Origin: Dermatophilaceae bacterium | GTDB lineage: Bacteria > Actinomycetota > Actinomycetes > Actinomycetales > Dermatophilaceae | Reading direction: 5' to 3' | Length of the DNA stretch: 64,000 bases | Assembly (NCBI GenBank): GCA_051645525.1 | Contig: JBOFBK010000518.1 | Location: 4,013 to 68,012 of the forward strand | Part shown: positions 1-64,000 of the stretch, in pieces | Layout of the letters: every line of letters starts with the position of its first letter | Position numbering within the stretch: the first letter of the stretch is position 1 | Program-made: the position numbers and the translations under genes | Notes under the pieces: model-generated | Told to the model about the DNA's origin: nothing | Databases searched by the model: none | The model's input: the letters and a program-made list of their open reading frames with translations, nothing else

Positions 1-8221: not shown

Positions 8222-9777
8222 GGCGGGTGGTGGTCGTCGGCGACGGCATGGTGGGCTCGCGGTTCGTCGAGCTGCTCGTCGAGGCGGCGCCGGACGTCCG
8301 CGTGACGGTGCTCGGCCGCGAGCGCGTACCGGCCTACAACCGGGTCCTGCTGTCGGGCGTCGTCGCCGGCAGCACCAGCCCCGCCGCGCTCTCGCTGGCG
8401 CCGGCCCCGCACCCCCGGGTGCGCGTGCTCACCGGTGTGGCCGCCGTCGACATCGACCGCGAGCGGGCGGTGGTGCGCGACGAGCACGGCGAGCGACACC
8501 CGTACGACGAGCTCGTGCTCGCCACCGGCTCGGCCGCGCGAGTGCCGCCGATCCACGGTGTGGCGTGGGAGCAGGGGCTCGTCGACGGCGTGTTCGTGCT
8601 CAAGGACCTCGCCGACGCCACCGGCATCGTCGAGGCGACGGGGCGCGCCCGGCGCGCGGTGGTGCTCGGTGCCGGTGTCCTCGGGGTCGAGGTGGCCGGC
8701 GGGCTGGCGCAGCGCGGGCTGTCGGTCCGGGTCGTGCACCTCGCCGACCGGCTGATGGAGCGGCAGCTCGGGTGGGAGGCGTCCCAGGTGGCCATCGCCA
8801 GCCTCGAGCGGCTCGGCATCACGACCCACACCGGCGCGTCGGTCGTGGGCGTCACGGTGCGTCGCGGTCGCCTCGAGGCGGTGCGGTTCGCCGACGGACA
8901 CCAGGCCGCCGCCGACCTCTTCGTGATGTGCTGCGGCACCGTTCCCGAGACGGTGATCGCGCAGCGGGCCGGACTGGCCTGCGAGAGAGGAGTGCTCGTC
9001 GACGCCGAGCTGCGCAGCCCGAGCGACCCGCGCGTCCACGCGATCGGCGACTGCGCCCAGCCGCCCGAGGGTGCGACCGGGCTGGTCGCCCAGGGCTGGC
9101 AGCAGGCCGCCCGACTCGCAGCGGCGCTGGCCGACGGCTCGACGCCGGACGAGCGAGGGCCCGACACCCCGCGCGGGCGACACCGGCCACGGCCGAGCGC
9201 GGCGGGCGACGGGCCCCGCCGGTCGTCGTCCGCGGCGGCCGGTGGGCACGACGTCGTGCGGCTCAAGGCACCGGGGATGTCGGTGGTGAGCATGGGAGTC
9301 AATGGCGAGGTCGATCCCGATGCCGGACACCGCGTGGTCTCGCTCAAGGACCCCGAGGGCGGCCGCTACGTCGAGGTCGTCGTCGCGCAGAGCCGCCTGG
9401 TCGGCGCGACGTGCATCGGCGACGCCACGGTGGCCGCCGCGCTGTCCGCGCTCTACACCCGCGGCCTGCCGGTCCCCGACGACCCGGCCCTGCTGCTCGT
9501 CCGCACCCTGGCGGGCGCCGCGTCATCCGTGGTGCAGCGTGACCCGCACGACCTCGCCGACGACGACCGGGTCTGCACCTGCAACAGCGTCAGTGCCGGG
9601 CGGGTCCGGGATGCCGTGCGCGCGGGCTGCGCCTCGGTGTCCGACGTCGCCCGCGAGACGCGAGCGAGCACCGGGTGCGGCGACTGCGCCTCGGTGGTGG
9701 CCGCCCTGCTCGCCAGTGCCGCAGCGAGTCCCGAACCGATTTCCCAGCCGAGCACCCTGGTGAGGAGCGCATCATGA
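8218..9777 (+). CDS. FAD/NAD(P)H oxidoreductase with BFD-like [2Fe-2S] domain (NasB/NirB N-terminal-like electron donor subunit)
   Basis: VVVVGDGMVGSRF and VVLGAGVLGVEVA dinucleotide folds. CTCNSVSAG...GCGDC BFD motif. The GTG overlaps the preceding stop (GTGA). Confidence 0.8.
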   Translation: MRRVVVVGDGMVGSRFVELLVEAAPDVRVTVLGRERVPAYNRVLLSGVVAGSTSPAALSLAPAPHPRVRVLTGVAAVDIDRERAVVRDEHGERHPYDELVLATGSAARVPPIHGVAWEQGLVDGVFVLKDLADATGIVEATGRARRAVVLGAGVLGVEVAGGLAQRGLSVRVVHLADRLMERQLGWEASQVAIASLERLGITTHTGASVVGVTVRRGRLEAVRFADGHQAAADLFVMCCGTVPETVIAQRAGLACERGVLVDAELRSPSDPRVHAIGDCAQPPEGATGLVAQGWQQAARLAAALADGSTPDERGPDTPRGRHRPRPSAAGDGPRRSSSAAAGGHDVVRLKAPGMSVVSMGVNGEVDPDAGHRVVSLKDPEGGRYVEVVVAQSRLVGATCIGDATVAAALSALYTRGLPVPDDPALLLVRTLAGAASSVVQRDPHDLADDDRVCTCNSVSAGRVRDAVRAGCASVSDVARETRASTGCGDCASVVAALLASAAASPEPISQPSTLVRSAS

Positions 9778-12401
9778 GCGAACACGTCGTCGTCGTCGGT
9801 GGGGGGATGGTCGCCCACCGGTTCGTGGAGGCCCTGCGGGCTCGGGACGAGCGCGACCGGTACCACGTGACGGTGATCGCCGAGGAGCCCCGGATGCCGT
9901 ACGACCGGGTGGGGCTCTCGGCGTTCTTCTCGGGCACGCATCCGGATGACCTCACCCTCGGCGACCGAGCACTGTGGGCCGACGACGCGGTCGCGCTGCG
10001 CACCGGCTCGGCCGTGGTCGGCCTCGACCTCCGGGCCCGGGTCGTCGCCACGGCCGGCGGCGGCTCGGTCCACTACGACCACCTGGTGCTCGCCACCGGG
10101 TCCTCGGCCTGGGTGCCGCCGGTGCCCGGGGTCGATCTCGGCGGGGTCTTCGTCTACCGCACCGTCGACGACGTGGTGGCGCTGCGCGACTGGGTCCGTG
10201 CCCGCGAGACCGAGCTCGGTCGCCCTGTCCGGGGCGCGGTCGTCGGCGGTGGCCTGCTCGGGCTCGAGGCGGCCGGCGCGCTGCTCGGGCTCGAGGCCGA
10301 CTGCACGGTGGTCGAGTTCGCGCCCCGGCTGATGGCGCTGCAGGTCGACGACGGTGGCGGCCAGGCGCTGCGCCGGATCGTCGAGGGGCTCGGGGTCGAC
10401 GTGCGGGTCGGCGCGGCCAGCGAGGCCGTCGTCGGTGACGAGGCCGGCCGGGTCGCCGGGCTGCGACTCGCCGGCGGCGACGAGCTGCCCGCCGATGTCG
10501 TGGTGTTCGCCACGGGTGTGCGCCCACGCGACGAGCTCGCCGCTCCCGCCGGCCTGGCCACGGGCGAGCGCGGCGGTGTGGTCGTCGACGACGGCTGTGC
10601 CACGAGCGCGCCGCGGGTCCATGCCATCGGTGAGGTCGCCTGCATCCAGGGACGATGTCTCGGGCTCGTCGCGCCCGGCTACGCGATGGCCGAGGTGGTG
10701 GTCGATCGGCTGCTCGGCGGCACGGCGACGTTCCCGGGCGCCGACCTGTCGACCAAGCTGAAGCTGCTCGGCGTCGACGTCGCGTCGTTCGGTGACGCCT
10801 TCGCCACCACGGCCGGAGCCCTCGAGCTCGTGTACTCCAACCCGGTGGCCGGCACCTACGCCAAGCTCGTCGTCACGGATGACGCCCGCACCCTGCTCGG
10901 CGGCGTGCTCGTGGGCGACGCGTCGGCGTACGCGTCGCTGCGCCCGATGGTCGGGCACGAGCTCGGCGGCGACCCCTCGTCCTGGCTGGTGCCCGACGGC
11001 ACGGCGGAGCGCCCGCAGGTGGAGCTGCCCGCCGACGCCACGGTGTGCTCCTGCAACGCCGTGAGCGCGGGCGTCATCCGGGATGCCGTGACGCACCAGA
11101 GGTGCCACGACCTCGGTGCGGTCAAGGGGTGCACCCGGGCGGGCACGTCGTGCGGTTCGTGCGTCCCCCTGGTGAAGAAGCTCATGGCGGCCGAGCTCAC
11201 CAGGGCCGGGATGACGCTCTCCCGGGCGATGTGCGAGCACGTGCCGGTGCCGCGGACCGAGCTGATGGGCGCCGTCCGGGTGAGCGGGCTGCGGAGCTTC
11301 AGCGACATCATCGGCCGGTTCGGCACCGGCCGCGGCTGCGACGTCTGCAAGCCGGCGATCGCGAGCATCCTCGCGTCCCTCTACGACGAGCACATCCTCG
11401 GCGGTGACCGGGCGGCGTTGCAGGACACCAACGACCGGGTCATGGCCAACATGCAGAAGGACGGCACGTACTCGGTGGTTCCGCGGGTGCCGGGCGGGGA
11501 GATCCTCCCGGAGCAGCTGGTGCTGATCGGCGAGGTGGCCCGCGACTTCGGGCTGTACACGAAGATCACCGGCGGCCAGCGGATCGACCTCTTCGGGGCC
11601 CGCCTCGACCAGCTGCCCGCCATCTGGCAGCGGCTCGTCGACGGCGGCATGGAGTCCGGGCACGCCTACGGCAAGGCGCTGCGCACGGTGAAGTCGTGCG
11701 TCGGGTCGTCGTGGTGCCGGTTCGGGGTGCAGGACTCGGTGGGGATGGCGGTGCGGCTCGAGCTGCGCTACCGCGGACTGCGCAGCCCGCACAAGCTCAA
11801 GCTCGGGGTGAGCGGCTGCGCGCGCGAGTGCGCGGAGGCCCGCGGGAAGGACGTCGGGCTGATCGCCACCGAGCAGGGCTGGAACGTCCTCGTCGGCGGC
11901 AACGGCGGCTTCACCCCGCGGCACGCACAGCTCCTCGTCGAGGACGTCGACGAGGAGACGGCGGTGCGGGTGGTCGACCGCTACCTCGCGTACTACGTGC
12001 GCACCGCCGACCGGCTGCAGCGCACCGCACCGTGGCAGGAGGAGCACGAGGGCGGGCTGGACCGCATCCGCGAGATCGTCGTCGACGACGCGCTCGGGCT
12101 CGCCGCCGACCTCGACGCGTTCATCGCCCGCCATGTCGAGGGCTACGAGGACGAGTGGGCCGCCGTGCTGCGCGACCCGGAGCGGCTGCGCCAGTTCACC
12201 CCGTTCGTCAACGCGCCCGGGGTGGCCGACCCGTCGCTCGCGTACGTGGCCGAGCGCGGCCAGCGCCGCCCGGCCACGGCCGCCGAGCGGACGGCGGATA
12301 CGGCCACACCGCCTGAGCGCCGACCCGGGCCGGCCGCGTCCTCGGCCCCGTCGCCGCGCCCGGTGCTCGTCGCCGGACCGGTCCTGGAGGTGCGCTCGTG
12401 A
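9774..12401 (+). CDS. nirB: NAD(P)H nitrite reductase large subunit
   Basis: VVVVGGGMVAHRF. BFD motifs CSCNAVSAG / GTSCGSC. Siroheme/4Fe-4S motif SCVGSSWCRFG...GVSGCARECAEA. The ATG overlaps the upstream stop (ATGA). The track ORF starting at 9675 is an upstream extension. Confidence 0.93.
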   Translation: MSEHVVVVGGGMVAHRFVEALRARDERDRYHVTVIAEEPRMPYDRVGLSAFFSGTHPDDLTLGDRALWADDAVALRTGSAVVGLDLRARVVATAGGGSVHYDHLVLATGSSAWVPPVPGVDLGGVFVYRTVDDVVALRDWVRARETELGRPVRGAVVGGGLLGLEAAGALLGLEADCTVVEFAPRLMALQVDDGGGQALRRIVEGLGVDVRVGAASEAVVGDEAGRVAGLRLAGGDELPADVVVFATGVRPRDELAAPAGLATGERGGVVVDDGCATSAPRVHAIGEVACIQGRCLGLVAPGYAMAEVVVDRLLGGTATFPGADLSTKLKLLGVDVASFGDAFATTAGALELVYSNPVAGTYAKLVVTDDARTLLGGVLVGDASAYASLRPMVGHELGGDPSSWLVPDGTAERPQVELPADATVCSCNAVSAGVIRDAVTHQRCHDLGAVKGCTRAGTSCGSCVPLVKKLMAAELTRAGMTLSRAMCEHVPVPRTELMGAVRVSGLRSFSDIIGRFGTGRGCDVCKPAIASILASLYDEHILGGDRAALQDTNDRVMANMQKDGTYSVVPRVPGGEILPEQLVLIGEVARDFGLYTKITGGQRIDLFGARLDQLPAIWQRLVDGGMESGHAYGKALRTVKSCVGSSWCRFGVQDSVGMAVRLELRYRGLRSPHKLKLGVSGCARECAEARGKDVGLIATEQGWNVLVGGNGGFTPRHAQLLVEDVDEETAVRVVDRYLAYYVRTADRLQRTAPWQEEHEGGLDRIREIVVDDALGLAADLDAFIARHVEGYEDEWAAVLRDPERLRQFTPFVNAPGVADPSLAYVAERGQRRPATAAERTADTATPPERRPGPAASSAPSPRPVLVAGPVLEVRS

Positions 12402-12775
12402 CCGCCGTCGCCGACCGGACGACCCGCGTCGACGTGTGCGACCTCGCCGACCTCACCCCCGAGCTCGGGGTGGCCGCGCTGGTCGGGGAGGAGCAGGTGG
12501 CGGTGTTCCTGCTCGCCGACGGCCGCGTCCTCGCGGTGTCGAACGTCGACCCGTTCACCGGTGCCGCCGTCGTCTCGCGCGGCATCACCGGCTCTCGTGG
12601 CGAGGTCCCGACCATCGCCTCGCCGCTGCACAAGCAGGTGTTCTCACTGCTGGACGGACGCTGCCTCGACTCCGTGGACCGGGCGCCGCTGCCGGGTCGT
12701 GGACCCGACCTGGAGAGCTACGGCGTGACCGTGGACGATGGTCGCGTGACCATCGACCTCGCGAGCCGGGCGTGA
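12398..12775 (+). CDS. nirD: nitrite reductase small subunit (Rieske-like)
   Basis: 125 aa. Motif VCDLADLTPELGVAALV...AVFLL...SPLHKQVF typical of NirD. GTGA overlap with nirB. Confidence 0.9.
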   Translation: MTAVADRTTRVDVCDLADLTPELGVAALVGEEQVAVFLLADGRVLAVSNVDPFTGAAVVSRGITGSRGEVPTIASPLHKQVFSLLDGRCLDSVDRAPLPGRGPDLESYGVTVDDGRVTIDLASRA

Positions 12776-14016
12776 CGACCCTGCTCGGCCTCGACCTCAC
12801 GGGGCGACGCGTGCTCGTCGTCGGCACCGGGGAGGTCGGCATGCGCCGGGCGCACCGGCTCCGCGAGGACGGTGCCGCCGTGGTGCTGGTCGACCCGCGA
12901 CCGTCGGCGGATGCCCGCCGCACCGCCGCCCACGGCGACGTCACCCTGGTCTCGCGGTCCGTCGTCGCAGAGGACGTCGACGGTGCCTGGCTCGTGGTGG
13001 CGGCCACCGACTCCCCGGCGGTCAACGCCGAGGTGGCGACCTGGTGCCTCGCCCGGCGGGTGTGGTGCGTCAACGCCACCGACGGCGGCGCCGGGACGGC
13101 CCGGGTCGTGGCGTCGAGCACCCACGGCGACCTCGCCATCGGCGTGGTGTCGATGGGCGAGGCCGACCCGCAGCGCGCCGCCGGTGTGCGCGACGCGCTG
13201 GCGCGGCACGTCGAGTCCGGTGCGGTCGATCTCCGGCGGCGCCGCCGGCGTGGCGGGCGCGTCGTCCTCGTCGGTAGTGGCCCTGGCGACACCGGGCTGG
13301 TGCCGGTGGCCGGGCTGGAGGCGCTGGCCGCGGCGGACGTGGTCGTCACCGACCGGCTGGGCGCCACCGGCCTGCTCGACCGGCTGCCGGCCGACGTCGA
13401 GGTCGTCAACGTCGGCAAGAGCCCCACCAACCACCCGGTGCCGCAGGCCGAGATCAACGCCATCCTCGTCGACCACGCCCTGAAGGGCCGCACCGTCGTC
13501 CGGTTCAAGGGCGGTGACCCCTACCTGTTCGGCCGCGGCGGCGAGGAGGTGCACGCCTGCCGCGCGGCCGGGGTCGAGGTCAGCGTGGTGCCCGGCATCA
13601 CCTCGGCGTTCTCGGTGCCGGCGCTGGCCGGCATCCCGGTCACCCAGCGCGGCGTGTCCACGTCGGTGCACGTCGGCTCGGGGCACGCCGGGCCGGATGA
13701 CGTGATGCTCGCCGCCGTGCTCGGCGGCAGCACCGTCGTGCTGCTGATGGCGGTGTCGGCCCTGCCCGGCATCTGCAAGGCGGCCCTCGCCGCGGGCGCG
13801 CCCGACGACCTCCCGGTGGCCGTCGTCGAGCAGGGGTCGACCGTGCGTGAGCGGGTCACGCGCGCGACCCTCGTCGATGCGGAGCAGGTGACTGCCGACG
13901 CGGGTGTGCGCCCGCCGGCGATCGTCGTCATCGGGCGCGTGGCGGCGCCCGGATTCCTCGACGACCCGGTCTGTGCGACAGCGGTGCCCGACGGCGATGG
14001 CGACCACCGCGCATGA
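12772..14016 (+). CDS. cysG: siroheme synthase-like fusion: precorrin-2 dehydrogenase/ferrochelatase N-domain + uroporphyrinogen-III C-methyltransferase
   Basis: N-domain RRVLVVGTGEVGMRRAHRL. C-domain VVLVGSGPGDTGLV...VVRFKGGDPYLFGRGGEE...VVPGITS. GTGA overlap with nirD. The track ORF from 12133 is an in-frame upstream extension inside nirB. Confidence 0.85.
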   Translation: MTTLLGLDLTGRRVLVVGTGEVGMRRAHRLREDGAAVVLVDPRPSADARRTAAHGDVTLVSRSVVAEDVDGAWLVVAATDSPAVNAEVATWCLARRVWCVNATDGGAGTARVVASSTHGDLAIGVVSMGEADPQRAAGVRDALARHVESGAVDLRRRRRRGGRVVLVGSGPGDTGLVPVAGLEALAAADVVVTDRLGATGLLDRLPADVEVVNVGKSPTNHPVPQAEINAILVDHALKGRTVVRFKGGDPYLFGRGGEEVHACRAAGVEVSVVPGITSAFSVPALAGIPVTQRGVSTSVHVGSGHAGPDDVMLAAVLGGSTVVLLMAVSALPGICKAALAAGAPDDLPVAVVEQGSTVRERVTRATLVDAEQVTADAGVRPPAIVVIGRVAAPGFLDDPVCATAVPDGDGDHRA

Positions 14017-15119
14017 CGGACCTCGGCCCGGTGCTCGCGGGATGTGTGGTCGCCGTGACCGCCGACCGCCGGTTCAAGGAGCTCGCGGCCGCGCTCGAAC
14101 GTCGCGGCGCGACCGTCGAACACGCACCTGCGCTCGAGGTCGTGCCCCACCTCGGCGACCAGACCCTGGTCGACCACACCCGCAGCATCATCACCGCGCC
14201 GCCCGACGTCGTCGTGGCGACGACCGGGATCGGGTTCCGCGGCTGGGTCGAGGCCGCGGATGCCGTCGGGCTGGCCGAGCCGCTGCTCGACGTGCTCGGC
14301 CGTGCGCGGCTCATCGCGCGAGGTCCGAAGGCCAGGGGGGCGATCGAGGCGGCCGGGCTGACCGCCGACTGGGTCGCCACGTCCGAGACGGCTGCCGAGA
14401 TCGAGCAGTTCCTCCTCGCCGAAGGCGTTGCGGGGCAACGGATCGCGGTTCAACACCACGGCAGTGGATCGGACGGTCTGGACGACGCGTTCACCACCGC
14501 CGGAGCCGACGTCACCGGTCTTGTCGTGTACCGCTACGGCCCGGCCGACGCCGACGTGCTGTCGGCATCGGTACGACATGCCGCCGAGGGCCGGCTCGAC
14601 GCCGTCGTGTTCACCTCGGCACCGGGCACCCAGGCCTGGCTCGACACGGGCACCGACGGCGAGCTGTCCGCCATCCGCACCCGTAACGCCGACGGGCGGC
14701 TGGTGCTGGCGACGGTGGGCCCGGTCACCGCGGCGCCGTTGGAGCGGGCGGGCCTGGTGGCCCTGGTTCCCGGCCGGTGGCGGCTCGGCGCGATGGTGCG
14801 CTCGCTGGTCACCCATTACGCCGGGCAGCCCGCGCTCGACACCGTGGCGGGTGCCCTCGTGGTGCGGGCCCGGAGTGTGGTGCTCGACGGCCGTGCGCTG
14901 CCGCTGACCCCGGCGGGGGTGGCAATCCTCGCCGAGCTCGCCGGCGCGCGGGGTGCGGTGGTGCCGCGCGAACGGCTCCAGGCGTTGCTGCCTGGAGGCT
15001 CTCGCGACGGTCACGCGCTCGAGACCGCCGTGGGGCGGTTGCGCGAGGCGTGCGGTTCGCGGGACGTGGTGCGCAACGTGGTCAAGCGCGGCTACGCACT
15101 GGCACTGGTGGATTCGTGA
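14013..15119 (+). CDS. uroporphyrinogen-III synthase (HemD)-like domain fused to an OmpR/PhoB-type winged-helix DNA-binding domain
   Basis: The N-terminal 250 aa are HemD-like. The C-terminus is LVVRARSVVLDGRALPLTPAGVAILAELA...RERLQALLPG...HALETAVGRLR...VVKRGYAL (trans_reg_C pattern). Same architecture as M. tuberculosis Rv0260c beside nirBD. ATGA overlap. Confidence 0.8.
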   Translation: MTDLGPVLAGCVVAVTADRRFKELAAALERRGATVEHAPALEVVPHLGDQTLVDHTRSIITAPPDVVVATTGIGFRGWVEAADAVGLAEPLLDVLGRARLIARGPKARGAIEAAGLTADWVATSETAAEIEQFLLAEGVAGQRIAVQHHGSGSDGLDDAFTTAGADVTGLVVYRYGPADADVLSASVRHAAEGRLDAVVFTSAPGTQAWLDTGTDGELSAIRTRNADGRLVLATVGPVTAAPLERAGLVALVPGRWRLGAMVRSLVTHYAGQPALDTVAGALVVRARSVVLDGRALPLTPAGVAILAELAGARGAVVPRERLQALLPGGSRDGHALETAVGRLREACGSRDVVRNVVKRGYALALVDS

Positions 15120-15817
15120 CGGCGCTGGTGCTGTGCGCGCACGGGACGCGCGACGCCGGCGGGCGGGCGGTCGTGCGTGGTGTCGTCGATGCCGTGGCGG
15201 CGGTGCTTCCAGGGGTGGCGGTGCACGAGGCGTATGTCGACGTGCACGGTCCGGAGGTGGGCGAGGTCGTCGCGGCCGTGCTACGCGCCGACGGGCCGGG
15301 GTGCTCGGCGGTGGTGGTGCCGCTGCTGCTCGCCGCCGGGTTCCACGTGCACGTCGACCTCGCGGACGCCGTGCGCTCCCGGCCCGACGTCGTCGTCTCC
15401 CCGGCGCTCGGCCCCGACGACCGGCTGGTCGATGTCGTCGTCGACCGGATGACGACCGCGGGCGTCGGCGCCGGAGCGGCGGTGGTCCTGGTGCCGGCCG
15501 GGTCGAGCGACGTTCGCGCACAAGCCGACTCGGCCGAGATGGCCCGCCGGTTGGGCGAACGTGTCGGGCGCCCGGTGTCGCTCGGCTACGCGGCCGGTCC
15601 GTCGCCGTCGGTCACCGAGGAGGTGGCCCGGGTGCGACGGGAGGGTGCGTCATCCGTCGCCGTGGTGTCGTACCTGCTGGCGCCGGGGTTCTTCCAGCGT
15701 CGTCTCGAACAGTGTGGTGCCGACGTCGTCACCGGCCCACTCGCGCCCGACCCGCGCATCGTCGACATCGTTCTCGACCGCTACCACGCCGCGATCGACG
15801 GCCCGTCGACGTCGTAG
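15116..15817 (+). CDS. sirohydrochlorin chelatase (CbiX/SirB family)
   Basis: LVLCAHGTRD and VVPLLLAAGFHV motifs, duplicated half-domains (VLVPAGSSD...VVSYLLAPGFF). GTGA overlap with the preceding gene. Confidence 0.8.
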   Translation: MTALVLCAHGTRDAGGRAVVRGVVDAVAAVLPGVAVHEAYVDVHGPEVGEVVAAVLRADGPGCSAVVVPLLLAAGFHVHVDLADAVRSRPDVVVSPALGPDDRLVDVVVDRMTTAGVGAGAAVVLVPAGSSDVRAQADSAEMARRLGERVGRPVSLGYAAGPSPSVTEEVARVRREGASSVAVVSYLLAPGFFQRRLEQCGADVVTGPLAPDPRIVDIVLDRYHAAIDGPSTS

Positions 15818-15828
15818 CGTGTCGAGGT

Positions 15829-16302
15829 ATGGCACCACGTGGCGGGCGCACCTCCGCTGCTCGGCGCGCTGTCGTACCTGGTCTGCCGAGCACGGACGGG
15901 GTGCTGGTGCTGCCGGACGGGCGGCGGGTTCGCGCCGCGTCGACGCGGTCGAGCCGCGCCGGGGTGCCCGACCCCGACCTGGCGGTGGTGCTCGCCGGCC
16001 GGCCGCCGGATGACGCACCGTGGCCGGTGCTCTGGGTGCGCTGGCCCGACTTCCGGGTGCCGGCGGATGCCGCCGAGGCCCTGGAGGCGCTGCGGGTGGC
16101 TCACGTGATGGCGGCGGACCGCCGTGTCGAGGTCGGCTGCCGTGGCGGGGTGGGCCGGACGGGCACGGCTGTCGCGGTGCTCGCGGTCTTCGCGGGGCTG
16201 GCCCCGGGCGAGGCGGTGGCCTGGGCCAGACAACACCATCATCGCCGGGCCGCCGAGACCCCATGGCAGCGCCGGTGGGTCGAACGGGTGGCCCTGCCCT
16301 GA
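15829..16302 (+). CDS. dual-specificity/tyrosine phosphatase-like protein (CX5R)
   Basis: P-loop VEVGCRGGVGRTGTAVAV (C-x5-R). 157 aa. The ATG is 11 nt after the stop of the chelatase gene. Confidence 0.6.
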   Translation: MAPRGGRTSAARRAVVPGLPSTDGVLVLPDGRRVRAASTRSSRAGVPDPDLAVVLAGRPPDDAPWPVLWVRWPDFRVPADAAEALEALRVAHVMAADRRVEVGCRGGVGRTGTAVAVLAVFAGLAPGEAVAWARQHHHRRAAETPWQRRWVERVALP

Positions 16303-16372
16303 CCACCGTGCGGTGGCGAACGGCCCGGCACTCCCCGGGACCGGCTGTCTCCAGTGCAGGGGATGGTCTCCC

Positions 16373-16846
16373 TCAGTCGTCGCGGTGCCGCGCGCCCGGT
16401 CCGGGTCGGGCCTCGAGATCGGCCAGGCGCAGACCGCGGTGGCCGTCGCCACACGCCAGCTCGGCTCCCACCTCGGCCCCACACCGGCGATGCACGACGG
16501 CCACCGTCGGGCCATCGGGCGCGGGGAGCCACCGGTCCGCCCAGTCGAGCAGCGCCACGAGCACCGTGGCCAGGTCGCGTCCACGCTCGGTGAGGTGGTA
16601 CTCGTCGCGAGTCCGAGCGCCCGGCGACCGGTAGGGCCGGCGCTCCAGCAGGTCGCGCGACTCCAGTTCGCGGATGCGGGCACTGAGCGACGGCGCGCTC
16701 AGCCCGGTGTGCCGGCACAGGTCGTCGAAGCGCCGGATGCCGTAGAACGCCTCCCGCACCACCCGGCCGCAGCCCGGTGGCAGGAGATGGTCGAGGGCCC
16801 GCTGCACCGAGTCGGGCGCGAGGTCCCATGCCGCACGGTCGAACAC
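16373..16846 (-). CDS. HxlR-family winged-helix transcriptional regulator
   Basis: VVREAFYGIRRFDDLCRHTGLSAPSLSARIRELESRDLLERRPY...EYHLTERG is the HxlR signature. RBS AGAGGA. Confidence 0.85.
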   Translation of the reverse strand: MFDRAAWDLAPDSVQRALDHLLPPGCGRVVREAFYGIRRFDDLCRHTGLSAPSLSARIRELESRDLLERRPYRSPGARTRDEYHLTERGRDLATVLVALLDWADRWLPAPDGPTVAVVHRRCGAEVGAELACGDGHRGLRLADLEARPGPGARHRDD

Positions 16847-16872
16847 GTCATCCTCTGGATCTCGTCCGCGTG

Positions 16873-16890
16873 AGTCAGCATACTCTGACT
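16873..16890. promoter_or_regulatory. perfect inverted repeat AGTCAG-CATACT-CTGACT in the HxlR/hydrolase divergent intergenic region (candidate operator)
   Basis: 6-bp arms with a 6-bp spacer. The spacer CATACT (reverse AGTATG) doubles as a -10-like hexamer 6 nt before GTG 16891. Confidence 0.5.
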
Positions 16891-17649
16891 GTGGTCAACC
16901 TTACTCAGCTGTCCGGCCTCTCCACACGTGCTCGGCCGGCCGACGGGCTGCTCTCCTCGCCCGCACCCGACGGGCCGCCCCGCGCCCGTCCGGTCCAGGA
17001 GGCGCTCGGCCTCGCCGTGGCTCTTCGTCATCCCGCAGCGGTGCGCCGGCTCCGGCGGGTGCCGCGCGGCGACGGCCACGTGGTCATCGACATCCCGGGG
17101 TGGAAGGCGCCGGAGGCGGTGTCCTGGCCGCTGCGCACCTACCTGCGCGCGATCGGCTACGACGCCCGCCCGTGGGGCTTCGGCGTCAACCGGGGGACGC
17201 CCGAGAAGGATGCCGAACAGCTCGCGGCAGTGGTCGACGACCTTCGGGCGTCGGTCGGGCCGGTGTCACTGGTCGGATGGAGCCTCGGCGGGCTCATCGC
17301 TCGCGAGGTGGCACGCCAGGTGCCGAACGCCGTGCGCCGGGTGGTCACCTATGGCACTCCGGCCGTCGGGGGGCCGGCGCACACGGTCGGCGCCGGTGCG
17401 TTCGGGCCCGAGGAGTGCGCGCGCATCATCACCCTGGTGGACCAGCTCGACCGGGACGCCCCGATCGGCGTGCCGGTGACGGCGATCCTCTCGCGGCGCG
17501 ACGGCGTGGTGGCCTGGCAGGCCTGCCTCGACCGCGCCTCGACCCGGATCGAGCACGTCGAGGTGCCGAGCAGCCACATCGGCCTCGGCGTCGACCCCGA
17601 CGTGTGGGAGGTCGTGGCCGACCGGCTGGCGCGCCCGGCACTGAGCTGA
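16891..17649 (+). CDS. alpha/beta hydrolase (lipase/esterase-like)
   Basis: Nucleophile elbow VGWSLGGLIA. A conserved His lies near the C-terminus (PSSHIGL). The start is uncertain: the track ORF begins at 16777, inside the HxlR gene. Confidence 0.7.
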   Translation: MVNLTQLSGLSTRARPADGLLSSPAPDGPPRARPVQEALGLAVALRHPAAVRRLRRVPRGDGHVVIDIPGWKAPEAVSWPLRTYLRAIGYDARPWGFGVNRGTPEKDAEQLAAVVDDLRASVGPVSLVGWSLGGLIAREVARQVPNAVRRVVTYGTPAVGGPAHTVGAGAFGPEECARIITLVDQLDRDAPIGVPVTAILSRRDGVVAWQACLDRASTRIEHVEVPSSHIGLGVDPDVWEVVADRLARPALS

Positions 17650-17679
17650 TGTCGCGCCACCGCTGATGTCGCGCCACCG
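17646..17679. repeat. 17-bp tandem duplication (CTGATGTCGCGCCACCG x2) spanning the hydrolase stop codon
   Basis: Two perfect adjacent copies at 17646-17662 and 17663-17679. The stop TGA at 17647-17649 lies in copy 1. Confidence 0.9.
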
Positions 17680-17845
17680 AACCCACCGACGTGGACTGCC
17701 CTGCGCCGGTCGTGCGCGCGTGGCCCCGGTTGGCATCATGGGCCCGGAGGCGCTGTCGTTCACGTGGTGAGCGCGCCGCCGCGGCATCCACGGCATCCGG
17801 GGTAGAAAGGTATCGACCCCCGCCCGCGGCATCTCGGAGAGCATC

Positions 17846-19432
17846 GTGCCCGTTCGCCCCTCGCCGTCCTGGCTCGCCGAGTCGGTGCTGTACCAGATCT
17901 ACCCGCAGAGCTTCGCCGACGGCAACGGCGACGGTGTCGGTGACCTGCCGGGGGCGCTCGAACGGCTCGACCACCTGGCCTGGCTCGGCGTCGACGTGGT
18001 GTGGTTCAGCCCGCTGTTCGCGTCGCCGTTCGCCGACGCTGGCTACGACGTCAGCGACTACCTGTCGGTGGCCCCGCGCTACGGCACCGACGAGGACCTC
18101 GTGACGTTCGTCGAGGCGGCGCGCGCCAGGGGCATCCGGGTGCTGCTCGACCTCGTCGCAGGGCACACCTCCGACCAGCACCGGTGGTTCCGTGAGTGGG
18201 CCGAGGACCCCACCGACCACCGGTACATCGGCAGTGCTCGGGTCGGTGCCCCGGCGGCGGCCTGGGCGCCGGTTCCCGGTGCACGCGGCGGGTACTACCT
18301 GCTCAACTTCTACCCGTGCCAGCCGGCCCTCAACTTCGGCTACGCACGCCCGGACGAGCGTGAGCCGTGGCGCCAGCCGGTCGACGCCGACGGCCCTCGG
18401 GCGAACCGTGCGACACTCCGCGAGGTGATGGCGCACTGGTTCGCCCTCGGTGTCAGCGGCTTCCGGGTCGACATGGCGAACTCGCTGGTCAAGGACGACC
18501 TGGGCAAGGCCGAGACCGCCCGGCTGTGGGGCGAGATGCGCGCCTGGATGGACCGCGAGCACCCCGATGCGGTGCTGCTCTCGGAGTGGGGAGACCCGGC
18601 CGTGGCAGTGCCGGCCGGGTTCCACGCCGACTTCTTCCTCCAGTTCGACCGGCCCGCACTGCGCTCGCTGTGGCACACCGGCCTCGGCACCCACGACGCC
18701 GGCTGGAGCGACCCGGGGCGCTTCTTCTTCGACCCGGCCGGTAGCGGGGGCATCGACACCTTCCTGCGTGAGTGGCGGGCGGCTGTGGCGGCGATCGGCG
18801 ACGGCGGCGGCCACGTGGCGCTGCCCACCGCCAACCACGACTTCGCCCGCCTGGTCACCGGCCCGAGGACGGCGGACCAGGTGGCCGGTGCGTTCGTCTT
18901 CCTGCTCACCTGGCCGACCCTCCCGGTCGTCTACTACGGCGACGAGATCGGCATGCGGTACGTCGACGACCTCCCGGACGTCGAGGGCAGCGTGCTCACC
19001 CCGACCCACAACCGGTCGGGGTCGCGCACCCCGATGCAGTGGGATGACGGCCCGGGCGCGGGTTTCTCGACCGCCTCGCCGGAGCGCTTCTACCTGCCGC
19101 TCGATCCTGATCCCGTGCGTCCGACCGTGGCCGCGCAGCGCGCGGACGAGGGGTCGCTCCTGCATCTCGTGCGGCGGCTCGTCGCACTGCGTCGCGCGAC
19201 GCCCGCGCTGGGCGCGGGCGGCGGCGTCGACGTGCTCCACGAGGGCTACCCCTTCGTGTACCGACGCGGCGGCACTCATCTCGTCGTCGTCAACCCACGT
19301 CGCGACCCGGCGTCGGCGCCGATCCCCCCGGGATGGGAGGGCGCACGAGCGCTCGAGGTGAGCGGGGTCGTCATCCGCCCGGCCCAGGTGGAGGTCGGTG
19401 GCTTCGGGTATGCGGTGTTCGAGCGCAGCTGA
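17846..19432 (+). CDS. GH13 alpha-glucosidase / oligo-1,6-glucosidase family
   Basis: YQIYPQSFADGNGDGVGDL, GVDVVWFSPLF, RVLLDLVAGHTS, GFRVDMA, EW.. and NHD motifs of the alpha-amylase family. Confidence 0.88.
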   Translation: MPVRPSPSWLAESVLYQIYPQSFADGNGDGVGDLPGALERLDHLAWLGVDVVWFSPLFASPFADAGYDVSDYLSVAPRYGTDEDLVTFVEAARARGIRVLLDLVAGHTSDQHRWFREWAEDPTDHRYIGSARVGAPAAAWAPVPGARGGYYLLNFYPCQPALNFGYARPDEREPWRQPVDADGPRANRATLREVMAHWFALGVSGFRVDMANSLVKDDLGKAETARLWGEMRAWMDREHPDAVLLSEWGDPAVAVPAGFHADFFLQFDRPALRSLWHTGLGTHDAGWSDPGRFFFDPAGSGGIDTFLREWRAAVAAIGDGGGHVALPTANHDFARLVTGPRTADQVAGAFVFLLTWPTLPVVYYGDEIGMRYVDDLPDVEGSVLTPTHNRSGSRTPMQWDDGPGAGFSTASPERFYLPLDPDPVRPTVAAQRADEGSLLHLVRRLVALRRATPALGAGGGVDVLHEGYPFVYRRGGTHLVVVNPRRDPASAPIPPGWEGARALEVSGVVIRPAQVEVGGFGYAVFERS

Positions 19433-19639
19433 GCCGCAGGCGTTCTCGACGACAGTCGAATCCGCGAGGGTCGGTCTTGGTCAGGGCGCCGGTCTCTTGC
19501 GCCTCGTACCTAGCGCCTGCTAGTTTCGTGGGACGCGCTCGACGAGCGCGGGAGTGACCCCCGGCGTCCGGGCGTCACTGCCGCTCGCAGGACGTCCGAC
19601 CCGCTGCCCGGCGACCGGGCGGATCCGGGTGCCGCCATC

Positions 19640-20788
19640 ATGCTCAGAAGTGAGTCCCGCATGCCTCAAACCGATCTGTCCACCTCGCCCGAGCGGCTCA
19701 CCACCGCGTCGGGCGTCGCCTTCGTCCGCACGCCCGACAGCCGATTCGACGGCCTGCCCGCGTGGCCCTACGAGCCGCGGTACGTCGAGATCGACGGTCT
19801 GCGGCAGGCGTATGTCGACCAGGGCCCGGCCGACGCCCACCCGATCCTGCTGCTCCACGGACAGCCGTCGTGGGGGTACCTCTACCGACTGATGATCCCG
19901 GTGCTGGTCGAGGCGGGCTATCGCGTCGTCGCCATGGACCACCTGGGCATGGGCCGTTCGGACAAGCCGCTGGACCCGGAGTTCTACAGCTTCGACCTGC
20001 ACGCCGACCGGCTCCGGCGATTCGTCGACGAGCTCGAGCTGCAGGAGGCGACCCTCTTCGCCCAGGACTGGGGCAGCGTGCTCGCGATGTGGACCGTCGC
20101 CCACGATCTCAGCCTGTTCTCGCGCATCGCGATCGGCAACGGCGGCTTCCCGCCGAACGCGCCGAGCTTCCGACTGCCGCCGGCCGACAACCCGCTGGTG
20201 GTCGCCTTCGGCCAGATGCTGGAGTCGATGCCCGCCCAGCAGCCGCGCTTCTTCGACGACGACGGCAACATCGACATGGCGGCGCTCGGCGGCAACCTGA
20301 TGCCAGACGCCGACGCCATAGCCGACAGCGCCCAGTACTCCGACACCATGGACGGCGTCATGTTCGCCCAGTGGGCTGGTTACGCCGGCAACTCGGAGAG
20401 CTTCCGCCCCTCCGTCTTCGTCGAAGCGCTCACCTACCGCGACCTCGGAGCCGAGGCGCGGGCGGGATACGACGCCCCGTTCCCGACGCGGGAGTATCTG
20501 GCCGGTCCGCGCTCGTTTCCGCGATGCCTCAGCGATCTCCACGGTCGTACCGCGGAACCCAAGGAGGCCCTGAAGGGCTACCGAAAGCCGGTGCTGACGA
20601 TCTTCGGTCGCAACGACCCGGGTCTGCTGAGTCCCGAGTCCGACGACCAACCGTGGATCATCGAGAACATGCCGGGCGCCGCGGGCCAGGACCATCACGG
20701 TTACCCCGACGCCAGCCACTTCCTGCAGGAGGACAAAGGCAAGGACATCGCCCGCCGGCTGCTCGCCTTCATCGAGGGATCGCCCTGA
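19640..20788 (+). CDS. haloalkane dehalogenase-like alpha/beta hydrolase (HLD-I/DhlA-like) with an enlarged cap region
   Basis: LLLHGQPSWGYLYRLMIP, nucleophile FAQDWGS, C-terminal DASHFLQED. 382 aa versus about 300-310 for typical members. Confidence 0.75.
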   Translation: MLRSESRMPQTDLSTSPERLTTASGVAFVRTPDSRFDGLPAWPYEPRYVEIDGLRQAYVDQGPADAHPILLLHGQPSWGYLYRLMIPVLVEAGYRVVAMDHLGMGRSDKPLDPEFYSFDLHADRLRRFVDELELQEATLFAQDWGSVLAMWTVAHDLSLFSRIAIGNGGFPPNAPSFRLPPADNPLVVAFGQMLESMPAQQPRFFDDDGNIDMAALGGNLMPDADAIADSAQYSDTMDGVMFAQWAGYAGNSESFRPSVFVEALTYRDLGAEARAGYDAPFPTREYLAGPRSFPRCLSDLHGRTAEPKEALKGYRKPVLTIFGRNDPGLLSPESDDQPWIIENMPGAAGQDHHGYPDASHFLQEDKGKDIARRLLAFIEGSP

Positions 20789-20882
20789 CCGTGGCTGCGC
20801 GGTACGCCGCACGCTCGACCGCCGTGGTCCCGCCGCCACCCCCGCCTCGCCCGACATCCGACCCGTCCGCAAGGAGAGCACC

Positions 20883-21179
20883 ATGACCGTCGCCGGCACC
20901 TGGAACCTGACCATTTCGACCCCGATCGGCAAGCAGCAGGGCACGTTCGACGTCCAGGTCGACGGCACCGCGCTCAGCGGCACGGCGCAGGTGCTCGGCG
21001 GCACCGTCCCGCTCACCGACGGCTCCGCCGACGGCGACGCGATGCGGTTCACCGTCACTGTCACCAACCCGATGAAGATGGACCTCACGTTCGACCTGGT
21101 CGCCGACGGCGACACCGTGGCCGGCACGGTCAAGGCCGGGCCGATCGGCACGCAGAAGGTTGTCGGTGAGCGGGCCTGA
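20883..21179 (+). CDS. small all-beta hypothetical protein
   Basis: 98 aa with a repetitive G-T/V-D pattern (GTWNLTISTPIGKQQGTFDVQVDGTALSGTA...). RBS AAGGAGAG. High GC3. Confidence 0.6.
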   Translation: MTVAGTWNLTISTPIGKQQGTFDVQVDGTALSGTAQVLGGTVPLTDGSADGDAMRFTVTVTNPMKMDLTFDLVADGDTVAGTVKAGPIGTQKVVGERA

Positions 21180-21218
21180 CCGCCGGCGCCACCTCGTGAC
21201 CTCGTGACCACCGTGCTC

Positions 21219-21260
21219 GGTGACACCCCGGCCCGTCGAGGTCTCGGCCGGGGTGTCACC
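21219..21260. terminator. bidirectional hairpin between convergent genes
   Basis: Perfect 15-bp arms, GGTGACACCCCGGCC / GGCCGGGGTGTCACC, with a 12-nt loop. Confidence 0.7.
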
Positions 21261-21302
21261 CGGCAGCACCGGGTGTCTCCATGCCTGACGGCGCGCGGCA
21301 GG

Positions 21303-21617
21303 TCAGCCCCAGCCTCCCGCTCGTAGCAGGGCGGCGACCGCAGCGGCGCCCACCACGACGACGAGGAAGTTGGCGCGAAGCACCAGCAGCACGATCGCCG
21401 CTGCCAGTGCGGCGAGCCGGGCGTCGACCACGAGCGACCCGCCGTCGCCCGCGACGGTCTGCACCGCGACCAAGGCCGCCAGCAGTGCCACGGGAAGCAG
21501 CGCGATCACCCGCGACCGTCGCTCGCCCTCGACCCAGCGCTCCGGCACGACGTAGCCGGCGAGCTTGAGCGCGAACGCGGCGGCGCAGGCGAGCAGCACC
21601 GTGGTCCACGGGCTCAC
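21303..21617 (-). CDS. azlD: branched-chain amino acid exporter small subunit AzlD
   Basis: 104 aa, 3-4 TM. N-terminus LLACAAAFALKLAGYVVP is typical of AzlD. Overlaps the azlC stop by 4 nt. Confidence 0.8.
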   Translation of the reverse strand: MSPWTTVLLACAAAFALKLAGYVVPERWVEGERRSRVIALLPVALLAALVAVQTVAGDGGSLVVDARLAALAAAIVLLVLRANFLVVVVGAAAVAALLRAGGWG

Positions 21618-22384
21618 GGCACCGGGTCCGATCCGGCGAGGCGGTCGTCATCCACGCGCGGTGGCCGAGGCCGTCCGGGGCGCCACACACCGACGGCCAC
21701 CGCGGCGAGCGCCGCGAGGATGACGGGAACCCCGGCCGGGAGGACTGGGCTGGCCAGCAGCGCGACGAACGCGGCGAGGACGGCGGTGGCGGCGGCGTCA
21801 CCGCTGCGCAGCCGCGGCCAGAGCAACGCCGCGAAGGCCGCCGCCGCGGCCGCGTCGAGGCCGAGCTCCCTCGGGTCGCCGACCGCGTTGCCGAGCAGCG
21901 CGCCGGCGAGGGTCATGAGGTTCCACAGGGCGAAGACCGCCAGCCCGGTGAGCCAGAAGCCGCGTCGCCGCAGCGGCAGCTCGGGTTGGGCCACCCCGAC
22001 GGCGGTCGACTCGTCGATGGTCAGGTGTGCAGCGACCAGCCGCCGCCAGCCGTACACACCGAGGAACCGTGCGGTCTGCAGGGCGTACAGCCCGTTGCGG
22101 ATGCCGAGCAGGGACGACGTGGCGACCGCGGTGGCGCCGCCGCCCCCAGCGCCGAGGATGCCGACGACCGCGAACTGGGAGCCGCCACTGAACAGCAGCG
22201 CCGAGAGCGCCTGGGTCTGCCAGACGTCGAGACCGCTCGCCACCGAGAGCGCGCCGAAGGAGACCCCGTACGCACCGGTGGCCGCGCCGACGGAGAGGGA
22301 CTGGCGAGTCACCTCGCGGCGGCGAACCGGGTCGACGTCGCGGGTGCGGCCGCGACCGCTACCAGTCGTGGGTGCCTCGCTCAC
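21614..22384 (-). CDS. azlC: branched-chain amino acid exporter AzlC
   Basis: GAATGAYGVSFGALSVASGLDVWQTQALSALLFSGGSQFA matches the AzlC signature. The GTG at 22384 overlaps the stop of the GNAT gene (GTGA). Confidence 0.8.
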   Translation of the reverse strand: MSEAPTTGSGRGRTRDVDPVRRREVTRQSLSVGAATGAYGVSFGALSVASGLDVWQTQALSALLFSGGSQFAVVGILGAGGGGATAVATSSLLGIRNGLYALQTARFLGVYGWRRLVAAHLTIDESTAVGVAQPELPLRRRGFWLTGLAVFALWNLMTLAGALLGNAVGDPRELGLDAAAAAAFAALLWPRLRSGDAAATAVLAAFVALLASPVLPAGVPVILAALAAVAVGVWRPGRPRPPRVDDDRLAGSDPVP

Positions 22385-22959
22385 GGCGAGGTGTCGGTGA
22401 GCCGGGCGGTGAGCCGCACCTCGCGCAGGGTGGCGCCGTCCTCCGCGACGACCCGGTCGCGGTAGGCGGCGTCCGGCGCCAGACCCGAGGAGGCCAGGAA
22501 GGCCCGGCCCGCATCGTCGTCGGCGAGCAGCCAGGTGGCGACCGTCTCCGCACCGGCCTCGCGCAGCACGTCGACCGCGGCGTTGAGCAGCCGAGACCCG
22601 TGGCCCTGCCGGCGGGCGTCGGGATGGACCGCGAGCAGCGTCACCTCGCCCTGTGTGGGACCGGCGTCGGGATCCTGTGACGGACCCACGGCCACCACGC
22701 CGACGACCTGCTCGCCGGCACACGCGACGAGCAGGCGGTGCACGCCGGCCGGGGGAGCGGCCAGGCTGTCCCGCCACACCCGCGCGAAGGCCTCCGGCTC
22801 GAAGGCGGCGCACACGTCATCCGGGACCCGGCCGGTGTAGATGTCGCGGAACACCACGGCCTGGACGAGCCCCACCGCCGGCGCATCGTTGGGCCGCGCG
22901 GCGCGCACACTCGCGTCGGCGGTGGGGGCCGGAGCGTGCTCGTGGTCGTGGTGAGGCAC
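22381..22959 (-). CDS. GNAT family N-acetyltransferase
   Basis: Acetyl-CoA motif LLAVHPDARRQGHGSRLLNAAV. 192 aa starting from GTG 22959. Confidence 0.8.
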   Translation of the reverse strand: MPHHDHEHAPAPTADASVRAARPNDAPAVGLVQAVVFRDIYTGRVPDDVCAAFEPEAFARVWRDSLAAPPAGVHRLLVACAGEQVVGVVAVGPSQDPDAGPTQGEVTLLAVHPDARRQGHGSRLLNAAVDVLREAGAETVATWLLADDDAGRAFLASSGLAPDAAYRDRVVAEDGATLREVRLTARLTDTSP

Positions 22960-22966
22960 GGTCGCG

Positions 22967-22972
22967 ACCCTA
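22967..22972 (-). promoter_or_regulatory. -10-like TAGGGT, 7 nt before the GNAT GTG (leaderless-type)
   Basis: The minus strand reads TAGGGT-cgcgacc-GTG. Confidence 0.4.
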
Positions 22973-23082
22973 CCGAGCCGTCGAGGCCGGGCCGCGTCAC
23001 GGGCCGGATGACGAGGCGAGCACGGTGAGGGGTTTCCGTCGAAGGTACGGCGTCCGCACCGGCCGCCGAGCCGCCGCAGGCC

Positions 23083-23088
23083 TACAGT
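23083..23088 (+). promoter_or_regulatory. -10-like TACAGT, 7 nt before ATG 23096 (leaderless-type)
   Basis: TACAGT-cgtccgc-ATG. Confidence 0.4.
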
Positions 23089-23095
23089 CGTCCGC

Positions 23096-24022
23096 ATGCC
23101 TCTGCCGCTCCGCGTGGTGCCGGTGCCCGGGCACGGCGCCGAGGACGTTCTCGTCGGCGCCGATGGCAGGGTGTGGACCGGCACGGTCGACGGCGCGTTG
23201 CACATGTACGACCCGGTGGCGGACGCGGTGCGCACCGTCGCCGCGACGGGCGGGCGGCCGCTCGGTCTGGAGTGGCTCCCCGACGGGCGTCTCCTGATCT
23301 GCGACGCCCATCGTGGGCTGCTCGCCCTCGACCTCGACAGCACCGTGGTCGAGACGCTGGCCAGCGGGGACGACGGGGTGCCGTTCCTGCTCACCAACAA
23401 TGCCGCCGTGCAGGCCGACGGCACGATCTGGTTCAGCGACTCCAGCCAGGTGTGGGGTGTCGAGGACTGGAAGAACGACCTCATCGAGCACACCTGCACC
23501 GGGCGGCTGCTGCGCCGCACCATCGACGGCGCGGTCGAGCCGGTGCTCGACGGTCTCGCCTTCGCCAACGGGGTGGCCCTCACCAGCACCGAGGATGCCG
23601 TGCTCGTGGCCGAGACCGGCACGTGCCGGATCCGCCGGCTCTCGCTCACCGGCGGCCGCCCGGGCCCGGCGACCACGTGGGTCGACGGCCTCCCCGGCCA
23701 TCCCGACAACATCGCCCTCGGCTCCGACGGGCTCATCTGGGTGACGATCGGCTCGCCGGCCGACGCCACGCTCCGGCTGCTCGCGCGCAGCCCTCGCGCG
23801 GTGCGCGCGCTGGCCCGTCGCCTCCCCGAGCGGATGAAGCCCGCCCCACGCCGCACCGCGCGCGTCCTCGCGCTCGACCCGGACGCGCGCGTGGTCCACG
23901 ACCTCGACTTCGACGCGACTCGGTGGCACGTGGCGACCGGAGTGCGCGAGCACCACGGCCGGGTCTGGCTCGGCAGTCTGGTCGAGCCGGCGATCGCCGT
24001 CGGCACGGTGCCGGCCGGCTGA
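23096..24022 (+). CDS. strictosidine synthase / SMP-30-gluconolactonase-like beta-propeller protein
   Basis: Motifs GRPLGLEW.PDGRLLICDA, NNAAVQADGTIWFSDSS, FANGVAL and PDNIALGSDGLIWV, typical of the SGL/Str_synth family. Confidence 0.75.
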   Translation: MPLPLRVVPVPGHGAEDVLVGADGRVWTGTVDGALHMYDPVADAVRTVAATGGRPLGLEWLPDGRLLICDAHRGLLALDLDSTVVETLASGDDGVPFLLTNNAAVQADGTIWFSDSSQVWGVEDWKNDLIEHTCTGRLLRRTIDGAVEPVLDGLAFANGVALTSTEDAVLVAETGTCRIRRLSLTGGRPGPATTWVDGLPGHPDNIALGSDGLIWVTIGSPADATLRLLARSPRAVRALARRLPERMKPAPRRTARVLALDPDARVVHDLDFDATRWHVATGVREHHGRVWLGSLVEPAIAVGTVPAG

Positions 24023-24061
24023 GCGCCGGGCGCTGTCGGCGCCGTGTGATCGGATGACGAC

Positions 24062-24490
24062 GTGCACCAGCCGCTGTCCCCGCGCCTCGCCGCTGTGCTC
24101 GCGGCGCTGCCGCTGCGCCCCGGACTGCGGGTGGTCGAGATCGGCGGGGCGCCCGGCGCGTTGGCGCGTGCCCTCGCCGGCCGGGTGGCCCCGGACGGGC
24201 ACGTCCTCGTCGTCGACCGTTCCGCCCGCGGGGTGGCGTTGACCGAGCGGGCCTGCGCCGCCGAGATCGCGGCCGGCCTGCTCGCGGTGCGCTGCGTCGC
24301 GGGGGAGCAGCTCGCGCTGGAGCCGGGGGAGCGGCGCTACGACCTCGCGGTGGCGAACCGGGTCGGGGCGCTCGACGGCCGTCATCCGGTGGTGGGTGAA
24401 CGCCTGCTCGCCCGCCTCGACGAGGTGCTCACCGACGACGGCGGGCTCTGGGTCGACGGTCGGCCCTCTCCACGGTCGCCCCGCTCGTAG
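24062..24490 (+). CDS. small class I SAM-dependent methyltransferase-like protein
   Basis: Motif I-like RVVEIGGAPGALARALA followed by HVLVVDRS. 142 aa. The 3' end overlaps the convergent folA ORF by 109 nt. Confidence 0.5.
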   Translation: MHQPLSPRLAAVLAALPLRPGLRVVEIGGAPGALARALAGRVAPDGHVLVVDRSARGVALTERACAAEIAAGLLAVRCVAGEQLALEPGERRYDLAVANRVGALDGRHPVVGERLLARLDEVLTDDGGLWVDGRPSPRSPRS

Positions 24491-24942
24491 GTGACCCACG
24501 CAAAGCCGTCGCGCGGGTCGCGCGCGGTCTCGTGCCACGCGGCGGGGTCGATGGACGGAAAGAGCACGTCACCGTCCGGTTCCGCGTCGACCTCGGTGAC
24601 GAGCAGCCGGTGGGCGAAGGGCATCGCCTCGGCGTACACCTCGCCACCTCCGGCGACGAACACCTCGTCGGCCGGCCCGGCCAGGGCGAGTGCCTCGGAG
24701 AACGAGTGCGCGGTCTCGACGTCGGCATGGGACCAGTGGGTCTGCCTGGTGATGACGATGGTCCGCCGCCCGGGCAGCACTCGCCCGATCGAGTCGAAGG
24801 TGCGCCGGCCCATGACGAGAGGGTGACCCATCGTCATCCGCTTGAAGTAGGCGAAGTCCTCGGGAAGGTGCCACGGCATCGCGTTGCCGGTGCCGATGAC
24901 CCCGTTGCGGGCCACCGCGGCGATGAGGGTGACGCGCGTCAT
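24382..24942 (-). CDS. folA: dihydrofolate reductase (with a 32-aa low-complexity C-terminal tail)
   Basis: LIAAVARNGVIGTGNAMPWHLPEDFAYFKRMTMGHPLVMGRRTFDSIG...VAGGGEVY. The conserved domain ends at about WVTYER (about nt 24480). Confidence 0.9.
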   Translation of the reverse strand: MTRVTLIAAVARNGVIGTGNAMPWHLPEDFAYFKRMTMGHPLVMGRRTFDSIGRVLPGRRTIVITRQTHWSHADVETAHSFSEALALAGPADEVFVAGGGEVYAEAMPFAHRLLVTEVDAEPDGDVLFPSIDPAAWHETARDPRDGFAWVTYERGDRGEGRPSTQSPPSSVSTSSRRASRRSPTTG

Positions 24943-24957
24943 CCGGGATCGCCTCGC

Positions 24958-25767
24958 TCAGACCGCGATCGGGGCCTTGATCGACGGGTGCGCCTCGTAG
25001 CCGACGAGCTCGATGTCGTCGACGTCGTAGTCGTCGAGCGCGGCCTTCCGGGCGATCCGCACCGTCGGCAGTGGGAGCGGCTCCCGGGTGAGCTGCAGCC
25101 GGGCCTGCTCGACGTGGGTGGAGTACAGGTGGGCGTCGCCGAGGGTGTGCACGAAGTGCCCCGGCCGCAGGTCGCACTGCTGGGCCACCATCGTCGTGAG
25201 CAACGCGTAGGAGGCGATGTTGAACGGTACGCCGAGGAAGACGTCGGCGCTGCGCTGGTAGAGCTGGCAGTCGAGCCATGCCGGCCCGCCGTCACCGGAC
25301 GGGCGCACGTAGAACTGGAAGAGCGCGTGGCACGGCGGCAGCGCCATGTCGTCGACATCGGCGACGTTCCACGCCGAGACGAGGTGCCGACGACTGTCGG
25401 GATTGGTGCGGATGCCCTCGACGACGCGGGCCAGCTGGTCGATGTGGCCGCCCCCCGGGGTCGGCCACGAGCGCCACTGGTGCCCGTAGACCGGGCCGAG
25501 GTCGCCGTTCTCGTCGGCCCACTCGTCCCAGATCGAGATGCCGCGCTCCTGCAGCCAGCGCACGTTGGTGTCGCCGCGCAGGAACCACAGCAGCTCGCCG
25601 ACGATCGAGCGCAGGTGCAGCCGCTTCGTCGTGAGCATCGGAAAGCCGTCGGCGAGGTCGACACGCATCTGGTAGCCGAACACGCTGCGCGTGCCGGTCC
25701 CGGTGCGGTCGGACTTCTCGACCCCGGTGGTCAGCACGTGATCGAGCAGGTCGAGGTACTGGCGCAC
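24958..25767 (-). CDS. thyA: thymidylate synthase (ThyA)
   Basis: RQYLDLL...[12 protein letters not shown]...[17 protein letters not shown]...PPCH.LFQF..., 269 aa from GTG 25767. The track ORF's 40-aa N-extension is rejected. Confidence 0.93.
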
Positions 25768-25773
25768 GCGCCC

Positions 25774-25779
25774 AGGGTA
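25774..25779 (-). promoter_or_regulatory. -10-like TACCCT, 6 nt before the thyA GTG (leaderless-type)
   Basis: The minus strand reads TACCCT-gggcgc-GTG. Confidence 0.4.
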
Positions 25780-25865
25780 CGGCCGGTCACCGACGTCGGA
25801 TGCCGCGGCGCGGCGGTGGCCGCGCCCTCGGGCGGCGAGCGGCGAGCGCCGGCGTCGGCGGCCAC

Positions 25866-25871
25866 TACGCT
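25866..25871 (+). promoter_or_regulatory. -10-like TACGCT, 6 nt before the dapA ATG (leaderless-type)
   Basis: TACGCT-ggccgg-ATG. Confidence 0.4.
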
Positions 25872-25877
25872 GGCCGG

Positions 25878-26774
25878 ATGACGTCATCCCCCTTCGGCCG
25901 CGTTCTCACCGCGATGGTGACCCCGATGTCCGACGGCGGTGCGGTCGACGACACCGGCGTCGAGGCGGTCGTCGACCACCTGCTCGGCTCCGGTCACGAC
26001 GGCATCGTCGTGAACGGCACCACCGGTGAGGCGCCCACGCTCACCGACGACGAGAGCATCGAGATGGTGCGGCTGGTCGCCAAGCGAGCCGCCGGTCGAG
26101 CCCGCGTGGTGGCCGGGGTCGGCTCCAACGACACCCGGCACGCGGTCGAGATGGCCGGCCGGGCGGCCGCCGCCGGTGCCGACGCCCTGCTGCTGGTCTC
26201 GCCGTACTACAACAAGCCCACCCAGGCCGGGCTGGTCGCGCACACCCGCGCCGTGGCCGATGCCACGGACCTGCCGGTGATGCTCTACGACATCCCGCAC
26301 CGCACCGGCATCCCGTTCACCACCGAGACCCTCGTGACGCTCGCCGAGCACCCGAATGTCCGCGCGGTCAAGGACGCCAAGGGCGACCTGTGGGCGAGCA
26401 CCCGGGTGATGGCCGAGACCGACCTGCTGTGGTTCTCCGGCGACGACGCGATGAACCTGCCGCTGCTCGCGCTCGGCGCCACCGGTGTCGTGAGCGTCGT
26501 CGGTCACGTCGCCGGGCGCGAGTACGCCGCGATGGTGCGGGCGGTGGATGACGGCGACCTCACCGAGGCGCGCCGGCTGCACACGCTGATCGTGCCGGTG
26601 GTCGAGGCGGTGATGAACACCTCGCAGGGCGCGATCATGGCCAAGGCAGCGCTCGCCGAGCTCGGCGTCATCGGGTCGGCCGCGGTGCGGCTGCCCCTCG
26701 TGGAGAGCCCACCGGAGCACCTCGAGAAGCTGCGCACCGCGCTCGCGACACTCGCCACCGTGCACACCCGATGA
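25878..26774 (+). CDS. dapA: 4-hydroxy-tetrahydrodipicolinate synthase
   Basis: [12 protein letters not shown]...[12 protein letters not shown]...[11 protein letters not shown]...YDIPHRTG...VKDAKGD motifs. Confidence 0.95.
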
Positions 26775-28456
26775 GCCTGCACCACTCCGAGCTCGGCCTC
26801 CCCGGGCCGCTCGCGAAGGGCGCCGTGCGCGTCATCCCCCTCGGTGGGCTGGGCGAGGTGGGTCGCAACATGGCGGTCGTCGAGCACGCGGGCCAGCTGC
26901 TCGTCATCGACTGCGGCGTACTGTTCCCCGACGACCACCACCCGGGGATCGACCTCATCCTCCCCGACATGGAGCCGATCGCCGACCGCCTCGACGACAT
27001 CCAGGCCATCGTGCTCACCCACGGCCACGAGGACCACATCGGCGGGGTGCCGTACCTGCTGCGGATGAAGCCGGACATCCCGCTCGTCGGCTCGACGCTG
27101 ACCCTCGCCCTGGTCGAGGCCAAGCTCAAGGAGCACCGCATCACCCCGTACACGCTCGGAGTGCGTGAGGGCGACCGCGAGCGGCTCGGGGTCTTCGACT
27201 GCGAGTTCGTCGCGGTGAACCACTCCATCCCCGACGCGCTCGCAGTCTGCGTGCGCACCCCCGGCGGCACGCTCCTGCACACCGGCGACTTCAAGATGGA
27301 CCAGCTGCCGCTCGACGGCCGGCTCACCGACCTGCGGGCGTTCGCCCGGCTCGGGGAGGAGGGGGTGGACCTGTTCCTCACCGACTCCACCAACGCCGAG
27401 GTGCCCGGGTTCACCACCACCGAGCGGGAAATCGCGCCTGCCATCGACAAGGTGTTCCGTGACGCCCGGCGGCGGATCATCGTCGCCTGCTTCTCCTCGC
27501 ACATCCATCGCGTGCAGCAGGTGCTCGACGCCGCCGAGAAGGCCGGCCGCAAGGTCGCGATGATCGGCCGGTCGATGGTGCGCAACATGGGCATCGCCGC
27601 CGATCTCGGCTACCTGCACGTGCCCGACGGGGTGCTGGTCGAGGTCAAGGAGCTCGCCGACCTGCCCGACTCGCGGGTCGTGCTCATCTGCACCGGGTCG
27701 CAGGGGGAGCCGATGGCGGCGTTGTCGCGGATGGCGAACCGCGACCACCGGATCGAGGTGGGAGAGGGCGACACGGTGCTGATGGCGTCATCCCTCATCC
27801 CCGGCAACGAGAACGCCGTGTACCGGGTGATCAACGGGCTGATGCGCCTCGGTGCGGATGTCGTGCACCGCGGCAACGCGCGCGTGCACGTCTCGGGCCA
27901 CGCCAGCGCCGGTGAGCTGCTCTACTGCTACAACATCGTGCGGCCGCGCAACGTCATGCCGGTCCACGGCGAGTGGCGGCACCTGGTCGCCAACGCCGAC
28001 CTCGCCGTGGCCACCGGGGTGCCGCGCGAGAACGTCGTCGTCGTGGAGGACGGCGTGGTCGTCGACCTGGTCGACGGCGTGGCACGGGTGGCCGGCGCGG
28101 TGCCGTGCGGGTACGTCTACGTCGACGGCTCGTCGGTGGGCGAGGCCGACGAGGCGCTGCTCAAGGACCGCGCCATCCTCCGCGACGAGGGCTTCATCTC
28201 GGTCACCGTCGTGGTCGACTCGATGACCGGCAAGGTGATCGCCGGCCCGGAGATCACCGCGCGCGGCTTCGTCGAGGACGAGGCCGTGTTCGACGAGATC
28301 ATCCCGCAGGTGACGCAGGCGCTGGATGACGCCACCTCCACCGGCAACACCGACCCCTACCAGCTCCAGCAGGTCGTGCGCCGCACCGTCGGCGGCTGGG
28401 TCGGCAGGAAGATCCGCCGCCGCCCGATGATCATCCCCATCGTCGTCGAGGCCTGA
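26771..28456 (+). CDS. rnj: ribonuclease J
   Basis: Metallo-beta-lactamase motif THGHEDHIGG, beta-CASP and C-terminal domain. 561 aa. ATGA overlap with dapA. Confidence 0.95.
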   Translation: MSLHHSELGLPGPLAKGAVRVIPLGGLGEVGRNMAVVEHAGQLLVIDCGVLFPDDHHPGIDLILPDMEPIADRLDDIQAIVLTHGHEDHIGGVPYLLRMKPDIPLVGSTLTLALVEAKLKEHRITPYTLGVREGDRERLGVFDCEFVAVNHSIPDALAVCVRTPGGTLLHTGDFKMDQLPLDGRLTDLRAFARLGEEGVDLFLTDSTNAEVPGFTTTEREIAPAIDKVFRDARRRIIVACFSSHIHRVQQVLDAAEKAGRKVAMIGRSMVRNMGIAADLGYLHVPDGVLVEVKELADLPDSRVVLICTGSQGEPMAALSRMANRDHRIEVGEGDTVLMASSLIPGNENAVYRVINGLMRLGADVVHRGNARVHVSGHASAGELLYCYNIVRPRNVMPVHGEWRHLVANADLAVATGVPRENVVVVEDGVVVDLVDGVARVAGAVPCGYVYVDGSSVGEADEALLKDRAILRDEGFISVTVVVDSMTGKVIAGPEITARGFVEDEAVFDEIIPQVTQALDDATSTGNTDPYQLQQVVRRTVGGWVGRKIRRRPMIIPIVVEA

Positions 28457-28664
28457 CACGCTGCGCTCTGCCGCCGTCGGACCTGCATGCCGTGAGACAG
28501 CGGACTGTCGCCTGGACGCCGCACCGTCGAATGCCGGATGTCGCCGAAGGGCACCGTCCGCCGTTTACGCGGTGTCTGCACACAACAGTTGTCCACAGGC
28601 GAAGCGACGACGTCCATGGGTGTCATCCCGCAACCCAGTCTTGTCGTCGACCAGAGGGGATGCT

Positions 28665-28991
28665 GTGCTGGTGACAGACACCGTGATCGACCAGGTTCGA
28701 GAGGATCCCGCGTCGCTGTCGCAGCCCGGCATGGCGGTCGTCGACGTCAATGCCGAGCAACGCGACGACCCCGACCGCTCGTACTTGTTCGTGTCCGTCA
28801 CGGTCGAAGCACCTCCGGGGGATCTGGACGCGTGGCCGGTCGACTCGGGCCTCGCGCTACGGCGTGCTGTTCGTGGTCGCGCACACGACGCGGGGTGGGA
28901 GGACGATGTCGTCGTCATCTTCGTCGTCGACCCGAGAACGGCGCGCGAGCAGGACCTTCCCGAGGATCCCGAGCCGTTCGACGCGTCGTGA
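28665..28991 (+). CDS. hypothetical acidic protein (orphan)
   Basis: GTG preceded by GAGGGGA. GC3 of about 80% in this frame. No motif recognised. The stop overlaps a GTG (GTGA) that opens a short downstream frame. Confidence 0.45.
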   Translation: MLVTDTVIDQVREDPASLSQPGMAVVDVNAEQRDDPDRSYLFVSVTVEAPPGDLDAWPVDSGLALRRAVRGRAHDAGWEDDVVVIFVVDPRTAREQDLPEDPEPFDAS

Positions 28992-29301
28992 CCGCACGAC
29001 CACTGCATCCGCGCGAGCTGCTGGACCTCGCCGGGGGAGCCGGCGGTGCGTGGGGCCGCCGGCGCTGACCGACGTACCAGGCGAGCTGGTCGCTGCCTGC
29101 GAGATCTTCACCTTGTTGCCAGAGCTTCGCCATCAGGCGGACTACGACCATGGCTTCGACATCAGTCGACTGATGTCGCTCACCGCGGTCGACGAGGCGG
29201 AGCGGGCGTTGGACATCATGGCCGACCTCAGGGGCGACGATCGCAGAGGTGCCCCCATTGCTCATCGACACGTGCCTCGCTGTGCGAACGTGAGCCCATA
29301 G
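28988..29301 (+). pseudogene. possible frameshifted HEPN-like gene (LPELRHQADYD...AVDEAERALDIM)
   Basis: The GTG 28988 frame (VTARPLHPRELLDLAGG...) stops at 29068. The frame starting at GTG 29050 continues with an R-x-x-A-D-Y helix typical of HEPN domains. One extra base between 28988 and 29050 (for example in the G5 run at 29033-29037) would fuse them into about 104 aa. Confidence 0.3.
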
Positions 29302-29324
29302 ACCAATCCGTTCGGCGTCTCGCC

Positions 29325-29489
29325 TTGTTGACGACAGGCGCCGCGGTGATCACCGCGGGTCTGGCGCTCCTGGCTTGGATCGCGACCGGCACCGTGGCGA
29401 ACGCACTCGAACTTCTCGGCGTCGTGGCGGTGCTCGCGACGGCCGGCTTCGGCTGGGCACTCGTCAGGGCCTATCGCGACGCGCGCTGA
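29325..29489 (+). CDS. possible 2-TM mini-protein
   Basis: LLTTGAAVITAGLALLAWIATGTVANALELLGVVAVLATAGFGWALVRAYRDAR. The start is uncertain (TTG 29325 or GTG 29346). Confidence 0.3.
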   Translation: MLTTGAAVITAGLALLAWIATGTVANALELLGVVAVLATAGFGWALVRAYRDAR

Positions 29490-29682
29490 CGACCCCCGGG
29501 CGGCTGACTCGCAAGGCGACTGACCGGGAACGAGCGACCAGGACACCCGCGGGATCGTCGCGATGCTTGGGCGTGTCCTGGTCATTCGAGAGCACCCGCT
29601 GCCCCGGACGCCGGCGCGGGACGGACGCACATCCGGGGGCGCTGGTCAGCGTGTGACGCGTGAGTCCGATGTGACGCTCGCG

Positions 29683-29688
29683 TAGCCT
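29683..29688 (+). promoter_or_regulatory. -10-like TAGCCT, 7 nt before the ftsK ATG (leaderless-type)
   Basis: TAGCCT-gcgcacc-ATG. Confidence 0.4.
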
Positions 29689-29695
29689 GCGCACC

Positions 29696-32467
29696 ATGGC
29701 GACACGTACGTCCACGACCGCGCGCGGGCGCGGGTCGTCCACCCGGCCCGCGAACCGGCGCACCGGCTCCAGCCCGAAGCGTCGCAGCGGCAGCACCCGG
29801 GGCGGAGGCCTGCCGCTGCCGTTGCGTGCCGCGCAGTCCACCTGGATGGGCCTGGCTCACGCCACCGGAGCGGTCGCGCGCAAGGTCGGCGACGCCGGGC
29901 GCGACCTCCAGCCCGAGCACCGCCGCGACGGTCTCGGCCTGCTGCTCGTCGCGCTCGCCGTGGTGGTCGCCGCCCGCGAGTGGTGGGGGATGCCGGGCGC
30001 GGTCGGCGTGGTCGTGCACGCCGTCGTGGCGGGCACTTTCGGCACGGTCGGCTACGCAGTGCCGATCGCCCTGCTGCTCGCCGGTATCCGGGTGTGGCGG
30101 GCGCCGCGCGAAGAGGCCGGGGACTCGCGGATGGCGGTCGGCACCGCCGCGCTGGCGTTCTCGGCCTGCGGGCTCGTCCACGTCGCCGCGGGCATCCCGC
30201 TACCCCCCGACGGCGCCGACGGCATGCGCGCGGCCGGCGGCATCATCGGCTTCCTCGCCTCGAGCCCGCTCGAGGCTGCCGTCTCGGTCTGGGGGACGGT
30301 GCCGCTGCTCGTCATGCTGGGCGTCTACGGCTTCCTCGTGCTCACCGCCACGCCGCTGCACCAGGTGCCGCAGCGGGTTCGCGGCGCGGTGGCAGCGCTC
30401 ACCGGACGCACCACCGAGACCCAGTCGGACAGTGCTGCTCCCGCCGACGAGCCGGCCCGGCCGCGCCGCCGCCGGCGAGCGACCGAGGATGCCGACAGCC
30501 CGCCGGCGGGCGGCCCGACCCTTGCCTCCGACCGGGAGGCGTTCGAGCAGGCCGCCGTCGTGGACCCGCGGACCGGACGCAAGCTGCGCCCCGGGCAGAA
30601 GCGCCCGGCGCTCGAGGGCGCCACCGGCGACGGAGCGGGGCCGTCGACCGGCGCCGGGAACGCCGCGTCGCGCGGGTCCGCCGACGCAGAGCACGGCATC
30701 CGCGGCGCTGCGGGCGCCGACGCCAAGGGTGGGCTCGAGCCGCCCCCCACCACGCCGTTGCCGCAGCGGGTCGAGCAGCTCACGCTCGCCGGCGACGTCA
30801 CCTACACCCTTCCCGACGCGGCCGTGCTCGAGCCGGGTAGCCCGCACCGCAGCCGCAGCGCAGCGAACGACCGGGTGGTCGAGGCGCTCACCGAGGTGCT
30901 CGACCAGTTCGAGATCGACGCCCAGGTCACCGGCTTCACCCGCGGGCCCACCGTGACCCGCTACGAGGTCGAGCTCGGCCCCGGCATCAAGGTCGAGCGG
31001 GTCACCGCGCTCTCCAAGAACATCGCCTACGCGGTGGCCAGCGCCGACGTGCGGATCCTCAGCCCCATCCCCGGCAAGTCGGCGATCGGCATCGAGATCC
31101 CCAACACCGACCGCGAGAAGGTCAGCCTCGGCGACGTGCTGCGCAGCCAGGTCGCGCGCGGCACGCAGCACCCGATGGTGATGGGCGTCGGCAAGGACGT
31201 CGAGGGCGGCTACGTCATCGCCAACCTCGCCAAGATGCCGCACCTGCTCGTCGCCGGTGCCACCGGCTCGGGCAAGTCGAGCTTCGTCAACACGATGATC
31301 ACCTCGGTGCTCATGCGAGCCACCCCCGACGAGGTGCGGATGGTGCTCGTCGACCCCAAGCGCGTCGAGCTCACCGCCTACGAAGGCATCCCGCACCTCA
31401 TCACCCCGATCATCACCAACCCGAAGAAGGCCGCCGAGGCCCTGCAGTGGGTCGTGCGCGAGATGGACACCCGCTACGACGACCTCGCCGCGTTCGGGTT
31501 CAAGCACGTCGACGACTTCAACACCGCGGTGCGCGCCGGATCGGTCACACCGCTCCCCGGCTCGGAGCGGGTCATCGCGCCCTACCCGTACCTGCTCGTC
31601 GTCGTCGACGAGCTTGCCGACCTGATGATGGTGGCGCCGCGCGACGTCGAGGAGTCGATCGTCCGGATCACCCAGCTGGCCCGCGCGGCCGGCATCCATC
31701 TCGTGCTCGCCACGCAGCGGCCGTCGGTCGACGTCGTCACCGGGCTGATCAAGGCCAACGTGCCGTCGCGGATGGCGTTCGCGACGTCCTCGCTCTCGGA
31801 CAGCCGGGTCGTGCTCGACCAGCCCGGCGCCGAGAAGCTCATCGGCCAGGGCGACGCGCTCTTCCTGCCGATGGGGGCGAGCAAGTCGATGCGCGTCCAG
31901 GGTGCGTGGGTCACCGAGTCCGAGATCACCGCGGTGGTCAAGCACGTCACCGACCAGCTCCGACCGGTGTACCGCGACGACGTCACCGTGGCCCAGGCCA
32001 AGAAGCAGGTCGACGAGGACATCGGCGACGACCTCGACCTGCTGCTCCAGGCCACCGAGCTCGTGGTCACCACGCAGTTCGGGTCGACGTCGATGCTGCA
32101 GCGCAAGCTGCGGGTCGGGTTCGCCAAGGCCGGCCGACTCATGGATCTCCTCGAGTCGCGCGGCGTGGTGGGCCCGTCGGAGGGGTCGAAGGCGCGCGAC
32201 GTGCTGGTCCGTCCCGACGACCTGCCGACGACCCTGGCGCTGATGCGCGGCGAGGAGGTGCCCGACGACGACCCGCCGTACGACGCCGAGCACCCGCCGG
32301 TGCCGGAGAGCATGACGGAGCAGCGTGCGCCCGTGCCCGACGCCTCCGGGGCGCCGGCGGGTGGCTACGGCGGTGACGCGGTGGCCGCCGACCTCGACCG
32401 TCGCGCGGCGGCCGACCCCGACGAGGAGCCGGGCGAAGACGCCTGGCAGCTCACCGGCCGGCGGTGA
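29696..32467 (+). CDS. ftsK: DNA translocase FtsK
   Basis: N-terminal TM segments, a Pro/Ala-rich linker, Walker A GATGSGKS, VVVDELADLMM, and the gamma winged-helix MLQRKLRVGFAKAGRLMDLLE. Confidence 0.95.
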   Translation: MATRTSTTARGRGSSTRPANRRTGSSPKRRSGSTRGGGLPLPLRAAQSTWMGLAHATGAVARKVGDAGRDLQPEHRRDGLGLLLVALAVVVAAREWWGMPGAVGVVVHAVVAGTFGTVGYAVPIALLLAGIRVWRAPREEAGDSRMAVGTAALAFSACGLVHVAAGIPLPPDGADGMRAAGGIIGFLASSPLEAAVSVWGTVPLLVMLGVYGFLVLTATPLHQVPQRVRGAVAALTGRTTETQSDSAAPADEPARPRRRRRATEDADSPPAGGPTLASDREAFEQAAVVDPRTGRKLRPGQKRPALEGATGDGAGPSTGAGNAASRGSADAEHGIRGAAGADAKGGLEPPPTTPLPQRVEQLTLAGDVTYTLPDAAVLEPGSPHRSRSAANDRVVEALTEVLDQFEIDAQVTGFTRGPTVTRYEVELGPGIKVERVTALSKNIAYAVASADVRILSPIPGKSAIGIEIPNTDREKVSLGDVLRSQVARGTQHPMVMGVGKDVEGGYVIANLAKMPHLLVAGATGSGKSSFVNTMITSVLMRATPDEVRMVLVDPKRVELTAYEGIPHLITPIITNPKKAAEALQWVVREMDTRYDDLAAFGFKHVDDFNTAVRAGSVTPLPGSERVIAPYPYLLVVVDELADLMMVAPRDVEESIVRITQLARAAGIHLVLATQRPSVDVVTGLIKANVPSRMAFATSSLSDSRVVLDQPGAEKLIGQGDALFLPMGASKSMRVQGAWVTESEITAVVKHVTDQLRPVYRDDVTVAQAKKQVDEDIGDDLDLLLQATELVVTTQFGSTSMLQRKLRVGFAKAGRLMDLLESRGVVGPSEGSKARDVLVRPDDLPTTLALMRGEEVPDDDPPYDAEHPPVPESMTEQRAPVPDASGAPAGGYGGDAVAADLDRRAAADPDEEPGEDAWQLTGRR

Positions 32468-32477
32468 GCCCCGGCCC

Positions 32478-32483
32478 TACAGT
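32478..32483 (+). promoter_or_regulatory. -10-like TACAGT, 6 nt before ATG 32490 (leaderless-type)
   Basis: TACAGT-ggcgcc-ATG. Confidence 0.4.
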
Positions 32484-32489
32484 GGCGCC

Positions 32490-33191
32490 ATGACCAGCGT
32501 CTGGGAGGACCTGCGGGAGCGGCCGTCGCGGTCGGCGCGGTGGCGGGCGACGGCACGACGCCAGCCGTCGGCTTTCCTGCTGCTCGTGCAGATCGTGCTC
32601 ATCCTCGCGCTGCCGTTCCTCGAGGGCGCCGGATGGGGCCGGGTCGTCATCACCCTGCTCAGCCTCGCCGCCGTGGTCACGGCGGTGTTCACCGTACGCA
32701 GCTCGCCCGCGCTCACCTGGCTCTCGATCCTGCTCGCCGCGCCCGCGGCCGTGTTCGAGCTGTGGAGTTTCTTCACCGACAGCACGACCGTGCTCGTCAC
32801 CGCCCATGTCGCGCTGGCGATCTTTTACCTCTACACCGCCTACGCGCTGATCGCCTACATGTTCGACGACTACTGGGTCACCGCCGACGAGCTGTTCGCG
32901 GTGGCCGCCTGCTTCACCGTGCTCGTCTTCGCCTTCGCCTACCTGTTCCTCTCCGTGCAGGAGGTGTGGCCGGCGTCGTTCACCTCCTTCGACGGCCCCG
33001 GCGAGCGCACCCTCTCGGAGCTGCTCTACTTCTCCGGCGCGAACCTCACCAGCGTCGGGTTGTCCGACGTGACCGCGATCCGCCCACAGGCGCGGTCGAT
33101 CACGACGGTCGAGCAGCTGGGCGGCGTGATGTACGTCGCGATGGTGATCTCACGGCTGGTCGCGCTCACCGTCATCCGCGCCCGTCAGTGA
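32490..33191 (+). CDS. ion-channel family membrane protein with degenerate pore signature
   Basis: Multi-TM protein with a pore-helix/filter-like segment [16 protein letters not shown] (compare TxxTxGYGD in K+ channels). 233 aa. Confidence 0.6.
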
Positions 33192-33267
33192 TCCCGGGCC
33201 CGCCGTCGGTGCGGTCGGTGGTCCGGATGACGCCGGGCGCGACGAGAGCACGCGGTCCGCGCGCAAC

Positions 33268-33273
33268 TAGAGT
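33268..33273 (+). promoter_or_regulatory. -10-like TAGAGT, 7 nt before the rimO ATG (leaderless-type)
   Basis: TAGAGT-tgaacgc-ATG. Confidence 0.4.
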
Positions 33274-33280
33274 TGAACGC

Positions 33281-34708
33281 ATGACCTCCCCCAGCCGCGG
33301 CCGCGTCGCCGTGGTGACGCTCGGGTGCACCCGCAACGAGGTGGACTCCGAGGAGCTCGCCGGCCGGCTGGCCGCCGACGGCTGGGCACTCGTCGGCGAC
33401 GCCGCCGAGGCCGACGTCGCGCTCGTCAACACCTGCGGTTTCGTCGAGCAGGCGAAGAAGGACTCCGTCGACGCCCTGCTCGAGGCCGCCGACCTCAAGG
33501 GCACGGCACGCACCCGTGCCGTGGTGGCCGTGGGCTGCCTCGCCGAACGCTACGGGCAGACCCTCGCCGACGAGCTGCCCGAGGCCGATGCGGTACTCGG
33601 CTTCGACTCCTACGCGGACCTCTCCGGCCACCTGCGCGGCATCCTCGCCGGTGAGCGGCCGACATCCCACGTCCCTGCGGACCGCCGCCGCCTGCTGCCG
33701 CTCACGCCTGTCGAACGGGCGGATGCCGCCGCGTCGGTCGCGCTGCCCGGTCACGGCGACGGCGCGGGCGCACCGGTGCGGGCCCGGCTCGACGGGCGTC
33801 CCTGGGCGCCGCTGAAGATCGCCAGCGGCTGCGACCGGCGGTGCGCGTTCTGCGCCATCCCGTCGTTCCGGGGGTCGTTCGTGTCCCGCCGCCCGGCCGA
33901 CGTGCTCACCGAGGCGCGCTGGCTCGCGGCCGACGGCGTGCGCGAGCTGGTGCTGGTGAGCGAGAACTCCACCTCCTACGGGAAGGACCTCGGCGACATC
34001 CGGCTGCTCGAGGCGCTGCTGCCCGAGCTCGCCGCGGTCGACGGCGTGGAGCGGGTGCGGGTGTGCTACCTCCAGCCGGCCGAGGTGCGCCCCGGGCTGC
34101 TCGAGACGATGGCCGACACGCCTGGCGTCTCGCCGTGGTACGACCTGTCCTTCCAGCACGCCTCGCCCACGGTGCTCCGGCGGATGCGCCGCTTCGGCGA
34201 CACCGACGCCTTCCTCGACCTCGTCGAGCGGGTACGCCTCCGGGAGCCGCGGGCCGGCATCCGCAGCAACGTCATCGTCGGCTTCCCCGGCGAGACCGAT
34301 GACGACGTCGCCGAGCTCGAACGGTTCCTCGTCGCGGCCCGGCTCGACGTCGTCGGCGTGTTCGGCTACTCCGACGAGGACGGCACCGAGGCCGAGCGGC
34401 TCGGCGGCCATCTGCCCGAGCACGTGGTCGCCGAGCGGGTCGAGCGCGTCACCTCGCTCGTCGAGGAGCTCGTCGCGCAGCGGGCGCACGACCGGGTGGG
34501 CGAGCGGGTCTCCGTGCTCGTCGAGGAGCCCGACGCGGACGACCCGGCCGTCGTGGTGGGTCGGGCCGACCACCAGGGCCCGGATGTCGACGGGGTGTGT
34601 CTGGTGCGGATGCCGGCGCACGTGTCACCGCCGGAGGTCGGGTCGTTCGTCGACGGCGTGGTCGTGGACACCGTCGGGGCCGACCTCGTCATCGAGGCTG
34701 GCCGGTGA
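33281..34708 (+). CDS. rimO: ribosomal protein S12 methylthiotransferase RimO
   Basis: [18 protein letters not shown]...NTCGF (UPF0004 Cys triad), radical SAM motif CDRRCAFC, C-terminal TRAM. Confidence 0.9.
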
Positions 34709-35454
34709 GCGACGCCGATCCACCTCGCGGTGCGGCACCACCGGCCTCGACCGCCGAGGACGGCGTCGCCGACCCGCACCGGGCGGGCGTCGACCCGGCT
34801 GACGCTGCGCCCCCCTCGGCCGGGCCCAGCGCGTGGAACATCGCCAACTACCTGACGGTGCTTCGGCTGGCGCTCGTGCCGGTCTTCGGGTGGCTGCTCC
34901 TCGTCGAGGACGGCCGCGACCCGGTGTATCGATGGGCCGCGTTCGCGGTGTTCGCGGTGGCGATGGTCACCGACCGCGTCGACGGCGACCTCGCGCGCCG
35001 CCGCGGGCTGGTGACCGACTTCGGCAAGGTCGTCGACCCGATCGCCGACAAGGCACTGGTCACCATGGCCCTCGTCGGTCTCTCCGCCATCGGCGCGCTC
35101 TGGTGGTGGGTCACCGTCGTGGTGCTCGTGCGGGAGTGGGGGGTCACTGCCGTGCGGTTCTGGGTGATCCGCCACGGAGTCATCGCGGCGGGCCGCGGCG
35201 GCAAGCTCAAGACACTGCTCCAATCACTGGGCATCGGCCTGGTCATCTGGCCGCGCTGGGTCCTACCCGCGCCCGCGCTGTGGGATGCCGTGGCCTGGGT
35301 CTGCCTGGGCGCGGCGGTGGTCGTCACGGTTGCGACCGGGGCGGACTACGTCGTCCAGGCGCTGCGCCTTCGTCGCACGAGCGACCGCGCCGAGCGCAAG
35401 CGGACCGCCCGAGCTGCCCGAACGGCCGGAGCGCGGCATCCGGGGCCTTCGTGA
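34705..35454 (+). CDS. pgsA: CDP-diacylglycerol--glycerol-3-phosphate 3-phosphatidyltransferase
   Basis: CDP-alcohol phosphotransferase motif [12 protein letters not shown]...[14 protein letters not shown] overlap with rimO. Confidence 0.88.
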
Positions 35455-35491
35455 CACCGGGGCCTTCGTGACACCGGGGCCTTCGGTGACA
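35440..35491. repeat. 17-bp tandem repeat x3 (CCGGGGCCTTCGTGACA; third copy 18 bp) at the pgsA stop / cinA start junction
   Basis: Copies at 35440-35456, 35457-35473 and 35474-35491. Each carries GTGA. Copy 1 supplies the pgsA stop. Copies 2 and 3 supply in-frame GTG starts for cinA. Confidence 0.9.
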
Positions 35492-36028
35492 GCGCGGGAT
35501 GTCGTGGCGGCACTGAGCCGCGCCGGGCTGAGCGTCGCGACCGCGGAGTCGCTCACCGGGGGCCTGGTGTGCGGCGCCCTCACCGAGGTGCCGGGTGCGT
35601 CATCCGTGGTCCGTGGTGGCGTGGTCGCCTACGCGGCCGACGTGAAGTCCTCGCTGCTCCGGGTGGATGCGGGCCTGCTCGCCCGTGACGGGACGGTGAA
35701 CGCCGAGGTCGCCGCTGCGATGGCCGAGGGGGTGCGCGGCCTGACCGGGGCCGATGTCGGGGTGTCGACCACCGGGGTGGCCGGTCCCGGACCGGCCGAG
35801 GGGCGTGCGGCCGGCACGGTCGTCGTCGGTGTCGCGGGGCCCTGGGGAATCGTCACGGAGCAGTACGCGTTCCCCGGCGGTCGGGACGAGGTGCGTCGCG
35901 CGAGCGTCGCCGCCGCCCTGGCGTTGACCGGCCGTGAGGTGCGCAGGCATCGCCCTGATCGGGAGGCGCCGGGGTACGGTTGTCCCGACACCGACCGGTC
36001 CGACGTGCCAGGAGAGGAGGCGCCGTGA
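35468..36028 (+). CDS. cinA: CinA-family C-terminal domain protein (nicotinamide-nucleotide amidohydrolase PncC-like)
   Basis: LSVATAESLTGGLVCGALTEVPGASSV..GGVVAY...KSSLL.V motif. The start is either GTG 35468 or GTG 35486. Confidence 0.85.
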   Translation: MTPGPSVTARDVVAALSRAGLSVATAESLTGGLVCGALTEVPGASSVVRGGVVAYAADVKSSLLRVDAGLLARDGTVNAEVAAAMAEGVRGLTGADVGVSTTGVAGPGPAEGRAAGTVVVGVAGPWGIVTEQYAFPGGRDEVRRASVAAALALTGREVRRHRPDREAPGYGCPDTDRSDVPGEEAP

Positions 36029-36330
36029 TCCTGCTCCGCAACGAGCTCGGTGAGGTGCTGCGGGACACCCGGCAGCGGCAGGGCCGCACCCTGCGCGACG
36101 TCGCCGCGAGCGCGTCGGTCTCCCTCGGTTACCTCAGCGAGATCGAGCGCGGTACCAAGGAGGCGTCGTCCGAGCTGTTGTGTGCGGTGTGCGACGGCCT
36201 GGGGCTCAGCCTGTCCGAGGTGCTCGGCATGGTGCACCAGCGCGTCGAGCGGGTCGAGACCCTCACTGCCCCGCTCGCTCTCCCCGTTGCCGCCCCTGCC
36301 GCCGACGGCGTCTCGGCATCCGCAGCCTGA
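36025..36330 (+). CDS. clgR: XRE-family HTH regulator, ClgR-like
   Basis: LRDTRQRQGRTLRDVAASASVSLGYLSEIERGTKEASSELL. Its position after pgsA-cinA matches mycobacterial clgR. RBS GGAGAGGAGG. GTGA overlap with cinA. Confidence 0.7.
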   Translation: MILLRNELGEVLRDTRQRQGRTLRDVAASASVSLGYLSEIERGTKEASSELLCAVCDGLGLSLSEVLGMVHQRVERVETLTAPLALPVAAPAADGVSASAA

Positions 36331-36334
36331 ACTC

Positions 36335-37216
36335 TCACGCGCCTCGGCGCCGGTAGGCGCCGGCCCGCGTGCCGGTCGGGCCCGACCCGAGCGGCCGTTG
36401 CGGTCGCCCGTCGTCGGTGGGAGCGAGCCCGTGCTGGCAGGTGGGGCACGAGAAGAGCGTGCGCTCGTGCGGCGGCCGTCCGGTCATCGCCACCCGGATG
36501 ACGTCGCCGCACCGGCGGCACGGCCGGCCGGAGCGCGCGTGCACATAGGCCTCCTCACCGGCCCGGTCGATGCCGGTACTGCCCTGCCAGCCCGTGCGCA
36601 CCGAGCGCGTCATCAGGCGCTGAGCCCGGCGCAGGGCCGCCCTCAGCCGGTCGGTGCCGACATCGTGGACCGCCGTCCAGGGGAGCACGCGCTCGAGGAA
36701 GAGCACCTCGCTGGCCCAGAACGTGCCGATGCCGGCGAGCGTTCGCTGGTCGAGCAGCGCATCACCGACGAGACCACCATGGGTGAGGAGGTTCTCGACC
36801 GCGCGGTCCTCGTCCCAGTCGGGCCCGAGCAGGTCGGGGCCGAGATGTCCGACGAGGTCGCTCTCGTGCGTCGTGGGCACCAGGTCGAGCATGCCGAGGC
36901 GTAGGCCGGCGGCGAGCCACTCGGCGGTGGCGACACCGGCGCGCAGGTCACGGCGTCGCCATGCCCGCTCGGCCCGTGGCCCGTGGTGCTCGAGGCGCCA
37001 CTGACCCTCCATCCGCAGGTGGGTGTGCAGGGTCGCCCCGCTGTCGAAGCGGTGCAGCAGGTGCTTGCCGCGGGACACGACGGCGACGGTGTGCGACCCG
37101 CGCAGGTCGACATCAGGCGCGCTGGGCCAGCGCAGCTCGGCATGGGTCACCTCGGCGCCGCGGAGCGCACGGTCGAGCCGGTCGGCGGTGCGGCGCACGG
37201 TGTCACCCTCGGGCAC
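36335..37216 (-). CDS. nei: endonuclease VIII / Fpg-Nei family DNA glycosylase
   Basis: N-terminal MPEGDT (catalytic Pro2), H2TH region, C-terminal zinc finger CRRCG...CPTCQ. Lies downstream of lhr, as in mycobacteria. Confidence 0.88.
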   Translation of the reverse strand: MPEGDTVRRTADRLDRALRGAEVTHAELRWPSAPDVDLRGSHTVAVVSRGKHLLHRFDSGATLHTHLRMEGQWRLEHHGPRAERAWRRRDLRAGVATAEWLAAGLRLGMLDLVPTTHESDLVGHLGPDLLGPDWDEDRAVENLLTHGGLVGDALLDQRTLAGIGTFWASEVLFLERVLPWTAVHDVGTDRLRAALRRAQRLMTRSVRTGWQGSTGIDRAGEEAYVHARSGRPCRRCGDVIRVAMTGRPPHERTLFSCPTCQHGLAPTDDGRPQRPLGSGPTGTRAGAYRRRGA

Positions 37217-37401
37217 GGCTGCTCCTGCCCCGAGCGGAGATGCTGACCATCATGTCGACCCTGGTGCGAGGGCGCGGCATGCACATCCCGTACCCGCTGC
37301 CCGGCCGCCGTACCGGAGACGGGTGACCGCATCATCGTTCGGCGCCTGCGACACGCGGCGACACGAGCTCGCGAACAGGTGTTCCAGGGAGAGCCACCTG
37401 G

Positions 37402-40400
37402 TCATCGCCGCATCCGCAGGCCGCGTGGGGTGAGGTGGAAGCCGGCCGCCTCCAGCGCCCCGACGACCGGGTGTGCCGACCCGAGAAGCTGCCCACCGTC
37501 GGCCTTCTCGACGGTGAGCCGGCCGAGGTGGCCGGCACGCACCGCGCTAGCGAGCGCGGTCGCCGCAGCTGTGAGCAGCGCCGGATCCTCGGAGTACGTG
37601 AGCAGCGTCTTGCCGCCGCGCTCCACATAGAGCACGAGATCACCGTCGACCATCACCACCACCGCGCCGGCCTTGCGTCCGGGCTGGTGCCGTCGGCGGC
37701 GGTCGCCACCAGAGCTGCTGGATGCCGAGCCATCGGCTTCCGCACGGGACGTGCCCGGCGGCTCCGCGGCCCTCGGCGTCGGAGACCTGAGCGATGACGC
37801 GGAGGTCGTGGGATCGGGAGCCGAGGACGGGTCGACCGAGCGGTCGGGCCAGGGCAGGGCAGCACCGAAGGGGTTGGCCGGGTCGGACGCCGCGAGCACG
37901 ACGGCCGTCGGAGCAGCGCGGCGCCCGCCCGAGCCACCGGGGCCGGGTGGGTGGCTTGATTCGTCTGCACCGTTCGGTCCGTTAGCGCCGTTCGCTCTGG
38001 CGGTGCCGACCGTGCCACTCGCGTCGGCCGACCCGGCGCGGAGCCGGTCGACGGCACCGGTAGTGCCGAACTGCGAGGCACCCAGCCCCTCGACGAAGTA
38101 GCCACGGCGCACCCGTCCGGCCTCCTCGGCCCGGCCGAGCACGCGGTAGACCGCCGCGAAGCCGCCAGGAGCGTCCTCGGCGGCGACCGCTCCTCGGGTG
38201 ACCACCCCGTGCCGGTCCAGCAGCAGCTCGGCGAGGGCCAGCGCCCGCACGGTGGGGTCGAGGTCGACCGGTGGGAGCAGCGACCAGCGGCCGGTCGCCC
38301 GGGGCGGGCCCGACCGCACCGGCATCGCAGGGCGGGCCGGCATCCCGCCGAGCGCACCGAGAGGCCCGCGGCGCCGCGAGTAGCGGGCTCGGCGCGGCGC
38401 GGCGGTGGTGCGCCGGTGCGCGGTGCGTCCGCCGGACAGCAGTGCCCGCACGGGCGCGAACGTGTCGCCGGTGACCCGGCCGGACCAGACGAGGTCCCAG
38501 AGCGTCGTGGTGAGCGCGTCGTCATCCGTACTGCCGACCTGGTCGGAGAGCCCGCGGAAGAAGTGCGCCCCGCCCCCGGCGAGGGCGTCGAGGACGGCGA
38601 GGCCCTCCGGCGACGGCGGCCTCTCGGGGTCCGGACCAGGCAGCGTGAGGTGAGCGGAGTCGGCGAGGTGCAGCGAGACCCAGCCGTCGTCGCCGGGCAG
38701 CGAGCCGTGCCCGCACCACAGCACCTCGCCGCTGGCGAGCACCTCGTCGAGCAGGGCGGGGGAGTAGTCGGCCACCCGCGCCGGCAGTGCGAGCGACTCC
38801 ACTGCGCTGGCCGGCAGCACCGCCCCGCTCAGCTGCTCGACCACCCGGAGCAGACCGTCCCGGCCGCGCACCCGGCCGCCGACCCCCTGCCACTCGGCGA
38901 GGAAACGGGCCAGGTCGGTGGGCGTGACCGGCTCGACCTCGGCACGCAGCGCGGCCAGGGAGCGGCGGCGCAGCAGGCGCAGCACCTCGGCGTCGCAGAA
39001 CTCGGTGGTGCCGCCGCCGGTGGGCAGCAGCTCACCCTCGACCAGCCGGCCGGTGGCGACCAGCCGGGTGAGCGCCGTGTGCACGACCGCTGGGCCGAGC
39101 CCGTAGAACCGGGCGACCTCGGCGACGTGGAACGGCGCATGGGTGCGGGCGTACCGGGCGATGAGGTCGCCGAGCGGGTCGGGCACCGGTTCGAGGAACG
39201 CGTGCGGCACGCCGGGCGGTAGGGAGGTGCCGAGCGCGTCGCGCAGGCGGGCGGCGTCGTCGATGGACGCCCACCGGTCCTCGCCGGCCACGCGCACCGG
39301 GATCACCTGGCGCGCGCCCTCGAGGCCGGCCAGCCAGGCGTCCACATCGGCGCCGGCGGTGCCCTCGCGGCAGCGCGCGAGCACGGCATCCGCCGCGAGT
39401 GGCCCGAGCACCCGCAGCAGGTCGAGCACGTCGTCGGCGTCGCGCGCCGCGCGCTCGGGGGCGAGCCGCTGCAGCTCGGCCTCGGTGCGGGCGACCTGCT
39501 CGGCGTCGAGCAGGTCGCGCAGTGCCAACCCCTCCGAGCCACCGAGCAGCTCGGCGAGCAGGCTCGGGTCGAGGGCGAGCGCGGCCGCCCGCCGCTCGGC
39601 GAGCGGCGAGTCGCCCTCGTAGAGGAACTGCGCGACGTACCCGAAGAGCAGCGACTTCGCGAACGGCGACGGCACCCGGCTCTCGACGTCGACGACGGTG
39701 ACCCGGCGCGAGCGGATGTCGCGCATCAGCTGCCCGAGCCCGGGCACGTCGAACACGTCCTGCACGCACTCGCGGACCGCCTCGAGCACGATCGGGAACT
39801 GCGGGTACTGGCTGGCCACCTCGAGCAGCTGCGAGGCGCGCTGGCGCTGCTGCCACAGCGGCTGGCGCCGGTCGGGACGGCGGCGCGGGAGCAGGAGCGC
39901 GCGGGCGGCGCACTCGCGGAACCGGGACGCGAACAGCGCCGACCCGCCGATCTCGTCGGTGACCAGCGCGCTCACGTCGTCGGGGTCGAGCGTGACCAGG
40001 TCGAGCAGCTCGCGGCCGACCCCGCGTTCACTGACCCCGTCGGCCTCGTCGAGCTCGATGTCGGGCAGTCGCAGCACGATGCCGTCGTCGCCGTGCATCG
40101 CCTGCACGTCGACCCCGAACCGGTCGCGCAGCCGCGCGCTCACCGCGAGCGCCCACGGCGCGTGCACCTGGGCGCCGAAGGGGGAGAGGATGGCGACCCG
40201 CCAGTCGCCGAGCTCGTCGCGGAACCGCTCCACGACGATCGTGCGGTCGTCGGGCACGTGCCCGGTGGCCTCGCGCTGCTCGCGCAGGTACGTGAGCAGA
40301 TTGTCGGCCGCCCACTCGTCGAGGCCGGCCGCGCGCACCCGCGAGCGAGCGTCATCCGGCGTGAGCCCCTCGACCTCGCGGACGAAGGCGCCCACGGCGC

Positions 40401-42348
40401 GGCCGAGCTCGGCCGGGCGGCCCTGCTGGTCGCCCTTCCAGAACGGCAGCTTGCCCGGGAGCCCTGGGGCCGGGGTGACGAGCACGCGGTCGTGGGTGAT
40501 GTCCTCGATGCGCCAGGTGCTCGTGCCGAGGGTGAACAGGTCGCCGACGCGGGACTCGTAGACCATCTCCTCGTCGAGCTCGCCCACCCGCCGTCCCGGC
40601 CCCTCGCCGGTCGCGAGGAACACCGCGTAGAGCCCGCGGTCGGGGATGGTGCCGCCACTGGTGACCGCGAGCCGCTGTGCGCCACGGCGACCGCTGAGGA
40701 CGTCGGTGAGGCGGTCCCAGGTGATCCGGGCGCGCAGCTCGGCGAACTCCTCGCTGGGGTAGCGGCCGGCGAGCATGTCGAGCACCGACTCGAGCACCGG
40801 GCGGGTGAGCGTGGCGTACGACGCGCTGCGGCGGGCCAGGGCGAGCACGTCGTCGACCGTCCAGTCGTCGAGGGCGCACATCGCCACGACCTGCTGGGCC
40901 AGCACGTCGAGCGGGTTGGCGGGCACCGTCAGCGCCTCGATGGCCCCGGCGAGCATGCGCTCGACCACGACCGCGGTCTGCACGAGGTCGCCGCGGAACT
41001 TCGGGAACAGCACCCCGCGGGACACCGCGCCCACCTGGTGCCCGGCGCGGCCCACGCGCTGCAGCCCGGAGGCCACCGACGGCGGTGACTCGACCTGCAC
41101 CACCAGATCGACCGCGCCCATGTCGATACCGAGCTCGAGGCTGCTCGTGGCCACCACCGCCGGCAACCGCCCGGACTTCAGCGCCTCCTCGATCTCGGCC
41201 CGCTGCTCCTTGCTCACCGACCCGTGGTGCGCGCGGGCGATCACTCCCGGTGCCCCGCTGCTCGCACCGGCCTGGGCCATCACCTGAGCGGGACTGCGGG
41301 ACGCCGTGGCCGCGGGACCCGTGCTCCGCGGGGAGGCACCGCCCGCGCCCGCCGCGCCCGACGCCGCCCGCCGTCGCTCGTCATCCGCGGCGTCATCCGC
41401 GCCCGCCTCGGTGCGTTCCTCCCAGATCTCGTTCAGCCGGGAGGTGAGCCGCTCGGCGAGCCGGCGGCTGTTGGAGAAGACCAGGGTGGAGGTGTGGTCG
41501 GCGACGAGGTCGACGATGCGCTCCTCGACGTGCGGCCAGATCGAGGTGCGCTGCTCCTGCCCGGATGCCGCGCCCGCGAGGTCGCCGGTGGGCTGGCCGA
41601 GCTCGGCCATGTCGGGAACGGGGACCACCACCTTGAGGTCCCACTTCTTGGTCGACGGCGGCTGCACGATGTCGACCGGCCGGCCACCGGCGAGGTAGCG
41701 CGCGACCTCCTCGACCGGCCGCACGGTGGCGGAAAGACCGACCCGCTGCGCCGGCCGGTCGAGCACGGCGTCGAGCCGCTCGAGGGTGAGCGCGAGGTGG
41801 GCGCCGCGCTTGGTACCCGCAATGGCGTGCACCTCGTCGACGATGACGGTCTCGACACCGGCGAGGGCCTCCCGGGCGGCGCTGGTGAGCAGCAGGAACA
41901 GCGACTCGGGGGTGGTGATGAGCACGTCAGTCGGGGTGCGGGCGAAGGCCCGGCGCTCGTCGGCCGGGGTGTCGCCGGAGCGGACGGCCACGGTGATCTC
42001 GGGCTCCGGCAGGCCGAGCCGCGTGGCGGCGTGCCGGATGCCGACCAGCGGGCTACGCAGGTTGCGCTCGACGTCGACGGCGAGCGCCTTCATCGGGGAG
42101 ACGTAGAGCACCCGGCAGCGCTTGAGCCTGTCCTCCGGTGGCGGTGTGGAGGCGAGCCGGTCGAGCGCGTGCAGGAAGGAGCTGAGCGTCTTGCCGGAGC
42201 CGGTGGGCGCGACGACGAGAGCGTGATGGCCGCTGCCGATCGCCGCCCAGGCGCCCACCTGGGCTTGGGTCGGCGCGCTGAAACTGGCTCGGAACCAGGC
42301 TGAGGTGGCCGGCGAGAACCGGTCGAGGACGTCATCCATGCTGGTCAC
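37402..42348 (-). CDS. lhr: ATP-dependent helicase Lhr (large helicase-related)
   Basis: Walker A APTGSGKT, DEVH box, SAT. Long C-terminal domain ending HQPGRKAGAVVVMVDG...YVERGG. 1648 aa. Alternative ATG start at 42339. Confidence 0.93.
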   Translation of the reverse strand: MTSMDDVLDRFSPATSAWFRASFSAPTQAQVGAWAAIGSGHHALVVAPTGSGKTLSSFLHALDRLASTPPPEDRLKRCRVLYVSPMKALAVDVERNLRSPLVGIRHAATRLGLPEPEITVAVRSGDTPADERRAFARTPTDVLITTPESLFLLLTSAAREALAGVETVIVDEVHAIAGTKRGAHLALTLERLDAVLDRPAQRVGLSATVRPVEEVARYLAGGRPVDIVQPPSTKKWDLKVVVPVPDMAELGQPTGDLAGAASGQEQRTSIWPHVEERIVDLVADHTSTLVFSNSRRLAERLTSRLNEIWEERTEAGADDAADDERRRAASGAAGAGGASPRSTGPAATASRSPAQVMAQAGASSGAPGVIARAHHGSVSKEQRAEIEEALKSGRLPAVVATSSLELGIDMGAVDLVVQVESPPSVASGLQRVGRAGHQVGAVSRGVLFPKFRGDLVQTAVVVERMLAGAIEALTVPANPLDVLAQQVVAMCALDDWTVDDVLALARRSASYATLTRPVLESVLDMLAGRYPSEEFAELRARITWDRLTDVLSGRRGAQRLAVTSGGTIPDRGLYAVFLATGEGPGRRVGELDEEMVYESRVGDLFTLGTSTWRIEDITHDRVLVTPAPGLPGKLPFWKGDQQGRPAELGRAVGAFVREVEGLTPDDARSRVRAAGLDEWAADNLLTYLREQREATGHVPDDRTIVVERFRDELGDWRVAILSPFGAQVHAPWALAVSARLRDRFGVDVQAMHGDDGIVLRLPDIELDEADGVSERGVGRELLDLVTLDPDDVSALVTDEIGGSALFASRFRECAARALLLPRRRPDRRQPLWQQRQRASQLLEVASQYPQFPIVLEAVRECVQDVFDVPGLGQLMRDIRSRRVTVVDVESRVPSPFAKSLLFGYVAQFLYEGDSPLAERRAAALALDPSLLAELLGGSEGLALRDLLDAEQVARTEAELQRLAPERAARDADDVLDLLRVLGPLAADAVLARCREGTAGADVDAWLAGLEGARQVIPVRVAGEDRWASIDDAARLRDALGTSLPPGVPHAFLEPVPDPLGDLIARYARTHAPFHVAEVARFYGLGPAVVHTALTRLVATGRLVEGELLPTGGGTTEFCDAEVLRLLRRRSLAALRAEVEPVTPTDLARFLAEWQGVGGRVRGRDGLLRVVEQLSGAVLPASAVESLALPARVADYSPALLDEVLASGEVLWCGHGSLPGDDGWVSLHLADSAHLTLPGPDPERPPSPEGLAVLDALAGGGAHFFRGLSDQVGSTDDDALTTTLWDLVWSGRVTGDTFAPVRALLSGGRTAHRRTTAAPRRARYSRRRGPLGALGGMPARPAMPVRSGPPRATGRWSLLPPVDLDPTVRALALAELLLDRHGVVTRGAVAAEDAPGGFAAVYRVLGRAEEAGRVRRGYFVEGLGASQFGTTGAVDRLRAGSADASGTVGTARANGANGPNGADESSHPPGPGGSGGRRAAPTAVVLAASDPANPFGAALPWPDRSVDPSSAPDPTTSASSLRSPTPRAAEPPGTSRAEADGSASSSSGGDRRRRHQPGRKAGAVVVMVDGDLVLYVERGGKTLLTYSEDPALLTAAATALASAVRAGHLGRLTVEKADGGQLLGSAHPVVGALEAAGFHLTPRGLRMRR

Positions 42349-42371
42349 ACCCTCTCACCCGGCACCGACAT
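42349..42371 (-). promoter_or_regulatory. RecA-NDp (PafBC-type) like promoter motif upstream of lhr
   Basis: The minus strand reads aTGTCGGTG-ccgggtga-GAGGGT. The consensus is tTGTCRgtg-N8-TAnnnT. There is one mismatch, at the first base of the -10. Confidence 0.45.
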
Positions 42372-42494
42372 GCAGGGGTGCGTGAGCAGTCCTTCACCAG
42401 GACGTCGGACCCTCGTCGGACCCGACCGCGGGTCGCGGCCACGGCGGCCTCTCGTCCGACGCCGTGACGCTCGTGCCGCGCAGTGCGGCGATGT

Positions 42495-42500
42495 TATGGT
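42495..42500 (+). promoter_or_regulatory. -10-like TATGGT, 6 nt before the vapB ATG (leaderless-type)
   Basis: TATGGT-gcggtg-ATG. Confidence 0.4.
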
Positions 42501-42506
42501 GCGGTG

Positions 42507-42737
42507 ATGCGGACAACGGTCGACATCGACGACACCGTGCTCGCTGCTGCCCGCTCGCTGGCTCGCGCCGGCCGGATGTCGCTCGGCGCGGCGATCTCCG
42601 AGTTGGCGCGTCGCGGCCTGGCCGCGCCCACGGCATCGACTCGTGTCGACGCCGAGGACACTCCCTTCCCGGTGCTCGTGGACTCGACCGGTCACATCGT
42701 CACCGACGAGCTGGTCGTCGCCCATCGTGACGACTGA
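42507..42737 (+). CDS. vapB: type II antitoxin VapB-like
   Basis: MRTTVDIDDTVLAAARSLA... N-terminus typical of VapB antitoxins of the Rv0300 type. 76 aa. Overlaps the PIN gene by 11 nt. Confidence 0.8.
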   Translation: MRTTVDIDDTVLAAARSLARAGRMSLGAAISELARRGLAAPTASTRVDAEDTPFPVLVDSTGHIVTDELVVAHRDD

Positions 42738-43176
42738 GTCCGCCGCTCCCGGATGGCTGTGCGACGTCAACGTCCTCGTCGCCCTCGCGCTGCAGACCCA
42801 CCTGCACCACGGCGCGGCGCATGCGGCGTTGCGGTCGCACCGCGGTACGTGGGCCACCTGTCCGGTGACCGAGGCAGCCCTGGTGCGGCTTCTCGTCAAC
42901 CCTCGGGTCGTCCCGAACGCGTTCGCCGCACCGCAGGTGTGGGCGACGTTGCGCGGGATGAGGACGGACCCGCGGTGGCGCTTCGTCGCGGACGACGTCT
43001 CGCTCGTCGAGGCGTCGATCGACACCTCGGTCGGGACCGGTCACCAGCAGGTGACCGACGTCCACCTGGTCAACCTCGCAGCATCCGCCGGGCTCGTGCT
43101 CGCGACCTTCGATGCCCGTATCCCCGCATCGCTCGCTCCGTCCGACCGGCGCCACGTCCACGTCCTGACACCGTGA
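42727..43176 (+). CDS. vapC: PIN-domain toxin VapC
   Basis: WLCDVNVLVAL (first acidic PIN motif), ...TEAALVRLL..., ...QVTDVHLVNLA... . 149 aa. Confidence 0.8.
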   Translation: MTTESAAPGWLCDVNVLVALALQTHLHHGAAHAALRSHRGTWATCPVTEAALVRLLVNPRVVPNAFAAPQVWATLRGMRTDPRWRFVADDVSLVEASIDTSVGTGHQQVTDVHLVNLAASAGLVLATFDARIPASLAPSDRRHVHVLTP

Positions 43177-43257
43177 CCTGGCGGCGAGCGGCCCGGCGAG
43201 GCCGCACCCCTGGCCGAGCCTCGGTCCGGCAAGGCCACCGCAACGCCGCGGCCCGGC

Positions 43258-44301
43258 TCAGGTGGCCGGCTGCTGCTGGGTGATGCAGTGGATGCCGCCG
43301 CCGCGCTCGAAGAGCGGCCGGGCGTCGACGCCCACCACCCGCCGGCCCGGGTAGGCCCGCTCCAGCACCGCGAGCGAGTCGGAGTCCTGCGGGTCGTCGA
43401 ACGTGCACGCCACGACGCCGTCGTTCACGACGACGTGGTTGACGTACGACCAGTCGACCGGCCGGCCGTCGTCGTCCTCGAGCGTCTTCGGCGCGGGCAG
43501 CCGCACCACCTCCAACTCCTCGCCGCGTGCGTCGACCGACGACGACAGCAGCCCCTCCAGCTCGACGCACACCTCGTGGTCGGGGTGGTCGGGGTCCTCC
43601 TGCCAGTGCAGCAGCACGACCCCCGGTGACGCGAACGTCGCCACCATGTCGACGTGGCCGCGCGTGCCGAACTCGTCGTAGTCGCGGGTCAGCCCACGCG
43701 GCAGCCAGATGCACCTCGTGGCGCCGATGGTGCGCGCCAGCTCGGCCTCGACGTCGGCGCGCGTCATCCCCGGGTTGCGACCGGGGTCGAGCTGCACCGT
43801 CTCGGTGAGCAGTACGGTGCCGAGGCCGTCGACATGGATGCCGCCGCCCTCGTTCACCATCGGCGAGTCGACGACGGCGGCCCCGGCCAGGCCGGCAACG
43901 AACCGGCCGACCTCGGCGTCCTTCCCCCAGGACGCCCACTCCTGCGCACCCCAGCCGTTGAACACCCAGTCGACCGCCCCGACCGAACCGTGCTCTCCGA
44001 GAACGAAGGTCGGCCCGATGTCGCGCATCCACGCGTCGTCGAGCGGCGCGGTGACCACGCGGATGCCGTGGCCGCACCGCTCGCGTGCCATCTCCTCGTG
44101 GGCCGGTTCGGCCACCATGGTCACCGGCTCGAAGCGGGCCACCGCCCGCGCCACCTGCGACCAGGTGCGGCGGGCGGTGTCGGCATCCGCGACGGTCTCG
44201 CCGAGGGTGTACCCGGATGACGGCCACGCCATCCAGGTGCGGTCGTGCGGTGCCCATTCGGGCGGCATCCGCCACGAGCCGGGGGCGGTCGCCATCGTCA
44301 T
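43258..44301 (-). CDS. aguA: agmatine deiminase
   Basis: WRMPPEWAPH, WMRDIGPTF, FNGWG, GGGIH.DG, and C-terminal GGGIHCITQQ motifs. ATGA overlap with the upstream gene. Confidence 0.9.
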   Translation of the reverse strand: MTMATAPGSWRMPPEWAPHDRTWMAWPSSGYTLGETVADADTARRTWSQVARAVARFEPVTMVAEPAHEEMARERCGHGIRVVTAPLDDAWMRDIGPTFVLGEHGSVGAVDWVFNGWGAQEWASWGKDAEVGRFVAGLAGAAVVDSPMVNEGGGIHVDGLGTVLLTETVQLDPGRNPGMTRADVEAELARTIGATRCIWLPRGLTRDYDEFGTRGHVDMVATFASPGVVLLHWQEDPDHPDHEVCVELEGLLSSSVDARGEELEVVRLPAPKTLEDDDGRPVDWSYVNHVVVNDGVVACTFDDPQDSDSLAVLERAYPGRRVVGVDARPLFERGGGIHCITQQQPAT

Positions 44302-45266
44302 CCCTCCCGGCGGTGCTCGGCCCGCACCGGCGCGGCGAGGATCGAGTACGAGTCGGGTCGGCGGGTGGCGAGGAACGGGAACAGGTCGAGCCAGTCCCGG
44401 CCCTGGGCGAGGTCGAGGTCGGCCACCAGTGCGACCGCCTCGTCGCGCGGTGCTCGCACGAGCACCCGGCCGTAAGGGTCGGCGACGAAACTCGACCCGT
44501 AGAACGTGATGGTCCCCTCGGCGCCGAACCGGTTCGGGACCACGACGAACAGGCCGTTCGCGATGGCGTGTCCCACGAGCGTGTGCTCCCAGAGCGGCTG
44601 GGTGTCGAAGTCGGGATGGTCGGGCTCGGAGCCGATCGCGGTCGGGTACACGAGCACCTGGGCGCCGCCGATGGCGTAGGCGCGGGCCACCTCGGGGAAC
44701 CACTCGTCCCAGCAGGTAGGGAGTCCGAGCTGCATCCCCAGCCCCTCGACGTCGTAGACCGGATAGGCGTCGGTCGCGGGCCCCGGGCGGAAATACTTGT
44801 CCTCGTGGTAGCCGGCGGTCACCGGGATGTGCGTCTTGCGGGTGCGGCCGACCAGGGTGCCGTCCGGGGCGACGAGGACGGCGGTGTTGAAGCCGAGCCC
44901 GTCGTCGGTGCGGTCGGTGGCCGAGGACTTCTCGTACAGGCTCGCGTGCACGTAGGCGCCGGTGGCGGCCGCCGCCTCGCGGGCGAACGCCATGGTCGGG
45001 CCGTCCTCCAGCGACTCCGCGAGGTCGTCCGGCCGGCCGTCGGGCACGGTGTCGGCGGGGTACCGGGACAGGGTGAGCTCGGGGAGGAAGACCACCCGGG
45101 CGCCGGCGTCGGCGCAGGTGCGGATGCCGTCGAGCAGGGTGGCGCGCAGCCGCTCGCCGTCGGGGTCCCACGCGTGCTGGACCACACCGATGCGGACAAG
45201 AGGCCCGGCGGGCTCGTGGACCCGAGCCGGTGACGGCGGCACGCTCGCCGCGGTGATGAGACGCAT
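44298..45266 (-). CDS. aguB: N-carbamoylputrescine amidase (nitrilase superfamily)
   Basis: Catalytic E-K-C context: VVFLPELT, RKTHIP, LPTCWDEWFPE. The start is either ATG 45266 or GTG 45323. Confidence 0.85.
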   Translation of the reverse strand: MRLITAASVPPSPARVHEPAGPLVRIGVVQHAWDPDGERLRATLLDGIRTCADAGARVVFLPELTLSRYPADTVPDGRPDDLAESLEDGPTMAFAREAAAATGAYVHASLYEKSSATDRTDDGLGFNTAVLVAPDGTLVGRTRKTHIPVTAGYHEDKYFRPGPATDAYPVYDVEGLGMQLGLPTCWDEWFPEVARAYAIGGAQVLVYPTAIGSEPDHPDFDTQPLWEHTLVGHAIANGLFVVVPNRFGAEGTITFYGSSFVADPYGRVLVRAPRDEAVALVADLDLAQGRDWLDLFPFLATRRPDSYSILAAPVRAEHRREG

Positions 45267-45324
45267 GGCGCCAGGATCGCATAGGCGACCCGCAGTGCCG
45301 GTATCCGCAGTTCGGCCGACCACG

Positions 45325-45330
45325 TACTAT
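45325..45330 (+). promoter_or_regulatory. -10-like TACTAT, 7 nt before GTG 45338 (leaderless-type)
   Basis: TACTAT-ccggcgg-GTG. Confidence 0.4.
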
Positions 45331-45337
45331 CCGGCGG

Positions 45338-45574
45338 GTGAGGCACAGCAGGTTCTGGGAGCTGATGGCCGAGGAGTTCGGGGAGACCTACGCCGAATCG
45401 CTCGCCTCGTCACTGGTGCTGTCCGCACTCGGCGGCCGCACCGCACGAGAGGCCCTCGACGCCGGCATCCGGCCGCGCGAGGTCTGGGTAGCGCTCTGCG
45501 ACGCCATGGAGCTTCCCGAGGCGCGGCGCCACGGCCGCGAGCAGCCCGGGCGGCGTGCCGGCAGCGGGGAGTGA
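45338..45574 (+). CDS. DUF3046 family protein (usually recA-linked in Actinobacteria)
   Basis: RHSRFWELMAEEFGETYAESLASSLVLSALGGRTAREALDAGIRPREVWVALCDAMELPE matches the DUF3046 pattern. Confidence 0.8.
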   Translation: MRHSRFWELMAEEFGETYAESLASSLVLSALGGRTAREALDAGIRPREVWVALCDAMELPEARRHGREQPGRRAGSGE

Positions 45575-45599
45575 GCGGGCGTCATCCGCGGGTCGCCCT

Positions 45600-45739
45600 G
45601 TCGACGCCATGGCGCCCGAGCGCGCCGATGGCATTCACCTCTCGACGCCGGCGACCCATGTCGACACCATGGCGCCCGTGCGCGCCGATGGTGTCCATAT
45701 GTCGACGCCGGCGACCCATGTCGACGCCATGGCGTCCGA
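45600..45739. repeat. 60-bp tandem repeat, 2.3 copies, rich in GCCATGGC / GTCGAC palindromes
   Basis: Units at 45600-45659, 45660-45719 (about 85% identical) and a partial unit at 45720-45739. Each begins GTCGACRCCATGGCG. Confidence 0.9.
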
Positions 45740-45780
45740 TTTGTGGTGGCCGAGCGAGTGTCTGCTGCCAGGGTGTGCCG

Positions 45781-45797
45781 GCGCCATCCGATGGCGC
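45781..45797. promoter_or_regulatory. 17-bp perfect palindrome GCGCCATC-C-GATGGCGC upstream of the ABC operon
   Basis: 8-bp arms. The half-site ATGGCGC is related to the CGCCATGGCG cores of the 60-bp repeats. It lies 64 nt upstream of GTG 45861. Confidence 0.45.
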
Positions 45798-45847
45798 TGG
45801 ACCAGCGGTCCGCGGCTAACTCGGTGGGCGCTGTCGCCGGGCTCGGC

Positions 45848-45853
45848 TAGCGT
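45848..45853 (+). promoter_or_regulatory. -10-like TAGCGT, 7 nt before GTG 45861 (leaderless-type)
   Basis: TAGCGT-cgcccgg-GTG. Confidence 0.4.
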
Positions 45854-45860
45854 CGCCCGG

Positions 45861-46790
45861 GTGAGTGACGACGTCCTCGTGCGCGCCCGGGGGTTGACCA
45901 AGCGGTTCGGTGACTTCACGGCCGTCGACGGCATCGACGTCGAGGTGCGGCGCGGCGAGGCGTTCGGGTTCCTCGGGCCCAACGGGGCGGGCAAGAGCTC
46001 GACGATGCGCATGGTCGGCTGCACCTCGCCGGTCACGGCGGGTGAGCTCACCGTGCTCGGCATGGACCCCGCCGTGGACGGCGCCGCCATCCGGGCCCGG
46101 CTCGGCGTGTGCCCGCAGCGCGACATCCTCGACGAGGACCTCTCGGTCCAGGAGAACCTCTGGGTGTACGGGCGGTTCTTCGGCCTGAGCCGTGCCGAGG
46201 TGCGCCGGCGAGCCGACGACCTCCTCGAGTTCGCCCAGCTCGCCGACCGTCGCGCCGACCGCGTCGAGCCGCTGAGCGGCGGGATGAAGCGGCGCCTCAC
46301 CATCGCCCGCTCGCTCATCAGCGACCCCGAGGTGCTGCTCCTCGACGAGCCGACCACCGGGCTCGATCCGCAGGCGCGACACGTGTTGTGGGACAGGCTG
46401 TTCCGGCTCAAGCGGCAGGGCGTCACGCTCATCGTCACCACCCACTACATGGACGAGGCCGAGCAGCTCTGCGACCGCCTCGTCGTCATGGACCACGGCC
46501 GGATCGTCGCCGAGGGCAGCCCGCGCGAGCTCATCGCGGCGCACTCCACGCGCGAGGTGCTCGAGCTGCGCTTCGAGGTCGACGAGCAGGAGCAGCACGT
46601 CGACGCGGTCCGCGGGGTGGGCGAGCGGCTCGAGGTGCTGCCCGACCGGCTCCTCGTCTACGTCGCCGACGGCGACGCGGCCCTCGCTGAAGTGCATGGC
46701 CAAGGGGTCCGGCCGCTCTCCTCGCTGGTGCGCCGCTCCACCCTGGAGGACGTCTTCCTCCACCTCACCGGCCGCACCCTGGTCGACTAG
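45861..46790 (+). CDS. ABC transporter ATP-binding protein (DrrA/NodI-like)
   Basis: Walker A GPNGAGKSST, signature LSGGMKRRL, Walker [12 protein letters not shown]. Confidence 0.9.
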   Translation: MSDDVLVRARGLTKRFGDFTAVDGIDVEVRRGEAFGFLGPNGAGKSSTMRMVGCTSPVTAGELTVLGMDPAVDGAAIRARLGVCPQRDILDEDLSVQENLWVYGRFFGLSRAEVRRRADDLLEFAQLADRRADRVEPLSGGMKRRLTIARSLISDPEVLLLDEPTTGLDPQARHVLWDRLFRLKRQGVTLIVTTHYMDEAEQLCDRLVVMDHGRIVAEGSPRELIAAHSTREVLELRFEVDEQEQHVDAVRGVGERLEVLPDRLLVYVADGDAALAEVHGQGVRPLSSLVRRSTLEDVFLHLTGRTLVD

Positions 46791-46800
46791 GGCAGGCCGG

Positions 46801-47649
46801 ATGACGACGCACGCCGAACGCCTCGACCCGGGCTCTCCGAGTGGTCGCCTCGGGCCCGGCCCGCGCCGGGCCCTGTCGCCCGCCGAGCGGCTCGGAGCCG
46901 TGGTCGGGCACCACCTCACCGTCTACCGACGCACGTGGAAGGGCTCGGTCATCGAGCGGTTCCTCTCGCCGCTGTTCTTCCTCGTCGCGATGGGGCTCGG
47001 GCTCGGAGCCCTCGTCGACGACCGGTCGGGCGGCGTGGCCGGCACCCCGTACCTGCAGTTCGTCGTACCCGGCATCCTCGCGTTCCAGGCGATGATCCTC
47101 GCGGTCGGCGAGTCCACCTATCCGGTGTTCGCCTACCTGAAGTGGAACGAGATGTACGCGGCGATGCTCGCGACCCCGCTCGGCGTGCGCGCGGTGCTCG
47201 GGGGTCACCTGCTCGTCGTCGCCGGCCACCTCGCGGTCGCGACCACGGTGTTCGTGGGTGTCGCGGCGCTGTTCGGCGGGTTCGTGTCGTGGTGGGCGCT
47301 TGCAGCGGTCCCGGTGGCGGTGCTGACCGGGATGGCCTTCGCCGCACCGGTGTTCGCGTTCACCGCCCGGCTTGACAACGACAACGCGTTCGGCATCCTC
47401 TTCCGCTTCGTCGTCACCCCGCTGATGCTGTTCTCCGGCACGTTCTTCCCCGTCGACCAGCTGCCGGTGTGGCTCCAGCCCGTGGCCTGGGTGACCCCGC
47501 TGTGGCACGGCGTCGAGACCACCCGGGCGGTCGCCCTCGGGTCGTGGGACGGGTGGGCGGGCGTGGGCCACGTCGCGGTGCTCGTCGGCTACGTCGTCGT
47601 GGGCTGGATGGTCGCCCGCGCCGGCTTCGAGCGGAGGCTGCGGTCGTGA
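46801..47649 (+). CDS. ABC-2 type transporter permease
   Basis: Six hydrophobic segments, ABC-2 pattern (FLSPLFFLVAMGLGLG..., TPLWHG). Confidence 0.8.
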   Translation: MTTHAERLDPGSPSGRLGPGPRRALSPAERLGAVVGHHLTVYRRTWKGSVIERFLSPLFFLVAMGLGLGALVDDRSGGVAGTPYLQFVVPGILAFQAMILAVGESTYPVFAYLKWNEMYAAMLATPLGVRAVLGGHLLVVAGHLAVATTVFVGVAALFGGFVSWWALAAVPVAVLTGMAFAAPVFAFTARLDNDNAFGILFRFVVTPLMLFSGTFFPVDQLPVWLQPVAWVTPLWHGVETTRAVALGSWDGWAGVGHVAVLVGYVVVGWMVARAGFERRLRS

Positions 47650-48464
47650 GCGCGCTCGCCACCGCCTCGCGCGTCTCCCGGGCGCTGCCGTTCCTGGCCG
47701 GGGCCGGGTTCGCGCGCTACGTCGTGCTCCGCAACATCACCGCGTTCCGGCGGGCGTGGGTGCTGCTGCTCAGCGGGTTCGCCGAGCCCGTCTTCTACCT
47801 GTTCTCGCTCGGTGTGGGTCTCGGCGCGCTCGTCGGGTCGGTGACCACCGACGCCGGGAGCACGGTGTCCTACGCCGTGTTCGTCGCGCCGGCCCTGCTC
47901 GCGGCGTCGGCGATGAACGGCGCGATCTTCGACAGCACGTTCAACGTGTTCTTCAAGCTGCGCTACCAGAAGCTCTACGACGCGATGCTCGCGACGCCGG
48001 TGGGGCCGCGCGACGTCGCCGTCGGCGAGATCACCTGGTCGCTGCTGCGCGGGTCGTTGTACTCGGCGATGTTTCTCGTCGTCGCGCTGCTCGCCGGTCT
48101 GGTGCGGTCGTGGTGGGCGCTGCTCGCGCTGCCGGCGGCGCTGCTCGTAGGGTTCGCGTTCGGGGCGGTCGGCATGTTCGCCACCACGTACATGAGGAGC
48201 TGGCAGCACTTCGACCTCGTGAACCTCGCCATCCAGCCGATGTTCCTGTTCTCGGCCACGTTCTTCCCGCTCTCGACCTACCCGGATGCCGTGGAGTGGC
48301 TCGTACGCATGACGCCGCTCTACCACGGGGTCGCGCTCGAGCGCGGGCTGATGCTGGGCGAGGTGTCGTGGGAGCTGCTGTGGCACGTCGGGTACCTGGT
48401 GGTGCTCGGAGCGGTCGGTGTCGTCGGCGCCTCCCGCCGGATCGCCACCCTCCTGCTGACCTGA
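47646..48464 (+). CDS. ABC-2 type transporter permease (second subunit)
   Basis: Paralogous to 46801-47649 (FAEPVFYLFSLGVGLG..., TPLYHG). GTGA overlap. The 1 ATPase + 2 permease layout resembles Rv2688c-2686c. Confidence 0.8.
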   Translation: MSALATASRVSRALPFLAGAGFARYVVLRNITAFRRAWVLLLSGFAEPVFYLFSLGVGLGALVGSVTTDAGSTVSYAVFVAPALLAASAMNGAIFDSTFNVFFKLRYQKLYDAMLATPVGPRDVAVGEITWSLLRGSLYSAMFLVVALLAGLVRSWWALLALPAALLVGFAFGAVGMFATTYMRSWQHFDLVNLAIQPMFLFSATFFPLSTYPDAVEWLVRMTPLYHGVALERGLMLGEVSWELLWHVGYLVVLGAVGVVGASRRIATLLLT

Positions 48465-48575
48465 GCCGCACCAGCCGCGGAGTCAGGAGCATCCCGTCGA
48501 GTCAGGGCGCGACAACCTCCTGACCCGGCGAGGTGCTCCTGATCCCGCGGAGTGGGGGCGTGCGACGATCAGGCG

Positions 48576-49481
48576 GTGGAGCTGCGCCAGCTCGAGTACG
48601 TCGTGGCCGTGGCCGACGAGCTGCACTTCGGGCGCGCGGCCGAGCGGCTGCGGGTGGCCCAGCAGACGGTGAGCGAGCAGGTGGCCCGGCTCGAGCGCGA
48701 GCTCGGGGCCCGGGTGTTCGAGCGCACCAGCCGGTCGGTGCGGCTCACCGAGGTCGGCGAGGCGTTCGTGCCCGAGGCCCGCCGGGTGCTGGCTCAGGTC
48801 GAGCACGCGCGCGACGTCGGCCGCCGCGCGGCCGGGGCCTCACCGGCACTGCGGTTCGGCTACCCGCCGAACTCCGGTCGTGACCTCACCCTGCGCGTTC
48901 TGCCCGGGCTGGCGCGGCGCGCGCCCGCCGCGCGGCTACTGCCGGTGCCCGGGTACACCGTCGAACTGGTCACCGCGCTGCTCGACGAGCGCACCGACCT
49001 CGCGCTCGCCTGGCACCCCGACGTCCCCGAGCCGCTGCACGGTGTGCCCCTCTTCTCCGTGCCGGTGGCCCTCGCGCTCCCGGATGACGACCCGCTCGCC
49101 TCTTTCGACCGGGTACCCCGGGCTGCGCTGCGCGGTCGCCCGCTCGTCATGCTCGTGCCGCGGTCGGTGCATCCCGCCCTGCACGACCACCTCCTGGCCC
49201 AACTGTCCGACGGGTCGGGGTCGGCGCCCCGGATCGTCGCCGAGGCACCGTCGACCGACCGGCTGCTGCCGCTCGTCGTCGCGGGTGTCGGAGTGGGGGT
49301 CACCTTCACCAGCCTCGCCGACGACGAGCACACCCACGGCGTGCTGCACCGCCGCCTCACCGACCCCGAGCCGGTGTCGACGTGCTGGCTGCTCTGGCGT
49401 CGCGTGGAGCGCCGGCCCGGGGTGCTCGAGGTCGTCGAGGCGCTGCGGGCGCTCGCAGCGGAGGGGTCGCTCGACCCCTGA
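48576..49481 (+). CDS. LysR family transcriptional regulator
   Basis: N-terminal HTH LRQLEYVVAVADELHFGRAAERLRVAQQTVSEQVARLE, followed by a LysR substrate-binding domain. Confidence 0.88.
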   Translation: MELRQLEYVVAVADELHFGRAAERLRVAQQTVSEQVARLERELGARVFERTSRSVRLTEVGEAFVPEARRVLAQVEHARDVGRRAAGASPALRFGYPPNSGRDLTLRVLPGLARRAPAARLLPVPGYTVELVTALLDERTDLALAWHPDVPEPLHGVPLFSVPVALALPDDDPLASFDRVPRAALRGRPLVMLVPRSVHPALHDHLLAQLSDGSGSAPRIVAEAPSTDRLLPLVVAGVGVGVTFTSLADDEHTHGVLHRRLTDPEPVSTCWLLWRRVERRPGVLEVVEALRALAAEGSLDP

Positions 49482-49623
49482 GCGGTGGGAGCGTCATCCG
49501 CCGGACGAGACCGACGGCATCGGAGGTCGCGGGCGGCATCCGGCCTGCGCCGACAGGGCCGGCCTGTCGGTCGTTCGCGAATCGGCTCTTGGTCCGCCGC
49601 GCGGCGCGGAGTGGACTGCCGCC

Positions 49624-50511
49624 ATGACGACGGTGCGTGACCCTGCCTTTCCGACGACCGACGACGTGCATCGGGAGGCCAGTCGCTCGCTCATGGTCTT
49701 CGGTGCCATCCTGCTCGGGCTGTCGCTGCCGTGCATGGCGCTGTACGGCGTGAGCGGCCAGCAGGCGTTCGGTGCGGTGGCGCTCGTCTCCCCGGCGCTC
49801 GCCGCGGTGGTGACCCGGCTGGTGCGCCGCGAAGGGTGGCGCGACGTGTCGTGGCGGTTCGGTGGCCGGGCGGGGTGGCGGGCGATCGGGGTTGGGGTGC
49901 TCCTGCCGCCCGGCATCGGCCTGGTCTCGTACGGGGTGGCGTGGGCGAGCGGCCTCGTCGGGTTCGACCCGGACGGCAGCGAGGGCGAGGGGACGATCGC
50001 GGCGTTCCTCGTGACGCTGCTCATCGCCGGGACGGTCACCGGGCTCTCGCTCGCGCTCGTCGCCGTGGGGGAGGAGCTGGGCTGGCGTGGGCACATGCTC
50101 ACCCGGATGGTCGACGCCGGGATGCCGCGGCCGGTGCTCCTCAGCGGGCTGCTCTGGGGGCTGTGGCACCTGCCGCTGACCTTCCTCGTCGGGTACGCGG
50201 CCGGGTCGTCCGTGGCGCTCGCGGCGCCGCTGCTCGTGCTGCAGATCACCGCGGCCGGGGTGGTCATCGGGTGGCTGCGGCTGTCGACGGGGAGCGTCTG
50301 GCCGGCGGTGGTCTTCCACGGCTGGTGGAACGCGCTGATCCAGACGGCATTCGACCCAGCGTCGACCGGGGACGGGCACGAGACCTGGGTGGGGGAGTCG
50401 GGGGTGCTCACCACCGGCCTGCTCGTGGTGCTGGCGCTCGTGCTGCTGCGGCGGCCGTGGGTGATGCGGCGCTGGCCGGCCGAGGAGCCGGTGGCGCTGC
50501 CCCGGCCGTAG
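49624..50511 (+). CDS. CPBP family intramembrane glutamic endopeptidase (CAAX protease-like)
   Basis: Motifs EELGWRG, LWGLWH, and HGWWN within multi-TM segments. Confidence 0.8.
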   Translation: MTTVRDPAFPTTDDVHREASRSLMVFGAILLGLSLPCMALYGVSGQQAFGAVALVSPALAAVVTRLVRREGWRDVSWRFGGRAGWRAIGVGVLLPPGIGLVSYGVAWASGLVGFDPDGSEGEGTIAAFLVTLLIAGTVTGLSLALVAVGEELGWRGHMLTRMVDAGMPRPVLLSGLLWGLWHLPLTFLVGYAAGSSVALAAPLLVLQITAAGVVIGWLRLSTGSVWPAVVFHGWWNALIQTAFDPASTGDGHETWVGESGVLTTGLLVVLALVLLRRPWVMRRWPAEEPVALPRP

Positions 50512-50555
50512 CCTCCCCGCCACGTCGCGCGCACCGCGCGTGTCGGTGTTGGCCA

Positions 50556-50571
50556 TCGAACAGGCGTTCGT
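50556..50571 (+). promoter_or_regulatory. LexA SOS box (Cheo-type) between a -35-like TTGGCC and a -10 TAGGGT
   Basis: TCGAACAGGCGTTCGT versus the actinobacterial consensus TCGAAC-N4-GTTCGA (15 of 16). TTGGCC is at 50549-50554 and TAGGGT is at 50573-50578. Confidence 0.7.
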
Positions 50572-50638
50572 CTAGGGTCGTCCACAGGTGGCGGTGTCGG
50601 CGGCGTTGTCCACAGGTTCCTCGGCGGCCCTCGGCGGC

Positions 50639-50660
50639 TGTCGGCGCCACCACCTAGCGT
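50639..50660 (+). promoter_or_regulatory. RecA-NDp (PafBC-type) like promoter, proximal recA promoter
   Basis: cTGTCGGCG-ccaccacc-TAGCGT versus tTGTCRgtg-N8-TAnnnT. It lies 84 nt upstream of the recA ATG. Confidence 0.5.
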
Positions 50661-50743
50661 CTGACCAGACCTCGCGACGAGACCGACGGCGAGAGCTGGT
50701 CGCCGGTGGGCGCGCCCGAACGAGACGAGAGCACAGGTGTGAC

Positions 50744-53125
50744 ATGGCTGGATCCAACCGCGCCACCATCCCCAATCCGCCCGCCGCGGGCACGGACGAC
50801 GAGCGGTCCAAGGCCATCACCTCGGTGATGGCGCAGATCGAGAAGCAGCACGGCAAGGGTGCGGTCATGCGCCTCGGCGACGACGTGCGGCCCCCCATCG
50901 AGGTCATCCCCACCGGGTCGATCGCCCTCGACGTCGCCCTCGGCATCGGCGGTCTCCCGCGCGGTCGGGTCGTGGAGATATACGGACCGGAGAGCTCGGG
51001 GAAGTGTCTGACGGCGGACACCTACGTCTGGACGGCGCACGGACTCGAGACCGTCGGGGAGCTGTTCGCCAGGGCCGGGCAGCTGGCGTCGTGCACCTCG
51101 CGGGTCACGGACGTGCGTCAGCTCGGGCTGCGCGTGGTCAACGAACGAGGTGAGCTCGAGCAGGTTGCCGCGCTCACCCACAACAACCGCAAGCCTGTCG
51201 TCCGGCTCACCACCAAGTCCGGCCGGTCGGTCAGCGCCACCCACAACCACCCGTTCCGCGTCATCAACGAACGCGGCCACATTGTGTGGCGGCAGGCCGG
51301 GCGGATCGCCAAGGGTGACGTGCTCGTCTCCGCACTGTTCGGGGCAGTCGAGGCAGCGTGTGGCGACGGACTGAGCGAGGACGAGGCCATCTTCCTCGGG
51401 TACCTCGTGGCCGAAGGGACACTCGGCGAGTCCAACAAGCACGCCGTCCGATTCACCAACTGGGACCCTGAGGTGTCCGCGGAGTGGTCGGCGCTGGCGA
51501 CCACGTTGTTCGGTGCGACCGTCAAGAACTATGACGGCAAGGAGCACGTCGTCCACGACACCGTGCTCCGACGTCGCTTGTCCGAGGAGTACGGTCTCGC
51601 GTTCGTCAACGCGCCGGAGAAGTCGGTTCCGCACGTGATCCGCACCGCTGGTGCGAAGGCGCAGTGCGCCTTCCTGTCCGCGCTGTTCGAGGGCGACGGG
51701 TGGATCGACCCTTCCTCGACGGTCGGCCTGGGCACCGCGTCGCGGGTCCTCGGTGAGCAGGTACAGCTCCTGCTGTACGGGCTGGGCATCCCGGCAACCC
51801 TGCAGACGTCGTACAACAAGGTCTACGAGCGCGACTACTACAGCGTCATCATCAACCCCTCCGTGGTACACCGCTTCCTCGAGGTCGTGGGCTTCCGCAG
51901 CGCGCGTCGCGCCGCCCAGGTCGAGGCGGCCTTTCGTCGGTCGGCGCGGGAGCCGCAGTTCGAGAACGTGCCCTTCGTCGCCAACCTCATCCGTGACCTT
52001 CGTGACGCGGTCGGGGGCGACCGGGAGTTCGACCGCATCGCAGGCGACATGTTCCGCCAGGACATGGTGCTGTCCTGCTCGCGAGAGCGACTTCGTCGGA
52101 TCGTCGACTGGGCCGAGCGGCGAGTCGGCCTTCTGCCGGCCGGCGCGGTGCACCTCGTCGGCATGCTTCGTGACCTGTCCACGGCGCAGTACACCTACGA
52201 AGAGGTGGTGGCCGTCGAGGACGGTGGCCTGCAGCCCACCTTCGACCTGATGGTGCCCGAGACGCACAGCTTCATCGCCAACGGCATCCTGTCGCACAAC
52301 ACGACCGTGGCGCTGCACGCCGTGGCCAACGCGCAGAAGGCCGGCGGCATCGCGGCGTTCATCGACGCCGAGCACGCGCTCGACCCCGAGTACGCGAAAA
52401 AGCTCGGTGTCGACATCGACGCGCTCCTCGTGTCCCAGCCCGACACCGGGGAGCAGGCGCTCGAGATCGCCGACATGCTCATCCGCTCCGGCGCGCTCGA
52501 CATCATCGTCATCGACTCCGTGGCAGCCCTCGTGCCGCGCGCCGAGATCGAGGGCGAGATGGGCGACAGCCACGTCGGTCTCCAGGCCCGACTCATGTCG
52601 CAGGCGCTGCGCAAGATCACCGGTGCCCTCAACAGCACCGGCACGACGGCGATCTTCATCAACCAGCTCCGCGAGAAGATCGGAGTCATGTTCGGCAGCC
52701 CGGAGACGACGACGGGTGGTAAGGCGCTGAAGTTCTACGCGTCCGTGCGCCTCGATGTGCGCCGCATCGAGACCCTCAAGGACGGCACCGACCCGGTCGG
52801 CAACCGCACCCGGTGCAAGGTCGTCAAGAACAAGGTCTCGCCGCCGTTCAAGCAAGCCGAGTTCGACATCCTCTACGGGCAGGGCATCTCCCGCGAAGGC
52901 GGCCTGATCGACATGGGCGTCGATCACGGCTTCGTCCGTAAGGCCGGCGCTTGGTACACGTACGAGGGCGACCAGCTCGGGCAGGGCAAGGAGAACGCCC
53001 GCACCTTTCTCAAGGACAACCCCGACCTCGCTGACGAGATCGAGAAGAAGATCAAGGAGAAGCTCGGGGTCGGGCCGCGGGTCGACGCTCCCGCTGTCGT
53101 CGCCGACGTCCCGGTCGACTTCTGA
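50744..53125 (+). CDS. recA: recombinase RecA precursor containing an in-frame intein (mature extein 361 aa)
   Basis: N-extein ...[14 protein letters not shown]-extein [29 protein letters not shown]...VIDSVAAL...[22 protein letters not shown]... Confidence 0.95.
51005..52300 (+). mobile_element. RecA intein (432 aa) with LAGLIDADG homing endonuclease domain, inserted in the Walker-A loop
   Basis: Cys1 CLTADTYVW. Block [18 protein letters not shown] motifs [10 protein letters not shown] and [10 protein letters not shown]. Blocks [22 protein letters not shown]. The +1 residue is Thr. Confidence 0.9.
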
Positions 53126-53166
53126 CCGGCGATCCCGGCCGACCCCGGATGACGTTCGCGAACTCT

Positions 53167-53200
53167 GCGATCCCGCCGCCCGAACGGGCGGCGGGATCGC
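53167..53200 (+). terminator. strong hairpin downstream of recA
   Basis: Perfect 15-bp stem GCGATCCCGCCGCCC-GAAC-GGGCGGCGGGATCGC, 42 nt after the recA stop. There is no U-tract, as is common in high-GC actinobacteria. Confidence 0.65.
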
Positions 53201-53251
53201 GCCCGGCCACGACCGGCACAACCACGACCAGCCCGGCCACGACCGGCACAA
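53201..53251. repeat. 21-bp perfect direct repeat x2 (GCCCGGCCACGACCGGCACAA), period 30
   Basis: Copies at 53201-53221 and 53231-53251, directly after the recA hairpin and upstream of recX. Confidence 0.9.
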
Positions 53252-53313
53252 GTGCGTCCGGCGTACCCGCGTCTGCGTCCGATATCCGCGCCTCCGACAA
53301 AATAACGCTCGAC

Positions 53314-53889
53314 ATGTCCGTGGGCGAGGTATCCGTCTCCGATCCGGGTGTCGCGGGCCTACCACCGCTCGACCCCGAAGCCGACCCGCGCACCCGGGGC
53401 GGCGAGCCAGACCCGCACGACTGGGCTCGGCAGATCGTCCTCCGACAGCTCACAGCGGCACCCCGCAGCCGGTCTCAGCTCGAGCAGGCGCTGCGCAGAC
53501 GCCACTGTCCCGACGACATCGCGACCACCGTGCTAGACCGCATGACGGAGGTCGGTCTCGTCGACGACACCGCCTACGCCGGCATGCTCGTCCGCTCACG
53601 GCAGACCGGCCGGGGCCTTGCTCGCCGCGCCCTGGCCCAGGAGCTGCGCCGCAAGGGCATCGACGATGACACGGCGAAGGCAGCCCTCGACGATGTCGAC
53701 TCGCGTCAGGAGGAGGAGCGGGCCCGCCAGCTGGTGACCAAGAAGCTGCGCACCATGACCGGCCTCGACCCAGTCGTCCAGACCCGCCGGTTGGCCGGCA
53801 TGCTCGCCCGCAAGGGGTACGACGCCGACGTCGCCAGGCGTGTCGTCCACGAGGCCGTGCGAGAGGCGCCCGAGCACCAGCGTGATTGA
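53314..53889 (+). CDS. recX: recombination regulator RecX
   Basis: [26 protein letters not shown]...VLDRMTEVGLVDDTAYA...ELRRKGIDDD three-helix repeats typical of RecX. The upstream in-frame part of the track ORF contains the recA hairpin and was rejected. Confidence 0.85.
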   Translation: MSVGEVSVSDPGVAGLPPLDPEADPRTRGGEPDPHDWARQIVLRQLTAAPRSRSQLEQALRRRHCPDDIATTVLDRMTEVGLVDDTAYAGMLVRSRQTGRGLARRALAQELRRKGIDDDTAKAALDDVDSRQEEERARQLVTKKLRTMTGLDPVVQTRRLAGMLARKGYDADVARRVVHEAVREAPEHQRD

Positions 53890-53910
53890 GCATCAGTGAG
53901 ACTGAGCGAC

Positions 53911-53949
53911 ATCGGTACTGCTCCATCCCGGTATCGGTACTGCTCCATC
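53911..53949. repeat. 17-bp perfect direct repeat x2 (ATCGGTACTGCTCCATC), period 22
   Basis: Copies at 53911-53927 and 53933-53949, in a lower-GC intergenic region 160-200 nt upstream of ABC gene 54112. Confidence 0.9.
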
Positions 53950-54111
53950 GTGAGCGATGCCGGCACGTCAGCCGTCGGCCCGCCAATCCGGCTCGTCCGC
54001 AGGATCCGCGGGGAAATCCGATGGGTCGTTGTCGGTACCCGCACCTAGAGTCGGAGCAGTCGTCCAGCACCGGGCCGCAGCGGCCCCTGGTGCACATCGT
54101 GAGGAGCACAC

Positions 54112-55125
54112 ATGACCGACGCAGTACGTGCCGAGGGCTTGGTCAAGACCTACACGTCCCGGTCCGGCGAGGTTCGCGCACTCGATGGGCTCGACCTGAC
54201 CGTAGCCGAGGGCACCGTGGTCGGTCTTCTCGGCCCCAACGGTGCCGGCAAGACGACGACGATCAAAGTGCTCACCACGCTGCTCGTCCCTGACGCCGGG
54301 TCGGCCACTGTCATGGGAACCGACGTGCTCGCCGACCCCAAGGCGGTCAAGCGCACCATCGGGGTCAGCGGACAGTACGCCGCCGTCGACGAGTACCTCA
54401 CCGGGTTCGAGAACCTCGACATGGTCGGGCGCCTCTACCACCTGGGAGCGGAGCGGTCGCGCCGCCGGGCGCACGAGCTGCTCGAGCAGTTCGGTCTCTC
54501 CGACGCCGCCGACCGTCCGGTCAAGGGCTACTCCGGCGGTATGCGCCGCCGCCTCGATCTCGCCGGCGCCCTCATCGCCCAGCCGCCGATTCTCTTCCTC
54601 GACGAACCCACCACGGGCCTCGACCCGCGCTCGCGGCTCGGCATGTGGCAGGTGATCACCGACCTCGTCCGCGGCGGCACCACTCTGCTGCTGACGACCC
54701 AGTACCTCGAGGAGGCCGACCAGCTGGCCGACCGGATCGCCGTCATCGACCACGGCACGGTCATCGCCGAGGGCACCTCCGACACGCTCAAGGCCCAGGT
54801 GGGTGGCGAGCGCGTGGAGGTCGTCGTCGCCGACGAGGCCGAGGTCGGCCGCGCCCGCGACGTGCTGGCCGGAGTCGGCATCGGCGAGGCGGTGGTCGAG
54901 AACCGCTCACGTCGGGTCACCGTGCCGGTCACCGGCGGTGCCACGGTGCTCGTGGATGCCGTCCGTCGGCTCGACGACGCAGGCGTCACCGTCTCCGACG
55001 TCGCGCTGCGCCGGCCGACCCTCGACGACGTGTTCCTCACCCTCACCGGCCGCGCCGCCGAGGAGACCGACGAGAACGGCGACATCGAGCGGGAGCTCGC
55101 GAACGCCGGAAAGGACGCCCGATGA
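54112..55125 (+). CDS. ABC transporter ATP-binding protein (DrrA-like)
   Basis: Walker [11 protein letters not shown], signature YSGGMRRRL, Walker [21 protein letters not shown]. Confidence 0.9.
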
Positions 55126-55931
55126 GTGCCATCGCGCAGGCGGTCGGCGACGCCGCCACCGTCACCCGTCGCAACCTGATCAAGATCAAGCGGGTTCCCG
55201 ACCTGCTCGTCTTCACCACCCTGTCACCGATCATGTTCGTGCTGCTTTTCGCCTACGTCTTCGCCGGGGCGATCGGCACCCAGGACATCGGCGTCGACTA
55301 CAAAGAGTTCCTCGTCGCGGGGATCTTCGCCCAGACGGTCGTCTTCGGCAGCACGTTCAGCGGATTCAGCCTGGCCGAGGACCTCCAGAAGGGCTTCGTC
55401 GACCGGTTCCGTACGTTGCCGATGTCGCCCTCGGCGATGCTCTTCGGGCGCACCGCGTCCGACGTCGTCAACAACGTCATCAGCCTCGTCGTGATGGGGC
55501 TCACCGGCCTCGTCGTCGGCTGGCGCATCCGCAGCTCGTTCCTCGAGGCCCTTGCCGGTGCGCTGCTCCTGCTCCTCTTCGCCTACGCGCTGTCGTGGGT
55601 GATGGCCTACGTCGGCCTCATCGTCCGTACCCCGGAGGTCGTCAACAATGCGAGCTTCATCGTCATCTTCCCGCTGACGTTCATCGCCAACACCTTCGTC
55701 AGCTCCAGTACCTTGCCCGGTCCGCTCGAGACATTCGCGAACTGGAACCCGGTCTCCAGCGTCACCCAGGCCGCACGAGACCTGTTCGGCAACACCAACC
55801 CCGCGTTCCCGCCGCCCGACGCGTGGCCGCTGCAGAACCCCGAGGTCTACACGCTGATCTGGATCGCGATCATCCTCGCGATCTTCATCCCGCTCTCGAT
55901 CCGGCAGTACCAGCGCACCACCTCGCGCTGA
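55122..55931 (+). CDS. ABC-2 type transporter permease (DrrB-like)
   Basis: Six TM segments. ATGA overlap with the ATPase gene. Confidence 0.85.
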
Positions 55932-55954
55932 CCCGCCTTACGCTGGTCGGTGCC

Positions 55955-57472
55955 ATGAACGCACCGAAGACCTACGACGTGCGCACCCACGGGTGCCAGA
56001 TGAACGTGCACGACTCCGAGCGGCTCGCCGGCTTGCTCGAGAGCGTCGGCTACATCGACTATGCCTCGCTCCCGGCAGGTGAGCGGGCCGAGGTCGCCGA
56101 TGTCGTGGTGTTCAACACCTGTGCCGTGCGGGAGAACGCCGACAACAAGCTGTATGGCAATCTCGGCCAGCTCCGCCCGGCCAAGCAGCGCAACCCCGAC
56201 CTGCAGATCGCTGTCGGCGGCTGTCTGGCCCAGAAAGACCGCGCCGCGATCGTCGAGCGGGCGCCCTGGGTCGACGTCGTGTTCGGCACCCACAACGTTG
56301 GTAGCCTGCCGGCGCTCCTTAACCGGGCCCGCCACAACCGCCGCGCCGAGGTCGAGATCGCCGAGTCGCTCCAGGTGTTTCCCTCCACCCTGCCCGCCCG
56401 ACGCGACTCGGCGTTCAGCGCATGGGTGTCCATCTCGGTCGGTTGCAACAACACCTGCACGTTCTGCATCGTCCCCAGCCTGCGCGGCACCGAGCAGGAC
56501 CGGCGTCCCGGCGACGTACTCGCCGAGATCGAGGCGCTCGTCGCCCAGGGGGTCGTCGAGGTCACCCTCCTCGGGCAGAACGTCAACACCTACGGTGTCG
56601 AGTTCGGTGACCGGTTCGCGTTCGGCAAGCTGCTTCGGGCCTGCGGCGACATCGACGGCCTCGAGCGAGTGCGCTTCACCAGCCCCCACCCGGCCGCGTT
56701 CACCGACGACGTCATCGCGGCGATGGCCGAGACACCGAACGTCATGCCCAGCCTGCACATGCCGCTGCAGTCCGGCTCGGACCGCGTGCTCAAGGCGATG
56801 CGACGCAGCTATCGCAGTGAGCGCTTCCTCGGCATCCTCGAGAAGGTGCGTGCCGTCATCCCCGACGCCGCGATCACCACCGATCTCATCGTCGGGTTCC
56901 CGGGCGAGACCGAGCAGGATTTCGCTGAGACGCTGCGAGTCGTCGAGGCCTCGCGGTTCTCCAGCGCGTTCACGTTCCAGTACTCGAAGCGGCCGGGTAC
57001 ACCTGCCGCCTCGATGGCCGACCAGGTCCCGAAGGCCGTCGTCCAGGAGCGCTTCGACCGGCTGATCGCTCTCCAGGACGCGGTGTCCTGGGCCGAGAAC
57101 CGCCGGCGAGAAGGCCGCGACGTCGAGGTGCTCGTCGCGCCTGGGGAAGGTCGGAAGGACCGCGAGACCCACCGGTCGAGCGGTCGCGCGCGCGACAACC
57201 GTCTCGTGCACTTCGCGGTCCCCCAGGATGCCGAGCGACCGCGCCCGGGCGATGTCGTCACCGTCGGGGTCACCTACGGCGCTCCGCACCATCTCGTCGC
57301 CGACTCCGGGGTGAACGGCGGGCCGTACCTCGTGCGGCGTACCGCGGGCGGCGATGCGTGGGCGGCGCTCCAGGACGCTCCGGTTCCTCACACATCGGCC
57401 GTCGCCCTCGGTATGCCCTCGATCGGCATCCCCGAGCAGGCGGCGCAGCGAGCCACAGCCTGCACCACGTAG
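55955..57472 (+). CDS. miaB: tRNA-2-methylthio-N6-dimethylallyladenosine synthase
   Basis: [12 protein letters not shown]...NTCAVRE...GGCLAQ Cys triad, radical SAM motif [12 protein letters not shown] domain. Confidence 0.93.
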
Positions 57473-57704
57473 GTGCGGCCGATAGGTGCAACTGTGCCAG
57501 GCCAGCTCGGCTGCCGCCGCGACAGGTCAGGTCGGCGCGGCCCTGAGGCGATCATCCGACCGGCGTGGGGCGGAGCACCATCAAGAAGCGTCTCGGTGGC
57601 GGGTCCGCGATGTTCTCGGCGGTGACCGCACGCCACCCGGTATACCGCCCCGGCGACCGCCGGCGGCCACGTCCCAGAGGCTCCTCTGGAGCTCCTCACG
57701 CACC

Positions 57705-57734
57705 GGTGCCCCCGACCGAATGGTCGGGGGCACC
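57705..57734. terminator. bidirectional hairpin between miaB and the convergent small gene
   Basis: Perfect 13-bp stem GGTGCCCCCGACC-GAAT-GGTCGGGGGCACC. Confidence 0.7.
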
Positions 57735-57752
57735 GATTCGTCAGCGGGATCG

Positions 57753-57944
57753 TCAGCCCTGGCCGACGGCCTCGTCACCCTTGGCCTGAGCGGTGTCGAC
57801 GTGCTCGGCGAACCTGCCGCCGGTGGCACTGTCGATGGCGTCGCCGCCCCGCTCGATGGCCTGGTCGCTCAACTGCTCGACCTTGTCGGGGTTGTCCTCG
57901 GCCAGCTGCTGAATCTTCTCCTTGGCGCTGTCGAAGATACTCAC
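57753..57944 (-). CDS. MT0933/Rv0909-like small 'antitoxin' family protein
   Basis: MSIFDSAKEKIQQLAEDNPDKVEQLSDQAIERGGDAIDSATGGRFAEHVD matches the DKAK...DKVE...DKAGD..D..TGG pattern of that family. 63 aa. Confidence 0.7.
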   Translation of the reverse strand: MSIFDSAKEKIQQLAEDNPDKVEQLSDQAIERGGDAIDSATGGRFAEHVDTAQAKGDEAVGQG

Positions 57945-58011
57945 GCCACCTCCTCACTCTCGTCGGACAGGGCACGCTCCCGCGAGGGAGCTGCGCACAG
58001 TTCACACCGGA

Positions 58012-59715
58012 TCAGGTGTGGGCGCCAGTGCTTTCGGGTATCGGGTCCAGCCTTTCGGGGAGGGATTCGAGCCAGGTGTGCACGAGCGGCACGACCGAGG
58101 CGCCTTCTCCGCTCGCCGAGGCCACCCGTTTCATCGACCCGGCGCGGATGTCGCCCACCGCGAACACGCCGGGGACAGTGGTGGCGAGATTGGCCGGCGG
58201 CCGACCCTCCGCCCACGCCGGTCGTGGCACGTCGCGACCGGTGAGCACGAAGCCGCGCTCGTCGCGCTCCACCTCGGCCGGCAGCCAGTCGCAGCGGGGT
58301 TCCGCGCCGAGCAGCAGGAAGAGCCCGCGACACGGCCGCCGCTCGGCGGCACCGCTGGTCGTGTCGCGCACCGTGACCCAGGCGAGCCGACCGTCGTCAT
58401 CCGCCCCGCCGTCGGTGACCTCGCTGCACGGCTGTACCCGGATCCGGTCGTTGACCGCGATCTCCTGGATGAGGTAGCTCGACATCGTCGCCTCGAGGCT
58501 CTCGCGCCGGATGAGGATCGTGACGGAGCGGGCGAAGCGGGCGAGATGGATCGCGGCCTGACCGGCCGAGTTGCCGCCACCGACGACAACGACCTCGGCG
58601 TCCTCGGTCTCCCGGGCCGCGGTCATCGCGCTGCCGTAGAACACACCGAGACCGACGAGCTCCTCGATCCCCGGCTTGCGCAGCCGGCGGTAGGTGACCC
58701 CTGCCGCTACGACGATCGTGCGTGCCCGCACCTCGCCACCGTCGGTGCGCAGCAGGTGCGGGGCCCCATCGACCCCCGGCACCAGCTCGTCGACCTCCCA
58801 GCCGGTGAAGAACCGGGTGCCGAAGCGGATCGCCTGGTTGCGAGCCCGCTGCGCGAGCCGCATCCCGGAGATGCCGCGGGGGAAGCCGAGGTAGTTGCGG
58901 ATCATCGACGAGGTGCCGGCCTGGCCGCCGACCGCCTCGGCCTCGAGCACCACGGTGGACAGGCCCTCGGATGACGCGTAGACCGCGGCCGCCAGGCCGG
59001 CCGGCCCGGCGCCGACGACCGCGACATCGGCCACGGTGTCGAGATCGACCTGGCTGGGCCGTCCGAACACGCGAAGCGTCACATCACGTACGCGGCTGGG
59101 CGTGAACACGTTCCCGTCGGCCGTCTGGACCAGCGGGAAGGCCGGAGCCCCACCAACGGCGGCCAGCAGCTCGCGCCCCGCCAGGCTGTCCGGCGGGTAG
59201 GCCCGGTTCGGGATCCCCATCCGGTCGAGCAGGTCCCGGATCTGGTTGGTGAGGGCGGTCGGCTGCGGCGTGACGATCCGCACGGTCTCCACCTCGGGCG
59301 CGGCGACGGTGGAGCCCCAGTCCGAGAGCAGCTCGGTGATCGCCGTGTGGAACTCCTCGTCGCGCACCCCGCGCGGCATGAGCAGGTAGGCGTCGTACTT
59401 GCCTTTCGCCAGCCCGGGTCGCAGCGGCCCGGCATCCTCGAGGAACACCGACCAGTGCGCGGCGATCACCCGCCTCGCGGTCGGCACGACAGCTCGCCAG
59501 CGGGCCAGCGCCTCGTAGGTGGAGCCGTCGGGGAGCCGGGACTCGCTGACGATGAGCGCGACCATGCCACCGGAGGCCACCACCTCCCTGGCGCAGGCCT
59601 CCGCCTCGGCGGCCGAGCGGGTCGTGCGGATGTCGTAGTCGCGCCGGTACCGGCCGAACTCGTCGGTCAGGGCGTCGGCGTGTCCGGGGGCGACGATCAG
59701 GATGATGGGCAGCAC
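58012..59715 (-). CDS. degenerate receiver-like domain fused to a thioredoxin-reductase-like FAD/NAD(P) flavoprotein lacking the CxxC redox centre
   Basis: N-terminus PIILIVAPGH...MVALIVSESRLPDGS (REC-like fold pattern without the canonical acidic residues). FAD motif VAVVGAGPAGLAAAVY. NAD motif VVVVGGGNSAGQAA. GVFAVGD. The CATC position reads FYGSAMTAA. Confidence 0.75.
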   Translation of the reverse strand: MLPIILIVAPGHADALTDEFGRYRRDYDIRTTRSAAEAEACAREVVASGGMVALIVSESRLPDGSTYEALARWRAVVPTARRVIAAHWSVFLEDAGPLRPGLAKGKYDAYLLMPRGVRDEEFHTAITELLSDWGSTVAAPEVETVRIVTPQPTALTNQIRDLLDRMGIPNRAYPPDSLAGRELLAAVGGAPAFPLVQTADGNVFTPSRVRDVTLRVFGRPSQVDLDTVADVAVVGAGPAGLAAAVYASSEGLSTVVLEAEAVGGQAGTSSMIRNYLGFPRGISGMRLAQRARNQAIRFGTRFFTGWEVDELVPGVDGAPHLLRTDGGEVRARTIVVAAGVTYRRLRKPGIEELVGLGVFYGSAMTAARETEDAEVVVVGGGNSAGQAAIHLARFARSVTILIRRESLEATMSSYLIQEIAVNDRIRVQPCSEVTDGGADDDGRLAWVTVRDTTSGAAERRPCRGLFLLLGAEPRCDWLPAEVERDERGFVLTGRDVPRPAWAEGRPPANLATTVPGVFAVGDIRAGSMKRVASASGEGASVVPLVHTWLESLPERLDPIPESTGAHT

Positions 59716-59805
59716 TTGCCGATCGTAGGTCGGCCGCGGCCCACCGGGGAGTCGGCCGCCGCCCACGGCCGAGCCGGCCGTCCCACTTCTGGAACAATCG
59801 GCGTC

Positions 59806-60411
59806 ATGACCGTGCGGCCCATCGTCATCGCCGGGGAACCCGTGCTGCACCGTCGCGCCGCGCCCGTGGCGGTCATCGACGACGGCATCCGCGAGCTCGT
59901 CGCCGACATGTTCGAGACCATGGATGCCGCGCGCGGCGTCGGTCTCGCCGCTCCGCAGATCGGCGTCGGGCTGCGCATCTTCACCTGGCAGCTCGAGAAC
60001 AGCGACGGCATCCCCCCGCGTGGGGTGGTCGTCAACCCGTACATCGCGTCGAGCAAGGCGCCGCCCGGTGACCCCGACCCCCACGAGGAGGTCGAGGGGT
60101 GTCTGTCCGTGCCGGGCGAGTCCTTCCCGCTGCGGCGCGGCGAGTCGGCGGTGCTCACCGGCCAGGGCCTCGACGGCGCGGACCTGCGTTACGAGGCCAC
60201 CGGCTGGTTCGCCCGCATGCTCCAGCACGAGTACGACCACCTCAACGGGTTCCTCTACGTCGACCGCCTCGATGCCAAACGGGGGAAAAAGGCCCGCAGG
60301 GTCGTCAAGGCGAATGGCTGGGGTGTTCCGGGCCTGACCTGGCAGCCGGGTGTCGACCGCGACCCCTTCGGCCACGACGAGAGCACGCCCGAGGCGGAGC
60401 GTGTCGACTGA
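59806..60411 (+). CDS. def: peptide deformylase
   Basis: Motifs GVGLAAPQIG, EGCLSVPG and QHEYDHLNG. Confidence 0.93.
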   Translation: MTVRPIVIAGEPVLHRRAAPVAVIDDGIRELVADMFETMDAARGVGLAAPQIGVGLRIFTWQLENSDGIPPRGVVVNPYIASSKAPPGDPDPHEEVEGCLSVPGESFPLRRGESAVLTGQGLDGADLRYEATGWFARMLQHEYDHLNGFLYVDRLDAKRGKKARRVVKANGWGVPGLTWQPGVDRDPFGHDESTPEAERVD

Positions 60412-61435
60412 CGGCGGGGAACACCGTCTCGACACCGACGAGGTACGCCGTCTCGACACCGACGCCTCTCGTCCGGCGGCGCCGGCTTCTTCCCTCGTCG
60501 TCGCCGTGGTGGGTCCGACCGCCACCGGCAAGAGTGACCTCGGGGTCCGGCTGGCTCGCCGGCTGGGCGGGGAGGTCGTGTCCGCCGACGCCAGCCAGCT
60601 CTACCGGGGCATGGATATCGGGACGGCCAAGCTGACCGCCGAGCAACGCCAAGGGGTCCCGCACCATCAGCTCGACGTGCTCGACGTCACCGACGAGGCG
60701 AGCGTCGCCGGCTACCAGCGGCACGCCCGGGCCGACGTCGACGCCGTGCTCGCCAGCGGCGGTGTCCCGATCGTCGTCGGGGGCAGCGGGCTGTATGTGC
60801 GTGCCCTGCTCGACCACCTCGACATCCCGCCCACCGACCCTGCGGTGCGCCGCCGGCTCGACGAACGGGCCGAGGCCGAGGGCACCGCCGCGCTGCTCGC
60901 GCAACTGCGGACCGTCGACCCCCGGGCGGCCGCGGCCGTCCACCCCGGCAACACGCGCCGCATCGTCCGAGCGCTCGAGGTGCTCGAGCTGACCGGGCGC
61001 CCGTTCTCGGCCACGATGCCAGTGCGCGAGTTCGTGCGGCCCACGGTGCTGGTCGGGCTGAGGGCCGACAGCCGAGCACTCGACCAGCGCATCGAGCGTC
61101 GTGCCGCGGCCATGTTCGAAGCCGGTCTGCTCGACGAGACCGAACGCCTGGTCCAGCGCGGGCTGCGCGAGGGCCGTACCGCCGGTCGAGCGGTCGGGTA
61201 CGCCCAGGCGCTCGCCGTGCTCGACGGGCGGATGACGACCGAGGATGCCGTGGCCGAGACCGCCGCACGGACCCGTCGGCTGGTGCGGCGCCAGGAGTCC
61301 TGGTTCGGTGCTGACCCGCGCGTGCGGTGGCTCGACGCCTTCGCACCCGGGCTGGACGAGCAGGTCCTGACCCTCGTCGAGGAGGCCGCGTCCGCCATCC
61401 GCCGCTCGGGATGGGACGATCGTGCCCATGGCTGA
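60401..61435 (+). CDS. miaA: tRNA dimethylallyltransferase
   Basis: P-loop VVGPTATGKSDLG, DASQLYRGMDIGTAK, VGGSGLY. The start is uncertain: GTG 60401 overlaps def by 11 nt. Confidence 0.88.
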   Translation: MSTDGGEHRLDTDEVRRLDTDASRPAAPASSLVVAVVGPTATGKSDLGVRLARRLGGEVVSADASQLYRGMDIGTAKLTAEQRQGVPHHQLDVLDVTDEASVAGYQRHARADVDAVLASGGVPIVVGGSGLYVRALLDHLDIPPTDPAVRRRLDERAEAEGTAALLAQLRTVDPRAAAAVHPGNTRRIVRALEVLELTGRPFSATMPVREFVRPTVLVGLRADSRALDQRIERRAAAMFEAGLLDETERLVQRGLREGRTAGRAVGYAQALAVLDGRMTTEDAVAETAARTRRLVRRQESWFGADPRVRWLDAFAPGLDEQVLTLVEEAASAIRRSGWDDRAHG

Positions 61436-62315
61436 CCGGCTCGCGTTCACCAAGGGGCACGGCACCGAGAACGACTTCGTCCTCGTGCCCGACCTCGACG
61501 CCACACTCGGCCTGTCCGCCGAGCGCGCCGCAGCGCTCGCCGACCGGCGCGCCGGCATCGGTGGGGACGGCGTCATCCGGGTGGTCCCGACAGCCGCCGC
61601 CGAGGAGGCCGTGCGCGCCCAGGCCGGGATCGCGCGGTGGTTCATGGATTACCGCAACGCCGACGGCAGTGTGTCGGAGATGTGCGGCAACGGCACCCGC
61701 GTGCTCGCCGAGTTCCTCCGCCGGGAGGGCTTGGAGACCGGCGAGGAGTTCTACGTCGCCACTCGGGCCGGCGCCAAGCGGGTACGCCGCGACGGTGACG
61801 GCTGGGCGGTCGACCTCGGCCCGTGGCGTCTGGCCCACGAGGAGGTCGCGCGCCGCGACGGCTTCGACTCCCTGGTCCACCTCGACGACGAGGACGACAT
61901 CCCCGACCCGTACTCGGCGCTGACCGTCGACGTCGGGAACCCGCACACGGTCGTGGCGATCCCCGAGACGGTCCCGCTCGACAGCGTCGACCTCTCCCGT
62001 GCTCCGGCGGTGAGACCGGAGCCGCCGCACGGCACCAACGTGGAACTGGTGCGCCCGATGGGGCCCGGTCACGTTACGATGCGCGTCCACGAGCGCGGCG
62101 TCGGCGAGACCAGGTCGTGCGGCAGCGGCGCCATCGCCGCAGCCGTCGCCACGAGCTTCTGGGCCGGCACCCTCGACGACGGCCCGGCGTGGCTGGTCGA
62201 TGTTCCCGGTGGGAGGCTCACGGTGCGTCTGCTGCCCGGGAACGGCGCCGAGCTTGCCGGTCCGGCCGTCATCGTCGCCGACGGCACGGTCGCCCTCTCG
62301 CTCCTCCCGGCCTGA
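61422..62315 (+). CDS. dapF: diaminopimelate epimerase
   Basis: FTKGHGTENDFV, catalytic Cys motifs EMCGNGTR and RSCGSGA. Alternative ATG start at 61428. Confidence 0.92.
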   Translation: MPMADRLAFTKGHGTENDFVLVPDLDATLGLSAERAAALADRRAGIGGDGVIRVVPTAAAEEAVRAQAGIARWFMDYRNADGSVSEMCGNGTRVLAEFLRREGLETGEEFYVATRAGAKRVRRDGDGWAVDLGPWRLAHEEVARRDGFDSLVHLDDEDDIPDPYSALTVDVGNPHTVVAIPETVPLDSVDLSRAPAVRPEPPHGTNVELVRPMGPGHVTMRVHERGVGETRSCGSGAIAAAVATSFWAGTLDDGPAWLVDVPGGRLTVRLLPGNGAELAGPAVIVADGTVALSLLPA

Positions 62316-62408
62316 GACCGGGCGACGTCGCGGCGTCGCAGCGCCGGTGATGTCGCCGGGCCGACCGCTCGACGCATCACCCGACGCCCGAGATCGACGT
62401 CGACACCG

Positions 62409-64000
62409 ATGACGTCGTACGGTGCGGTGATGGTGTCCCGTACCGAGCACGCTGTCCGCACCGGCCCGGTCTCCCGTCGTCGACCGGCTACCGCCTTCTC
62501 CCGTCGTCGACCGGCTACTGCCTTCTCCCGTCGTCGACCAGCGGCCGCGTCGGCTCTGGGTCGTGCCGCGGCCGTCGTCGTGACCGCGGGCCTGACCGCG
62601 GGTCTGGTCGGGGCCGCTCCCGCTCCGGCTCAGGGCCGTTCGGCTCCGGTGGGGCACGATCTGCCCAAGGTGCCGGTGATGACCGGTTCGGGCGGCGCGG
62701 TGGCCTCGGTCGATCCGGTGGCCAGCCAGGTCGGCATCGACGTGCTGAAGGCCGGTGGCAACGCCACCGACGCCGCGATCGCCACGGCCGCCGCCCTCGG
62801 GGTCACCGAGCCGTACTCGACCGGCATCGGCGGCGGCGGGTTCTTCGTCTACCGTGACGGCCGCTCGGGCCGGGTGTCCACCGTCGACGGCCGCGAGACC
62901 GCCCCGGCGACCTACGACGAGCGGTCGTTCCTCGACCCGAGCGGCGTGCCGCTGCCGTTCGGGTCGGTCGTCAGCTCCGGACGCTCGGTCGGGGTGCCGG
63001 GCACTCCGGCCACCTGGCAGCGCGCGGCCGACCGGTGGGGCACGATGCGGCTGTCGACCTTGTTGGCGCCGGCCGAGCGCATCGCCCGCGAGGGTTTCGT
63101 CGTCGACCAGACCTTCAGCGACCAGACCGCGCAGAACGCCGACCGTTTCCGGCTCTTCCCGGAGACCGAGCGGGTCTACCTGCCCGGCGGTGCTCCTCCC
63201 GCGGTCGGCTCGGTGTTCCGCAACCCCGACCTGGCCCGGGCCTATCGCGTGCTGCGCACGGACGGTGTGGAGAGCATGTACCGGGGCCGGATCGCGCGGG
63301 CGGTCGTCGCCGAGTCGACCGACCCGAGCACGGCACCGGGTGTCGAGGTCCCGGCCGGCGAGCTGACGATGCGCGACCTGCGGGCCTACCGGGCACTGGA
63401 CAAGGAGCCCGTGCGCTCGGAGTACCGGGGCAAGGACATCTACGGGATGCCGGTGCCGAGCAGCGGCGGCATCGCGGTCGCCGAGACGCTCAACCTGGTC
63501 GAGGCATACGACGAGCGCACCGGCACGCCGACGGCCGGAGTGGACCAGGTGCAGTACCTCCACCGCTTCTCCGAGGCCACCGCAACCGCCTTCGCCGACC
63601 GCAACCGCCGGGTCGGCGACGTGCCAGGCGTGCCGACCGCCGAGCTGGTCTCGCAGGAGTTCGCCGACGAGCGGGCGTGCACGTTCGACCCCGCCGCCAC
63701 CCAGCCGCGGCCGGTCCCGTTCGGCGCTCCGGACGGCAGCTACGCTGACTGCGCCGACGGCGGAGCCGGCCAGGCCCCGCCGAACGAGGAGGTCTCCACG
63801 ACCCATCTCTCCGTGGTCGACCGATGGGGCAACGCCGTCGCCTACACCTCGACGATCGAGGCCACCGGAGGGTCGGGCATCACCGTCCCGGGCTGGGGCT
63901 TCATCCTCAACAACGAGCTCACCGACTTCAGCTTCGCGCCCTCGACTCCCGGCGTGCCCGACCCCAACCTGCCCGGGCCGGGCAAGCGGCCGCGGTCGTC
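62409..64000 (+). CDS. ggt: gamma-glutamyltranspeptidase, 5' part (runs off the right window edge)
   Basis: Not in the ORF track because there is no stop in the window. I hand-translated the frame that starts at ATG 62409 and it stays open to 64000. Motifs: GGAVASVDPVASQVGIDVLKAGGNATDAAIA, TEPYSTGIGGGGF, and the catalytic STTHLSVVDRWGNAV. Confidence 0.85.
   Translation, partial: MTSYGAVMVSRTEHAVRTGPVSRRRPATAFSRRRPATAFSRRRPAAASALGRAAAVVVTAGLTAGLVGAAPAPAQGRSAPVGHDLPKVPVMTGSGGAVASVDPVASQVGIDVLKAGGNATDAAIATAAALGVTEPYSTGIGGGGFFVYRDGRSGRVSTVDGRETAPATYDERSFLDPSGVPLPFGSVVSSGRSVGVPGTPATWQRAADRWGTMRLSTLLAPAERIAREGFVVDQTFSDQTAQNADRFRLFPETERVYLPGGAPPAVGSVFRNPDLARAYRVLRTDGVESMYRGRIARAVVAESTDPSTAPGVEVPAGELTMRDLRAYRALDKEPVRSEYRGKDIYGMPVPSSGGIAVAETLNLVEAYDERTGTPTAGVDQVQYLHRFSEATATAFADRNRRVGDVPGVPTAELVSQEFADERACTFDPAATQPRPVPFGAPDGSYADCADGGAGQAPPNEEVSTTHLSVVDRWGNAVAYTSTIEATGGSGITVPGWGFILNNELTDFSFAPSTPGVPDPNLPGPGKRPRS
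62470..62539 (+). repeat. 27-bp in-frame tandem repeat x2.6 inside the ggt signal-peptide n-region
   Basis: Units at 62470-62496, 62497-62523 (1 mismatch) and a partial unit at 62524-62539. They encode SRRRPATAF SRRRPATAF SRRRPAAAS. Confidence 0.9.

Follow-up and report, generated by a model that had tools for sequence, protein, structure and literature searches.

The locus studied here raises the question of how a normal RecA could be made from a gene whose ATP-binding loop is interrupted by 432 codons, and of whether the site of this interruption is a new one. It lies in a 64-kb window (by which we mean the whole 64,000-nt stretch of DNA that was analysed) from a metagenome-assembled genome (MAG) of a member of the Dermatophilaceae, for which an initial annotation, made from the sequence alone, had proposed an intein at codons 88 to 519 of a 793-codon recA. 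These boundaries proved correct to the base (Table 1). The ORF opens with a GTG at 50588 and its stop codon ends at 53125; we infer that translation starts at the first ATG, at 50744. The host protein is RecA, as indicated by matches of the precursor to the NCBIfam model TIGR02012 (recA; 5.8e-165) and to the Pfam models RecA, in two stretches (E = 2.8e-135), and RecA_C (2.1e-25). We regard a 903-aa ORF on the other strand (50654-53365) as an artefact of high GC content.

Table 1. Features of the intein-containing recA locus (positions in the 64-kb window)
Feature	Position	Strand	Remarks
Predicted SOS/Cheo-box-like palindrome TCGAACAGGCGTTCGT	50556-50571	+	precedes the recA ATG by ~175 nt
recA precursor gene	50744-53125	+	793 codons plus stop; Pfam and NCBIfam matches
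N-extein, 87 aa	50744-51004	+	ends at the Walker A Lys
Intein, 432 aa, Cys1 to Asn432	51005-52300	+	codons 88-519 of recA
N-terminal splicing (Hint) subdomain, residues 1-118	51005-51358	+	block A Cys1, block B T79/H82; TIGR01445
LAGLIDADG homing-endonuclease core, residues 119-300	51359-51904	+	PF14528; fold matches I-DmoI, PI-PfuI
LAGLIDADG motif 1, FLGYLVAEG, residues 130-139	51392-51421	+	ends in acidic E137 and Gly
LAGLIDADG motif 2, LSALFEGDG, residues 224-233	51674-51703	+	ends in acidic D231 and Gly
Helical accessory region, residues 301-392	51905-52180	+	from alignment, intein lengths and helices predicted at 300-393
C-terminal splicing subdomain, residues 393-432	52181-52300	+	block F (D414, H421), block G (H431, N432)
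C-extein, 274 aa plus stop	52301-53125	+	begins with Thr+1 (TTVALHAV...)
recX	53149-53889	+	NCBIfam RecX models down to 1.6e-57

The insert splits the P-loop between the Walker A Lys and Thr of GPESSGKTT, giving the junctions GPESSGK|C...HN|TTVALHAV, with the intein ending in ...GILSHN and its last base at 52300 (codon 519). Its removal leaves a deduced RecA of 361 aa in which GPESSGKTT is contiguous, as had been claimed, and the peptide expected across the ligated extein junction reads ...GPESSGKTTVALH.... All the hallmarks named in the initial annotation were recovered: the block A nucleophile of position 1 (Cys1, codon 51005-51007), block B T79-H-N-H82 (ATHNH, 51239-51250), two LAGLIDADG motifs, blocks F and G, and Thr+1. 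Domain searches returned both intein and LAGLIDADG matches, namely Intein_splicing (2.3e-15) and LAGLIDADG_3 (PF14528; 6e-17) from Pfam, and intein_Nterm (TIGR01445; residues 1-86, 2e-11) and intein_Cterm (TIGR01443; residues 412-432, 2.3e-7) from NCBIfam; because of these scores, the resemblance to an intein is not a matter of chance.

Structure prediction points the same way. The AlphaFold (AF2) model of the intein reached a pLDDT of 88.6 and a pTM of 0.90, and its best Foldseek matches were the TliVMA intein (7qss, TM 0.74), PI-PfuI (1dq3) and PI-TkoII (2cw7). In the model, a Hint fold is supported by its resemblance to three inteins (Mxe GyrA, TliVMA and PI-PfuI), while the predicted pseudo-dimeric alpha-beta-beta-alpha-beta-beta-alpha nuclease fold matches I-DmoI, I-Tsp061I, PI-PfuI and PI-TkoII. 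Among the domain hits, the C-terminal splicing subdomain matched the C-termini of the Mxe GyrA and DnaB inteins. The accessory region, which alignment shows to be missing from natural variants of ~297-377 aa, may constitute an extra DNA-contact domain. In class 3 inteins, a triad of block-B Trp, block-F Cys and block-G Thr (WCT) replaces the position-1 nucleophile; this class was rejected since position 1 is Cys here and Asp414 stands in block F where class 3 has its Cys. Judged by sequence and predicted structure, the insert is a full-size class-1 intein in which a LAGLIDADG homing endonuclease with two motifs is nested.

The host gene is a chromosomal recA. That recX follows directly 3′ is the usual recA-recX arrangement, and the same gene order is seen in two intein-free relatives. 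Upstream of recA, the palindrome TCGAACAGGCGTTCGT is likely a LexA operator, a prediction made because of the known actinobacterial consensus for LexA sites, TCGAAC-N4-GTTCGA; its core, GAAC-N4-GTTC, occurs twice in the 64-kb window compared to 0.56 occurrences expected by chance. Intein domains were not found in the other large ORFs of the window (Lhr, FtsK, RNase J, nitrite/nitrate reductase-like proteins and an oxidoreductase).

Relatives of the intein are encoded in 224 species-representative genomes. In 73 of the best 80 loci from these genomes, recA could be parsed into exteins and an intein of 427-438 aa with the junctions K|C...HN|T, the same as here. Similarly, an N-junction could be parsed for 57 protein matches, 56 of which have GPESSGK|C, and a C-junction for 51, 50 of which have HN|T. 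Cultured isolates with an intein at this site include Fodinibacter luteus (88% identical), Nostocoides vanveenii and Ornithinimicrobium cavernae, as well as members of Micromonospora, Nocardiopsis and Streptomonospora. In more than half of the related RecAs (42/70 loci), there is also a second intein at site b, which is absent from the recA of the window.

The splicing residues of this family hardly vary: C1, T79, H82, D414, H431 and N432 are invariant in 74/74 members, H421 is found in 73/74, and Thr+1 is kept in at least 73/74. The catalytic acidic residues E137 and D231 are each present in 73/74 full-length members, and two non-catalytic cysteines, Cys30 (73/74) and Cys358 (70/74), are also strongly conserved. 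Measured against the two nearest relatives (L001 and L002), dN/dS was 0.05-0.14 across every intein subdomain, with 0.05-0.07 for the Hint subdomain (1-118) and a nearby 0.09-0.12 for the nuclease core (119-300); values of 0.00-0.11 for the exteins indicate strong purifying selection. Such selection on the nuclease core would be compatible with endonuclease activity but does not prove it. We rejected a compositional case for recent transfer of the intein, whose GC (0.67) and GC3 (0.88) are too near those of the exteins (0.66-0.70 and 0.92-0.93, respectively). The higher dS of the intein (0.97 versus 0.35 for the exteins, against L002) was likewise set aside as a sign of horizontal transfer, as constraint on recA codon bias could explain it.

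After removal of the intein, the RecA of the window is 90-97% identical to the nearest RecAs of the Dermatophilaceae, which at 344-383 aa are mostly intein-free, in keeping with a mobile element. Ornithinibacter has RecAs both with and without it. At the DNA level, the two intein-free recA-recX loci, L083 and L084, are ~90% identical, and the intein-less allele of L083 (953-2086) reads ...GAGAGCTCGGGCAAG|ACGACCGTGGCC... at the insertion point.

The identical protein is already present in NCBI (MAG, Dermatophilaceae). The NCBI record of the window's RecA starts at intein codon 2 and drops the 87-aa N-extein; altogether, six protein records, GenBank MAG and RefSeq entries among them, begin at this codon and have lost Cys1 along with the N-extein. 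The truncation stems from the choice of annotated start codon, not from the DNA. An annotation error in RecA records is thus exposed by the intact gene of the window.

Is the insertion site new? The initial annotation had raised the possibility of an uncatalogued site, and this turned out to be wrong: Topilina et al. (2015, NAR) place insertion point c of RadA/RecA at this position of the P-loop, with bacterial c2 members in the RecAs of Thermobifida fusca YX (96-517) and of E. coli, Enterobacter and Salmonella (65-486) (PMC4513877), and Kelley et al. (2016) refer to Lys|Thr as the "classic" P-loop intein insertion (PMC5050341). The intein belongs to the established RecA c (P-loop) allele, with both site and family known since 2015. 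What did stand is that the allele differs from those of M. tuberculosis and M. leprae. Their inteins, PI-MtuI (a, 252-691) and that of M. leprae (b, 206-570), also reside in RecA, are class 1 and carry LAGLIDADG-type domains, but are inserted at KNK|C and MFG|C, respectively, and both sites are uninterrupted in the window (KVVKNK|VSPPFK and GVMFG|SPETT). NF007072, the NCBIfam model for intein-containing RecA, scores 625 bits on the window's RecA against a cut-off of 1024.

The c2 intein of T. fusca, at 422 aa compared to 432 aa here, is likewise a full-size intein in the Walker A P-loop of an actinobacterial RecA. Assignment to the same site rests on the published coordinates and on a c-to-b spacing of 132 residues in both proteins; neither the best 80 loci nor the 108 protein matches included the T. 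fusca intein. Different from the window's recA, the T. fusca RecA contains a second intein, at site b. The enterobacterial c2 intein (65-486) shares both the site and the junction chemistry (GPPSAGK|C...SHN|T), and the RecA of Escherichia phage Cyrano carries an intein of this type at residues 65-486 (K|C...HN|T). The c2 inteins of phage and plasmid RecAs align with the window's intein at ~34% identity and 100% coverage (E ~1e-58), an alignment that takes in the two LAGLIDADG motifs as well as the accessory region; their host, however, is a RecA paralogue on SSU5-like phage-plasmids and phages, as opposed to the chromosomal recA-recX locus here.

More distant counterparts occupy P-loops elsewhere. 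In RadA, the archaeal counterpart of RecA, the Pyrococcus horikoshii intein (c1; PDB 4e2t, 4e2u and 2lqm) occupies the homologous site, where the P-loop ends, but it is a mini-intein without an endonuclease, its sequence similarity is marginal (E 7e-4 to 1e-3) and it is regarded as an independent invasion (PMC4513877). Other Lys|Thr inteins are known from phage SF2/UvsW-like helicases, mycobacteriophage TerL1-a, archaeal RFC and IF-2 (PMC5050341); these differ in host protein and are distant in sequence. From the P-loop onward, the window's protein can be aligned with the intein models of NCBIfam for RFC and IF-2, and the helicase intein of Enterococcus phage Riverwalk (GGGK|C...NHN|T) is 32.7% identical to the window's intein over its full length. 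That is, inteins of a chromosomal RecA, a phage-plasmid RecA and a phage SF2 helicase are 32-34% identical end to end.

Following the canonical pathway for the splicing steps, we propose this course of events. Transcribed probably under LexA control via the upstream SOS box, recA would be translated as a 793-aa precursor unable to form a P-loop. An N-S acyl shift at Cys1 would be followed by attack of the Thr+1 hydroxyl on the thioester, yielding a branched intermediate; cyclization of Asn432, helped by His431 and by block-B and block-F residues, would then release the intein, and an O-N shift would restore GPESSGK-TT and a normal 361-aa RecA. Autocatalytic splicing is suggested by the intact residues together with purifying selection on a recA that would otherwise be inactive. 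The freed 432-aa intein, probably still an active nuclease, would cut intein-less recA near GGGAAG|ACGACC and spread via double-strand-break repair; this homing may account for the patchy distribution among close relatives, and site-specific cleavage of the intein-less allele is suggested by that patchiness and by the nuclease-core dN/dS of ~0.1. We put the probability of this reading, a class-1 LAGLIDADG intein of the RecA c allele in chromosomal recA with the proposed splicing and homing, at roughly 0.93.

Could the insertion instead be a non-splicing one, leaving a recA pseudogene or a working fragment, or be a chimera assembled within the metagenome bin? The source is indeed a MAG, and the NCBI record without the N-extein would naively be taken for a truncated gene, but that truncation goes back to the annotated start. 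Moreover, the frame is open through both junctions, the splicing residues are all intact, the exteins are under the selection described above and cultured isolates share the architecture; this explanation is already largely refuted, and we give it almost no credence. A different doubt concerns the endonuclease, which might be inactive, making the intein a fixed, vertically inherited passenger whose imprecise loss would destroy the P-loop and whose nuclease core is conserved through constraint on folding or splicing or through another role. The family does decay, as seen from its natural variants of 297-377 aa, the intein is nearly equilibrated with its host in composition, and there are many carriers over several actinobacterial orders. 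Yet both catalytic acidic residues persist in 73/74 full-length members, the dN/dS of the core is near that of the splicing domain, and presence and absence alternate among RecAs of 90-97% identity, within Ornithinibacter too. We consider the passenger explanation rather unlikely.

The intein might also have been kept as a conditional switch, its splicing answering stress (redox, temperature or metals) and thereby gating RecA and the SOS response posttranslationally. A splicing gate on RecA/SOS is an existing hypothesis for P-loop inteins, and splicing-based regulation as a general hypothesis has been published (PMC4760082). Both P. horikoshii RadA and the DnaB of mycobacteria have been suggested to contain switches of this kind. 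In favor of a switch, placement in the P-loop leaves the precursor inactive by construction, extein-controlled conditional splicing has experimental precedent at the homologous site of P. horikoshii RadA (PMC4513877), and Cys30 and Cys358 are conserved besides Cys1. Against it, RecA regulation in this lineage does not require the intein, given that the closest relatives lack it; with Thr at position +1, a disulfide trap between Cys1 and Cys+1 as in other inteins is impossible; and the conserved cysteines may be structural. On balance, a switch appears improbable. More speculative still, and a long shot, are the ideas that Cys1 with Cys30 and Cys358 might act as a reversible redox trap for RecA maturation, or that one intein lineage might have moved ectopically between the GK|T P-loops of unrelated ATPases.

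The preferred reading, a splicing and homing intein of the RecA c allele, makes the find real but ordinary: site, intein family and exact protein were already public. The literature searched yielded no experimental study of a P-loop intein in a bacterial RecA. The intein of the window offers a clean, full-length and apparently active example of the RecA c allele, and since very close intein-free alleles exist, the two would lend themselves to paired experiments on homing or conditional splicing. Were the redox trap true, SOS induction would be redox-dependent in Dermatophilaceae of activated sludge and soil, with a posttranslational layer of control above the LexA box upstream of recA.

The insert that interrupts recA in the window is a real, well-preserved LAGLIDADG intein at the P-loop site of RecA, RecA-c. 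Counted from the first ATG, recA has 793 codons, and its 432-aa insert, which opens with CLTADTYVW, splits GPESSGK|TT between Lys and Thr; joining the exteins gives a 361-aa RecA with the Walker A motif whole. Pfam splits the RecA domain in two (E=2.8e-135) and also recovers RecA_C, with LAGLIDADG_3 (6e-17) and Intein_splicing (2.3e-15) between the two RecA parts, and the NCBIfam models intein_Nterm and intein_Cterm cover insert residues 1-86 and 412-432. Across N-extein, intein and C-extein, neither GC (0.70, 0.67 and 0.66) nor GC3 (0.92, 0.88 and 0.93) breaks at the junctions. Our re-derivation of ORF, codon positions and junctions bears out the coordinates and all motifs quoted in the initial annotation, as well as its statement that the insertion allele differs from the classical mycobacterial ones: the sites used in M. 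tuberculosis (a) and M. leprae (b) are both contiguous in the window's RecA.

Features of the recA region and of the intein
Feature	Window position	Intein residues	Remarks
Palindrome GAACAGGTGTTC	37373-37384		between Lhr helicase gene 3' end and start of minus-strand ORF 36335-37216
Cheo/SOS-box-like palindrome TCGAACAGGCGTTCGT	50556-50571		~175 nt upstream of recA ATG
recA-containing ORF	50588-53125		+ strand; ORF scan
First ATG of recA	50744
Intein	51005-52300	1-432	recA codons 88-519
N-terminal Hint half		1-118	block A Cys1; block B T79..H82
Cys30	51092-51094	30	non-catalytic
Endonuclease core		119-300	FLGYLVAE137G and LSALFEGD231G
Helical accessory region	51905-52180	301-392
Cys358	52076-52078	358	non-catalytic
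C-terminal Hint strands		393-432	block F D414/H421; block G H431-N432; then Thr+1
recX	53149-53889		directly downstream of recA; NCBIfam

The initial annotation had also raised the possibility that the site was uncatalogued, a suggestion we withdraw, as the GK|T site is already listed. The survey of RadA/RecA inteins by Topilina et al. 2015 (NAR 43:6631, PMC4513877) distinguishes five insertion points, a to e; point c is used in RadA of archaea (c1, for instance P. horikoshii) and in RecA of bacteria (c2). Members of c2 include Thermobifida fusca YX (intein 96-517, plus a b-site intein 650-1006) and the RecAs of E. coli, Enterobacter and Salmonella (intein 65-486) (PMC4513877). Unlike T. fusca, the window has an empty b site; the 132 residues between the two T. 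fusca inteins match exactly the distance from the window's c site to that empty site. In phage and plasmid collections, tblastn showed that the RecA of SSU5-like phage-plasmids and phages carries an intein with 34% identity over the full length; the copy in Escherichia phage Cyrano spans residues 65-486 (GPPSAGK|C...SHN|T), in agreement with the published c2 coordinates. This spacing, the phage and plasmid RecA intein at 65-486 and the description of Lys|Thr as the "classic" P-loop intein insertion (Kelley et al. 2016, PMC5050341) together tie the window's intein to c2. Both its kind and its site are known, and abundant in Actinomycetota; Novikova et al. 2016 (PMC4760082) counted 56 RecA inteins across Actinobacteria, Cyanobacteria and Proteobacteria.

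Among 5.8 billion proteins, the identical intein appeared in 'MAG: recombinase RecA [Dermatophilaceae bacterium]', beside 107 more RecA-embedded relatives; parsable junctions read GPESSGK|C in 56/57 and HN|T in 50/51 matches. A scan of one genome per GTDB species found relatives encoded in 224 genomes, the best 80 with 59-88% full-length identity, and 73 of these 80 loci carry K|C...HN|T within recA around inteins of 427-438 aa. Among the hosts are Fodinibacter luteus (88%), an Ornithinibacter MAG (87%), Intrasporangium, Nostocoides vanveenii, Ornithinimicrobium cavernae, Micromonospora, Nocardiopsis, Streptomonospora, Allonocardiopsis, Pseudonocardia and Acidimicrobiia MAGs. Most relatives with a P-loop intein (42/70 parsed loci: L001, L004-L008, L010, L011, L013-L015 and others) have another one ~132 codons further on, at the b site known from M. 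leprae (GVMFG|C...), as T. fusca does; the window and L002, the Ornithinibacter MAG locus, have the c-site intein alone.

Six 'recombinase RecA' records, mostly NCBI-sourced (P0001, P0005, P0009, P0014, P0015 and P0034, among them RefSeq entries from Plantactinospora and Streptomonospora), start with 'M' at intein codon 2, a CTG taken as start (window 50744-51010). These entries of 633-756 aa are without Cys1 and the entire 87-aa N-extein; the DNA of the loci is intact (...GPESSGK|CL...). Start sites of RecA-c intein genes seem to be misannotated repeatedly.

Every PDB sequence match to the intein was itself an intein or an intein endonuclease (PI-TkoII, Mxe GyrA, DnaB, PI-PfuI, VMA and Pho RadA). 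A confident AlphaFold2 model made from a nine-sequence family alignment (pLDDT 88.6, pTM 0.90) had as Foldseek neighbours the TliVMA intein (7qss, TM 0.74), PI-PfuI, PI-TkoII and PI-SceI, and its central domain matched I-DmoI-type LAGLIDADG enzymes. Because it combines Cys1 with Asp instead of Cys at the diagnostic block-F position, we assign the intein by sequence to class 1, not class 3. The accessory region, ~90 aa between nuclease core and C-terminal splicing strands, has no match in Pfam and is cleanly absent from natural variants of ~360-377 aa that retain both LAGLIDADG motifs; it may make extra DNA contacts.

Over 74 full-length members, the catalytic splicing residues are all invariant or nearly so, and each LAGLIDADG acidic residue is retained in 73. 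Against the two nearest relatives, dN/dS was 0.05-0.07 for the N-terminal splicing half, 0.09-0.12 for the nuclease core, 0.09-0.14 for the accessory region and 0.00-0.11 for the exteins; purifying selection on the nuclease is therefore about as strong as on the splicing domain. Shorter variants (297-377 aa), which lack the accessory region or more, are evidence of decay elsewhere in the family. Relative to L002, intein dS is ~2.7x that of the flanking exteins (0.97 vs 0.35); codon-bias constraint acting on recA, or a separate intein history, could account for this.

The nearest matches of the spliced RecA (90-97% identity) are mostly 344-383 aa long and therefore intein-free; they belong to Humibacillus, Phycicoccus, Segeticoccus, Lapillicoccus, Flexivirga, a second Ornithinibacter MAG and MAGs of Dermatophilaceae. 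In two intein-free recA-recX loci, recA DNA is ~90% identical to the window's exteins and the empty site reads ...GAGAGCTCGGGCAAG|ACGACCGTGGCC.... Presence that varies among such similar alleles, combined with conservation of the nuclease, is the textbook mark of a homing element. The insert is best explained by ordinary class-1 protein splicing, which would restore the P-loop, with homing driven by the nested LAGLIDADG enzyme. That recA might instead be a pseudogene or an assembly artefact is effectively excluded by its open reading frame, the purifying selection on its exteins and the same architecture in cultured isolates.

The initial annotation had further proposed that splicing might gate RecA activity. 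Conditional splicing of a P-loop intein is a legitimate, if less probable, hypothesis, and an ATP-sparing and regulatory role has been discussed for RecA and RadA inteins (PMC4760082). It gains some weight from the P-loop position, from the precedent of RadA and from two non-catalytic cysteines that the family conserves (C30 in 73/74 members, C358 in 70/74); against it, near-identical RecAs work without an intein and the +1 residue is Thr. The RecA intein of phage Cyrano appears to keep Cys30 as well (ATCTTRD).

The DNA of the window is actinobacterial and chromosomal. It encodes nitrate and nitrite reductase-like proteins, RNase J, FtsK, the Lhr helicase, ABC transporters and a LysR regulator, followed by recA-recX. 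It holds two GAAC-N4-GTTC palindromes (0.56 expected), both candidate LexA operators. Since one SOS-box-like palindrome precedes recA, ordinary LexA transcriptional control probably operates beside the intein.

Related inteins also occur on phages and plasmids. Enterococcus phage Riverwalk (2501-3772) encodes a full-length homologue, ~32% identical with nuclease and accessory regions included, in the P-loop of an SF2/UvsW-like DNA helicase (GGGK|C...NHN|T), and helicase P-loop homologues occur in Bacillus, Staphylococcus and Listeria phages. One intein lineage thus seems, by sequence, to occupy GK|T sites of different ATPases. Plasmid matches (H16-H30) cover ~110 kb plasmids in E. coli, Klebsiella, Enterobacter and others (253 records), where RefSeq often labels the intein stretch just 'LAGLIDADG family homing endonuclease'. 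The literature's 'E. coli RecA intein' appears to reside on non-mobilizable ~110 kb plasmids and allied phages (SSU5-like phage-plasmids), not in chromosomal recA.

The most useful by-products of this analysis are the annotation error in RecA records and the natural pairing of alleles with the intein (the window) and without it (close relatives), which is convenient for experiments.
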